NCBI GenBank assembly: GCA_000004985.1 | Contig: GG738997.1 | Direction: 5' to 3' (one strand) | Source of the DNA: Naegleria gruberi | Lineage: Eukaryota | DNA: 13,269 nucleotides | Shown here: one piece after another, positions 1-13,269 of the stretch | Position numbering within the stretch: position 1 is the stretch's first letter | How the letters are laid out: the number at the start of each line of letters is the position of its first letter | The notes under the pieces: model-generated | What the model saw: the letters and a program-made list of their open reading frames with translations, nothing else | The model's database searches: none | Told to the model about the DNA's origin: nothing | Translations under genes and position numbers: made by a program

Positions 1-575
1 TCTTTTTCAATATTAAGTGATATCAACTGTTTCATTTCACTTATGAATTTGGCTCCTTCTACACCAATTCGATTGTAAGAAATATCAAGTGATTTTAATT
101 GTTTCACTTCACTTATGAATTTGACTCCTTCTATACCAATTCGATTGCCACAAATATTAAGTGATGTTAATTGTCTCATTTCACTTATGAATTTGACTCC
201 TTCAACATCAACTTGAGTGTAAGAAATATCAAGTGATGTTAATTGTTTCATTTCACTTATATATTTGGCTCCTTCATCAATTTCATTTTTACCAATATTG
301 AGTGATATCAACTGTTTCATTTCACTTAGATATTTGGCTCCTTCATCACCAATTAGATTGGCAGAAATATCAAGTGACGTTAATTGTTTCATTTCACTTA
401 GATATTTGGCTCCTTCATCACCAATTTGATTGGCAGAAATATCAAGTGACGTTAATTGTTTCATTTCACTTATGAATTTGGCTTCTTCATCACCAATTCC
501 ATTGCCAGAAATATTAAGTGATATCAATTGTTTCATTTCACTAATGAATTTGGCTTCTTCAAAAGAATCAAGCAA
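1..575 (-). repeat. 72-bp (24-codon) tandem coding repeat array, about 8 units, within the LRR gene. Adjacent units are near-identical at nucleotide level.
   Basis: The segment cacttatgaatttg recurs at period 72 (for example 38 and 110). Units near 291-362 and 363-434 differ by only a few bases. Confidence 0.85.
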
Positions 576-926
576 CCAATCAGAATATGTAACATTAACA
601 ATACAATTCATAAATTGACTTTTCAAAAATAATTGAACTCGTTTCTTTGTAAATTTTTTTTTAAATTGAATAGCAAGTTTTGAACGTTCCTTGATCACAT
701 TAAAGAATTGTTTTGAAATTAAAGTACAATTATTTAAAATAAACCATGAATCATCAATCATGGAAATTATTTCAAAACAAATGTCATCTGAAAATATTTC
801 TTGTTCCAGTTTTACAACCTTTTTTGATTTCTCTTCCATATTATTATTATTAAAATTGTTAGTGAATATTTCCTCCGAATTAATGAATTGATGATTTTCA
901 AAATCTTGTCTGTTTCGTTTGCTCAT
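1..926 (-). CDS. F-box-like / RNI-type leucine-rich repeat protein. ATG at 926..924 (minus); the C-terminus runs off the left edge of the window. N-terminal F-box-like segment (FSDDICFEIISMIDDSWFILNNCTLISKQFF) is followed by at least 8 tandem 24-aa repeats of the form GAKYISEMKQLTSLDISANQIGDEG.
   Basis: Hand translation of the reverse complement gives one uninterrupted frame from the ATG at 926 down to position 1. An in-frame TAA lies 5 codons upstream of the ATG. The repeats have the 24-residue ribonuclease-inhibitor-like LRR pattern (LxxLxLxxNxIGxEGAKxL). Plus-strand ORFs 430..618 and 691..891 are antisense artefacts of this gene. Confidence 0.8.
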   Translation of the reverse strand, partial: MSKRNRQDFENHQFINSEEIFTNNFNNNNMEEKSKKVVKLEQEIFSDDICFEIISMIDDSWFILNNCTLISKQFFNVIKERSKLAIQFKKKFTKKRVQLFLKSQFMNCIVNVTYSDWLLDSFEEAKFISEMKQLISLNISGNGIGDEEAKFISEMKQLTSLDISANQIGDEGAKYLSEMKQLTSLDISANLIGDEGAKYLSEMKQLISLNIGKNEIDEGAKYISEMKQLTSLDISYTQVDVEGVKFISEMRQLTSLNICGNRIGIEGVKFISEVKQLKSLDISYNRIGVEGAKFISEMKQLISLNIEK

Positions 927-1725
927 TTTTTTAATAAAATTTTAATAATATTTAATTTTTTTAGAATATGGTGTGATTGATCACTTGTAAGTATTGACTT
1001 CACAATCCTTCATAGATTCGAGAAATTATTTGGTGAGATGGTATGCAACCAAAGGAGAAGTTTATTGTTGTGGAACCATCTCATTAAGGCAACAATTCCT
1101 ATTGGAAATTTCCATTATATTAGAATTCACTTGGAGAATTATACAACAATTCAAAGAAAGTTTGTAAAGAAACAGCTCCCTTCTTTGGTTATTTGGCAGA
1201 TTTTGAAAATTTATTCAAATAAATGATTTACGCAATTGATCTTTTCAAGTTTACAAAGCTCCCACTACTTACTGCATCTCATTGATTCATTGAGAAACTG
1301 CCCTTTGGATCTTTGAGAAAAGGGTTTGCTATTCAGATAAGGTGGAGCCGTATCCAAACAATTTTCCAACTGTACTGTACTGTACACTTACTGGATGGAT
1401 AAAGAGCAGGTGCAGTGGAAAATGTGAGAAGGTTTAATAATATTGGATGATGCATTTTTCCTCAATGTTTTTTTCTCTTTCTCACAAATAAAATCAACCA
1501 GAAGTTAGACTTTGTATTGCAAGGAAGTTGAGGAGAAATGGAGTAATATATGGCATTACCCACTTGTGTTGTCCCATTGAGCCTTGTCCAGTTTACCGAA
1601 TAAACGTGATTTTCCGCTTTTCGATTTCTTTTCGGTTGCGTTTTGTTAATAAAATTTTTGTTTTTATTTGAAAAGAACATTTGGTGGTTGTTTGCGGACA
1701 GGTTGAAAGCCGAGTGACAAGTTTG

Positions 1726-2370
1726 TCAACTTAGAGCAAATACGAACAATTCGTTGGTGCTTTTTAAGGTCTTGTTGTAGGATGCATCAAACGAAGAGAG
1801 AGATTGTCCTTTTTTCGCTTTCACTGGCGAAATTACGTGTTTTGCTTTTTTGTACGCTTTATCACCTAACACTCTTTCGTCTGGACCAATGTTCGGTTCT
1901 TTTTCTTGCAACCATTCATCCCACATCTTTTTGTCATGCATCGCACCAGGATACGCATTTGAAACATCAAGAATTTTCGCTGTTGTCAAACTCACTAACA
2001 TTTGATACTTCAATACATGCATTCGCTTTTTATACGAATAATACAATTTCTGTTTGGCCCATAGTTTTTGCTTTTCGATTCTGCTTAATCCGGATTTCTT
2101 TCTACCAGACGGATTTTCAATCCTACATTCTGTACCATCAACAACAGCTTTAATCCTTCTGAACATACCAGTAGCTGTGTTATTAATATCTTTTCTATCA
2201 TCAATATTTAGTGGTGGTAGATTGTTATCTAATACTTTTTGTCCTTTTTCAATGTTTGTGAAATATGATGAACGTGAAACATTCCAGTAAACAGGATGAA
2301 CAAGTGAATTCGGATAAAGTGTTAAATATTCCATCAATATTAAAAACCATTTTTCACTCAATTCGGCCAA
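1726..2370 (-). mobile_element. PIF/Harbinger-superfamily DDE transposase ORF (DDE_Tnp_4 domain), N-terminally truncated or degenerate. No HTH-encoding region is found upstream.
   Basis: Translated motifs: AVVDGTECRIENP (first catalytic D region, compare IDGTHIPI), YSYKKRMHVLKYQMLVSLTTAKILDVSNAYPGAMHDKKMW (compare KHSLNVQ..D..AGWPGSVHD), and RVLGDKAYKKAKHVISP (compare LLGDSAYP). The frame opens directly after a TGA at 2389-2391. Only about 75 aa precede the first D, whereas complete Harbinger transposases have about 140. The reported start is an alternative TTG; the first ATG is internal. Confidence 0.65.
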
Positions 2371-2394
2371 CTTTATGGTTATTCTAATTCACAA

Positions 2395-3116
2395 GTGAGA
2401 AGAGCATATTATTCGATTTTCGGTAAACAAAAAACAAAAAACGAAACCGAAACCGAACCGGAAGATGACGATGTTTCCGAAAATGTTGATGAAGATATGA
2501 TAGAAAGACAAGAATTTACTGATAGAATGGACAGTTATCTTGCTGAATCTGAGCAAAAAACTGAGAAGAAGAGAAAGAGACAACTTGAGAAGGAGCCAAC
2601 TTATGATGATGAGATGATGAATGTGATTACGAACAATCAGATGAAGATTACGAATATTCGGATGAAGATATTTTACCGGCAACTCCGTCGAAAGTAACAA
2701 AGGTAGTGAGCATTAATGACAAATCAACAAGTTTATTCCGTCCTTTTAGATTCGAATCAGAGACTCATCGCTTCATCATTTATAGATTTCCCACATGGAC
2801 TGATTTTAAATTTTCACATGTGGAGATGTCAAAAGAAAAGATGATAGTTATTCATGTGAAGATTAATGCTAAACTTTCCGAAAGTTGTGTAGTAGAATCT
2901 TTCGCTCCATTTGCGAAAAATTTAAAAGCGAACACTGACAGAAAGGATGAACAGTTCACCATCAAAGAACCGGTTCCGAAAGATGTTGATGTTAAAACTG
3001 TAAAGTGTGGTCCTTTGAATTTGAAAGGCCTTAGTAGTACCGTTTCAGTTTTACCTAGTTGTAATAAACATCGGAAATCTATTTATGAATTTACACAAAA
3101 AACTCGAGGAAGTTAA
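2395..3116 (+). other. Two adjacent ORFs of uncertain reality: an acidic 100-aa ORF at 2395..2697 and a 136-aa ORF at 2706..3116 (first in-frame ATG near 2824). They may be TE-associated or decayed coding sequence next to the Harbinger remnant.
   Basis: The ORF track only. No in-frame ATG near the start of either ORF. No recognisable domain and no Myb/SANT W-spacing. Confidence 0.15.
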
Positions 3117-3122
3117 ATGATC

Positions 3123-3126
<4 letters not shown>

Positions 3127-3164
<38 letters not shown>
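3127..3164. repeat. (AT)19 microsatellite in the spacer between the 2395..3116 ORFs and the 3' end of the minus-strand gene
   Basis: Direct reading of the sequence. Confidence 0.95.
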
Positions 3165-3167
<3 letters not shown>

Positions 3168-3178
3168 TATTTTCAACA

Positions 3179-4176
3179 TCAATTTGTTCCAGTTAATTTT
3201 AAATCCATAGCTCTAAGAACCTCGTTAAAACCATTTGTCTTTTTCTTGTTGTTAAAGTTTTTCCTTGCTTTGATGAAGGATCTGTTAAACTCCAAAACAG
3301 TATCATCTAAAAACAATTTTTCCTCTTTGTTCACATCTAATTCAACTAAAGTATCCTTCAGCTTGTATTGTTTTCTAGTAATTGTTACATCTTGTACCTT
3401 GAAAATATCATTGTTCAATTCGTCAATAATCAATTTCAATTCATTTCTACAGGCAATAACTTCTGATGAATTGACAGATAATCCATCATAACCATGAATG
3501 CATTTTCCCTTGTAAACTTCATTCAATTCTAACGTCTTGTTTAGCATTACAAATTTCTTATTTTTGTAATCTAAAATCTTATCTTCAGTATAATTTTTGG
3601 AATTCGCAGCCATAACCCCAAATGCAATTTCTCCAATTTCTTCGGAGAACATAGTAAAATTTTCCGTAAAAAAGTCATGAAACGTTTTGGACTTCTTCTT
3701 CCAAAATTCAAATAACAAAGATTGGAATATTTCTGCATTCCTATACAAGTTATGTTTTCCCAAAATAAATAGGTATGTTAATACATCTCTAGATAATGAA
3801 AATTCATTCCAATTTCCAACTCTCAATGCATAATAATAACTTCTAAGGGCTGGTAAAATTGTCTCAAAAAGAATTGTAAAGTTTTTGGCAGCTATCGTAG
3901 TAGTTCTAACATAACAATCATCAGGTAGAGTGTAGTAAGCAAGAGAAACAACATTAATTATATCAGTTAGTTGTTGTAAACCCATTGATTTTTCAAGATA
4001 GCTGGTCACATTGGGATAAGCAGCTTTCAATAAGCGCAATAAATAGTTTTTTCCAAATAGTCTCCAAGTTACAATTGATCCCATTTTATAAACGTGCCAG
4101 AAACCGTTTACACAGATAAATCTTTGTGAATAGTGTTTAAAATTAGTATAATTATGAGACAGTTGAATAATCTTTA

Positions 4177-4216
<40 letters not shown>

Positions 4217-5124
4217 AAAAAAAAACTTACCTTGTAAACTCTTTGAAAAATGTTTACATCAACCTTAAGCATTATCATTTTGTCTTTTGGATACTTTGAA
4301 TCTAGCATCATCAGAACTTGTAAAAGACCTTCGTTTGAATTTATCACATAGGGATCTAGACTTACAGTACGATACTTTGACATTGAAGTGTAGTCATTTA
4401 CGTGTCCATCTGGGTTTCTAATTGGATTATTAAAAAAACCGTCTTTTGAGGGATGTGACTGAAAAGCCCAACAACTATAAACATTCTCATCATCAAAAGG
4501 GTCAATACTTGTTATTGTGTTAAAAACAGATTCATAACAGAATCCGTCGTCCATATTAAATATTACATTATCAAATACTGTGAACTTTTGTAATACAAGT
4601 TTTTGTTTTTTAAATGTGAAACCAGTTGCTGTATAATGTTGATTTGTAAAAACAGCTCGTACAACCTTCATCCTTTTATAGGAAAATATTAAATCAAAGT
4701 TATCTACATGAAACACAACAAGTATATCATCATCTTCAATAATAATTTTAGTTTTTTCCTTTTCTACTCCATAAACTCTATCAAAGTGTCTGTAGAATGT
4801 TGTTTTAAATAATCTATTTTGTGTAAAACTTTTGATAATTCATTACTTACCCCATATCACAAGAGCTTAATAAATACTCGGCAAAACTGTTTGAACAGTT
4901 ATTACGAATAAACATGGCATGAAGAAATCTTTGTTTGTTGTTGTTTCTTTTATGATACTTTAAAAGTGTTAAAACATGAATATGAAACTTCTGCTTATAA
5001 TTCCACAATTCTTCTGAAGTAATATCATTATTGAAAATTAGTAAATTTTCTCTAGAAAATTAACAATTAGACTGGTAAATGTGTGAACAACATACCGTTC
5101 CTTAATAACAAATGATTCAAACAT
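3179..5124 (-). CDS. Four-exon gene on the minus strand encoding a 601-aa protein of unknown function. CDS join(5124..5096, 5051..4851, 4813..4231, 4171..3179), with introns 5095..5052 (44 nt), 4850..4814 (37 nt) and 4230..4172 (59 nt, containing (TA)16).
   Basis: The ATG at 5124..5122 is followed by a gtatgt donor. The phases at all three junctions are consistent: CG|A gives R, GG|A gives G, and a phase-0 join gives K|I. The total CDS is 1806 nt, which is 602 codons. In-frame stops in the introns force splicing. Polypeptide begins MFESFVIKERENLLIFNNDITSEELWNYKQKF and ends KLTGTN. I recognise no conserved domain. Confidence 0.7.
4181..4212. repeat. (TA)16 microsatellite inside intron 3 of the minus-strand gene
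   Basis: Direct reading. Confidence 0.95.
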
Positions 5125-5151
5125 CTCGGAGTTTCCTTTGAACACTAAGAA

Positions 5152-5186
<35 letters not shown>

Positions 5187-5347
5187 TACTTCAACAACAT
5201 ACATAAAGATGGGTATTCTTGGTTGAAAATTGATGAGGTTGTACTAGGGTGAATGACATTGTACCCTTTCAATTTGAAAAATGCGTCGTACAACCAAAAC
5301 TGCTCAATTTTCATGTATTTGTTTTGTTGTTGAAAATTTAAAAAAAA
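5125..5347. promoter_or_regulatory. Bidirectional promoter region shared by the divergent genes (minus ATG at 5124, plus ATG at 5348). It contains (AT)14 at 5155-5182 and three GTAC-core motifs, including the 8-bp inverted pair GGTTGTAC (5237-5244) / GTACAACC (5288-5295).
   Basis: The geometry of the two reconstructed genes. The inverted repeat was read directly from the sequence. Confidence 0.4.
5155..5182. repeat. (AT)14 microsatellite in the divergent promoter
   Basis: Direct reading. Confidence 0.95.
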
Positions 5348-5823
5348 ATGCCAAAATCACCTTCAGCAAAAACAAACAAACCAACAAGCCCAAATCTTAC
5401 AAAACCACAACCTCCATTCAAGAGACAAGCAATTCCGTTGCCGGAAAACATTGAACTTTTAAGTTGGAAGAGAGGAATTAATTCAAACAATTATATTTCT
5501 AACGGTGATAATTTTTGGTCTTTCCGTTTTGAAGATGGTTTGTTAACATTAACAAACTATCCGATGAGAACTGATGATGACGACCATCAAGTGGTTGATA
5601 TTTCCGGTGGCAGTAAAGTCGTAGGTAAATTGATGACTGTTGCCCATGTTGCTACTGATCCTAAAAGTGTCAATCAGGTTATTGGAGTAACTGTATTGAC
5701 AAATAGTGGTGTTAAAAACTTGGTTTTGCGCTTTGGTGATCTTCTAACAAGTGAGTTTACAAAGGAGAGCGGATTTGACCGCTCCCACTGTAAGAGGGTT
5801 GATATTTTTGTAAGTAAGTATCG

Positions 5824-5858
<35 letters not shown>

Positions 5859-6494
5859 ATATATCTAGAACATTGGAATAGTTATTTAACAGAACAAATG
5901 CAAAATGAGGGTGATGACGAAGCATCTAAAGATAAGACAACCCCAAGCAGGGATAAAAAGTCAAATCCATCAATTTTTGATGATGAAGATGAGAATGAGG
6001 ATGATGGTGTTAGTAAACAACTCAACTTTACTCAAGAGGACGTTCAAGATTTTAATTCCTCTAAAGAAACACCATCAGTTTCGAAGCTTAAGATCAAGAA
6101 AAGTAAGTACTAACTTGTTTATGTTTGTGTTAACAATTTGCAGAACCAAGAGCTTCTCTTACTTCCTCTTCTTCCTACGTTGTAAAAGGTTCAATGTCAA
6201 CCTCTAAAATTGCCTCCATCATTGTACCTAAAACAGACACACCTACCAACAAGAAAGATTTAGAGCTTGGTAGGACTGGAGAAATAATCAAACAATTTGG
6301 TTTTCCTGCTAGTGTCTCCATTAAGGTAACAAGAATTAAAGTTCCAGAGTCATCCATAGCTGTTCGTGAAATCAGTTTAGAGCATGTAAAATCAATTGTT
6401 GATGAGATTAGAGGTGGTGGAAAAGCGTTGAGCTCCGAAGTTGGTTTGGTTGAGATGAAAGTCGCTCCAAACAGTTCTGCTTCAGGTATGTAGT

Positions 6495-6537
<43 letters not shown>

Positions 6538-6975
6538 CAGTGACTATCAAAAATCTTGTACAAAAGTTGAAAAGAGAGAATAGGGACGAAGATGCAATAA
6601 TGGAAGAATTGCAAGAATTAATTGAGAACGATGAAGAAAACATCGAACTGTTTGTGCATGGTAGTACTCATTATACCCTTGCATTAACAGCTGCTTTTCA
6701 ACAATTACCTCAGATTGAAAGGACATCTGAAAACACACCTAGACATGACTATGTAAGTTTATTAATAATTTCTTTTCTTATTGTATTAGTATGTTGTATT
6801 CAATATCCCAGATCATGAGTTATTGCAATTAGCAACAATGCACAATACAAACGTCAAACAATTAGCTATGGATTTCCCTTCAATACTTATTAACGTGAGA
6901 AGAACCTTAAAATTCTTTCTAACGAAATATCCTAACTCTGTAATGTACGTTAACTCAGATGGAATAGAAGGTAAG

Positions 6976-7006
<31 letters not shown>

Positions 7007-7710
7007 TTTTTCACAAATAATTTTTTCAGAGAGGAGACTTATTAGATTTGTGGAAGGAGGAGCAAAGCTTTTTAAAAGCGAAATAATTAAGGTATTTGGT
7101 CTCAATGAAAACTCAGCAATACACTATCAGACTCTATCATTTTGGTCTCATAGATGTTGGGATAGGCTTGTTGAAATTGCTAAAACTAAAAAGAAGAATA
7201 GTAATACTCCTTTACTTAAAAGTTTAGCTACTTTTATTACAAAGGTTGGTAGTTGCAAAGGTATTCCTGAAGAAGAGATATATTATTCGCTTGAGCAATT
7301 CTTGAATTTTGGTAACATTCAAAGTATGGTTAATCATATCAATCATACCAAGTGTGTATTATTTGGATTTAGCGAAATTACAAAGTATTTTTCTGAAATA
7401 CCTGATTTAAAAGGAATGGCAAAGAGACTTCCAAACATTTACAAAGCATTAGTTAGTGATTCAATGCACGACTCAGAATTGAAACAAGTAGAAGAAAAAA
7501 CATTGTCATTCACTTCCACCGACTTGTACTTAAATATTAGAAGAGAGTTAAGTGGAAACCCTAAAACTTCTTCGACTACAGATGTATCATTTCCAGTTGT
7601 GACAGAACAGTTGAAAGTAGAACGAAATGGTTATTCGGCAATATTATTATATGGAGATGTTTTGGAGTTAGCAAACATCTTTCCAAAGAAAGTATCGTAT
7701 GGTAAGTTTT

Positions 7711-7748
<38 letters not shown>

Positions 7749-8635
7749 CAAATGTAGATTTAATGATTTGCGATTTGCCATATGGTGTTTTTAAAGATTC
7801 CCCTTATGATGTCTTATTTACTGATGACCAATTGAAAGAGTTTATTGACAATTTATACCAAATCACTCCAGACACGAATTTTCCAACTTGGATCTTCTTT
7901 GGGGAGTATAAGCAAATTGTAAAGCTTCAAGAATTAATTGAACTAAAGAAAGGCAATGCAGTTATATGTATTTGGGTGAAAAATGGTCGTCAATTTGGTG
8001 CAAACTTTGGTACGTATAAGTATGAAAGCTTCCTTCTTTGCTTCCCCAACAAGCAAGTGAATATCAAGCCACAGGGTTTCAGTTTATCACCATTCAGTAT
8101 TTGCTTTCCATCAGAGACTAACTTTTTGAAAGACTCCAACTCAAGAGAGTGTAACAAGGGTCAGAAGCCTCTTTCTTTAATTTCGTGGCTTGTTTATCAA
8201 TTTTCCAACGTTGACGGTATTGTTCTTGATTTATGTTCGGGAACTGCCACCACAGCAGTAGCTGCAGTTAGTTATGGTAGAAATTCGATCAGTTTAGAAA
8301 GTAATCATGGCCAATTCGAACACGCTGCAGAACGACTCAAATTATCAGAATTTGAGAAGGTAAATTTTGAACCCTTAGTTGTTTGTACAGTATCTGAAGA
8401 CAAGGAAAAAAAGGAAAAAAAGAAATCTACAAAAAGAAAAACAGCACCCACCAAGAAAACACCGAAAAAAGCAAGCAAAAAGAAAAAAACTGAAACACCT
8501 TTAAAGGGAAGTAAAATGCAATCGAAAAAGGCAGAGGAAATTGCGATGAAATACATAGACAGCGAAGCAGTAGAAATGGCATCTGATGAAGAGAATGTCA
8601 GCGAAAAAGATGAGGAAGAAGATGATGAAGAATAG
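5348..8635 (+). CDS. Seven-exon gene encoding a ~994-aa protein. Its C-terminal third is a beta-class (motif IV then motif I) N6-adenine/N4-cytosine-type DNA amino-methyltransferase domain (N6_N4_Mtase fold), followed by a Lys-rich basic tail and an acidic tail. CDS join(5348..5813, 5869..6102, 6144..6485, 6541..6752, 6790..6970, 7030..7701, 7758..8635).
   Basis: Every junction is GT-AG and phase-consistent, and the exons sum to 2985 nt (995 codons). The first intron's acceptor is ambiguous (5868 or 5892), and both options stay in frame. The 37-nt intron 6753..6789 is forced, because an in-frame TAG sits immediately before the exon-5 start. MTase motifs: LLYGDVLELANIFPKKVSY|D|LMICDLPYG (compare GDxLExLxxLPxxSVDLIxTDPPY), GQKPLSLISWLVYQFSNVDGIVLDLCSGTATTAVAAVSYGRNSISLE (compare TQKPxxLxxRLIxxxSxxGDxVLDPFxGSGTTxxAAxxLGRxxIGIE), and HGQFEHAAERLK. 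Tail: KEKKEKKKSTKRKTAPTKKTPKKASKKKKTETPLKGSKMQSKK ... SDEENVSEKDEEEDDEE-stop. Confidence 0.85.
5827..5854. repeat. (AT)14 in intron 1 of the methyltransferase gene
   Basis: Direct reading. Confidence 0.95.
6498..6529. repeat. (AT)16 in intron 3 of the methyltransferase gene
   Basis: Direct reading. Confidence 0.95.
6981..7006. repeat. (AT)13 in intron 5 of the methyltransferase gene
   Basis: Direct reading. Confidence 0.95.
7714..7745. repeat. (AT)16 in intron 6 of the methyltransferase gene. This intron interrupts the MTase catalytic domain.
   Basis: Direct reading. Confidence 0.95.
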
Positions 8636-8649
8636 AGGGAAATGATATT

Positions 8650-8655
8650 AATAAA
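8650..8655 (+). terminator. AATAAA hexamer 15 nt after the TAG stop of the methyltransferase gene. Candidate polyadenylation signal.
   Basis: Motif presence only. AT-rich genomes contain many chance AATAAA hexamers. Confidence 0.3.
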
Positions 8656-8676
8656 ATGAATTAAACGAGTTGTTGT

Positions 8677-8678
<2 letters not shown>

Positions 8679-8708
<30 letters not shown>
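8679..8708. repeat. (AT)15 microsatellite downstream of the methyltransferase gene
   Basis: Direct reading. Confidence 0.95.
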
Positions 8709-8711
<3 letters not shown>

Positions 8712-8868
8712 CACAAGTATTAGTTAAAATACTAAAACATTAAATTTCAAATCTCTAAAAACAACAAAAAAAAGTTTATGAATCTACAAAACTAAATACT
8801 AAAAATCGAATTATGACCAAGAAATACACTAAACCATCAAACGGTACTACTAAGAAGGCGTTTACGAT

Positions 8869-9120
8869 TTGGATGACCGTGTATTCGCAGTGCTATTAGA
8901 AAAGAAATTGCAAACATTCGCACCAACTTTTGATGCTAATGAATTGTCAAATTTCATTGCGAAGGCTTCTGTTACAAGTAGCTCTTCTGACACACAACTT
9001 GTCAACACTCAAACATCACAAGCGCTTACCAGCAACTCCACTGCCGCCACAACAGAAGATGCAACCGGCAACAAAGAAATCGCAAACGCAACTCAAAACA
9101 CAAGAGAAGAGTCTGAATAA
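8869..9120 (+). other. 83-aa ORF (MDDRVFAVLLEKKLQTFAPTFDANELSNF...). Either a small gene or an upstream ORF in a long leader of the downstream Zn2Cys6 gene.
   Basis: An ATG-initiated ORF in a locally GC-richer segment. The ORF stop and the TF start codon are separated by 258 nt of CT-rich, leader-like sequence with no further long ORF. No homology is recognised. Confidence 0.25.
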
Positions 9121-9378
9121 ACAATTTCACTTCTGCTTTCATTCGAATTTCCGAATTTTCCTGTTTTTCCGTTAAGTCGGACACAGCTCATTGATTGAAA
9201 CAGAATTGCAATTTCTTGAGAGAATGATGACCTTTCAACTCGGAGTTTTCTCGTTTACCCGCAACGATAAAATCCTTAAAAAAATTTTTACGCAAAAAAA
9301 AACGTTTTTAACCTTTCTGTGCGATTTCTGCGTTCATCAAAAAGACACCACAAAAAACACAAGAAGGGACAAAAAACT

Positions 9379-11920
9379 ATGAAGCCTTTAGCTGTGATGG
9401 TGAAAGTGGAGCCTGGGCAACAACAACAATCGCCATCCACTCCATCCACACCAACCAATTCCTCCTCCACCAATAATACCACAAATAATTCTCATATTGC
9501 TTCTAGTGGTCACCATCATCATGTGGGTAATAATCATAATCATCAGCACAATAATTTAATCATGATGAATCCGAGTTCATCAATTTACCCTTCCTGTTTG
9601 CCTCTTGCTATGAAGAGCAATTCTTCCTCTTTTATTCCTTCCCAGACACCTCCACCTCCACATCAACAAGGATTCAGTCTTCCTTCCATTCATAATTTGA
9701 CTTCACAACAACCATCTTCAAAAGTCATGGTGGATCACATTCATCACTATCAACAACAACATCCACAATCGTGGCGTGGTAATAATATGGAACCAAAACC
9801 ACCTCTTCATAGTAATGGTGGTCATGATTTGATGGAAGCCTTGTCAGCACAACCACAAACTATTGTAAGATATGCACCTCCTCTTTATCAAGCCATTATT
9901 CAACCAAGTATTGATATTGTTCCTATGGATAGTTTTATTCCTGGCTATATATCTGGATACAGAAAGACTCCACAGCAAGTAACAATTGGGACAAGTCCTG
10001 AAATGCAACCATCATCTAATCCTTCCTCTTCCACAACAACTGGAATTATTGTCACAAACAGTCCTACCATGACACCAGTTAAGGTTTCTCACTGTATTGC
10101 TGACCAAGAGTTGGTAAAGACAACACAATCAGTAATAGTGGCCTCCTCATCCGCCCAACAAGCCCCTTCATCCAATAACACCCAAACCCAACAACCACCC
10201 ACAGATCCAAGTCAAGCCAGAATGGCATGTATAAATTGTAGAAAATCACATCGTAAATGGTAAGTATTTTCAATGTATTAGGCAGGTTGTTATTGACTCT
10301 AATTTAGTGGTAAGTATTTGTAGAGATTACAGTAAAATTTACAGACCCCATTTTAAAGATAAGGGAATGCCTTGTGGTGAATGTAAAAAGAGAGGAATAC
10401 CTGATGAATGTGTTTATTATGAACCTAAGAAGAGAGGACCAAAGATGAAGACAGCTGAAGAGGAAGCTCAAAGTAAGGAGGAAGCAAAGAAAAGAAAGGT
10501 CTCTAAGAAGAATGAGGTTCCCTCTGCAACAGTAGTAGATTTGGAAAGGACCAATCTATTGCAGTCTAACTCTCAGATAATTGCCTCCAGCAGCTCCAAT
10601 GCAGCAACTACCACACCAGTAATCCCAGCCCTCTTCTCTAGAAAGGAAATTGATAGAAGAAATTACATTTTACACATGATCTTCCCTGAAGCAAACCTCC
10701 CTAATGATATTAAGGAAAACTGTCCAGATGATAGCTTTAACGAAATGTTTCGTCTCTTTTTATCAGATGAATTCGTTAGCTTTTTGGTTGAGTGTATGGA
10801 TGGTAATAAGAGTAAGAATCAATTGATGCCTTTCATTAGAGAAAAGGTTCTCCTCTCTATTCTCAATAGAATTATGGAACCATACTACCACGGCATGTAT
10901 TTTTCCCTAGAGTCTCTCTTTTTGAAATACTATTGTCTATTCAAGCTCTCCCCACATGATGATAATAGACCAATCTTATTGTTAGAAAGTGAGAAGAGTG
11001 TAAAGCAAAATAAGAAGGATTTCAATATTATCACCAATGACATACAGACTATAATTTGTAATCTGTGGAGTTCCTTCTTTAATACCATCCTCGAATTCAA
11101 GAGTGTGAATTCATCCTACAATCAACTCGTCATTAAGAATATGCTTGATCTAATTGTGAACAAGTTATCAGAGAATGTTGATATTCAAAGTGTATTGGAG
11201 TTACAACATGCTCTATTTACCAGATACTTGTTGCTCATTGAAATCCATCAACAGATTGAGGGATGTACAACCAATAGTGTACAGTTCAAGAAATTGGTGT
11301 TCAACTTTCTCAAGCTTACTTACCTCTCTGGAATCACTACGAAATCAGCAAAACTTGTCGATCAATTTGAAAAGTTTAACACGAAATTCTTTGCCATTCT
11401 CACTAGTCAGTACAGCTCCATGTCACTGAATACCAACTATGTTATGGCAGAAATGGAATGCTTTATTCCAAGAAACTTGACAGAATGTTTGACCTTCTTG
11501 AGCGTTATCACATCAGAAGGGGAGCAAGATTTGGAAGTTCTCTTCTTGGAGTACATGTCCAAGTTGTTGAACTTGAGTATTTACATGCAAGGTATTCTCA
11601 ACACTAACGATAAGAATCTTCAAGAAATGAATGCAAGCGTTGGGAAAGATTTCTTCCACATAGCCAAGAACCTCAAATCTCCAATTATTCTTTCAATCCT
11701 CAATTCCCTGCAGAATTATCTCATTACCTCCTTTTTTGAAAATACTATATCTATTCCAGAGTCTCCACAATTGGAAAATCAATTTAAGGAACGTATTTTA
11801 ACTAGTGCCAGTCAATTTGAACATCAAGATCATTTCTACTTGAGAGCAAGTAATTCTCTAATTCGAGGAAAAGATTTGTCAGAGATGCGGAAAGAGTCAA
11901 AGAAAGTATTTATAAAATAA
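9379..11920 (+). CDS. Zn(II)2Cys6 (fungal-type binuclear zinc cluster) transcription factor, about 822 aa, two exons. CDS join(9379..10259, 10333..11920). A low-complexity Q/H/N/S/P-rich N-terminal region of about 280 aa precedes the zinc cluster. A basic linker and a large C-terminal region follow it.
   Basis: The ATG at 9379 sits in an A-rich context (aaaaaact ATG). Exon 1 ends ...ACINCRKSHRK + tg. The intron has a gtaagt donor and a ttacag acceptor at 10331-10332. The splice restores TGT (Cys), giving ACINCRKSHRK-C-KIYRPHFKDKGMP-CGEC-KKRGIPDE-C, which is CX2CX6CX13CX2CX8C. The two exons sum to 2469 nt (823 codons). The spacing is within the known Zn2Cys6 range. The C-terminal domain was not matched to a named family. 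Confidence 0.75.
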
Positions 11921-11930
11921 TCTTGTAATA

Positions 11931-13269
11931 TTATTTACCATAGTATGGGATTGTGTTCTTCTTTCTGGAGAACCAAACATTTCTCTTACCAGTCTTGCCC
12001 AAGTATGCAGTGATTGCTTCAACTGAAACTTCGCTTCCTCTAAAGATTTTTGGTGTGGATGATTTGAAAAAGAGTCCTGAAATTCCTGAGCTATCTTCTA
12101 AAACAACAACCTTATCATAGTATGCATTCAAAATGTAACGAATGGGCACAGCATCGTCTGCTGTCAATTCAGTAATAATGTGATCAATCATAAAGGAGAG
12201 TGTTCTCAAACCACCAGCAAAGACATCATCTGACTTTTTAGAAATATCAACCTTTAGCAAATTGATATGAATATCTGCCGAGAAGTAGTCCTCATCGAGT
12301 GAGATGGTTTCAACAGATCCTGGAGTCTTACTTTCAGTTTCCTCATCTGCAGTAACAACATTTGTAAGATCAGCATTGTACTTGGTTGAGTATTGAATAT
12401 ATTTTCTGGCATCTCTGAAAACAGCCAAGTTTTTAACTGAAACCAATTTGTCAACATCATTTAGAGATGCAGAACTCTTAATCACTTCCACCATTTTTGG
12501 TTGAATTTCATACGAGATAACTTTACAACCCAACAGTGCAGGATAAATTGAATAAAATCCCAAATGAGAACCAACATCAACAATGAGACACTTCTTTCCA
12601 GTTATTTTTGAATCTCTTTGGAATTTCTCAATTAACATTTTGAATAGTTCTTCAGTTGCTGATTCCCAATTGCCATATCTAACCATGTGCTTTGAAAATC
12701 CAGTATCTCTAGCAGGATTCAACACTCTCATATAAAAGGATGGATTGGTATTTGTTTTTACAATATACCCAACAAGTCTATTATCATCTCTAACCAATGG
12801 AATCAAACCCTTTGGTTTGTTAGATTGTACAGCAATTAAAATCATAAATATCAATCCAATAACTGCCAATACAGAAATAATCAAATTCCTTGAAGGCAAC
12901 TTGTCCAAAAATGTTAAATATTTCGCTTTAATTCCACACATTCTCAATAAATTTCTAAATATTCTCGGAATGAAAGAAAAGATACTTCCAAGCCTTCTCA
13001 TCCAAACACCAGAAAAAGCCTTCACCGATTTTTCTCCCAAAATATTACTTTCATGATTTAATATTAATGGGAGTTGTTGATTTAAAGTACTACCACCACC
13101 ACCACTAGTAGCCATCTCCTCATCCTTTGATGGTGGCGATCGGGAAATTATATTAGATGAAACTGTTGTTGTTGTATTGGATCGGTTAAAGTTAGTCATG
13201 ATTGGTGCGAGTTCATCATCATCGGAATTATTTATTCTGATCAAAGATGACGACAATGAAGAATCATTA
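11931..13269 (-). CDS. FkbM-family (Methyltransf_21) SAM-dependent methyltransferase with a predicted N-terminal transmembrane anchor (LIISVLAVIGLIFMILIAV). It is 5'-partial: the reading frame stays open to the right edge of the window and the reported TTG start is not the true start.
   Basis: Motifs: KKCLIVDVGSHLGFYSIYPALLGCKVISYEIQPKMVEVI (compare vfDvGAniG..slyfa..ga.rviafEP of FkbM), and INLLKVDISKKSDDVFAGGLRTL (compare idllKiDvEGaE). Single exon over 441+ codons. Stop codon TAA at 11933..11931. Confidence 0.8.
   Translation of the reverse strand, partial: NDSSLSSSLIRINNSDDDELAPIMTNFNRSNTTTTVSSNIISRSPPSKDEEMATSGGGGSTLNQQLPLILNHESNILGEKSVKAFSGVWMRRLGSIFSFIPRIFRNLLRMCGIKAKYLTFLDKLPSRNLIISVLAVIGLIFMILIAVQSNKPKGLIPLVRDDNRLVGYIVKTNTNPSFYMRVLNPARDTGFSKHMVRYGNWESATEELFKMLIEKFQRDSKITGKKCLIVDVGSHLGFYSIYPALLGCKVISYEIQPKMVEVIKSSASLNDVDKLVSVKNLAVFRDARKYIQYSTKYNADLTNVVTADEETESKTPGSVETISLDEDYFSADIHINLLKVDISKKSDDVFAGGLRTLSFMIDHIITELTADDAVPIRYILNAYYDKVVVLEDSSGISGLFFKSSTPKIFRGSEVSVEAITAYLGKTGKRNVWFSRKKNTIPYYGK

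Follow-up and report, generated by a model that had tools for sequence, protein, structure and literature searches.

A probable transposase of an unclassified family paired with a predicted amino-methyltransferase gene in a 5,825-bp element of Naegleria gruberi

In the Naegleria gruberi genome, a spliced gene whose product has no assignable family stands head to head with a DNA methylase gene, which raises the question of what this protein is and why the two genes are paired. The original prediction saw a 4-exon gene for a 601-aa protein that shares a 223-bp promoter with the methylase gene, and proposed either a co-regulated partner of the enzyme (a reader, cofactor or antagonist) or a lineage-specific orphan. 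Here we examine the pair in the window, that is, the whole 13,269-nucleotide stretch of AT-rich eukaryotic DNA with short GT..AG introns in which it lies. The pair turns out to be enclosed in a mobile element, of which the unassigned protein is probably the transposase.

Structure of the gene for the 637-aa protein

A spliced minus-strand gene was indeed found and occupies 3179–5314; its exon count and length were revised, as the best model has five exons and encodes 637 aa (Table 1). All donors read GTAAGT or GTATGT, all acceptors are AG, and the spliced frame contains no internal stop. The peptide quoted for the shorter model, CWAFQSHPSKDGFF...SLDPYV, corresponds to residues 227–269 of the 637-aa protein (window 4473–4345). 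An internal ATG at 5124 (MFESFV...), exactly 223 bp from the methylase ATG, is the evident start of the 601-aa model, which therefore missed exon 1; with this exon included, the supposed 223-bp shared promoter shrinks to an ATG-to-ATG spacer of 33 bp. Exon 1 is supported because conservation crosses the exon 1/2 junction (YPSLLFKGNSEMFESFV in the window vs FPSSHISGCNILFEQYV and HPSTILPGCNILFEMWL in relatives on contigs L003 and L004, respectively) and because these relatives, at 652 and 661 aa, are of similar length. The L003 relative, which is intron-less there, aligns across the exon 4/5 junction with no gap. For L003 and L004, the equivalent spacer between the divergent starts measures 185 and 199 bp, respectively. 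As a separate observation, the window intron 4230–4172 (after ...RVYK) has the same alignment position and phase as the L004 intron 2385–2461 (after ...RFCK), in a relative that is ~23% identical; the L003 copy has no intron at this position.

Table 1. Coordinates of the element, its genes and neighbouring features in the window
Feature	Position	Strand	Remarks
Decayed PIF/Harbinger-type transposase ORF	1726-2370	-	DDE_Tnp_4, E 1.4e-16 (Pfam)
Interrupted ORF, upstream half	2600-3029	+	Downstream half 8860-9120
Left TSD, AAGGC	3025-3029		Directly outside left TIR, identical to 8855-8859
Left TIR, CTTAGTAGTACCGTTT	3030-3045	+	Perfect reverse complement of 8839-8854
(AT)19, left subterminal	3127-3164		15 bp past stop codon of 637-aa gene
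Exon 5, 637-aa gene	3179-4171	-	aa 308-637 and stop; GFWH motif 4105-4094
Exon 5 motif FSEEIGEIAF	3649-3620	-	Invariant E484/E485/G487/E488
Exon 4, 637-aa gene	4231-4789	-	aa 122-307; candidate catalytic D150 (HVDN; 4704-4702) and D298 (KVDVN; 4260-4258)
Exon 3, 637-aa gene	4851-5051	-	GT..AG splice sites, frame-preserving
Exon 2, 637-aa gene	5096-5144	-	Frame-preserving splice sites; conserved G[CN]N..FE motif runs on from exon 1
Exon 1, 637-aa gene	5203-5314	-	Start codon 5314-5312; absent from the 601-aa model
Spacer between divergent start codons	5315-5347		33 bp
Second gene of element (methylase)	5348-8635	+	7 exons, 994 aa
Methylase exons	5348-5813, 5869-6102, 6144-6485, 6541-6752, 6790-6970, 7030-7701, 7758-8635	+	
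(AT)15, right subterminal	8679-8708		44 bp past methylase stop codon
Right TIR, AAACGGTACTACTAAG on + strand	8839-8854	-	16 bp
Right TSD, AAGGC	8855-8859		Directly outside right TIR
(AT)n tracts	3127-3164, 4180-4213, 5155-5182, 5827-5854, 6498-6529, 6981-7006, 7714-7745, 8679-8708		All tracts in the window

A mobile element that carries both genes

Beyond the stop codons of the two genes, at distances of 134 bp and 204 bp, lie perfect terminal inverted repeats (TIRs), each directly abutted by the same 5-bp target-site duplication (TSD). The 5,825 bp from repeat to repeat (3030–8854) hold exactly two intact, divergent genes. Even when three mismatches are tolerated, the TIR sequence occurs nowhere else in the window, and two matches occurred in 0 of 200 shuffles; an inverted match of at least 16 nt was seen in 1 of 2000 flank shuffles, and the chance of a 5/5 TSD match is ~0.0017 at local base composition. 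We then reconstructed the empty site in silico from the window's own two half-ORFs: deleting 3030–8859 joins 3029 to 8860 in frame (...CGPLNLKG followed by VYDLDDRVFAVLLEKK...), and past this point the joined ORF stays open for 87 more codons, for which the chance is ~0.0012 at local base composition. TIRs, TSD and ORF rejoining together are the signature of a cut-and-paste transposon inserted in a gene. The identity of the repeats, the intact TSD and the two uninterrupted genes suggest that the insertion is recent.

It is scarcely credible that the TIRs, the TSD and the restored ORF are all coincidental and that no mobile element exists here. In favour of coincidence, a single insertion was examined and the TIRs were not recovered on the L003 contig, where they may lie beyond the ends; against this, three independent rare features (~5e-4, 1.7e-3 and 1.2e-3) meet at the same two points. 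A scan of viral contigs for the TIR sequence returned 18 single matches, about chance level.

The same boundaries bear on the proposal of a host gene pair driven by a bidirectional promoter, with the unassigned protein as a co-regulated partner of the methylase or a lineage-specific orphan. The head-to-head arrangement with its very short spacer, the spliceosomal introns in both genes, and the one intron position common to a distant relative, pointing to long residence in eukaryotes, speak for such a pair. However, the 16-bp TIRs and 5-bp TSD bracket exactly the pair and their removal restores an ORF, one other sample contains two diverged, paralogous copies, and thirty relatives make the protein no orphan; we therefore regard a host pair as largely refuted and very unlikely. 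Instead of co-regulation, co-mobility accounts for the pairing: the genes stand together because both ride in one TIR- and TSD-bounded element that interrupts an ORF.

The product of the interrupted ORF would be ~225 aa long, acidic and Ser/Thr-rich, with no Pfam match. Since this ORF adjoins the decayed Harbinger transposase ORF, it may have belonged to an older Harbinger element as its second gene, in which case the insertion is nested. The Harbinger ORF itself is truncated, without the part in which the catalytic Glu would be expected, and is probably a dead element. Further out, a minus-strand gene at 1–930 that runs past the left window edge contains 7.7 tandem 72-nt (24-aa) leucine-rich repeats (...ISxNxIGDEGAKxISEMKQLTSL...). 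On the other side, a two-exon plus-strand gene (9380–11920) combines a low-complexity, Gln-, Asn- and His-rich N-terminus with a split, fungal-type Zn2Cys6-type cluster (CINCRKSHRKW / CGECKKRGIPDEC; weak Pfam match), and its sole intron has no (AT)n tract, unlike most introns of the element. Next comes an intron-less minus-strand ORF (11931–13256) that has no relation to the element; its product of ~440 aa has a predicted membrane segment and weakly matches a class-I methyltransferase signature (TRM5/TYW2-type, E 0.005).

Relatives and candidate catalytic residues of the 637-aa protein

The absence of a recognisable domain holds for the spliced 637-aa protein against Pfam, NCBIfam and PDB sequences. 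Orphan status, on the other hand, is refuted: an exhaustive HMMER (phmmer) search of 1.84 billion representatives with exon 5 as query recovered 30 relatives at E ≤ 1e-3, the best at 6e-55 (39% identity) and 4e-45 (59% identity). All 30 lie on short metagenome or Logan contigs, as ORFs with no name or with the label "hypothetical", and none has a significant or credible Pfam match. Other searches returned little: a first word-indexed protein search gave no match, two profile-based ones returned only P0002 and P0018, a metagenome scan yielded one short locus devoid of flanking context, and a family-profile scan of viral contigs gave no match. Exact-product look-ups for three ORFs of the window were likewise empty. 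The closest relative by identity (L001; 59%; Logan run SRR22387904) has a frameshift at 240–330, upstream of its FSEEIGE motif, and this copy therefore looks decayed; its contig breaks off ~130 bp after the stop codon, at about the place where the window TIR would be.

The head-to-head linkage with a methylase gene, already part of the original prediction, is not accidental, as it recurs in a relative only ~25% identical. Directly upstream of that relative (P0004, on the 6.5-kb contig L003), three divergent ORFs jointly resemble the window methylase gene; the last carries PF01555 and matches the window methylase at E 6e-10, and the middle one matches at E 5e-6. On L004, the divergent ORF resembles by eye the N-terminal domain of the L003 methylase gene, and the contig stops before any methylase domain. 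The linkage thus survives at ~25% protein identity. The gene neighbourhood was read on these two contigs, as P0001, P0013, P0015 and P0016 offered too little surrounding sequence or no DNA. Both contigs come from one other sequencing run and are diverged paralogues, as expected of a transposon family.

Given this setting, we interpret the 637-aa protein as probably the transposase of the cut-and-paste element, a likely DDE-type enzyme of an unclassified family, and prefer this to a role as reader, cofactor or antagonist of the methylase. No other candidate transposase was found within the element. We aligned the three full-length members with P0008 and P0016, and also used a 7-sequence alignment. 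A DN pair (D150) is present in 5/5 sequences covering the region, and D298 is invariant in the 7-sequence alignment; the invariant positions comprise G275, D298 (KVDVN), W332-H333 (GFWH), P360, F409, P414, Y450, E484, G487, E488 and A495. The acidic residues follow the order D..D..E with a spacing of D-148-D-186-E. A strand-helix-strand-helix layout with an insertion domain is typical of DDE transposases (hAT, P, Transib, MULE). In the P0008 model, a strand that terminates in the second Asp precedes a helix, a strand and a helix, with the WH motif opening the second helix; a long helical insertion (~150 aa) then leads to the helix that holds the Glu motif. Both the RNase H fold and the geometry of the triad are predicted features, with a pLDDT below 50 in the part of this model that holds the first Asp. 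The AlphaFold model of exon 5 (pLDDT 84) is mostly helical.

The protein would fold as an RNase-H-like DDE nuclease in which D150 at a strand end, D298 closing the strand that precedes a helix, and the helix residues E484/E488 (FSEEIGEIAF) would bind the catalytic metals. It would bind the TIRs, excise the element and re-insert it with a 5-bp staggered cut.

No link to known transposases emerged from Pfam, a PDB profile search or hhalign against the P transposase. This leaves room for another reading, in which the element is real and the 637-aa protein is a methylase accessory, be it a targeting factor, a reader or the nuclease of a restriction-modification-like selfish pair, and an unrelated transposase moves the element in trans. 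The lack of detectable similarity to any transposase would fit, as would the C-terminal 330 aa, which are modelled with confidence as a helical domain and match no nuclease, and strict co-occurrence with the methylase gene is also expected of a two-component functional module. We nevertheless consider this reading unlikely: besides this gene the element carries only the methylase gene, whose product has no recombinase signature; the invariant D...D...E residues sit in a strand-helix-strand-helix context typical of DDE enzymes; and intact, autonomous-looking copies with perfect TIRs normally encode their own transposase.

If the 637-aa protein is a transposase, as we favour, its family lies outside the groups to which we compared it. 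P elements typically generate TSDs of 7–8 bp, whereas the TSD here is 5 bp, and the helical insertion domain shows no trace of a GTP-binding domain. P element/THAP9 was also rejected by hhalign, with a P transposase sequence first verified against PDB 6P5A, and by the lack of a THAP domain or Tnp_P_element Pfam match. The 5-bp TSD fits only Transib/RAG1-like and hAT5 elements (hAT5 and the CMCT clade: PMC12730594), which also have in common with the present element the DDE-type layout, with a long insertion that separates the second Asp from the Glu. Transib and CMCT were set aside, as the termini here are CTTAG...CTAAG, not CA...TG, and the alignment lacks the C(2)C / H(3-4)H motifs. For hAT (hAT5), 0/7 full or near-full members had a Pfam match at E ≤ 10, and no dimerisation domain was seen; RAG1, Transib and Hermes gave no match in PDB sequence or fold searches. 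Kyakuja-Dileera-Zisupton (KDZ) elements were likewise rejected, none of the 31 members matching the Pfam transposase model or the CxC cysteine clusters. The uncharacterised Pfam family DUF6589 offers a lead only: P0008 has a sub-threshold match (E 0.011; 14.9 bits vs the 27-bit cut-off) that spans precisely the conserved core in which the second Asp and the WH motif lie, and 1 of 29 members matches. Literature searches on DUF6589, the run accessions and methylase-carrying eukaryotic DNA transposons returned nothing describing this element.

The methylase partner and the AT palindromes

By domain and motif order, the partner gene encodes a beta-class amino-methyltransferase (N6-adenine/N4-cytosine type). 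Its C-terminal domain is PF01555 (Pfam E 4.8e-9; 36.9 bits vs the 26.7-bit cut-off), its PDB sequence matches are CcrM, RsrI, DpnA and MboIIA, and NCBIfam adenine-specific DNA methyltransferase models match at E 3.6e-10, under their equivalog cut-offs. Motif IV reads DLPY, aligned with DPPY of CcrM, and is followed by QKP and, downstream, motif I (SGTATT); the beta-class assignment follows from motif IV preceding motif I. Because the D and Y of motif IV are retained in the window and L003 and the linkage is conserved, we infer that the methylase serves the element as a selected accessory. The 637-aa protein and the methylase may also interact functionally.

Several details of the methylase deserve mention. 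Motif IV reads DLPY in the window (7763–7790) and DLVY in L003 (1195–1260), the differences from canonical DPPY falling at positions 2 and 3. Just upstream of motif I, the window has an Asp (VLDLCSGTATT) and L003 a Ser (ILSVFAGVGTT). The first ~700 aa of the 994-aa protein gave no matches; a ParB-like domain, suggested by eye at aa 290–400, had no Pfam support even at E ≤ 10. Pfam likewise gave no recombinase signature for this protein.

The introns of the element have a further peculiarity. Eight (AT)13-19 tracts occur in the window, six of them intronic in the two element genes and one just beyond each stop codon (Table 1), with none outside the element. Contig L003 has six copies of ATATTAATAT (0.07 expected; positions 157, 2028, 3556, 4855, 4892 and 6436), and L004 six copies of ACATAT(W3)ATATGT (ACATATWWWATATGT; positions 470, 522, 576, 2391, 2443 and 3478). 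On both contigs, every palindrome falls within an intron or a 3' flank, some of them forming inverted pairs at both intron ends, and L001 has (AT)n directly after the stop codon (803–822). As the palindrome motif differs between two copies of one sample, it tracks the element, not the host. Introns bounded by an inverted pair of the motif resemble a tiny inserted element. Possible roles of the palindromes are as binding or methylation sites or as RNA hairpins, and the introns may have been born from tiny palindromic insertions.

Dam methylation times the transposition of IS10 and IS50. By analogy with this case, and with transposon-borne TET/JBP or methylase genes (PMC12730594, PMC3627910), we propose that the methylase is a stable accessory that may mark the element's own DNA, possibly at the AT palindromes in introns and ends. 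Such a mark could time transposition, as Dam does, or counter host silencing.

Cargo of this general kind has precedents. Eukaryotic TIR transposons carry epigenetic modifiers such as fungal TET/JBP dioxygenases and SET-domain or VANC cargo (PMC12730594), giant-virus Mariner elements carry a methyltransferase and an endonuclease (PMC3627910), and TET/JBP, SET and C5-methylase cargo is known (PMC12730594, PMC3627910). These modifier-carrying transposons have in common with the present element the TIRs and TSD, the transposase and the modifying-enzyme gene, with the cargo kept across diverged copies. They differ in that the cargo here is a predicted beta-class amino methylase at the end of a 994-aa protein, the putative transposase stands outside their superfamilies, and the pairing is strictly head-to-head. 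An amino-methylase (6mA/4mC type) as stable cargo of a cellular eukaryotic cut-and-paste element was not described in the literature searched. What is new is therefore most likely an unclassified transposase family with conserved amino-methylase cargo.

A more far-reaching proposal, which we rate as rather unlikely though worth stating, is that this element is the founding example of an undescribed eukaryotic cut-and-paste superfamily, defined by a DDE-like transposase for which no catalogued family yields a detectable match, a 5-bp TSD, CTTAG termini, an obligate amino-methyltransferase and copy-specific AT palindromes in introns and ends, in which the methylase would write 6mA or 4mC on the palindromes and thereby gate transposition or shield the element from silencing. 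If true, a self-contained epigenetic system would be riding on a eukaryotic transposon.

For annotation, this methylase should not be counted among the host epigenetic enzymes, and the ORF 2600–3029 / 8860–9120 should be treated as a disrupted gene. A transposase family that has no Pfam model, solved relative or assigned superfamily would add to the eukaryotic transposase catalogue and would account for a set of metagenome "hypothetical proteins". More broadly, transposons with their own DNA-modifying enzyme show how mobile elements manipulate host epigenetic control.

Follow-up and report, generated by a model that had tools for sequence, protein, structure and literature searches.

The stretch of DNA analyzed here (the window) is an entire Naegleria gruberi scaffold of 13,269 bp, on which the coding region of NAEGRDRAFT_76461 occupies positions 5348..8635 of the plus strand and comprises seven exons (5348-5813, 5869-6102, 6144-6485, 6541-6752, 6790-6970, 7030-7701, and 7758-8635) with 994 codons and a stop codon. 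All GT..AG pairs at the six junctions between open reading frames were enumerated, which yielded a single top-scoring open model, and the runner-up models differ solely in the acceptor of intron 1 or intron 4. The 994-amino-acid spliced product corresponds to the deposited protein XP_002668621.1 (D2W4X4) with 100% identity over 100% of the length, as determined by protein search. The introns are 37-59 nt long with GTAAGT or GTATGT donors, and their pooled GC content is 14%, compared with 35% for the coding sequence. Intron 1 (5814..5868; 55 nt, GTAAGT..TAG) includes an (AT)n run, intron 3 (6486..6540; 55 nt, GTATGT..CAG) an (AT)16 run, intron 5 (6971..7029; 59 nt, GTAAGT..CAG) a (TA)15 run, and intron 6 (7702..7757; 56 nt, phase 1, GTAAGT..TAG) a further (AT)16 run; the remaining two are intron 2 (6103..6143; 41 nt, GTAAGT..CAG) and intron 4 (6753..6789; 37 nt, GTAAGT..TAG). 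The donor of intron 1 is the second GTAAGT within GTAAGTAAGT, at position 5814; for the donor at 5810 that had been given earlier, no acceptor yields an open frame. Intron 6 is located within the methyltransferase fold, five codons upstream of the aspartate of motif IV, and separates the first strand and helix of the domain from that motif. A GTGAGT..AAG intron is found at the same position and in the same phase in a 34%-identical relative (P0021, contig L017). The original prediction of a eukaryotic gene with six phase-consistent GT-AG introns, one of them inside the methyltransferase domain, is thus borne out by the consensus splice sites, the identity of the product with the deposited model, and the position of intron 6.

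NAEGRDRAFT_76461 is a true eukaryotic gene with a host-like composition, its GC3 being 0.29 and its codon usage resembling that of the neighboring genes. The scaffold also carries eukaryotic flanking genes and a fragment of a DDE_Tnp_4 (Harbinger) transposase at 1726-2370, and one of its ends holds a 72-nt tandem array. No terminal inverted repeats were found around the gene; a lone 16-nt inverted pair (3030-3045 and 8839-8854) does not extend, and the chance expectation for such a pair is estimated at about 0.1. No neighboring open reading frame is common to this window and the contigs of the relatives, and a Pfam search of the relatives' neighboring frames returned one weak DUF6589 match and nothing else.

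The C-terminal part of the product contains a β-class permuted N6_N4 amino-methyltransferase domain (7632..8365, plus strand; aa 680-905), as assigned by Pfam and Foldseek. PF01555 (N6_N4_Mtase) matches aa 703-893 with an E value of 4.8e-9 and 36.9 bits, above the gathering cut-off of 26.7, and the match spans profile positions 2-220 of 221; the bacterial-type β-class domain and its Pfam assignment had both been correctly anticipated. PHROG families of DNA methyltransferases also match the product, down to E 1.7e-19, and CcrM is the top sequence match in the PDB (7e-6). When the predicted methyltransferase fold was compared with the PDB by Foldseek, CcrM (1.8e-12), M1.HpyAVI, MboIIA, and RsrI were the leading matches (E 1e-12 to 1e-8), and PvuII and the rotifer N4CMT (8s9o) were also among the matches. 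MT-A70 structures (7yi8 and 8xyx) are just distant fold matches (E about 1e-6), and the MT-A70 family PF05063 has no Pfam match in the product. Comparison of the profile of the methyltransferase domain with that of its relatives gave 99.5%. In addition, NCBIfam PRK13699, which we take to be linked to conjugative plasmids, matches weakly (E 4e-4).

The permuted order, with motif IV preceding motif I, is evident from YGDVLEL...SYDLMICDLPYG (aa 686-713), GQKP (aa 837-840), and VLDLCSGTATTAVAA (aa 858-872). Motif IV reads DLPY (7772-7783; aa 708-711), QKP is encoded at 8162-8170 (aa 838-840), and motif I, IVLDLCSGTATT, is encoded at 8219-8254, with DLCSGTA at aa 860-866. The order of the motifs was therefore predicted correctly, whereas their exact letters were not: the protein has DLPY rather than DPPY, GQKP rather than TQKP, and SGTATT rather than GSGTT. 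Among the retrieved homologues, DLPY is the commonest form of motif IV (82 proteins, vs. 31 with DPPY) and is kept by all close relatives; it is a hallmark of the subfamily and not a product of decay. The replacement of the second glycine of motif I by alanine is also observed in relative P0021 and in prokaryote-type proteins such as P0025 and P0033. The catalytic and cofactor motifs keep all of D, P, Y, QKP, and D..G, and the catalytic motifs seem to have been maintained and not to have decayed. In the characterized cytosine-N4 enzymes of this class, motif IV begins with S.

The N-terminal region of the product (5450..5812, plus strand; aa 35-155) has no Pfam match; judged by eye, relatives P0040 and P0039 begin similarly. 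It is followed by an acidic, Ser/Thr/Lys-rich low-complexity linker, defined from its sequence (5880..6208, plus strand; aa 160-255), and by a ParB/sulfiredoxin-fold domain (6296..6855, plus strand; aa ~285-440), which spans introns 3 and 4 and is assigned by fold comparison. An AlphaFold2 model of aa 280-480, built on a 10-sequence alignment (pLDDT 77, pTM 0.70), adopts the ParB/sulfiredoxin fold in this comparison, which was the only positive result of all ParB tests: ParBc (PF02195) has no Pfam match in the product or in its long relatives, hhalign against a bacterial ParB-methyltransferase gave a probability of 1%, and a PDB profile search for ParB was negative. Furthermore, the G-x-x-R nucleotide-binding or catalytic motif that is conserved in the superfamily is not retained: the TIGGNH(S/T)R motif of the relatives is degenerate here (VHGSTHYT, nt 6654-6674), with loss of the arginine. 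The fold is present on the model, but activity as a ParB-type CTPase or nuclease is unlikely. The methyltransferase domain had been described as preceded by about 600 aa of non-bacterial sequence; this description does not hold for aa ~285-440, where the ParB/sulfiredoxin fold is the usual phage or plasmid partner of this methyltransferase. The intervening middle region (6856..7589, plus strand; aa 441-665) is helical according to the secondary structure of the model, and an exhaustive search revealed a 45%-identical stand-alone homologue (P0020) of aa 477-586 (nt ~6964-7352) in Willaertia magna. At the Willaertia magna locus (L098), tblastn detected the middle region alone, with no methyltransferase within 10 kb.

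At the C-terminus, a lysine-rich basic tail (8396..8530, plus strand; aa 916-960, 44% K) is followed by an acidic tail (8531..8632, plus strand; aa 961-994), in the order originally described. Basic tails are confined to the eukaryote-like relatives, in which they are conserved, and are absent from the ~120 short prokaryote-type homologues that were retrieved. The tail is linker-histone-like in its lysine composition, which resembles that of the H1 C-terminal domain, but not in possessing a winged-helix globular domain: no Linker_histone domain was found by Pfam, in which PF01555 is the sole match at E <= 1, and the likeness to H1 is therefore one of composition only.

The relatives were obtained by exhaustive protein search. 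Word-indexed protein searches with the full-length protein or the family alignment as query gave almost no matches; in the full-length search, low-complexity words likely filled the candidate list. A phylogeny of the methyltransferase domain had been proposed as a means of finding a bacterial or phage sister clade. In the neighbor-joining tree, the Naegleria-like proteins form a clade of their own (monophyletic in 99 of 100 bootstraps) with no supported sister group, and, because support is limited to this clade, the tree fixes no donor lineage. The closest relatives contain introns and lie on AT-rich contigs, and among prokaryotes the nearest relatives are small enzymes of the DLPY type and a few plasmid or phage genes with 25-28% identity. 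The Naegleria-like branch occurs on AT-rich metagenome contigs, and a second branch, of 900-1100 aa with TIGGNH(S/T)R, is found on many metagenome contigs. A related 670-aa entry is present in a Ginkgo biloba protein set. Protein searches, including the exhaustive one, identified no orthologue in other Naegleria species, and protein searches identified no second copy of the gene. A scan of metagenome DNA with Naegleria-like motifs returned generic enzymes only, which either are ~25% identical across the whole domain or match just in part, at the C-terminus. In IMG/VR viral contigs, the family alignment matched the methyltransferase part alone, the Naegleria-type alignment matched nothing, and no relative with the N-terminal domain was found; a giant-virus origin is thus not supported by these scans.

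Taken as a whole, these features slightly favor a resident nuclear gene in which an old methyltransferase core from a mobile element has been extended by lineage-specific additions and may methylate DNA conditionally. The core, a ParB/sulfiredoxin-fold domain followed by the permuted β-class N6_N4 amino-methyltransferase, would have been derived from a prokaryotic phage or plasmid. Its transfer into the Naegleria lineage would be old, given the host-like composition, the six spliceosomal introns, and the presence of at least one intron that is older than the split from the 34%-identical relative. The N-terminal region, the acidic linker, the helical middle region (also found in Willaertia), and the lysine-rich and acidic C-terminal tail would have been added within the lineage. 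The basic tail may confer nuclear localization and non-specific DNA binding, and the ParB-like and helical modules may place the enzyme on DNA; the role of the ParB-like domain is probably structural, because its nucleotide-binding or catalytic motif is degenerate. The methyltransferase domain is predicted to take a methyl group from S-adenosylmethionine and place it on the exocyclic amine of a flipped-out base, and the acidic aspartate of DLPY would make adenine N6 a likelier target than cytosine N4. The stretch from motif IV to QKP appears short in the sequence, which would suggest a short or relaxed target site. The descriptions "domesticated as a chromatin protein" and "candidate epigenetic system," used in the original prediction, are an inference.

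Any methylation activity is probably conditional, i.e., stage-specific, low, or locally targeted, because methylome studies of vegetative N. gruberi mention no second context of adenine methylation. In nanopore methylomes of N. gruberi, AT is the main methylated adenine context and is attributed to AMT1, and just 644 genes were called methylated (PMC12695648). A wider reading, which we regard as improbable, is that members of a broader eukaryotic family with ParB/sulfiredoxin-like and helical modules, a D-type β-class methyltransferase, and a basic tail write a conditional, AMT1-independent mark on adenine (or cytosine N4). Such a mark would be limited to a life stage, particular loci, or mobile elements, and vegetative methylomes would therefore have missed it. 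A 2025 survey obtained zero matches in a PF01555 search of its N. gruberi proteome (PMC12344493), from which the gene may therefore be missing. Since the deposited N. gruberi proteome contains a PF01555 protein above the Pfam threshold, claims that 4mC or non-AMT1 6mA writers are absent from this organism need to be re-checked.

The gene could instead be a decaying or catalytically inactive relic, either retaining the fold as a DNA- or protein-binding scaffold or being silent and nearing loss. Such decay is suggested by the alanine that replaces the second glycine of motif I, the non-canonical motif IV, the degenerate ParB motif, the lack of orthologues in protein searches of other Naegleria, the Willaertia homologue consisting of the middle region alone, the proteome search that missed the gene (PMC12344493), and the methylomes with no reported second adenine context (PMC12695648). 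We nevertheless judge a relic rather unlikely, as the 994-codon frame is open through seven exons with consensus splice sites, the D, P, Y, QKP, and D..G residues all persist, the close relatives keep the same motifs, and DLPY and the glycine-to-alanine variant both occur in many prokaryote-type homologues that are presumably active. Bacterial contamination or a chimeric assembly, to which the overwhelmingly prokaryotic nature of the domain family might point, is so improbable as to be negligible, in agreement with the original prediction. It is excluded by the host-like GC3 and codon usage, the AT-rich introns, and the intron common to a relative; furthermore, one of the six spliceosomal introns lies within the domain, the scaffold bears eukaryotic flanking genes, the closest relatives are AT-rich and intron-bearing, and no prokaryotic protein is more than about 28% identical.

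It is also doubtful, but conceivable, that a eukaryotic mobile or selfish element carries the gene as cargo rather than the host using it as a domesticated chromatin factor; the methyltransferase would then work for that element, for instance to mark or protect the element's DNA, as in the prokaryotic ancestors. Terminal inverted repeats are lacking around the gene, the lone 16-nt pair being at about chance level; the contigs of the relatives share no neighboring open reading frames with this window, protein searches revealed no second copy, and IMG/VR viral contigs contain no relative bearing the N-terminal domain. These observations must be set against the small 13-kb scaffold with its terminal tandem array and Harbinger fragment, the patchy heterolobosean distribution, and the location of the long relatives on short metagenome contigs beside unannotated frames, one with the weak DUF6589 match. 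An active methyltransferase with another substrate is quite improbable, be it an RNA base or, as for the enzymes of rotifers (N4CMT) and Marchantia sperm, cytosine N4 in DNA: motif IV begins with D, whereas N4C enzymes and RNA-linked clades have S, no RNA-binding domain was found, and the ParB-like domain and lysine-rich tail indicate DNA. In its favor, the N4C enzymes PvuII and rotifer N4CMT are among the fold matches, the N6_N4 family has repeatedly switched between 6mA and 4mC, adenine and cytosine specificity not being reliably readable from sequence (PMC8885841), and RNA targets are proposed for some eukaryotic clades in the accessible text of one review (PMC4738411).

If the enzyme is active, Naegleria would possess, beside AMT1, DNMT1, and Tet, a second system for DNA amino-methylation that originated in a mobile element. 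An active enzyme would also represent a third independent eukaryotic recruitment of a bacterial-type N6_N4 enzyme, after those of bdelloid rotifers and Marchantia. The discovery value is lowered by the fact that the clade is already noted in comparative-genomic reviews. According to the accessible text of Iyer, Zhang and Aravind (2016; BioEssays, PMC4738411; citing Iyer et al., 2011), there have been at least 13 eukaryotic acquisitions of this family, and "Clade 3" of the group-1 permuted N6A-methyltransferases is restricted to Naegleria, has an unusual strand-4 motif, and stems from the methyltransferases by which conjugative (type-IV secretion) elements counter restriction; the RNA-linked clades discussed there have S at the start of motif IV. 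The family had been called rare in eukaryotes; in view of these acquisitions and the rotifer and Marchantia cases (PMC4738411, PMC8885841), it is by no means unknown there. The Naegleria source, the permuted domain, and the unusual strand-4 motif (DLPY here) are shared with "Clade 3," as probably is the affinity to mobile-element methyltransferases, and the weak PRK13699 match fits the conjugative-element origin described for it. The product or its clade has thus very probably been described already as "Clade 3," an identity drawn from these features because the accessible review text gives no accession; the identifiers of NAEGRDRAFT_76461 were not mentioned in the literature searched. The ParB/sulfiredoxin-fold domain, the basic tail, and the eukaryote-like relatives outside Naegleria go beyond that review text.

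Phage and plasmid ParB-methyltransferase fusions (P0170, with PF02195 and PF01555, and BFVD A0A6J5MMM5) have the same arrangement of a ParB/sulfiredoxin fold, a linker, and a β-class methyltransferase, and structure alignments with them extend over both domains. These fusions are intronless proteins of 400-500 aa in which the ParB motif is canonical and motif IV is usually DPPY, whereas the ParB motif of the Naegleria protein is degenerate and has no ParBc match, a ~225-aa helical insert separates the two domains, and low-complexity segments and tails of eukaryotic type extend the protein. The stand-alone DLPY-type bacterial and phage N6_N4 methyltransferases, which are small (~250 aa), share the fold, the motif order, and DLPY...QKP...D..G.G, although they are single-domain proteins with 24-28% identity that lack the ParB-like domain, the helical region, and the basic tail. 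CcrM, M1.HpyAVI, MboIIA, and RsrI were used as the solved structures of the N6_N4 class. AMT1/MTA1c of the MT-A70 family, the established eukaryotic writer of DNA 6mA that Naegleria possesses, likewise has a permuted amino-methyltransferase fold and acts on DNA adenine; it differs in belonging to PF05063, in being ancestral to eukaryotes, and in forming a DPPW-type, ApT-specific heterotetramer with p1 and p2 (PMC12695648). The bdelloid rotifer N4CMT, whose structure is 8s9o, is a characterized acquired N6_N4 enzyme and marks eukaryotic DNA (PMC8885841). As proposed for the Naegleria gene, it and the 4mC methyltransferase of Marchantia sperm, reported in a preprint (bioRxiv 10.1101/2021.02.12.428880), are horizontally acquired N6_N4-family enzymes in eukaryotic genomes. 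The N4CMT gene also contains introns, although its added chromatin-targeting module is a chromodomain and not a ParB-like domain with a basic tail. Both are independent acquisitions with demonstrated activity on cytosine N4, whereas the activity of the Naegleria enzyme is a predicted one. Together, these two precedents show how an acquired gene of this family can take on the role of an epigenetic writer, perhaps in a single life stage only.

The window spans an entire Naegleria gruberi scaffold of 13,269 bp and is AT-rich (GC 23–41%). The gene model of NAEGRDRAFT_76461 was derived independently by enumerating all GT..AG combinations at the six ORF junctions, on condition that the frame stays open between the start codon (ATG, 5348) and the stop codon (8635; + strand). 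The top-scoring model comprises seven exons (5348–5813, 5869–6102, 6144–6485, 6541–6752, 6790–6970, 7030–7701, and 7758–8635) and six introns of 37–59 nt each, with GTAAGT donors in five and GTATGT in one, and the runner-up models vary solely in the acceptor of intron 1 or intron 4. Pooled GC content is 14% in the introns versus 35% in the coding sequence. The spliced product is 100% identical across its full length to a deposited "predicted protein" (EFC35877.1, XP_002668621.1, UniProt D2W4X4, NAEGRDRAFT_76461). The original observation of an intron-containing eukaryotic methyltransferase gene is confirmed. Its six GT-AG introns were also recovered, except that the implied donor of intron 1 at 5810 is out of frame and the real donor lies four bases downstream.

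The methyltransferase domain is real. As had been anticipated for the spliced protein, Pfam PF01555 (N6_N4_Mtase) matches aa 703–893 nearly end to end, at 36.9 bits (E = 4.8e-9) against a gathering score of 26.7 bits. Matches to PHROG families of DNA methyltransferases reach E = 1.7e-19, NCBIfam matches to the YhdJ-type, CcrM, and PRK13699 models are all sub-threshold, and CcrM is the best PDB match by sequence. In the AlphaFold2 model of aa 255–915, the methyltransferase part is confident (block means about 80–93), and Foldseek retrieves CcrM (E = 1.8e-12), M1.HpyAVI, MboIIA, M.BceJIV, RsrI, PvuII, and rotifer N4CMT, with MT-A70 enzymes lower in the list, only at about 1e-6. The motifs follow the permuted beta-class order, i.e., a YGDVLEL strand/helix, DLPY (motif IV, aa 708–711), QKP (aa 838–840), and VLDLCSGTATT (motif I, aa 858–868). 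Intron 6 separates the first strand/helix from motif IV, and the structural methyltransferase domain is thus split by an intron, as first proposed.

Residence of the gene in a eukaryotic genome is further indicated by its base composition and its relatives. The GC3 of the gene is 0.29, and both GC3 and codon usage resemble those of neighboring genes. The closest relatives are AT-rich and present exon-like ORF series with gaps of 28–44 nt. The contig coding for the relative P0021 (L017) has a GTGAGT..AAG intron within the codon that lies five residues ahead of DLPYG, and its position and phase (phase 1) equal those of Naegleria intron 6, despite only about 34% identity between the two proteins. 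The Naegleria-like sequences form one clade in 99 of 100 NJ bootstraps, the deeper nodes being without resolution. Identity to prokaryotic, plasmid, and phage relatives is only 24–28%, so no recent donor is identifiable, and neither protein database search returned an orthologue from another Naegleria species. The proposed horizontal origin and eukaryotic residence are judged right, and the identity and origin of the gene are regarded as close to certain.

To find relatives of the N-terminal two-thirds, HMMER was run exhaustively against 1.84 billion representatives. Partial relatives cover aa 290–403 (P0139) and aa 509–763 (P0143), and a group of long relatives (890–1104 aa; P0026, P0027, P0031, P0040, and P0048) has its methyltransferase close to the C-terminal end; P0069 is a 736-aa partial sequence with the 1032-aa P0171 in the same cluster. 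The Naegleria segment "SIKVTRIKVPESSIAVREISLEHVKSIV...ELFVHGSTHYTLALTAAF...YVVFNIPDHELLQLATMHNTNV" aligns with a conserved block of the long relatives, "...TRE...HV..L...TIGGNH(S/T)R.AL..L...DVF...EEARA.GF.DN". By predicted structure the ParB-like assignment is clear (domain-only AlphaFold2 model of aa 280–480, pLDDT 77, pTM 0.70), unlike in the sequence-profile tests for ParB, which were negative. In a comparison with predicted structures of viral proteins, 490–590 columns of the 661-residue model are covered by alignments to several phage proteins (400–520 aa; one annotated ParB/Sulfiredoxin), which extend beyond the methyltransferase alone. Furthermore, P0170 is a prokaryote-type ParBc and N6_N4_Mtase fusion with the same domain order as the Naegleria protein. 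By the phage alignments and this domain order, the core architecture is of the mobile-element ParB-methyltransferase kind. The ParB-like and methyltransferase modules may well have been acquired jointly, although Pfam detects no ParBc in those prokaryotic DLPY-type enzymes that are closest and extended at the N-terminus. The N-terminus had been described as non-bacterial, which is only partly right, since it includes a ParB/Srx-fold domain. The Naegleria version of the GGNHxR motif is VHGSTHYT, and its loss of the arginine makes a catalytic or CTP-switch role unlikely.

The long relatives, P0069 included, belong to a wider family of eukaryote-like proteins (670–1104 aa), which also takes in P0039, from the Ginkgo biloba EukProt set, and is represented on the metagenome contigs L001–L004. 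Its members have in common a low-complexity N-terminal part, the ParB-like block with TIGGNH(S/T)R, a helical region, a methyltransferase of the DPPFG type, and a tail rich in K and S, and its genes are intronless where DNA was fetched (P0027, P0031, and L001–L004). One relative, P0035, is truncated and carries the label of a Cytophagales MAG, possibly through mis-binning.

Regarding the helical middle region, the exhaustive search matched aa 473–587 to Willaertia magna proteins (P0020/P0168, 43% identity), and aa 477–586 have a 45%-identical counterpart there, a small stand-alone gene (KAL9644336/7; JBEGDK010000149.1, 10001–11876) surrounded by housekeeping genes. No methyltransferase lies within 10 kb of it and no ParB-like part nearby; this leaves two readings of the middle region, a heterolobosean module in its own right or what is left of a full-length gene since lost. 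The lysine-rich tail (aa 916–960) is 44% K. When a basic tail was defined as at least 40% K+R in a 30-residue window after the domain, it was present in ten retrieved proteins, every one from the eukaryote-like group, and in 0 of roughly 120 short prokaryote-type homologues; P0170 ends in a short K-run. The tail is conserved across the family, in keeping with a role in nuclear import and DNA binding. Its description as linker-histone-like holds for composition and fails for the domain, Pfam giving no Linker_histone match.

The main rival explanations are that the gene is cargo of a mobile element or an inactive relic. Regarding the former, an ORF at 1726–2370 (− strand) upstream of the gene encodes a Harbinger/PIF-type transposase domain (DDE_Tnp_4, E = 1.4e-16); the match covers profile positions 1–116 of 158, so it is probably a fragment. 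A tandem array of 72-nt units at the upstream scaffold end (8–562; 7.7 copies, 83% matches, higher-order period 285) is probably the reason for the small size of the scaffold. A divergent two-exon gene at 3179–4716 (− strand) consists of ORFs 4174–4716 and 3179–4084, between which the repeat output suggests an intron (GTAAGT, T-run, and (TA)n); it has no significant Pfam family, the HEPN_MAE_28990 and CYTH matches being weak, and no similarity to the relatives' neighbors. Downstream, a gene at 9319–11920 (+ strand) with a long Q/N/S/P/H-rich N-terminal part encodes a Zn(2)Cys(6)-like cluster, which is interrupted by an intron lying at approximately 10262–10307 (ACINCRKSHRK / ...PCGECKKRGIPDEC; Pfam Zn_clus E = 0.02, below cut-off). 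A 441-aa methyltransferase-like ORF at 11931–13256 (− strand; Rossmann-type motif VDVGSHLGFYS; weak TRM5-TYW2 match, E = 0.005) is unrelated to NAEGRDRAFT_76461, and by eye its hydrophobic stretch is a possible membrane anchor. Eight (AT)15–21 microsatellites of very similar length (30–42 nt) all lie within 3123–8708 and none elsewhere on the scaffold: four in introns of NAEGRDRAFT_76461, one in the presumed intron of the divergent upstream gene, and the others at 3123–3164, at 5155–5186 just 5′ of the ATG, and at 8679–8708 just 3′ of the stop. The intron at 10262–10307 is without one, and the L017 counterpart of intron 6 has no more than a short (TA)5. A search of the window revealed no terminal repeats around the gene, no neighbors are common to the window and the relatives' contigs, and no comparable protein occurs in IMG/VR viral contigs; a mobile-element association is thus possible but unsupported.

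As for an inactive relic, the catalytic motifs are probably not decayed, judging from their distribution among homologues. DLPY is the commonest motif IV among the 173 retrieved proteins (82 versus 31 for DPPY), typifies a large set of stand-alone prokaryote-type enzymes of about 250 aa, and is carried by all close relatives, and is therefore read as a subfamily signature; P0021 and prokaryote-type homologues, e.g., P0025 and P0033, likewise have Ala in place of Gly in motif I. Within this class of amino-methyltransferases, motif IV typically begins with an acidic residue in adenine-N6 enzymes and with serine in cytosine-N4 enzymes. On the favored reading, the protein would be a nuclear, DNA-directed, probably adenine-N6 methyltransferase with conditional or low activity. 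Sequence gives no confident read-out of adenine versus cytosine specificity (PMC8885841). In nanopore methylomes of N. gruberi, adenine methylation is reported mainly at AT and in only 644 genes, and AMT1 is named as its source (PMC12695648), which argues against constitutive activity. That the predicted enzyme is active is held to be a possibility slightly short of even.

When a 2025 study screened its N. gruberi proteome for PF01555, it reported no matches (PMC12344493), in conflict with XP_002668621.1 scoring above the Pfam gathering threshold, which suggests that the proteome used there lacks the gene. No second N. gruberi-labelled PF01555 protein surfaced in the searches. The supposed rarity of such enzymes in eukaryotes needs correction, as Iyer, Zhang and Aravind count at least 13 acquisitions of adenine methyltransferases by eukaryotes (PMC4738411). 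Comparative-genomics work has already covered the clade, so novelty is low; what is added here is the assignment of the ParB/Srx fold, the intron conserved in a relative, the basic tail found throughout the family, and relatives outside Naegleria. Acquired N6_N4 enzymes serve as eukaryotic writers in rotifers (N4CMT; PMC8885841; PMC10406627) and likewise in Marchantia sperm, where a 4mC enzyme is active in spermatogenesis (bioRxiv 10.1101/2021.02.12.428880). NAEGRDRAFT_76461 fits Clade 3, the Naegleria-only clade of permuted N6A-methyltransferases, on each point that can be checked (PMC4738411), and its DLPY is compatible with the "unusual variant of the strand-4 motif" described there.

Follow-up and report, generated by a model that had tools for sequence, protein, structure and literature searches.

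Circularly permuted N6A-MTases of 'Clade 3' have been reported from Naegleria only, and an origin from bacterial mobile elements has been proposed for them (Iyer, Zhang and Aravind 2016, PMC4738411). For repeats inside introns, the closest described case is that of zebrafish introns with (AC)m-(GT)n arrays, which are bridged by repeat pairing and spliced without U2AF2 (Lin et al. 2016, PMC4691745). We analysed a whole scaffold of Naegleria gruberi, 13,269 bp in length (the window), on which the gene NAEGRDRAFT_76461 encodes a 994-aa protein (XP_002668621.1), contains six introns, and includes a methyltransferase (MTase) domain that is split by the last of them. Introns acquired after transfer are the usual fate of domesticated bacterial-type genes in eukaryotes, and (TA)n microsatellites are typical of protists with AT-rich genomes, Plasmodium falciparum among them. 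We consider it highly probable that intron 6, at 7702-7757, is an old spliceosomal intron that arose after transfer in a beta-class MTase gene and was later colonised by a (TA)16 microsatellite. Under this reading, an MTase gene of bacterial or phage type would have entered a eukaryotic lineage; an ordinary spliceosomal intron would then have been acquired in an Asp codon, well before present-day N. gruberi; and (TA)16 would have expanded later inside this short AT-rich intron in the N. gruberi lineage, with the same expansion occurring at seven further sites on the scaffold, four of them intronic and three intergenic. Coordinates are collected in Table 1.

Table 1. Features of the MTase gene, its introns, and the (AT)n arrays in the window.
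Feature	Position	Strand	Description
Intergenic (AT)19	3127..3164		Between two convergent 3' ends
Intron of neighbouring unannotated minus-strand gene	4172..4230	-	59 nt, phase 0, (AT)17
Intergenic (AT)14	5155..5182		Divergent promoter region, ~165 nt upstream of the MTase ATG
NAEGRDRAFT_76461, entire	5348..8635	+	7 exons, 994 aa; P0001 mapped exactly onto the window
Intron 1	5814..5868	+	55 nt, phase 1, (AT)14
Intron 2	6103..6143	+	41 nt, phase 1, no array, TACTAAC right after donor
Intron 3	6486..6540	+	55 nt, phase 1, (AT)16
Intron 4	6753..6789	+	37 nt, phase 0, no array
Intron 5	6971..7029	+	59 nt, phase 1, (TA)13
Exon 6	7030..7701	+	SFWSHRCW module, N-terminal beta-hairpin, GDVLELANI helix of the MTase fold; ends at carried G7701
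SFWSHRCW module	7137-7160	+	Within exon 6
GDVLELANI helix	7653-7679	+	Within exon 6, MTase fold
Intron 6 of NAEGRDRAFT_76461	7702..7757	+	56 nt, GT-AG, phase 1, 91% A+T
5' splice site GTAAGT	7702..7707	+	Same hexamer opens 7 of the scaffold's 9 inferred introns
(AT)16 perfect microsatellite	7714..7745	+	Tandem Repeats Finder: 16.0 copies, 100% matches
3' segment TTTCAAATGTAG	7746..7757	+	Acceptor is the first AG downstream of the array
Exon 7, including stop codon	7758..8635	+	Remainder of the MTase domain and Lys/Glu-rich tail; PF01555, 38.6 bits
Motif IV, variant D-L-P-Y	7772..7783	+	Second residue Leu instead of Pro of (D/N/S)-P-P-(Y/F/W)
N-x-G-Q-K-P-L conserved motif	8153..8173	+	Within exon 7
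Motif I (SAM-binding loop), variant VLDLCSGTATT	8222..8254	+	Downstream of motif IV, hence beta-class (permuted) order
YIDSEA	8552-8569	+	Inside Lys/Glu-rich tail, exon 7
Intergenic (AT)15	8679..8708		43 nt beyond the stop codon of the MTase gene

Judged by its sequence, the segment at 7702-7757 is a true spliceosomal intron of the U2 (GT-AG) type, with a consensus-like GTAAGT donor and a TGTAG acceptor. Its layout is GTAAGT-TTTAAA-(AT)16-TTTCAAATGTAG (as read, GTAAGTTTTAAA(AT)16TTTCAAATGTAG), which bears out the 16 repeat units counted in the initial annotation of this locus; the formula given there, gtaagt followed by (TA)16, omitted the six nucleotides TTTAAA that lie between donor and array. 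The AG follows the array at a distance of only 12 nt, and a branch point may lie within TTCAAAT; polypyrimidine content was alike in array-bearing and array-free introns, with no clear difference on comparison. Exon 6 terminates in ...GDVLELANIFPKKVSY plus one carried G (7701), and exon 7 starts AT-TTA-ATG-ATT-TGC-GAT-TTG-CCA-TAT-GG, giving D-LMICDLPYG after joining; the exact phase that had been proposed, phase 1 with G7701 completed by the AT of exon 7, is therefore confirmed.

The public model XP_002668621.1 already excises 7702-7757 exactly: its 100% match spans the 7701/7758 junction in a single stretch, and all six introns map exactly. Excision between the GTAAGT...AG borders restores an open reading frame (ORF) of 994 aa identical to this model, as the intron call of the initial annotation implied, and the gene as a whole takes six separate GT-AG excisions, all required, to yield an unbroken 994-codon ORF in 30%-GC DNA. 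From the gene model and the comparative evidence described below, we infer that the segment is removed from the mRNA. If intron 6 were retained, translation would run into ...VSYGKF-stop, three codons into the intron and, as had been pointed out, before the catalytic motif; production of the enzyme is thus predicted to require splicing of intron 6, as retention truncates the protein.

Beta-class order (motif IV before motif I) characterizes the last ~290 residues of XP_002668621.1, which form an N6-adenine/N4-cytosine DNA MTase domain of bacterial or phage type. The PF01555 profile matched the product of exons 6 and 7 with 38.6 bits and the full protein with 36.9 bits (gathering score cut-off, 26.7 bits) over profile positions 2-220 of 221, and the match begins exactly at the Asp whose codon is split. 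The intron does divide the MTase fold, as had been claimed, but not at a point after the SVDLI-like strand and ahead of motif IV: it lies in the codon of the conserved Asp that opens the S-V/I-D-L-v strand (S-Y-D|L-M-I-C-DLPY), with GDxLE encoded in exon 6 and DLPY in exon 7. Both signature motifs deviate from the canonical form. The DLPY variant of motif IV recurs in intact phage-type homologues (P0008, P0013, P0038, and P0071) and in eukaryote-like ones (P0002, P0004, and P0010); compared with F-x-G-x-G, motif I (DLCSGTATT) retains the first Gly and has Ala in place of the second, as does the relative L001, whereas other family members read CSGTGTT.

Several results support the earlier statement that conserved sequence runs across the junction. 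In a 16-sequence junction alignment, conserved methyltransferase sequence was uninterrupted across the intron 6 site; CcrM aligned straight through the junction (LLYGDVLELANIFPKKVSYDLMICDLPYG, facing 28 protein letters not shown), eight phage-type homologues were continuous across the site, and so was the DNA of an intron-less eukaryote-like relative (L003/L004). The AlphaFold model of the spliced domain (pLDDT 87.2, pTM 0.87) folds as one unit: exon 6 supplies a beta-hairpin plus a helix, and strand 40-44 begins where the two exons meet. Foldseek matched this model to 104 PDB chains at E <= 0.001, with CcrM at the top (E = 2e-14, TMq 0.72), followed by M1.HpyAVI, MboIIA, M.BceJIV, and RsrI. 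The spliced product is thus predicted, with confidence, to be a single beta-class MTase domain.

A homologue search returned 1122 matches at E <= 0.001, most of which were metagenome proteins; the short full-length ones lay in phage or prophage contexts. The eukaryote-like family to which the N. gruberi gene belongs includes P0002, P0004, P0005, P0009, P0010, P0022, P0023, P0030, P0051, P0054, L003-L013, and entries from Chara and Ginkgo, and a scan of viral contigs for motifs of the subfamily found no relatives. As the domain family is overwhelmingly of prokaryotes and phages, the comparison supports horizontal acquisition of the MTase gene from a bacterial or phage source. Homologues that span the site of intron 6 with no intron, such as P0013 and P0157, sit in prophage or phage contexts, and for this reason intron 6 appears to post-date the entry of the gene into eukaryotes, as the initial annotation had argued. 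The closest relatives are other eukaryote-like sequences, so that both transfer and intron gain would be older than N. gruberi.

Comparison with homologues had been recommended as a means of dating the intron gain, and one relative proved informative. L001, from an uncultured low-GC eukaryote and 24-35% identical to the Naegleria protein, carries a phase-1 intron of 65 nt (GTGAGT...AG) that splits the aligned codon (G|GT versus G|AT in Naegleria) four residues ahead of DLPYG; the ORFs on both sides of it are intact, and its array is (TA)5 only. On the P0002 contig, the ORFs are arranged in a way that would accommodate the same intron, and in Willaertia a phase-1 intron of 43 nt that lacks an array lies within one codon of the site of Naegleria intron 5. 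Since these positions are shared with L001 and Willaertia, where comparable arrays are lacking, the positions appear to be old and the (TA)n arrays secondary. For intron 6, the position shared with L001, the one relative with DNA, points to an age well before present-day N. gruberi, although L001 could also represent a paralogue lineage instead of a distant species. The same position and phase in L001, the five further introns, and eukaryotic neighbours (adjoining genes are of an ordinary eukaryotic type, LRR_6) support the gene as a long-term eukaryotic resident and not a contaminant, a case that is stronger than the one originally put forward from the intron by itself.

NAEGRDRAFT_76461 appears to have no close orthologue or paralogue, including in other Naegleria species, because a word-indexed homologue search with the Lys-rich tail removed returned the protein itself as the sole match. 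Two candidate associations at the locus found no support. Operons that combine members of the HEPN_MAE_28990 family with ParB and methylase genes have been reported (PMC3710099), and the minus-strand neighbour was considered as a co-transferred member of this family; its Pfam scores (16.5-17.6 bits) fell below the cut-off of 26.8, it had no PADLOC match and no homologue anywhere, visual inspection showed no Rx4-6H motif, and the idea was rejected. The impression of a ParB-like domain on the upstream side of the MTase, which came from GNHTR-like motifs in P0010 and P0022, was unsupported, with no Pfam ParBc match even at E <= 1 and no PDB sequence match.

The description of intron 6 as almost pure (TA)n holds for its 32-nt perfect array, but this is no peculiarity of intron 6: eight (AT)13-19 tracts occur on the scaffold, five in introns of 55-59 nt and three in intergenic DNA. 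The density of arrays is thus one per 1.7 kb, and the window contains no microsatellite type other than (AT)n. Under a first-order Markov model of the window, 2e-11 runs of at least 26 nt are expected, and the longest run among 300 simulations was 13 nt; a pure (AT)n run of 32 nt is not attributable to chance. All eight arrays measure 26-38 nt, and not one alternating-AT run of 8-25 nt is present, so that the distribution is bimodal; intronic arrays (26-34 nt) and intergenic ones (28-38 nt) are alike in size. Four introns on the scaffold are array-free. Compared with the remainder of the non-coding DNA, introns are enriched in arrays (P about 0.006, with coding sequence mapped only roughly), and the non-repeat part of array-bearing introns is 23-33 nt, compared with 37-55 nt in array-free introns. 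In the 22-kb Willaertia locus, there was no alternating-AT run longer than 8 nt, and searches of the literature yielded no relevant work on (AT)n tracts or on intron statistics in Naegleria. Since the homologous intron of L001 lacks (TA)16 and the eight arrays are spread over the scaffold, the array of intron 6 is best regarded as a secondary addition, which would make it uninformative about the origin of the intron; we infer that it is neutral. Uniform array size is the single point that the microsatellite reading leaves unexplained; this uniformity, the short non-repeat remainder, and the enrichment in introns are not accounted for by a neutral microsatellite.

Those same features are what a structural role for the repeat would account for. 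A self-complementary (UA)16 hairpin is predicted in intron 6 (MFE -14.2 kcal/mol, z = -3.7, with 4 nt unpaired at each end), and similar hairpins are predicted in four other introns; such a stem might join the 5' splice site to the branch point and 3' splice site, with selection keeping the array at ~30 nt, and would make recognition and splicing possible for an intron whose non-repeat sequence amounts to only ~24 nt. That the non-array part is shorter than every array-free intron, that array sizes are bimodal and concentrated in introns, and that the zebrafish introns (PMC4691745) offer a precedent all speak for this functional pairing, which we nonetheless consider unlikely: intergenic arrays match the intronic ones in size, and so splicing does not set array size; the homologous introns of L001 and Willaertia, as well as the four array-free introns of the same scaffold, work with no such array; dinucleotide-preserving shuffles of intron 1 fold equally well; and stems of A-U pairs only are weak. 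We are similarly doubtful of its extension to a class of minimal 'hairpin-core' introns in N. gruberi, in which a (UA)n stem of ~30 nt replaces nearly all internal sequence and bridges the splice sites; the 26-38 nt window would then be kept by selection or by a strongly biased equilibrium of slippage and deletion. If true, a deep-branching protist would possess introns analogous to the bridged (AC)m-(GT)n introns of zebrafish but built on a single array. A technical cause of the ~30-nt uniformity is about equally improbable. Clones in E. coli do not maintain long perfect AT palindromes stably, and trimming of longer (AT)n palindromes during plasmid or fosmid cloning would fit eight arrays of 26-38 nt with none intermediate, in which case the real intron could be longer; array lengths differ, however, and in several arrays one end is imperfect (ATAAAT..., ...TTTGTATATAT), as arrays look in vivo, and trimming would leave the intron call and its phase unaffected.

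The two remaining alternatives concern the intron itself, and we regard both as very improbable. If 7702-7757 were never removed, the gene would be a decaying pseudogene or an over-predicted model in which the MTase halves are not joined; the lack of a close orthologue in other Naegleria species and the non-canonical motifs IV and I (DLPY and CSGTATT) are in line with this. Such decay is difficult to reconcile with six GT-AG excisions that jointly give an uninterrupted 994-codon ORF, with the conserved position and phase in L001 between two intact ORFs, with the recurrence of DLPY in intact phage-type homologues, and with the confident modelling of the spliced domain as a complete fold. Least credible of all is a recent origin of introns 1, 3, 5, and 6 through insertion of a (TA)n-bearing mobile element of the 'introner' or MITE-like kind, even though four of the six introns of the gene and one in its neighbour share the core and are of near-equal length (55-59 nt), and phase 1 is found in five of the six MTase-gene introns (P about 0.011). 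An alignment of the five array-bearing introns revealed nothing in common beyond (AT)n and generic splice signals, and neither terminal inverted repeats nor target-site duplications; identical arrays occur in intergenic DNA with no splice sites, and distant relatives that lack the array have introns at the position of intron 6 and, to within one codon, at that of intron 5. An introner or MITE origin of the array-bearing introns was rejected on this alignment and is largely refuted.

If the preferred reading, an old post-transfer intron with a later microsatellite, is right, the locus would provide a well-documented case of a known process, in which an MTase gene of phage or bacterial type turned resident and gained spliceosomal introns. 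An intron in the codon of a conserved core residue would make the order of events, transfer first and intron second, unambiguous; a position shared with a relative of 24-35% identity would indicate long evolution of the gene family inside eukaryotes; and, for a small orphan scaffold, this shared position would rule out contamination. The findings have a modest bearing on intron gain in intron-poor protists and on possible 6mA/4mC systems in Naegleria. If the set of arrays extends genome-wide, it could inform minimal intron architecture or microsatellite dynamics in Naegleria.

Set against described repeats, the arrays of the scaffold have two partial counterparts. As in P. falciparum, dense (TA)n is confined to introns and intergenic DNA of a compact AT-rich genome; the Naegleria arrays differ in that their lengths are strikingly narrow and bimodal (26-38 nt, none of 8-25 nt) and in that (AT)n is the only type. 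With the teleost (AC)m-(GT)n introns (PMC4691745), they share an intronic dinucleotide repeat and a predicted stem that juxtaposes both splice sites. Unlike those introns, however, each array-bearing Naegleria intron has one self-complementary (UA)n array in place of a complementary pair with one member at either end; these introns are short (55-59 nt) and not long; the predicted stem is A-U only; and the same arrays also occur outside introns.

Among MTases, the Naegleria domain resembles CcrM, M1.HpyAVI, M.MboIIA, M.RsrI, and M.BceJIV in the order of its motifs, with motif IV (D-x-P-Y) before motif I; it shares with the beta-class PF01555 enzymes the GDxLE...S-V-D-L-v N-terminus and the N-x-x-Q-K-P motif, and with CcrM its best fold match. 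Identity to the solved beta-class enzymes is ~20%. Unlike the beta-class MTases of prokaryotes, the Naegleria domain is encoded by a eukaryote in a gene with six spliceosomal introns and is fused to ~700 non-MTase residues and a Lys/Glu-rich tail; it also differs from CcrM-type enzymes in motif IV (DLPY versus DPPY) and motif I (CSGTATT versus FxGSGTT). The N4CMT of the bdelloid rotifer Adineta vaga (PDB 8s9m), which was among the structural matches (E = 6e-10), likewise combines a PF01555-type fold with a eukaryotic nuclear gene; identity to it is only 14%, host lineage and accessory domains differ, and its cytosine-N4 specificity finds no support for the Naegleria protein. The likeness to the 'Clade 3' enzymes (PMC4738411) comprises the Naegleria host, the permuted IV-before-I order, and an unusual variant of the strand-4 motif, in a description whose text names no gene identifier. 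In contrast to 'Clade 3' as described there, NAEGRDRAFT_76461 has relatives outside Naegleria, in uncultured eukaryotes; if the gene belongs to 'Clade 3', these relatives would contradict the restriction of that clade to Naegleria.

When the spliced product of exons 6 and 7 was searched exhaustively with HMMER against 1.84 billion representative proteins, all 432 query residues matched in one stretch, at 100% identity, to a 994-aa Naegleria gruberi protein (XP_002668621.1/EFC35877.1/D2W4X4, "predicted protein NAEGRDRAFT_76461"); the window makes up one entire small scaffold of the assembly of this species. Mapping of this methyltransferase (MTase) protein back onto the window gave seven exons and six GT-AG introns; intron 6 is thus already part of the public gene model, and its sequence is that expected of an ordinary spliceosomal intron. 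It reads GTAAGT TTTAAA (AT)16 TTTCAAATGTAG (56 nt; 91% A+T), with an (AT)16.0 array of 100% matches according to Tandem Repeats Finder; the initial annotation gave the GTAAGT start and (TA)16 core correctly and missed the 6-nt TTTAAA between donor and array. Its account of the reading frame stands: the upstream open frame (7050-7701) ends in ...GDVLELANIFPKKVSY plus one carried G and the downstream frame begins AT TTA ATG ATT TGC GAT TTG CCA TAT GG, so that excision yields ...VSY-D-LMICDLPYG in phase 1, and read-through gives ...VSYGKF-stop, the ...YGKF-stop predicted for retention. All introns but intron 4 are in phase 1 (five of six; P ~0.011 if the phase 1 frequency is 0.3), making exons 2, 3, and 6 symmetric 1-1 exons. 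Intron 2 carries a perfect yeast-type branch-point consensus, TACTAAC, abutting its GTAAGT donor and ~30 nt from the acceptor.

Features of the window by position (MTase, methyltransferase; pure run, uninterrupted alternating AT tract)
Feature	Position	Strand	Size	Phase	Details
RNI-type leucine-rich-repeat gene	9-562	minus			LRR_6, E = 1.5e-31; runs off scaffold end
Pure run	3127-3164		38 nt		intergenic, between convergent 3' ends
Orphan gene	3179-~5060	minus	at least about 477 aa		unannotated, three exons
Pure run	4180-4213		34 nt		59-nt intron of minus-strand orphan gene
Pure run	5155-5182		28 nt		divergent promoter, ~165 nt upstream of MTase ATG
MTase intron 1	5814-5868		55 nt	1	(AT)14
Pure run	5827-5854		28 nt		MTase intron 1
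MTase intron 2	6103-6143		41 nt	1	no array
MTase intron 3	6486-6540		55 nt	1	(AT)16
Pure run	6498-6529		32 nt		MTase intron 3
MTase intron 4	6753-6789		37 nt	0	no array
MTase intron 5	6971-7029		59 nt	1	(TA)13
Pure run	6981-7006		26 nt		MTase intron 5
SFWSxRCW module	7030-7360		110 aa		...SFWSxRCW...SCKG.xEEEIY...; protein residues ~480-590; 10170-10499 in L002, a relative's DNA
MTase intron 6	7702-7757		56 nt	1	(AT)16
Pure run	7714-7745		32 nt		MTase intron 6
Pure run	8679-8708		30 nt		43 nt past MTase stop codon
Downstream gene	9319-11920	plus	~850 aa		Zn2Cys6-like pattern CINCRKSHRKC...CGECKKRGIPDEC
Intron-less ORF	11931-13256	minus	441 aa		TRM5/TYW2 methyltransferase, sub-threshold (17.3 bits vs cut-off 28)

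The Pfam match to N6_N4_Mtase (PF01555; protein residues 703-893, 36.9-38.6 bits against a cut-off of 26.7) starts exactly at the Asp of the split codon, so that evidence beyond Pfam is needed to establish that the domain continues over the junction. A PDB sequence search aligned CcrM straight through it (aligned segment, LLYGDVLELANIFPKKVSYDLMICDLPYG), and a junction-centered alignment of 16 sequences identified the split codon as the conserved Asp of the S-V/I-D-L-v strand, with GDxLE coming from exon 6 and D(L/P)PY from exon 7. The AlphaFold2 model of the spliced domain was confident (mean pLDDT, 87.2; pTM, 0.87): exon 6 gives a beta-hairpin and the GDVLELANI helix, and the Asp (residue 39) is directly followed by the strand LMICD (residues 40-44), which leads into DLPY. 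Foldseek comparison of the model with the PDB returned CcrM (E = 2e-14, TMq 0.72), M1.HpyAVI, MboIIA, M.BceJIV, RsrI, and the bdelloid rotifer N4CMT. The claim that conserved sequence runs on over the junction is borne out by all four analyses; the intron, which had been placed between an SVDLI-like strand and motif IV, instead lies at the start of that strand, within the Asp codon.

By sequence and predicted fold, the domain appears to be a beta-class amino-methyltransferase (motif IV before motif I), and the gene a divergent PF01555 member, structurally a putative beta-class DNA MTase. Motif IV is DLPY, a recurring variant and probably not decay, because it is found in intact phage-type relatives (P0008, P0013, P0038, and P0071). 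Motif I is VLDLCSGTATT, and most relatives have CSGTGTT. A ParB-like region upstream of the domain was tested and found unsupported. The short acidic motif YIDSEA, after the Lys-rich tail (8552-8569; protein residues 968-973), is conserved in P0002 (...SQYIDSEAADSST), whose tail otherwise diverges, and is a possible short linear motif.

Short full-length homologs uninterrupted at the junction are found in phage or prophage neighborhoods: around P0013, ORFs on one strand are closely packed and include two MTases in tandem, and the neighbors of P0157 are a phage integrase, an M15 peptidase, and DUF1353. These settings support a domain of prokaryotic or phage origin and, with it, the proposal that the intron was gained after transfer. 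The closest relatives of the Naegleria protein are nonbacterial: P0002 (37% identity) and P0004 (35%), from metagenome contigs, have eukaryote-style Lys-rich tails, and Chara and Ginkgo data sets as well as multicopy marine contigs contain further annotated relatives. On L001, the P0004 contig (1.9 kb, 21% GC), an upstream 287-codon ORF is separated from the MTase ORF by 65 nt reading GTGAGT...TTAAG; splicing gives ...RKKL-G-LLVIDLPYG, whose split codon (G|GT) lines up with G|AT of Naegleria, in phase 1 in both and four residues before DLPYG. In ORF layout, the level at which it was compared, the P0002 contig matches L001 (287-aa ORF, 38-nt gap, MTase ORF starting VIADLPYG). In contrast, the marine contigs L003 and L004, more distant and eukaryote-like (24-26% identity), are uninterrupted at this site (DVLALRDVAKLKDEYDLILLDPPYG) and have their own conserved in-frame interruption elsewhere, with a stop at ...YRI*F..LAQ.... 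The comparison therefore dates the gain to within a eukaryote-resident family, probably in the ancestor shared by the Naegleria, P0002, and P0004 subgroup and much earlier than N. gruberi of today, in agreement with the long host residence initially argued for. No MTase ortholog was found in other Naegleria proteomes in the databases searched. The marine eukaryote-like relatives form near-identical groups (L003/L004, L005-L007, and L009-L013), a multicopy pattern suggestive of a gene family that is repeated or mobile in marine eukaryotes; in L009-L013 homology begins abruptly at residue 183.

In Willaertia magna the 110-aa SFWSxRCW module (45% identity) is all that remains; it lies in ABK040_005796, a gene without the MTase domain that has a 43-nt phase-1 intron at most one codon from Naegleria intron 5. 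L001 also has the module upstream of its MTase. The module is eukaryotic, uncharacterized, and separable from the MTase. Genes flanking the MTase gene are of ordinary eukaryotic kinds. The leucine-rich-repeat gene consists of 24-residue repeats, encoded by a 72-bp tandem repeat (7.7 copies). The ~850-aa gene had no match in a Pfam search; its N terminus is low-complexity and Q/S/P/H-rich, and its Zn2Cys6-like pattern is interrupted by an array-free intron at 10260 (acceptor, 10314 or 10332). The minus-strand orphan gene is absent from the public N. gruberi protein set and has no homolog among 5.8 billion clusters. Its array-bearing intron (4230 to 4172; 59 nt, (AT)17, GTAAGT...TTTTAAAG) joins at least 200 open codons on each side, and its second intron (4850 to 4814; 37 nt) is array-free. 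That it is a cotransferred HEPN_MAE_28990 partner of the MTase is unsupported (sub-threshold match, 16.5 bits).

The 32-nt run in intron 6 is far beyond chance: runs of at least 26 nt have an expectation of 2e-11, and 300 simulations under a first-order Markov model produced none longer than 13 nt. It is one of eight arrays, (AT)13-19, all in the AT-richest 5.6 kb (3.1-8.7 kb), with none in 0-3.1 kb or 8.7-13.3 kb; (AT)n is the sole microsatellite type in the window. Of the nine well-supported scaffold introns, the five that bear an array measure 55-59 nt, and the array-free ones measure 37, 37, 41, and 55 nt. Alignment of the array-bearing segments revealed no common sequence, terminal repeats, or target-site duplications beyond (AT)n and generic splice signals, so that they are very unlikely to be mobile introner/MITE copies. 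Among homologous introns, that of L001 has only (TA)5 and that of Willaertia no array (the 22-kb Willaertia locus has no alternating-AT run of >8 nt), indicating that arrays were added later to preexisting AT-rich introns. The (TA)16 body of intron 6 is thus probably a later microsatellite and would be uninformative on the intron's origin.

The size of the arrays could have a functional basis if the (UA)16 RNA, predicted to form a hairpin (-14.2 kcal/mol, z = -3.7) leaving 4 nt free at each intron end, bridged the splice sites, as an analog of the zebrafish (AC)m-(GT)n introns (Lin et al. 2016, PMC4691745). Such a role would fit the bimodal lengths of alternating runs in the window (six of 6-7 nt, none of 8-25 nt, and eight of 26-38 nt), the nonrepeat remainder of array-bearing introns (23-33 nt, below any array-free intron), and the greater frequency of arrays in introns than in other noncoding DNA (P ~0.006, on a rough CDS map). 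However, intergenic arrays are of equal size (28-38 nt, against 26-34 nt in introns), which argues against splicing setting array length, and the homologous introns are array-free, so we regard bridging as improbable. We also give little credence to a cloning artifact that trims long AT palindromes. A literature search found no publication describing these Naegleria tracts, and with a later microsatellite as the preferred reading, their uniform size and intron preference are left as a curiosity.

The initial observation is confirmed and its interpretation supported, with refinements: intron 6 appears to postdate the entry into eukaryotes of a methyltransferase gene of prokaryote or phage type, and to be so old that a relative of 24-35% identity shares it. 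That horizontally acquired genes gain introns is well known, and the rotifer N4CMT is a parallel both in structure and in concept. Iyer et al. 2016 (PMC4738411) described "Clade 3" permuted N6A-MTases, reported only in Naegleria, with an unusual strand-4 motif and derived from bacterial mobile-element MTases. The N. gruberi gene fits this account and is a candidate member; if it is a Clade 3 member, the relatives found here extend the clade beyond Naegleria.

Follow-up and report, generated by a model that had tools for sequence, protein, structure and literature searches.

Orphan β-class N6-adenine methyltransferases (MTases) of the DLPY type have been described in lactococcal 936-type (Skunavirus) phages, where they are represented by M.Phi145I and M.Phi93I (Murphy et al. 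2014, PMC4190342). M.Phi145I is the Phi145_02 product of phage phi145; plasmid DNA is protected from HphI when the enzyme is expressed under nisin induction, and its methylation was assigned as GGWG-6mA by SMRT sequencing (PMC4190342). Like the Naegleria gruberi protein analysed here, the phage enzymes belong to PF01555, have the motif order IV-X-I, contain CDLPYG and a QKP box, and show two replacements in motif I, Cys for Phe and a non-Gly residue for the second Gly. Unlike it, they are single-domain proteins of approximately 250-285 aa, encoded by intronless genes between the terminase genes, with the motif variants HPTQKP and LDNC, whereas the Naegleria protein (994 aa) has extended upstream regions, a charged tail, NKGQKP and LDLC, and its gene is interrupted by six spliceosomal introns. 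The identity between the MTase domains is at most ~30 %. Relatives of a DLPY enzyme were found in 1,089 phage records.

The second closely related system comprises fusions of ParB (ParB-CTPase/Srx fold) with an N6_N4 MTase, e.g. P0137, P0196 and P0198, which occur in phages, prophages and conjugative plasmids (bioRxiv 10.1101/2025.10.10.680097). In these proteins an N-terminal ParB-fold module precedes a β-class MTase, and a region of the Naegleria protein aligns to the ParB module. The bacterial fusions differ from the Naegleria protein in their length (~420 aa), in matching Pfam PF02195 and in carrying mostly DPPY. A long helical insert between both domains distinguishes the eukaryotic proteins from the bacterial fusions, and box II reads GGNHSR in the fusions but GSTHYT, with the Arg replaced, in Naegleria.

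Among the eukaryotic N6A-MTases, 'Group-1 Clade 3' was described from Naegleria only, as circularly permuted (MunI/MboII-like) enzymes with 'unusual variants of the strand-4 motif' (Iyer, Zhang and Aravind 2016, PMC4738411). NAEGRDRAFT_76461, encoding a permuted MTase with an unusual strand-4 motif in Naegleria, matches this description and we infer that it is a member of the clade; whereas Clade 3 was reported from Naegleria alone, relatives of the sub-clade defined here were also found in environmental assemblies. The MT-A70 writers (AMT1/MTA1, METTL3, METTL4) share the β-class motif order with the Naegleria protein but are its more distant structural neighbours, and they differ from it in their family (PF05063), in the motif DPPW and in ApT specificity within a multi-subunit complex. 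The Pfam profile search gave no MT-A70 match for the Naegleria protein, PF01555 alone being found, and its motif IV is not of the DPPW type. The 6mA of N. gruberi is located at ApT, marks ~644 genes and has been attributed to the MT-A70 enzyme AMT1 (PMC12695648); none of the reported 6mA is credited to NAEGRDRAFT_76461. N4CMT of bdelloid rotifers (PMC8885841, PDB 8s9n), a close structural match to the Naegleria protein, is likewise a PF01555 MTase of bacterial type that a eukaryote has domesticated. It was acquired horizontally and fused to a chromatin-type module (chromodomain), but it is a cytosine-N4 (4mC) enzyme of the class with Ser starting motif IV, whereas the Naegleria protein has Asp at this position and a putatively ParB-derived upstream region.

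The window analysed is an entire N. gruberi scaffold of 13,269 bp, and the features discussed below are collected in Table 1. The seven-exon model of NAEGRDRAFT_76461 built here is identical at every residue to the annotated protein (P0028; XP_002668621.1 / EFC35877.1), and its 994-aa reading frame is uninterrupted over the seven exons. Intron 6, missed in the earlier note, breaks the ORF 15 nt upstream of DLPY; an ORF interrupted by a GT-AG intron indicates that the gene is eukaryotic. In a literature search, no paper citing the gene identifiers was found, nor any pairing 'DLPY' with methyltransferase. A Zn2Cys6-like motif and short introns were also seen in the window.

Table 1. Features of the N. 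gruberi scaffold, in positions of the 13,269-bp window
Feature	Position	Strand	Description
Gene NAEGRDRAFT_76461	5348-8635	+	994 aa, 7 exons; annotated "predicted protein"
Exons of NAEGRDRAFT_76461	5348-5813, 5869-6102, 6144-6485, 6541-6752, 6790-6970, 7030-7701, 7758-8635	+	last exon with stop
Introns of NAEGRDRAFT_76461		+	55, 41, 55, 37, 59 and 56 nt; all GTAAGT/GTATGT...AG
Segment aligning to the ParB/Srx-fold domain in long relatives	6362-6704	+	aa ~307-402; spans intron 3
Box II equivalent G388-S-T-H-Y-T393	6660-6677	+	Thr at the position of the Arg in GGNH[S/T]R of relatives
β-class N6/N4 amino-MTase domain	7602-8380	+	aa ~670-910; C-terminal in the protein; split by intron 6
Motif III G687-D688 (LLYGDVLE)	7653-7658	+	N-terminal SAM-contacting element; aligned with IIHGDCIE of CcrM
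Intron 6	7702-7757	+	56 nt, GT-AG, phase 1, with (AT)16; five codons before the Asp of motif IV
Motif IV DLPY (708-711)	7772-7783	+	GAT TTG CCA TAT; aligned on DPPY of CcrM
Second D-x-P-[YFW] (DSPY)	7796-7807	+	8 residues downstream of motif IV
W775-V-K777	7973-7981	+	W and K invariant in the eukaryote-type sub-clade
N835-K-G-Q-K-P840	8153-8170	+	sub-clade form of the canonical HPTQKP box before motif X
Motif I VLDLCSGTATT (858-868)	8222-8254	+	canonical VLDPFxGxGTT; Phe to Cys, second Gly to Ala
Motif II S-L-E883-S	8291-8302	+	acidic residue ending strand 2; aligned with IGIE of CcrM
Disordered tail, Lys-rich then acidic	8402-8632	+	aa 918-994
KYIDSEA motif in the tail	8549-8569	+	recurs as QYIDSEA (P0029), DFIDDS (P0053), DYIDK (P0141)
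Neighbour gene, divergent	3179-4839	-	at least 2 exons (4839-4231, 4171-3182); 59-nt intron with (AT)n at 4230-4172; stop 3181-3179; 5' end not defined

The tetrapeptide D708-L709-P710-Y711 lies in the context LMICDLPYG, as the earlier note had read it. Its placement there at motif IV of a β-class amino-MTase was borne out by the Pfam match, the motif order and the fold. The domain matched PF01555 (N6_N4_Mtase) with 38.6-40.8 bits against the gathering score of 26.7 bits, over profile positions 2-220 of 221. The order of the motifs is IV ... X-I-II, so that the catalytic motif stands N-terminal to the SAM motif, in a circular permutation. In the AF2 model, with pLDDT mostly >90 over the domain, DLPY is located at the C-terminal end of a predicted strand (704-708). 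The best Foldseek matches of the model were CcrM (E 3e-13), M.BceJIV, M1.HpyAVI, MboIIA and RsrI, which shows a Rossmann-like MTase fold like that of the solved β-class enzymes, and phmmer aligned DLPY on the DPPY of CcrM. A D-x-P-[YFW] string is expected by chance about 0.2 times per protein of the same composition; the second one, DSPY, aligns with the W-D segment of the family and not with motif IV.

The literal consensus (D/N/S)-P-P-(Y/F/W) is broken at position 2 by Leu, with the Asp, the second Pro and the aromatic residue kept. This had been taken as a rare departure, but among the bacterial/phage-type relatives DLPY was found in 35 of 51 sequences and DPPY in only eight, with DMPY in two and five other variants once each; these sequences resemble a DLPY query, so the tally describes this branch and not PF01555 as a whole. 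The 51 were exhaustive HMMER matches whose aligned part left out motif IV, and they are therefore independent of it. The 27 matches of a word-index protein search, which missed P0028, P0029 and P0030, were not used since they were enriched in DLPY through shared 5-mers. The Naegleria protein groups with the DLPY proteins P0029 and P0030. Canonical DPPY in orthologues was to have signalled an artefact; these nearest homologues retain DLPY, as do P0038 and P0067, so that the motif is present in all the closest homologues, which come from independent samples.

In 19 eukaryote-type domains, only 19-37 % identical to that of Naegleria, motif IV always has its Asp, its second Pro, an aromatic residue at position 4 and a Gly after it. 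W-x-K, one motif-I Gly and, in NxxQKP, the N and the K do not vary either. Position 2 is occupied by P, L, I or W, and by A in P0180, and this variability fits a residue that contributes only its backbone carbonyl. Position 2 and the Phe of motif I co-varied with a Fisher p of 0.04, but the sequences are not independent and the result was not convincing. Approximately 40 eukaryote-looking relatives were present in environmental assemblies, several of them with PHD-like Cys/His modules, and a scan of metagenome loci gave 11 short marine contigs of the DPPY type. On these sequence comparisons most members of this PF01555 branch carry DLPY, which is to be read as a family trait rather than a defect. 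The literal consensus is too narrow, because most relatives in the branch, including the active M.Phi145I, break it, and it is no ground for excluding the protein from the β class.

In amino-MTases the side chain of residue 1 and the main-chain carbonyl that joins positions 2 and 3 form hydrogen bonds with the target amino group (PMC4738411). In the enzymes considered here, the exocyclic amino group of the flipped-out base is held in place and deprotonated by the Asp side chain and the carbonyl after position 2, the aromatic residue of motif IV stacks on that base, and S-adenosyl-methionine is bound by motifs I, II, III and X. Position 2 therefore supplies only backbone, and Leu, Ile, Met, Val, Ala or Trp can stand for Pro. 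The tetrapeptide is thus probably ordinary and not a lesion, and the Naegleria protein is likely to descend from a phage/plasmid ParB-MTase and still to act as an N6-adenine DNA MTase. For this protein we infer its activity, the base it modifies and that its substrate is DNA. The gene itself would be a eukaryotic, intron-bearing descendant of phage/plasmid-type fusions of a ParB fold with an MTase.

Loss of catalysis has to be weighed against this interpretation. The earlier note took the P-to-L change as a possible sign of altered activity or specificity, or of a catalytically impaired reader; in such a pseudo-enzyme, comparable to METTL14 and MTA9, the MTase fold would be kept for binding a partner subunit, DNA or methylated bases, with Leu709 and a degenerate motif I reflecting the loss. 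Motif I of the Naegleria protein (VLDLCSGTATT) is indeed doubly deviant, lacking the SAM-stacking Phe and the second Gly, the Arg is gone from the ParB-like box, only the AMT1-type ApT pattern of 6mA has been described in Naegleria, and β-class enzymes are often dimers with a division of labour. However, C-x-G-x-[G/A/F/H] is the typical motif I of the DLPY clade, and like deviations (DLPY, Cys for Phe, non-Gly at the second Gly) are present in M.Phi145I (MILCDLPYGTT...HPTQKP...VLDNCAGSFTT), which is an active 6mA DNA MTase, so the argument from Leu does not hold and, being the sole one offered for a reader, leaves that idea without its basis. In inactive paralogues residues 1 and/or 4 of the motif are eroded, as in NALW of MTA9 and EPPL of METTL14 (PMC7544214), whereas D708 and Y711 are present in Naegleria, and D, P, the aromatic residue and G are kept across the sub-clade at ~19-37 % identity. 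The Naegleria protein also keeps the Asp of motif III, the Glu of motif II and QKP. A dead enzyme is therefore considered unlikely.

It is also rather improbable that the protein is an active MTase of another substrate, i.e. N4-cytosine in DNA or an amino group of RNA or protein, in a pocket whose shape Leu709 has changed. Reassignments of related amino-MTases to protein or RNA substrates are on record (HemK, METTL16), and the region from W-x-K to N-x-x-QKP is short, so that sequence specificity cannot be read from it. Residue 1 is nevertheless Asp, invariant in the sub-clade, and not the Ser that N4C enzymes carry at this position (SPPY/SPPF; PMC4738411). The sole characterised DLPY enzyme makes 6mA in DNA, which agrees with the earlier suggestion that the leading Asp fits N6-adenine better than N4-cytosine, and a role at DNA or in chromatin agrees with the Lys-rich tail and with the putative ParB-type module upstream. 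An artefact could be suspected at the Leu codon, the window being an unplaced scaffold of small size with many (AT)n tracts, but the frame is intact over seven exons, TTG is at least two substitutions away from any Pro codon, and DLPY recurs in the homologues from independent samples named above. The sequencing error raised in the earlier note is excluded, because P0030 (contig L003, from a 21%-GC organism, aligning at E 2e-27) has the synonymous Leu codon TTA downstream of an intron that coincides with intron 6 in position and phase; the probability of an artefact is negligible.

The long relatives of the Naegleria protein are fusions of a ParB fold with an MTase, like those of phages and plasmids, and the ParB fold was shown in one of them. 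The corresponding Naegleria region aligned with the ParB domain with weak statistics (hhalign E 0.88); a profile search of PDB sequences gave no ParB match for it, and the eukaryotic proteins did not reach significance with Pfam ParBc. The Arg of box II (the P-motif, G-x-x-R), whose replacement by Ala abolishes NTP binding in ParB-fold proteins, is absent from GSTHYT of Naegleria, as opposed to GGNH(S/T)R of the relatives. The upstream regions may have a role in targeting, which would presumably proceed via the putatively ParB-derived and the helical regions together with the Lys-rich tail.

The divergent neighbour of the MTase gene is homologous to the divergent neighbour of another MTase gene, that of P0045 on contig L005 (BLASTP E 1e-06 over 246 aa); the similarity was significant only with spliced sequence, tblastn with the split ORFs being marginal (E 0.15). 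The P0045 MTase is 23 % identical to the Naegleria one. No Pfam family was found in the neighbour product, and a profile search with it gave only one near-duplicate of the L005 protein. On L005, an inverted repeat of at least 170 nt brackets the MTase and its neighbour. In Naegleria, (AT)15-21 tracts are present in the introns and flanks of both genes and of these two only, and a search for terminal inverted repeats around the pair gave only (AT)n-based matches. A remnant of a Harbinger transposase was noted on the same scaffold. The two genes might form an undescribed unit, possibly a mobile element spread among distant protists, which would derive from phage/plasmid ParB-MTase counter-restriction modules and add a second, non-AMT1 layer of adenine methylation, e.g. 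to mark or protect its own DNA; this proposal is speculative and we consider it doubtful. The MTase-neighbour pairing was seen in two instances only. The neighbour contains no recognisable transposase domain, and the Naegleria copy has no terminal repeats.

Overall, DLPY is an ordinary motif in a modestly interesting gene. A whole β-class branch uses D-[L/I/M/V/A/W]-P-[Y/F], and annotators should not infer inactivity from such a motif. The Naegleria protein is probably a functional bacterial-type adenine MTase other than AMT1; the methylome of the organism has been mapped, and the protein is a candidate source for any non-ApT 6mA signal. The wider sub-clade of ParB-fold or PHD-like fusions in uncultured eukaryotes suggests that counter-restriction enzymes of phages were domesticated more than once as chromatin proteins.

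The tetrapeptide Asp-Leu-Pro-Tyr is encoded by GAT TTG CCA TAT at window positions 7772-7783 of the plus strand, in the context LMICDLPYG, exactly where the earlier note had placed it. Intron 6, which that note had overlooked, is a 56-nt GT-AG intron (window 7702-7757, plus strand, GTAAGT...(AT)16...TGTAG) interrupting the frame 15 nt upstream of DLPY, and the methyltransferase gene is therefore eukaryotic. Manual reconstruction gave seven exons separated by introns of 55, 41, 55, 37, 59 and 56 nt; the product comprises 994 aa, of which residues 708-711 form DLPY. It is identical to P0028, the 994-aa Naegleria gruberi protein retrieved by exhaustive HMMER search (XP_002668621.1 / EFC35877.1 / NAEGRDRAFT_76461, annotated as "predicted protein"), whose 13,269-bp scaffold the window spans in full. 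Intron 4 (window 6753-6789, GTAAGT...TATTAG) has only 37 nt, an unusually small length among spliceosomal introns; it is needed for the frame and was confirmed by the annotated protein.

Features located in the window
Feature	Position	Strand	Remarks
Exon 1, methyltransferase gene	5348-5813	+	manual reconstruction
Exon 2, methyltransferase gene	5869-6102	+	manual reconstruction
Exon 3, methyltransferase gene	6144-6485	+	manual reconstruction
Exon 4, methyltransferase gene	6541-6752	+	manual reconstruction
Exon 5, methyltransferase gene	6790-6970	+	manual reconstruction
Exon 6, methyltransferase gene	7030-7701	+	manual reconstruction
Exon 7, methyltransferase gene	7758-8635	+	manual reconstruction
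Neighbour gene	exons 4839-4231, 4171-3182 (span 3179-4839)	-	59-nt intron; upstream of methyltransferase gene, divergent
PIF/Harbinger-type DDE transposase ORF	1726-2370	-	probably fragment; PF13359 DDE_Tnp_4, E 1.4e-16
Two-exon gene with split Zn2Cys6-like cluster	9319-11920	+	weak PF00172 match, E 0.02
441-aa ORF with VDVGSHLGFYS motif	11931-13256	-	weak SAM-MTase-like matches, TRM5/TYW2 E 0.005

Residues ~670-910 on the C-terminal side of the protein, encoded by window 7602-8380, matched Pfam PF01555 (N6_N4_Mtase) with 38.6-40.8 bits, above the gathering score of 26.7. In a phmmer search of PDB sequences two segments of this region, LLYGDVLELANIFPKKVSYDLMICDLPYGV and NKGQKPLSLISWLVYQFSNVDGIVLDLCSGTATTAVAAVSYGRNSISLES..., were aligned with the beta-class enzyme CcrM, so that none of motif III (GD), motif IV, the QKP box, motif I or the motif II acid is missing and their order is that of the beta class. 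An AlphaFold2 model built with the family as alignment had pLDDT mostly >90 over the methyltransferase domain and placed DLPY at the C-terminal end of strand 704-708, with motif I following strand 857-860. The best PDB matches to the domain found by Foldseek were CcrM (E 3e-13), M.BceJIV, M1.HpyAVI, MboIIA and RsrI, with N4C enzymes ranking just behind. On the strength of these four analyses, DLPY is real and is motif IV of a beta-class amino-methyltransferase. A second D-x-P-Y tetrapeptide, DSPY (window 7796-7807), lies 8 residues past DLPY; it is probably a coincidence, since it aligns with the conserved W-D segment of the family rather than with motif IV.

The earlier note had taken Leu at position 2 for a rare departure from (D/N/S)PPY. 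A word-index search gave 27 bacterial-type relatives, all 27 with C-DLPYG-TT, and was not relied on since retrieval through 5-mers in common with the query is biased. The exhaustive HMMER search, which uses no word index, yielded 975 matches with E ≤ 1e-3; 150 of them were listed. The motif IV tally was limited to listed matches of the bacterial/phage type (HxxQKP box) with an identifiable motif IV and with the reported match in the C-terminal half, hence retrieved independently of motif IV. Among these listed matches DLPY occurred in 35 of 51 and DPPY in 8 of 51, accompanied by DMPY (2) and DVPY, DAPY, DIPY, DLPF, DPPF and SQPF (1 each), so the rarity is not borne out in this branch. Relatives of one DLPY representative were present in 1,089 phage records, many of them adjoining or sitting between terminase genes.

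A sequencing error at the Leu codon, one of two outcomes named earlier as telling against the motif, was rejected: TTG is at least two substitutions away from any Pro codon. The other, orthologues with DPPY, fared no better, as the closest homologues from independent metagenomes, P0029 (37 % identical) and P0030 (about 32-35 % identical), both carry DLPY. The contig encoding P0030 has ~21 % GC and so comes from a different organism; its Leu codon is TTA, and its GT-AG intron agrees exactly with Naegleria intron 6 in phase (1) and in position, five codons ahead of the motif IV Asp. The spliced protein aligned with that of Naegleria across the splice junction (E 2e-27). In a rough NJ tree, descriptive only, Naegleria grouped with P0029 and P0030 inside a eukaryote-type clade, in which L/I-bearing branches were separate from DPPY/DPPF branches; the neighbouring group was a DLPY-rich phage/bacterial clade including M.Phi145I.

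The latter bears on the suggestion that the P-to-L change impairs activity. Gene Phi145_02 of Lactococcus phage phi145 (AIK68646.1; MIELNK...MILCDLPYGTT...HPTQKP...VLDNCAGSFTT...ISENE) is M.Phi145I of Murphy et al. 2014, whose cloning primers encode the same termini (PMC4190342). Nisin induction of M.Phi145I shielded plasmid DNA from cutting by HphI, which did occur in uninduced cells and with the empty vector, and SMRT sequencing of the phage revealed GGWG-6mA (PMC4190342). DLPY is thus compatible with catalysis, as demonstrated experimentally for this enzyme, in which motif I, with Cys for Phe and Phe at the second Gly, shows the same kind of deviations as Naegleria VLDLCSGTATT. Since DLPY is the normal, activity-compatible motif IV of this branch, the central premise of the earlier note, Leu as an anomaly, was wrong; its assignment to the beta class and its reading of Asp as favouring N6-adenine stood.

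Hydrogen bonds tie the target amino group to the residue 1 side chain of motif IV and to the backbone carbonyl that links positions 2 and 3, with residue 4 stacked against the base (Iyer et al. 2016, PMC4738411). In the account of Woodcock et al. 2020 (PMC7544214), residue 1 abstracts the proton and residue 4 stacks, and in inactive paralogues one or both of these are eroded, as in MTA9 (NALW) and METTL14 (EPPL). Across 19 eukaryote-type domains from the sub-clade that includes Naegleria, only 19-37 % identical to the Naegleria domain, motif IV was invariant at Asp, at the second Pro and at the Gly that follows it, as were W-x-K, N and K of N-x-x-QKP and one motif I Gly; position 4 was aromatic (Y/F/W/H) in 19/19, and position 2 was P, L, I or W, with A in a further member, P0180. 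This pattern matches the published roles of residues 1 and 4 and of the position-2/3 carbonyl. N6-adenine DNA methylation is the most likely, predicted function of the domain in Naegleria; a non-catalytic role is less probable.

Several long relatives (P0038, 902 aa; P0045, 1035 aa; P0053, 890 aa; P0054, 1104 aa; P0141, 670 aa) have a common order of low-complexity N-terminus, GGNH(S/T)R-box segment, helical middle, methyltransferase domain and charged tail. Sequence methods gave no proof of ParB kinship for the segment: by hhalign it was aligned with ParB box on box, but with E 0.88; a profile search of PDB sequences did not find ParB, and Pfam gave only a sub-threshold DUF6551 match, for P0141. 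DUF6551 has been reported fused to a ParB-CTPase fold in phage proteins, and ParB-fold + N6_N4 MTase fusions are frequent in phages and prophages (bioRxiv 10.1101/2025.10.10.680097). The family is probably a eukaryotic version of these fusions, with a putative ParB segment. Such ancestry agrees with the origin proposed by Iyer et al. for their Clade 3, Naegleria-only and with an unusual strand-4 motif, to which we infer that the gene belongs. The Naegleria counterpart of the segment (aa ~307-402) was predicted with only moderate structural confidence and has the box GSTHYT. The putative ParB-derived module is probably degenerate here, since Thr replaces the Arg of the relatives; ParB-fold proteins mutated at this Arg no longer bind nucleotides.

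The Naegleria tail is Lys-rich, then acidic. Past the Lys-rich part lies a short, conserved acidic motif, KYIDSEA (window 8549-8569; QYIDSEA in P0029, DFIDDS in P0053, DYIDK in P0141), which may be a protein-interaction motif. Many eukaryote-type environmental relatives (P0034, P0099, P0181-P0192) have, in addition to the methyltransferase domain, a C-terminal Cys/His-rich PHD-like module, and their motif I is LDLCAGSH(S/A); they suggest a chromatin-associated radiation that extends beyond the 'Naegleria-only' range given in 2016.

The neighbour protein had no family match in Pfam. Its spliced form was homologous over 246 aa to a protein that L005, a single GC-rich metagenome contig, encodes upstream of and divergently from P0045 (128-2048, minus strand; BLASTP E 1e-06 in a single comparison), both having D...G-x-W-H-V-[YF]-K and SEE-x-GE-x-A segments, and the gene pair thus recurs in two very distant genomes. 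Further contigs were too short for judging the pairing. On L005 an inverted repeat of at least 170 nt and about 96 % identity (647-819 / 6661-6822), running off the contig end, brackets the 5' part of the neighbour and the methyltransferase gene, and the divergent intergenic region (2718-2934) contains perfect 43-nt palindromes; together they resemble a mobile element. Terminal repeats were not found around the Naegleria pair. Eight (AT)15-21 tracts (3123-3164, 4180-4213, 5155-5186, 5827-5864, 6498-6529, 6976-7006, 7714-7745 and 8679-8708) are confined to 3.1-8.7 kb of the scaffold, in methyltransferase introns 1, 3, 5 and 6, just 3' of its stop, in the intron and on the 3' side of the neighbour, and in the short divergent intergenic region. 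The introns appear templated (GTAAGT-N3-9-(AT)n-T-rich-AG, 55-59 nt), so an introner-like origin or a shared history of both genes is possible. These are leads, not proof, for a mobile or co-inherited unit.

Elsewhere the scaffold carries transposon material, given the transposase ORF, and at its end a tandem array (window 9-562; 72-nt unit, 7.7 copies, 83 % match). The Zn2Cys6-like cluster reads ACINCRKSHRK...intron...CGECKKRGIPDEC, in a gene with long low-complexity Q/H/S/T/N-rich sequence. The 441-aa ORF may be a second, unrelated methyltransferase-fold gene.

Naegleria 6mA, which occupies ApT sites of about 644 genes, has been credited to the MT-A70 family enzyme AMT1, whereas 5mC is limited to transposons (PMC12695648); the DLPY methyltransferase goes unmentioned in that study, and the literature search found no paper citing its gene identifiers. 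Phage-type ParB-MTase modules have probably been domesticated in the methyltransferase gene and its eukaryotic relatives, which have received little study and are of modest interest.

Follow-up and report, generated by a model that had tools for sequence, protein, structure and literature searches.

The C-terminal tail of the Naegleria gruberi protein encoded by NAEGRDRAFT_76461 is, on balance, probably a translated, disordered and charge-segregated appendage for nuclear import and electrostatic tethering to DNA or chromatin, carried by a bacterial-type beta-class N6-adenine DNA methyltransferase (MTase). The MTase gene is now a resident, intron-bearing gene in Naegleria. As an addition to a eukaryotic enzyme the tail is nothing unusual, and it does not constitute a histone H1 or HMGN module. 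Among the sequences compared, similar extensions are the rule in a eukaryote-like clade of homologues and the exception in the bacterial-type clade. The window, i.e. the whole stretch of 13,269 bp that was analysed, is a complete N. gruberi scaffold.

Gene model and protein

The gene and its 3' end comprise the following features.

5348..8635, + strand: gene NAEGRDRAFT_76461 (XP_002668621.1, 994 aa, 7 exons)
5348-5813, 5869-6102, 6144-6485, 6541-6752, 6790-6970, 7030-7701 and 7758-8635, + strand: exons of NAEGRDRAFT_76461
8633-8635, + strand: stop codon TAG
8650-8655, + strand: AATAAA, the sole copy between 8300 and 8800

The introns measure 37-59 nt and are all of the GT..AG type. Joining the exons by hand produced an open frame with 99% identity over the full length to the public gene model P0001, the sequence of which also set the start of exon 5 at 6790. 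P0001 has the same tail. The mass estimated from the 994 residues is ~113 kDa. N6_N4_Mtase is the only Pfam family found on the whole protein. Eukaryote-type additions are not confined to the tail, as the N-terminus also contains acidic and basic disordered stretches, including KIKKKPR. A literature search by gene identifiers retrieved no paper naming NAEGRDRAFT_76461.

Catalytic domain

The catalytic domain lies directly upstream of the tail, with these landmarks.

7630..8392 (start approximate), + strand: beta-class DNA MTase domain, predicted to modify N6-adenine, split by the 7702-7757 intron
7772-7783, + strand: motif IV DLPY, catalytic
8222-8254, + strand: motif I VLDLCSGTATT, SAM-binding loop with the second Gly changed to Ala
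8306-8344, + strand: last helix HGQFEHAAERLKL of the MTase fold (AF2 H228-240 of the 336-residue model)
8372-8392, + strand: last strand PLVVCTV, domain end (AF2 E252-254 of the 336-residue model)

The Pfam match to N6_N4_Mtase (PF01555) spans aa 693-883 of the hand-built 984-aa model (E=4.7e-9; 37 bits, cut-off 26.7). The family profile matches DpnA/M1.HpyAVI, CcrM, MboIIA and RsrI at E values of 1e-40 to 1e-32, with 5hek reached at E=8e-40 in the comparison with the PDB. The AF2 model has a pLDDT of 84-97 across most of the domain, and Foldseek places CcrM 6pbd (E=9e-15) and M1.HpyAVI (E ~1e-12) at the top. The motif order is permuted, with motif IV preceding motif I. The enzyme is predicted to be an N6-adenine rather than an N4-cytosine MTase because motif IV begins with Asp, following the rule given in PMC4738411. 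Adenine MTases also rank above N4C MTases in both the profile and the Foldseek searches.

Catalytic decay was considered as an explanation for DLPY and the GTA variant of motif I and was rejected, as both variants are common among bacterial-type homologues. DLPY is the most frequent variant in bacterial-type homologues of ~250 aa, and G-(S/T)-A variants of motif I also occur in the homologues P0003, P0038 and P0043. The catalytic motifs appear intact at the sequence level, which argues that the enzyme was retargeted rather than repurposed. The initial annotation had regarded the extension as consistent with neofunctionalisation toward chromatin, which is not supported.

Continuity and composition of the tail

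The tail consists of a basic block followed by an acidic block.

8396-8530, + strand: basic block EDKEKKEKKKSTKRKTAPTKKTPKKASKKKKTETPLKGSKMQSKK, 45 aa with 20 K and 1 R, net charge +16
8402-8422, + strand: micro-tandem repeat AAGGAAAAA x2.3
8459-8470, + strand: (S/T)PxK site TPKK
8477-8489, + strand: poly(A) track AAAAAGAAAAAAA within the coding sequence (12 of 13 nt are A; translated as KKKK), with no second window of this kind in the gene
8495-8506, + strand: (S/T)PxK site TPLK
8531-8632, + strand: acidic block AEEIAMKYIDSEAVEMASDEENVSEKDEEEDDEE, 34 aa with 17 D/E, net charge -15
8552-8569, + strand: YIDSEA, candidate short linear motif in the acidic block
8603-8632, + strand: tandem 12-mer x2.5

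The translation of 7757-8635 is a single open frame that runs from DLMICDLPYG through motif I, the helix and the strand into the tail. Positions 8396-8635 extend the MTase reading frame inside the last exon up to the stop codon, and the tail follows immediately on the final core strand of the MTase fold. The Lys-rich and then acidic extension described by the initial annotation is thus real, being in frame and on the same exon with 20 K among 45 residues and then 17 D/E among 34. The accompanying figure of more than 50% Lys over about 45 residues applies to a 29-residue core KEKKEKKKSTKRKTAPTKKTPKKASKKKK (16/29 or 55%, counted from the sequence), whereas Lys makes up 44% of the whole basic block and K+R 47%. 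A stop in the transcript ahead of the tail had been named as a reason to abandon the idea, and neither a stop nor a credible intron lies between the domain and the tail.

The Lys content of the basic block is exceptional for the protein and for the scaffold. Outside of the tail, Lys accounts for 8.4% of residues and the best 45-residue window holds 10 K. None of 20,000 protein shuffles reached 20 K per window (maximum 17). In the six frames of the whole scaffold, the basic block is the sole 45-codon stretch free of stops that has 14 K or more. Charges are segregated along the tail with a kappa of 0.36, compared with a mean of 0.14 and a maximum of 0.31 in 300 shuffled tails. The tail is predicted to be disordered, with the AF2 pLDDT falling from ~64 to 40 along the basic block and ranging from 40 to 58 in the acidic block. 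Searched alone, the tail has no Pfam match even at E<=1, including Linker_histone and HMG14_17. The DNA of the basic block is 61% A, and together with the micro-repeats this suggests that part of the compositional bias was driven by slippage.

Short motifs in the tail

Nuclear localization signal (NLS) patterns are concentrated in the tail. Rule-based matching recovered KKEK, KKKK and four overlapping bipartite patterns in the basic block (aa 923-945), in line with the initial annotation. All four bipartite patterns of the 994-aa protein are in the tail, as is one of its two pat4 (four-basic-residue) patterns. These matches fit the patterns of a classical importin-alpha NLS, monopartite K-K/R-x-K/R and bipartite KR-x10-12-basic. 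The only other NLS-type matches in the protein are KKKP (aa 232) and the pat7 pattern PSRDKKS (aa 181), in which a proline precedes a basic cluster. As KKKP lies within the N-terminal disordered region, the tail may be redundant for import.

The two (S/T)PxK sites conform to the CDK consensus as well as to the SPKK-type motif for minor-groove contacts. In shuffling tests on 24 tails of the eukaryote-like clade, with motifs defined after inspection of the data, (S/T)PxK was enriched (9 observed vs 3.7 expected, P ~0.009), as was K[KR]x[KR]. The same post hoc procedure returned four occurrences of [FY][IV][DE][DS] against 0.3 expected. The nearest homologue, P0002 (..GSQYIDSEAADSST), has YIDSEA unchanged, with only 34% identity over the domain, and related motifs are FIDDSQ in P0024 and FIDDSE in P0016. 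The acidic block contains the CK2-type sites SDEE and SEKD. Sites of this type were not enriched in the clade tails against shuffles (80 observed vs 75 expected). Reading of the sequence identified neither an AT-hook core RGRP in the tail nor an HMGN core of the RRSARLSA type, and both Pfam on the whole protein and the sequence itself indicate that the H1 winged-helix globular domain is absent.

Homologues and their C-termini

Homologues fall into two groups with very different C-termini. Bacterial-type homologues with the H.TQKP motif (n=91) extend a median of 2 aa beyond the domain. Eukaryote-like homologues with the N..QKP motif (n=36, a set that includes fragments) reach further, by a median of 69 aa, and more than 40 aa are added in 24 of the 36, often with K/R-rich and acidic patches. 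The expectation that bacterial MTases lack such tails was borne out in the 91 homologues compared. The prospect that orthologues would lack the tail finds no support among the relatives compared, as both nearest homologues are tailed. The eukaryote-like relatives with tails number ~24 and come from environmental contigs. Of the two nearest relatives with K-rich tails, P0002 and P0003, the latter is without the acidic block. K/R-dense stretches such as RRSPKAAGKSPKAAGKKK (P0013) and KKTPKKSKDDAKKTPRKSRAK (P0016) occur in tails of unlike amino-acid make-up, which argues against a pure effect of AT bias. The order of blocks varies, with ~14 homologues basic-first and 10 acid-first. Beyond YIDSEA, conservation of the tail is limited to composition, and the tails cannot be aligned across the clade. 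In at least seven clade members, the extension contains two or more CxxC motifs, in some cases spaced in a PHD-like C4HC3 pattern. Such Cys-rich motifs point to the C-terminus as the site where the family adds targeting modules.

One intron position appears to be shared with the nearest relatives. A phase-1 intron lies five codons upstream of DLPY in L001, which encodes P0003, and matches the 7702-7757 intron in position, and P0002 has a matching exon boundary as seen at the protein level. Word-indexed protein searches with the full protein, the domain and the clade alignment returned almost only the gene itself and a few metagenome proteins. Scans of metagenome contigs with alignments of the closest relatives yielded no confirmed locus. 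As regards a viral source of the long relatives, in giant viruses or phages, one IMG/VR match was a compact phage-type MTase without a tail and thus uninformative.

In the long eukaryote-like relatives, the region preceding the MTase is also conserved and bears a TRxL...H and (I)GGNH(S/T)R signature. By eye, this region looks ParB/Srx-like, and it was likened, again by eye only, to the phage and plasmid ParB-N6_N4_Mtase fusions (PMC12704722). Bacterial ParBc+MTase fusions are present among the distant matches. The N. gruberi protein retains the signature only in the degenerate form HGSTHYT. The comparison of the upstream region with ParB was not significant (hhalign probability 0.2), and no ParBc Pfam match to the region was found. 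The AF2 model of the region has a mean pLDDT of 45, with sulfiredoxin 2rii as the best related Foldseek match (E=1.7, not significant).

Proposed function and alternative explanations

A function in nuclear import and DNA/chromatin tethering is, we infer, the most likely one for the tail. The NLS-type patterns of the basic block would carry the ~113-kDa enzyme into the nucleus. The basic block, with its net charge of +16 and the TPKK and TPLK sites, could then hold the enzyme on DNA or linker DNA through non-specific electrostatic contacts of the minor-groove type, resembling the histone H1 C-terminal domain. Tethering would raise the local concentration of the enzyme on chromatin. The acidic block (-15) nearly neutralises the basic block and probably folds back, tempering non-specific DNA binding. 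Alternatively, the acidic block might bind basic partners such as histones, and the aromatic-acidic YIDSEA is a possible docking point. Both blocks could be tuned through the CDK-type (TPxK) and CK2-type (SDEE, SEKD) sites. Given the intact catalytic motifs, the tail would retarget a presumably active enzyme and not replace its function.

Neutral growth of low-complexity sequence, as a by-product of slippage in an AT-rich genome that was tolerated at the terminus, is a possible but less probable origin of the tail, with nuclear import perhaps merely incidental. The A-rich DNA of the basic block (61%), the micro-repeats at 8402-8422 and 8603-8632 and the track of 12 A in 13 nt at 8477 are what such growth would leave behind. 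Unalignable tails with variable block order are consistent with it, and by our own reading an alternative frame of the tail DNA would also be K/R-rich. However, neutral growth poorly accounts for extensions that are systematic in the eukaryote-like clade and nearly absent in bacterial-type relatives, or for K/R-rich patches recurring in homologues of very unlike composition. The exact retention of YIDSEA at 34% domain identity and a charge segregation above all 300 shuffles argue in the same direction. A specific nucleosome-binding module of the H1/HMGN kind, making the protein a chromatin architectural factor, is unlikely. No Pfam match at E<=1 was found, including Linker_histone and HMG14_17, nor a winged-helix domain, an RRSARLSA core or an RGRP AT-hook. 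Ala, typical of H1 tails, is scarce (2/45), and a typical H1 C-terminal domain is about twice as long as the 45 residues of the basic block. What the module hypothesis does explain is the H1 C-terminal-like composition with TPKK and TPLK, as well as PHD-like fingers at the same position in relatives. An acidic end is also found in HMGN and HMGB proteins. The initial description of the tail as H1-like accordingly stands for composition only and fails for homology, and the HMGN-like label is not upheld, given the missing core and HMG14_17 match.

Targeting to the nucleolus or to condensates by the K-rich block and acidic CK2-type Ser blocks, as in nucleolin/NPM1-type proteins, rather than general chromatin binding, is very unlikely. 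The tail is a segregated polyampholyte of near-zero net charge (+16/-15, kappa 0.36) with the CK2-type sites SDEE and SEKD, yet the protein has the fold of a DNA adenine MTase without an RNA-binding or nucleolar domain, and CK2-type sites in clade tails are close to expectation (80 vs 75). An annotation or assembly artefact, with the tail missing from the mature protein or the scaffold not being a genuine expressed N. gruberi locus, is highly improbable. The gene has seven exons with canonical splice sites and an uninterrupted 994-aa frame, homologues read through into similar tails, and the genes nearby resemble normal host genes with introns. Suspicion could arise because the scaffold is small (13 kb) and contains repeats as well as part of a transposase, and exact-sequence look-ups recovered no second contig with the last-exon open reading frame or P0001. 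According to a 2025 study (PMC12344493), the N. gruberi proteome examined there also contained no PF01555 match. A GT..AG pair at 8360-8390, just 5' of the tail, could in principle define an intron. This candidate was rejected, as its 31 nt are below the 37-59 nt of the gene's introns, its removal would break the reading frame and in homologues the corresponding region is read through.

Broader significance

Bacterial DNA MTases acquired laterally have repeatedly become eukaryotic epigenetic writers after gaining an appendage that targets chromatin, such as the chromodomain of the rotifer N4CMT and the AT-hooks or PHD fingers of fungal adenine MTases. If the tail acts as a tether, the Naegleria enzyme would represent the simplest such route, with a charged disordered tail bearing NLS-type patterns on a catalytic core that appears intact. 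The environmental relatives suggest that the family adds its targeting modules at this C-terminal position, in the form of K-rich tails or of Cys-rich zinc-finger-like motifs. NAEGRDRAFT_76461 is a candidate for Naegleria 6mA that is not written by the MT-A70-family AMT1, and the gene seems to be missing from at least one recent proteome-based survey. A bolder proposal, which we regard as unlikely, is that the tail, through TPxK and YIDSEA docking, is the chromatin-targeting arm of a second heterolobosean adenine-methylation system independent of AMT1. The enzyme would then belong to a largely unrecognised eukaryotic family of ~1000-aa proteins combining a charged disordered region, a ParB-like region, a beta-class MTase and a charged tail or PHD-like finger, with 6mA deposited outside of the ApT/AMT1 pattern known from Naegleria. 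Recent surveys reporting no N. gruberi PF01555 gene would in that case have overlooked NAEGRDRAFT_76461.

Comparison with known systems

The Caulobacter MTase CcrM has a C-terminal non-specific DNA-binding extension that is needed for activity. CcrM thereby provides a precedent for DNA tethering by an appendage at the C-terminal end of the fold, and CcrM (6pbd) is among the best fold and profile relatives together with M1.HpyAVI, M.BceJIV, MboIIA and RsrI. The CcrM extension is folded, whereas the Naegleria tail is predicted to be disordered, K-rich then acidic, and of low complexity with NLS-type patterns.

NAEGRDRAFT_76461 is almost certainly the gene behind "Clade 3", the circularly permuted group-1 N6A-MTases of Naegleria in the account of that clade by Iyer, Zhang & Aravind (2016, BioEssays, PMC4738411). 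Both share the occurrence in Naegleria, the permuted order with IV before I and an unusual strand-4 motif, here DLPY. The account describes Clade 3 as Naegleria-restricted and of bacterial or mobile-element ancestry, with a proposed origin from counter-restriction MTases of T4SS-type bacterial mobile elements. Its text on Clade 3 mentions neither the charged tail nor the long N-terminal region nor any relatives outside of Naegleria. The nearest annotated prokaryotic matches are weak and consist of phage orphan MTases (25-29% identity over the domain) and orphan MTases of non-mobilizable plasmids (36-39% identity over ~40% of the domain).

The bdelloid rotifer N4CMT combines a bacterial N4-cytosine MTase with a C-terminal chromodomain (PMC8885841; PDB 8s9m-o). 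As in NAEGRDRAFT_76461, a laterally acquired beta-class amino-MTase has a C-terminal appendage in a eukaryote, and the appendage of N4CMT targets chromatin. The catalytic domain of N4CMT is a significant Foldseek match (ranks 22-24). N4CMT is cytosine-specific with a folded reader of histone methylation, whereas the Asp of motif IV predicts adenine specificity for the Naegleria enzyme, and its charged disordered segment has no homology to reader domains.

Acidic tails of the HMGB/HMGN type suggest that an acidic stretch beside a basic DNA-binding segment could be an intramolecular brake. Unlike these proteins, the Naegleria tail has no HMG box, no HMGN nucleosome-binding core and no sequence similarity to them. 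Further parallels are the H1 C-terminal domain and SPKK proteins, which the tail matches in ~44% Lys interspersed with T/S/P, two (S/T)PxK sites and predicted disorder. By analogy, the tail plausibly works like the H1 C-terminal domain through electrostatic binding of linker DNA. It differs from H1 in having no globular domain or Pfam match, in being Ala-poor and half the length, and in the acidic block that follows. The tail resembles H1 in its possible mode of action and not in family membership.

Gene model and genomic setting

The charged tail ends a methyltransferase (MTase) gene on one complete small N. gruberi scaffold of 13,269 bp, which carries the following features.

9-562, scaffold start, upstream of the MTase gene: 72-bp tandem array, 7.7 copies, 83% matches
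1726-2370, minus strand, upstream of the MTase gene: ORF with a DDE_Tnp_4 (Harbinger-type) transposase fragment, E=1.4e-16
5348-5813, 5869-6102, 6144-6485, 6541-6752, 6790-6970, 7030-7701, 7758-8635, plus strand: the seven exons of the MTase gene, manual rebuild
9319-11920, plus strand, downstream of the MTase gene: gene that appears to encode a Zn2Cys6-like binuclear cluster, C-x2-C-x6-C-x13-C-x2-C-x8-C
11931-13256, minus strand: 441-aa methyltransferase-like ORF with a weak, sub-threshold TRM5/TYW2-type match (E=0.005) and a membrane anchor predicted by eye
5827-5864 (intron 1), 6498-6529 (intron 3), 6976-7006 (intron 5), 7714-7745 (intron 6): near-perfect (TA)15-21 tracts in four of the six MTase introns
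5155-5186: (TA)15-21 tract directly upstream of the MTase gene start
8679-8708: (TA)15-21 tract in the MTase gene 3' flank
3123-3164, 4180-4213: (TA)15-21 tracts at two more scaffold sites

The six MTase introns are GT..AG introns of 37-59 nt. A protein search matched the assembled product over its full length to a single 994-aa entry at 99% identity (XP_002668621.1, EFC35877.1, NAEGRDRAFT_76461, UniProt D2W4X4), annotated solely as "predicted protein". Apart from the intron 4 acceptor site, this public model agrees with our initial manual model. An AATAAA lies 15 bp past the stop codon and is the sole copy between 8300 and 8800. The ORFs flanking the gene look like ordinary host genes. The Cys pattern of the Zn2Cys6-like gene comes after a long, low-complexity N-terminus rich in Q/S/T/H and is interrupted by an intron near 10260-10332. 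Because the motif is divided between two ORFs, it escaped Pfam. The 441-aa ORF is possibly an FkbM-like methyltransferase. Given the 72-bp array and the transposase ORF, the MTase gene sits on a repeat-rich small scaffold. The (TA)n tracts look like a recurring (TA)n-bearing intron or spacer type. A separate observation concerns L001, the metagenome contig encoding the homologue P0003, which carries short GATATATATATC palindromes in its intron equivalent to intron 6 and past its stop codon.

An intact catalytic domain

N6_N4_Mtase is the sole Pfam family on the 994-aa protein and scores above the curated threshold. The motifs stand in the permuted order of the beta class, with motif IV (DLPY, 7772-7783) ahead of motif I (DLCSGTATT, 8222-8254). 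A 45-homologue profile matches the adenine MTases DpnA/M1.HpyAVI, CcrM, MboIIA, M.BceJIV and RsrI at E 1e-40 to 1e-32, and N4-cytosine enzymes score far more weakly. An AlphaFold2 (AF2) model from the same homologue alignment reaches pLDDT 84-97 across most of the domain, with one internal loop lower, and its top Foldseek matches are CcrM and M1.HpyAVI. DLPY is the commonest motif IV in bacterial-type relatives of about 250 aa, where motif I G-(S/T)-A recurs too, and the enzyme therefore looks catalytically competent. DLPY as a decayed DPPY was rejected on the same grounds. An Asp-first motif IV predicts adenine specificity, following the rule in PMC4738411. Since the catalytic core is intact, the neofunctionalisation proposed in the initial annotation is not indicated.

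Sequence and composition of the tail

Last helix and last strand of the modelled domain are HGQFEHAAERLKL and PLVVCTV, and the tail starts three residues further on. The tail (8396-8635), as first described, is real and in frame: it continues the MTase reading frame in the last exon without a stop up to the TAG. Its translation is EDKEKKEKKKSTKRKTAPTKKTPKKASKKKKTETPLKGSKMQSKK, then AEEIAMKYIDSEAVEMASDEENVSEKDEEEDDEE, then TAG. The basic block comprises the first 45 residues with 20 Lys and one Arg (net +16), and its Lys content of 44% is a small correction to the earlier figure of above 50%. The D/E-rich end was read correctly, with 17 Asp/Glu among the last 34 residues (net -15). Lys makes up 8.4% of the remaining protein, where the runner-up 45-residue window holds 10 Lys, and 20 Lys per window was reached in none of 20,000 whole-protein shuffles. 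No comparable Lys-rich stop-free window occurs elsewhere on the scaffold in any frame. Charge segregation in the tail (kappa 0.36) exceeds all 300 tail shuffles (mean 0.14).

The basic block DNA is 61% A, and the tail DNA contains three repetitive elements.

8402-8422: micro-tandem repeat AAGGAAAAA, 2.3 copies
8477-8489: coding poly(A) track within the KKKK codons, AAAAAGAAAAAAA, with A at 12 of 13 positions
8603-8632: micro-tandem repeat, 12-mer, 2.5 copies

Slippage at the DNA level clearly contributed to the building of the tail. In many eukaryotes, coding poly(A) tracks make ribosomes stall or slip.

Along the tail, AF2 confidence declines from about 64 at its start to about 40, and the only helices are short and of low confidence. 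This is the signature of predicted intrinsic disorder. The tail is also without domain homology, as a 103-residue query that starts at the last helix (AAERLK) and reaches the C-terminus retrieved no Pfam family even at E<=1. Direct reading of the tail found no H1 globular domain, HMGN RRSARLSA core or AT-hook RGRP. The "H1/HMGN-like" label holds only for composition and a possible mode of action, and fails the tests run for membership of either family. A PSORT-style rule scan of the whole protein found four overlapping bipartite patterns, all at aa 923-945 in the tail. Of the two four-basic-residue patterns that it also picked up, the tail holds one (KKKK), and the other (KKKP) sits at aa 232, within the disordered N-terminal stretch. 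The tail further contains two (S/T)PxK sites (TPKK and TPLK), and the acidic block two CK2-type sites.

Relatives and their C-terminal extensions

Among 1.84 billion cluster representatives, searched exhaustively with HMMER, 801 matched at E<=0.001. Only the gene itself and P0002 (34% identical) had E<1e-30, followed by P0003 (35%, E=1.5e-21). Word-indexed searches and metagenome scans yielded no orthologue from a second Naegleria species. P0002 and P0003 come from metagenome contigs, AT-rich in the case of L001, whose MTase domain is about 30-35% identical to that of N. gruberi, and their called ORFs begin at an exon boundary matching the N. gruberi last exon. In both N. gruberi (7702-7757) and L001 (845-909, approximate), a phase-1 intron sits five codons ahead of DLPY. 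The shared boundary and intron position identify P0002 and P0003 as eukaryotic relatives and the intron as older than the divergence, so the family has a long eukaryotic history. Both proteins have K-rich tails, P0003 without an acidic block. P0002 ends in MKKRKKEKKEAVNVEEKRKRKKKKKGDEGSQYIDSEAADSST and shares the hexapeptide YIDSEA with the N. gruberi tail, the rest being unalignable.

Six more distant, longer relatives (P0010, P0013, P0016, P0024, P0029 and P0153; 890-1104 aa) align end to end with the Naegleria protein. The common layout runs from a charged disordered N-terminus through a TRxL..H/(I)GGNH(S/T)R region and a helical region to the MTase, which is followed by a charged C-terminal extension. 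The conserved upstream region spans aa ~300-470 of the public model (window ~6250-6970; homologue alignment columns 430-640), and its signature has degenerated to HGSTHYT in N. gruberi. The motifs recall the ParB/sulfiredoxin-fold domains that occur in fusion with phage MTases, a homology without statistical support for this region.

Homologues reaching the domain end were split by the motif before QKP. Bacterial-type proteins (H.TQKP, n=91) extend a median of 2 residues beyond the domain, as expected from the earlier claim that bacterial MTases lack such tails. Eukaryote-like proteins (N..QKP, n=36, fragments included) extend a median of 69 residues, with more than 40 in 24 of 36. Homologue comparison shows that a C-terminal tail characterises the eukaryote-like clade at the family level, in contrast to the bacterial-type relatives. 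A phage-type IMG/VR relative and the phage and plasmid matches are compact MTases; of these, only the IMG/VR ORF was read through, and it ends directly after the last helix.

Many eukaryote-like extensions hold K/R-dense and D/E-dense windows, for example RRSPKAAGKSPKAAGKKK (P0013), KKTPKKSKDDAKKTPRKSRAK (P0016) and TPAKATPAKKMKK (P0005), in variable order (~14 basic-first, ~10 acid-first). Shuffled tails gave fewer motifs than observed for (S/T)Px(K/R) (9 versus 3.7 expected), K(K/R)x(K/R) (26 versus 7.3) and [FY][IV][DE][DS] (4 versus 0.3), with optimistic P values because the motifs were defined post hoc on data already seen. At least seven eukaryote-like members carry two or more CxxC motifs in the extension, some with PHD-like C4HC3 spacing. 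Cys-rich zinc-finger-like motifs occupy the charged-tail position at the C-termini of P0007, P0015, P0016, P0021, P0034, P0057, P0074, P0140 and P0156, with sub-threshold Pfam scores (e.g., PHD_NSD E=0.009, C1_2 E=7e-5). P0016 is an intronless 1068-aa protein with a charged N-terminus, the MTase, a TPKK/TPRK-rich tail and a C-terminal Cys-rich finger. It is identical on four contigs, and the three examined (L002, L003 and L004) represent three metagenome samples and have small flanking ORFs in common. This recurrence suggests either that the organism is widespread or that a mobile or viral element is involved.

Origin and role of the tail

The tail is probably a nuclear localization signal (NLS) and DNA or chromatin tether. 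Most likely, the basic block would be the protein's main NLS and would also tether it to DNA through non-specific electrostatic contacts, in the manner of the H1 C-terminal domain. The acidic block, whose charge cancels that of the basic block almost exactly, would most likely temper this DNA binding or contact basic partners. One candidate for a docking motif is YIDSEA; the TPxK and CK2-type sites might serve as switches. The main rival is neutral low-complexity growth through slippage, which would account for the DNA repeats and the unalignable tail sequence. Neutral growth leaves unexplained, though, why extensions occur clade-wide, why they recur in homologues of differing composition and why YIDSEA is shared. 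Leads of greater interest are the addition of targeting modules at the C-terminus across the family, the conserved YIDSEA and possible adenine methylation by this enzyme, which current Naegleria studies leave out of account.

Comparison with known systems

NAEGRDRAFT_76461 fits the description of "Clade 3" of the permuted group-1 N6A-MTases of Iyer, Zhang and Aravind (2016), the available part of which makes no mention of the tail, the long N-terminal region or environmental relatives. Recent Naegleria methylome work credits the AMT1 system with 6mA at about 644 genes (PMC12695648). A 2025 companion study reported no matches in a PF01555 search of its N. gruberi proteome (PMC12344493), contrary to XP_002668621.1, which matches PF01555 above the gathering threshold. 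The gene may be absent from newer annotations or the newer assembly, or may have been overlooked in 6mA/4mC surveys. The tail is genuine but of an ordinary kind: a charged, disordered extension of the eukaryotic type, carried by an already known adenine MTase that Naegleria acquired laterally. CcrM has a folded C-terminal DNA-binding domain and provides a precedent for such an appendage in the same fold class. A further precedent is rotifer N4CMT, which gained a C-terminal chromatin module after lateral transfer (PMC8885841) and whose catalytic domain likewise matches the Naegleria MTase in fold.
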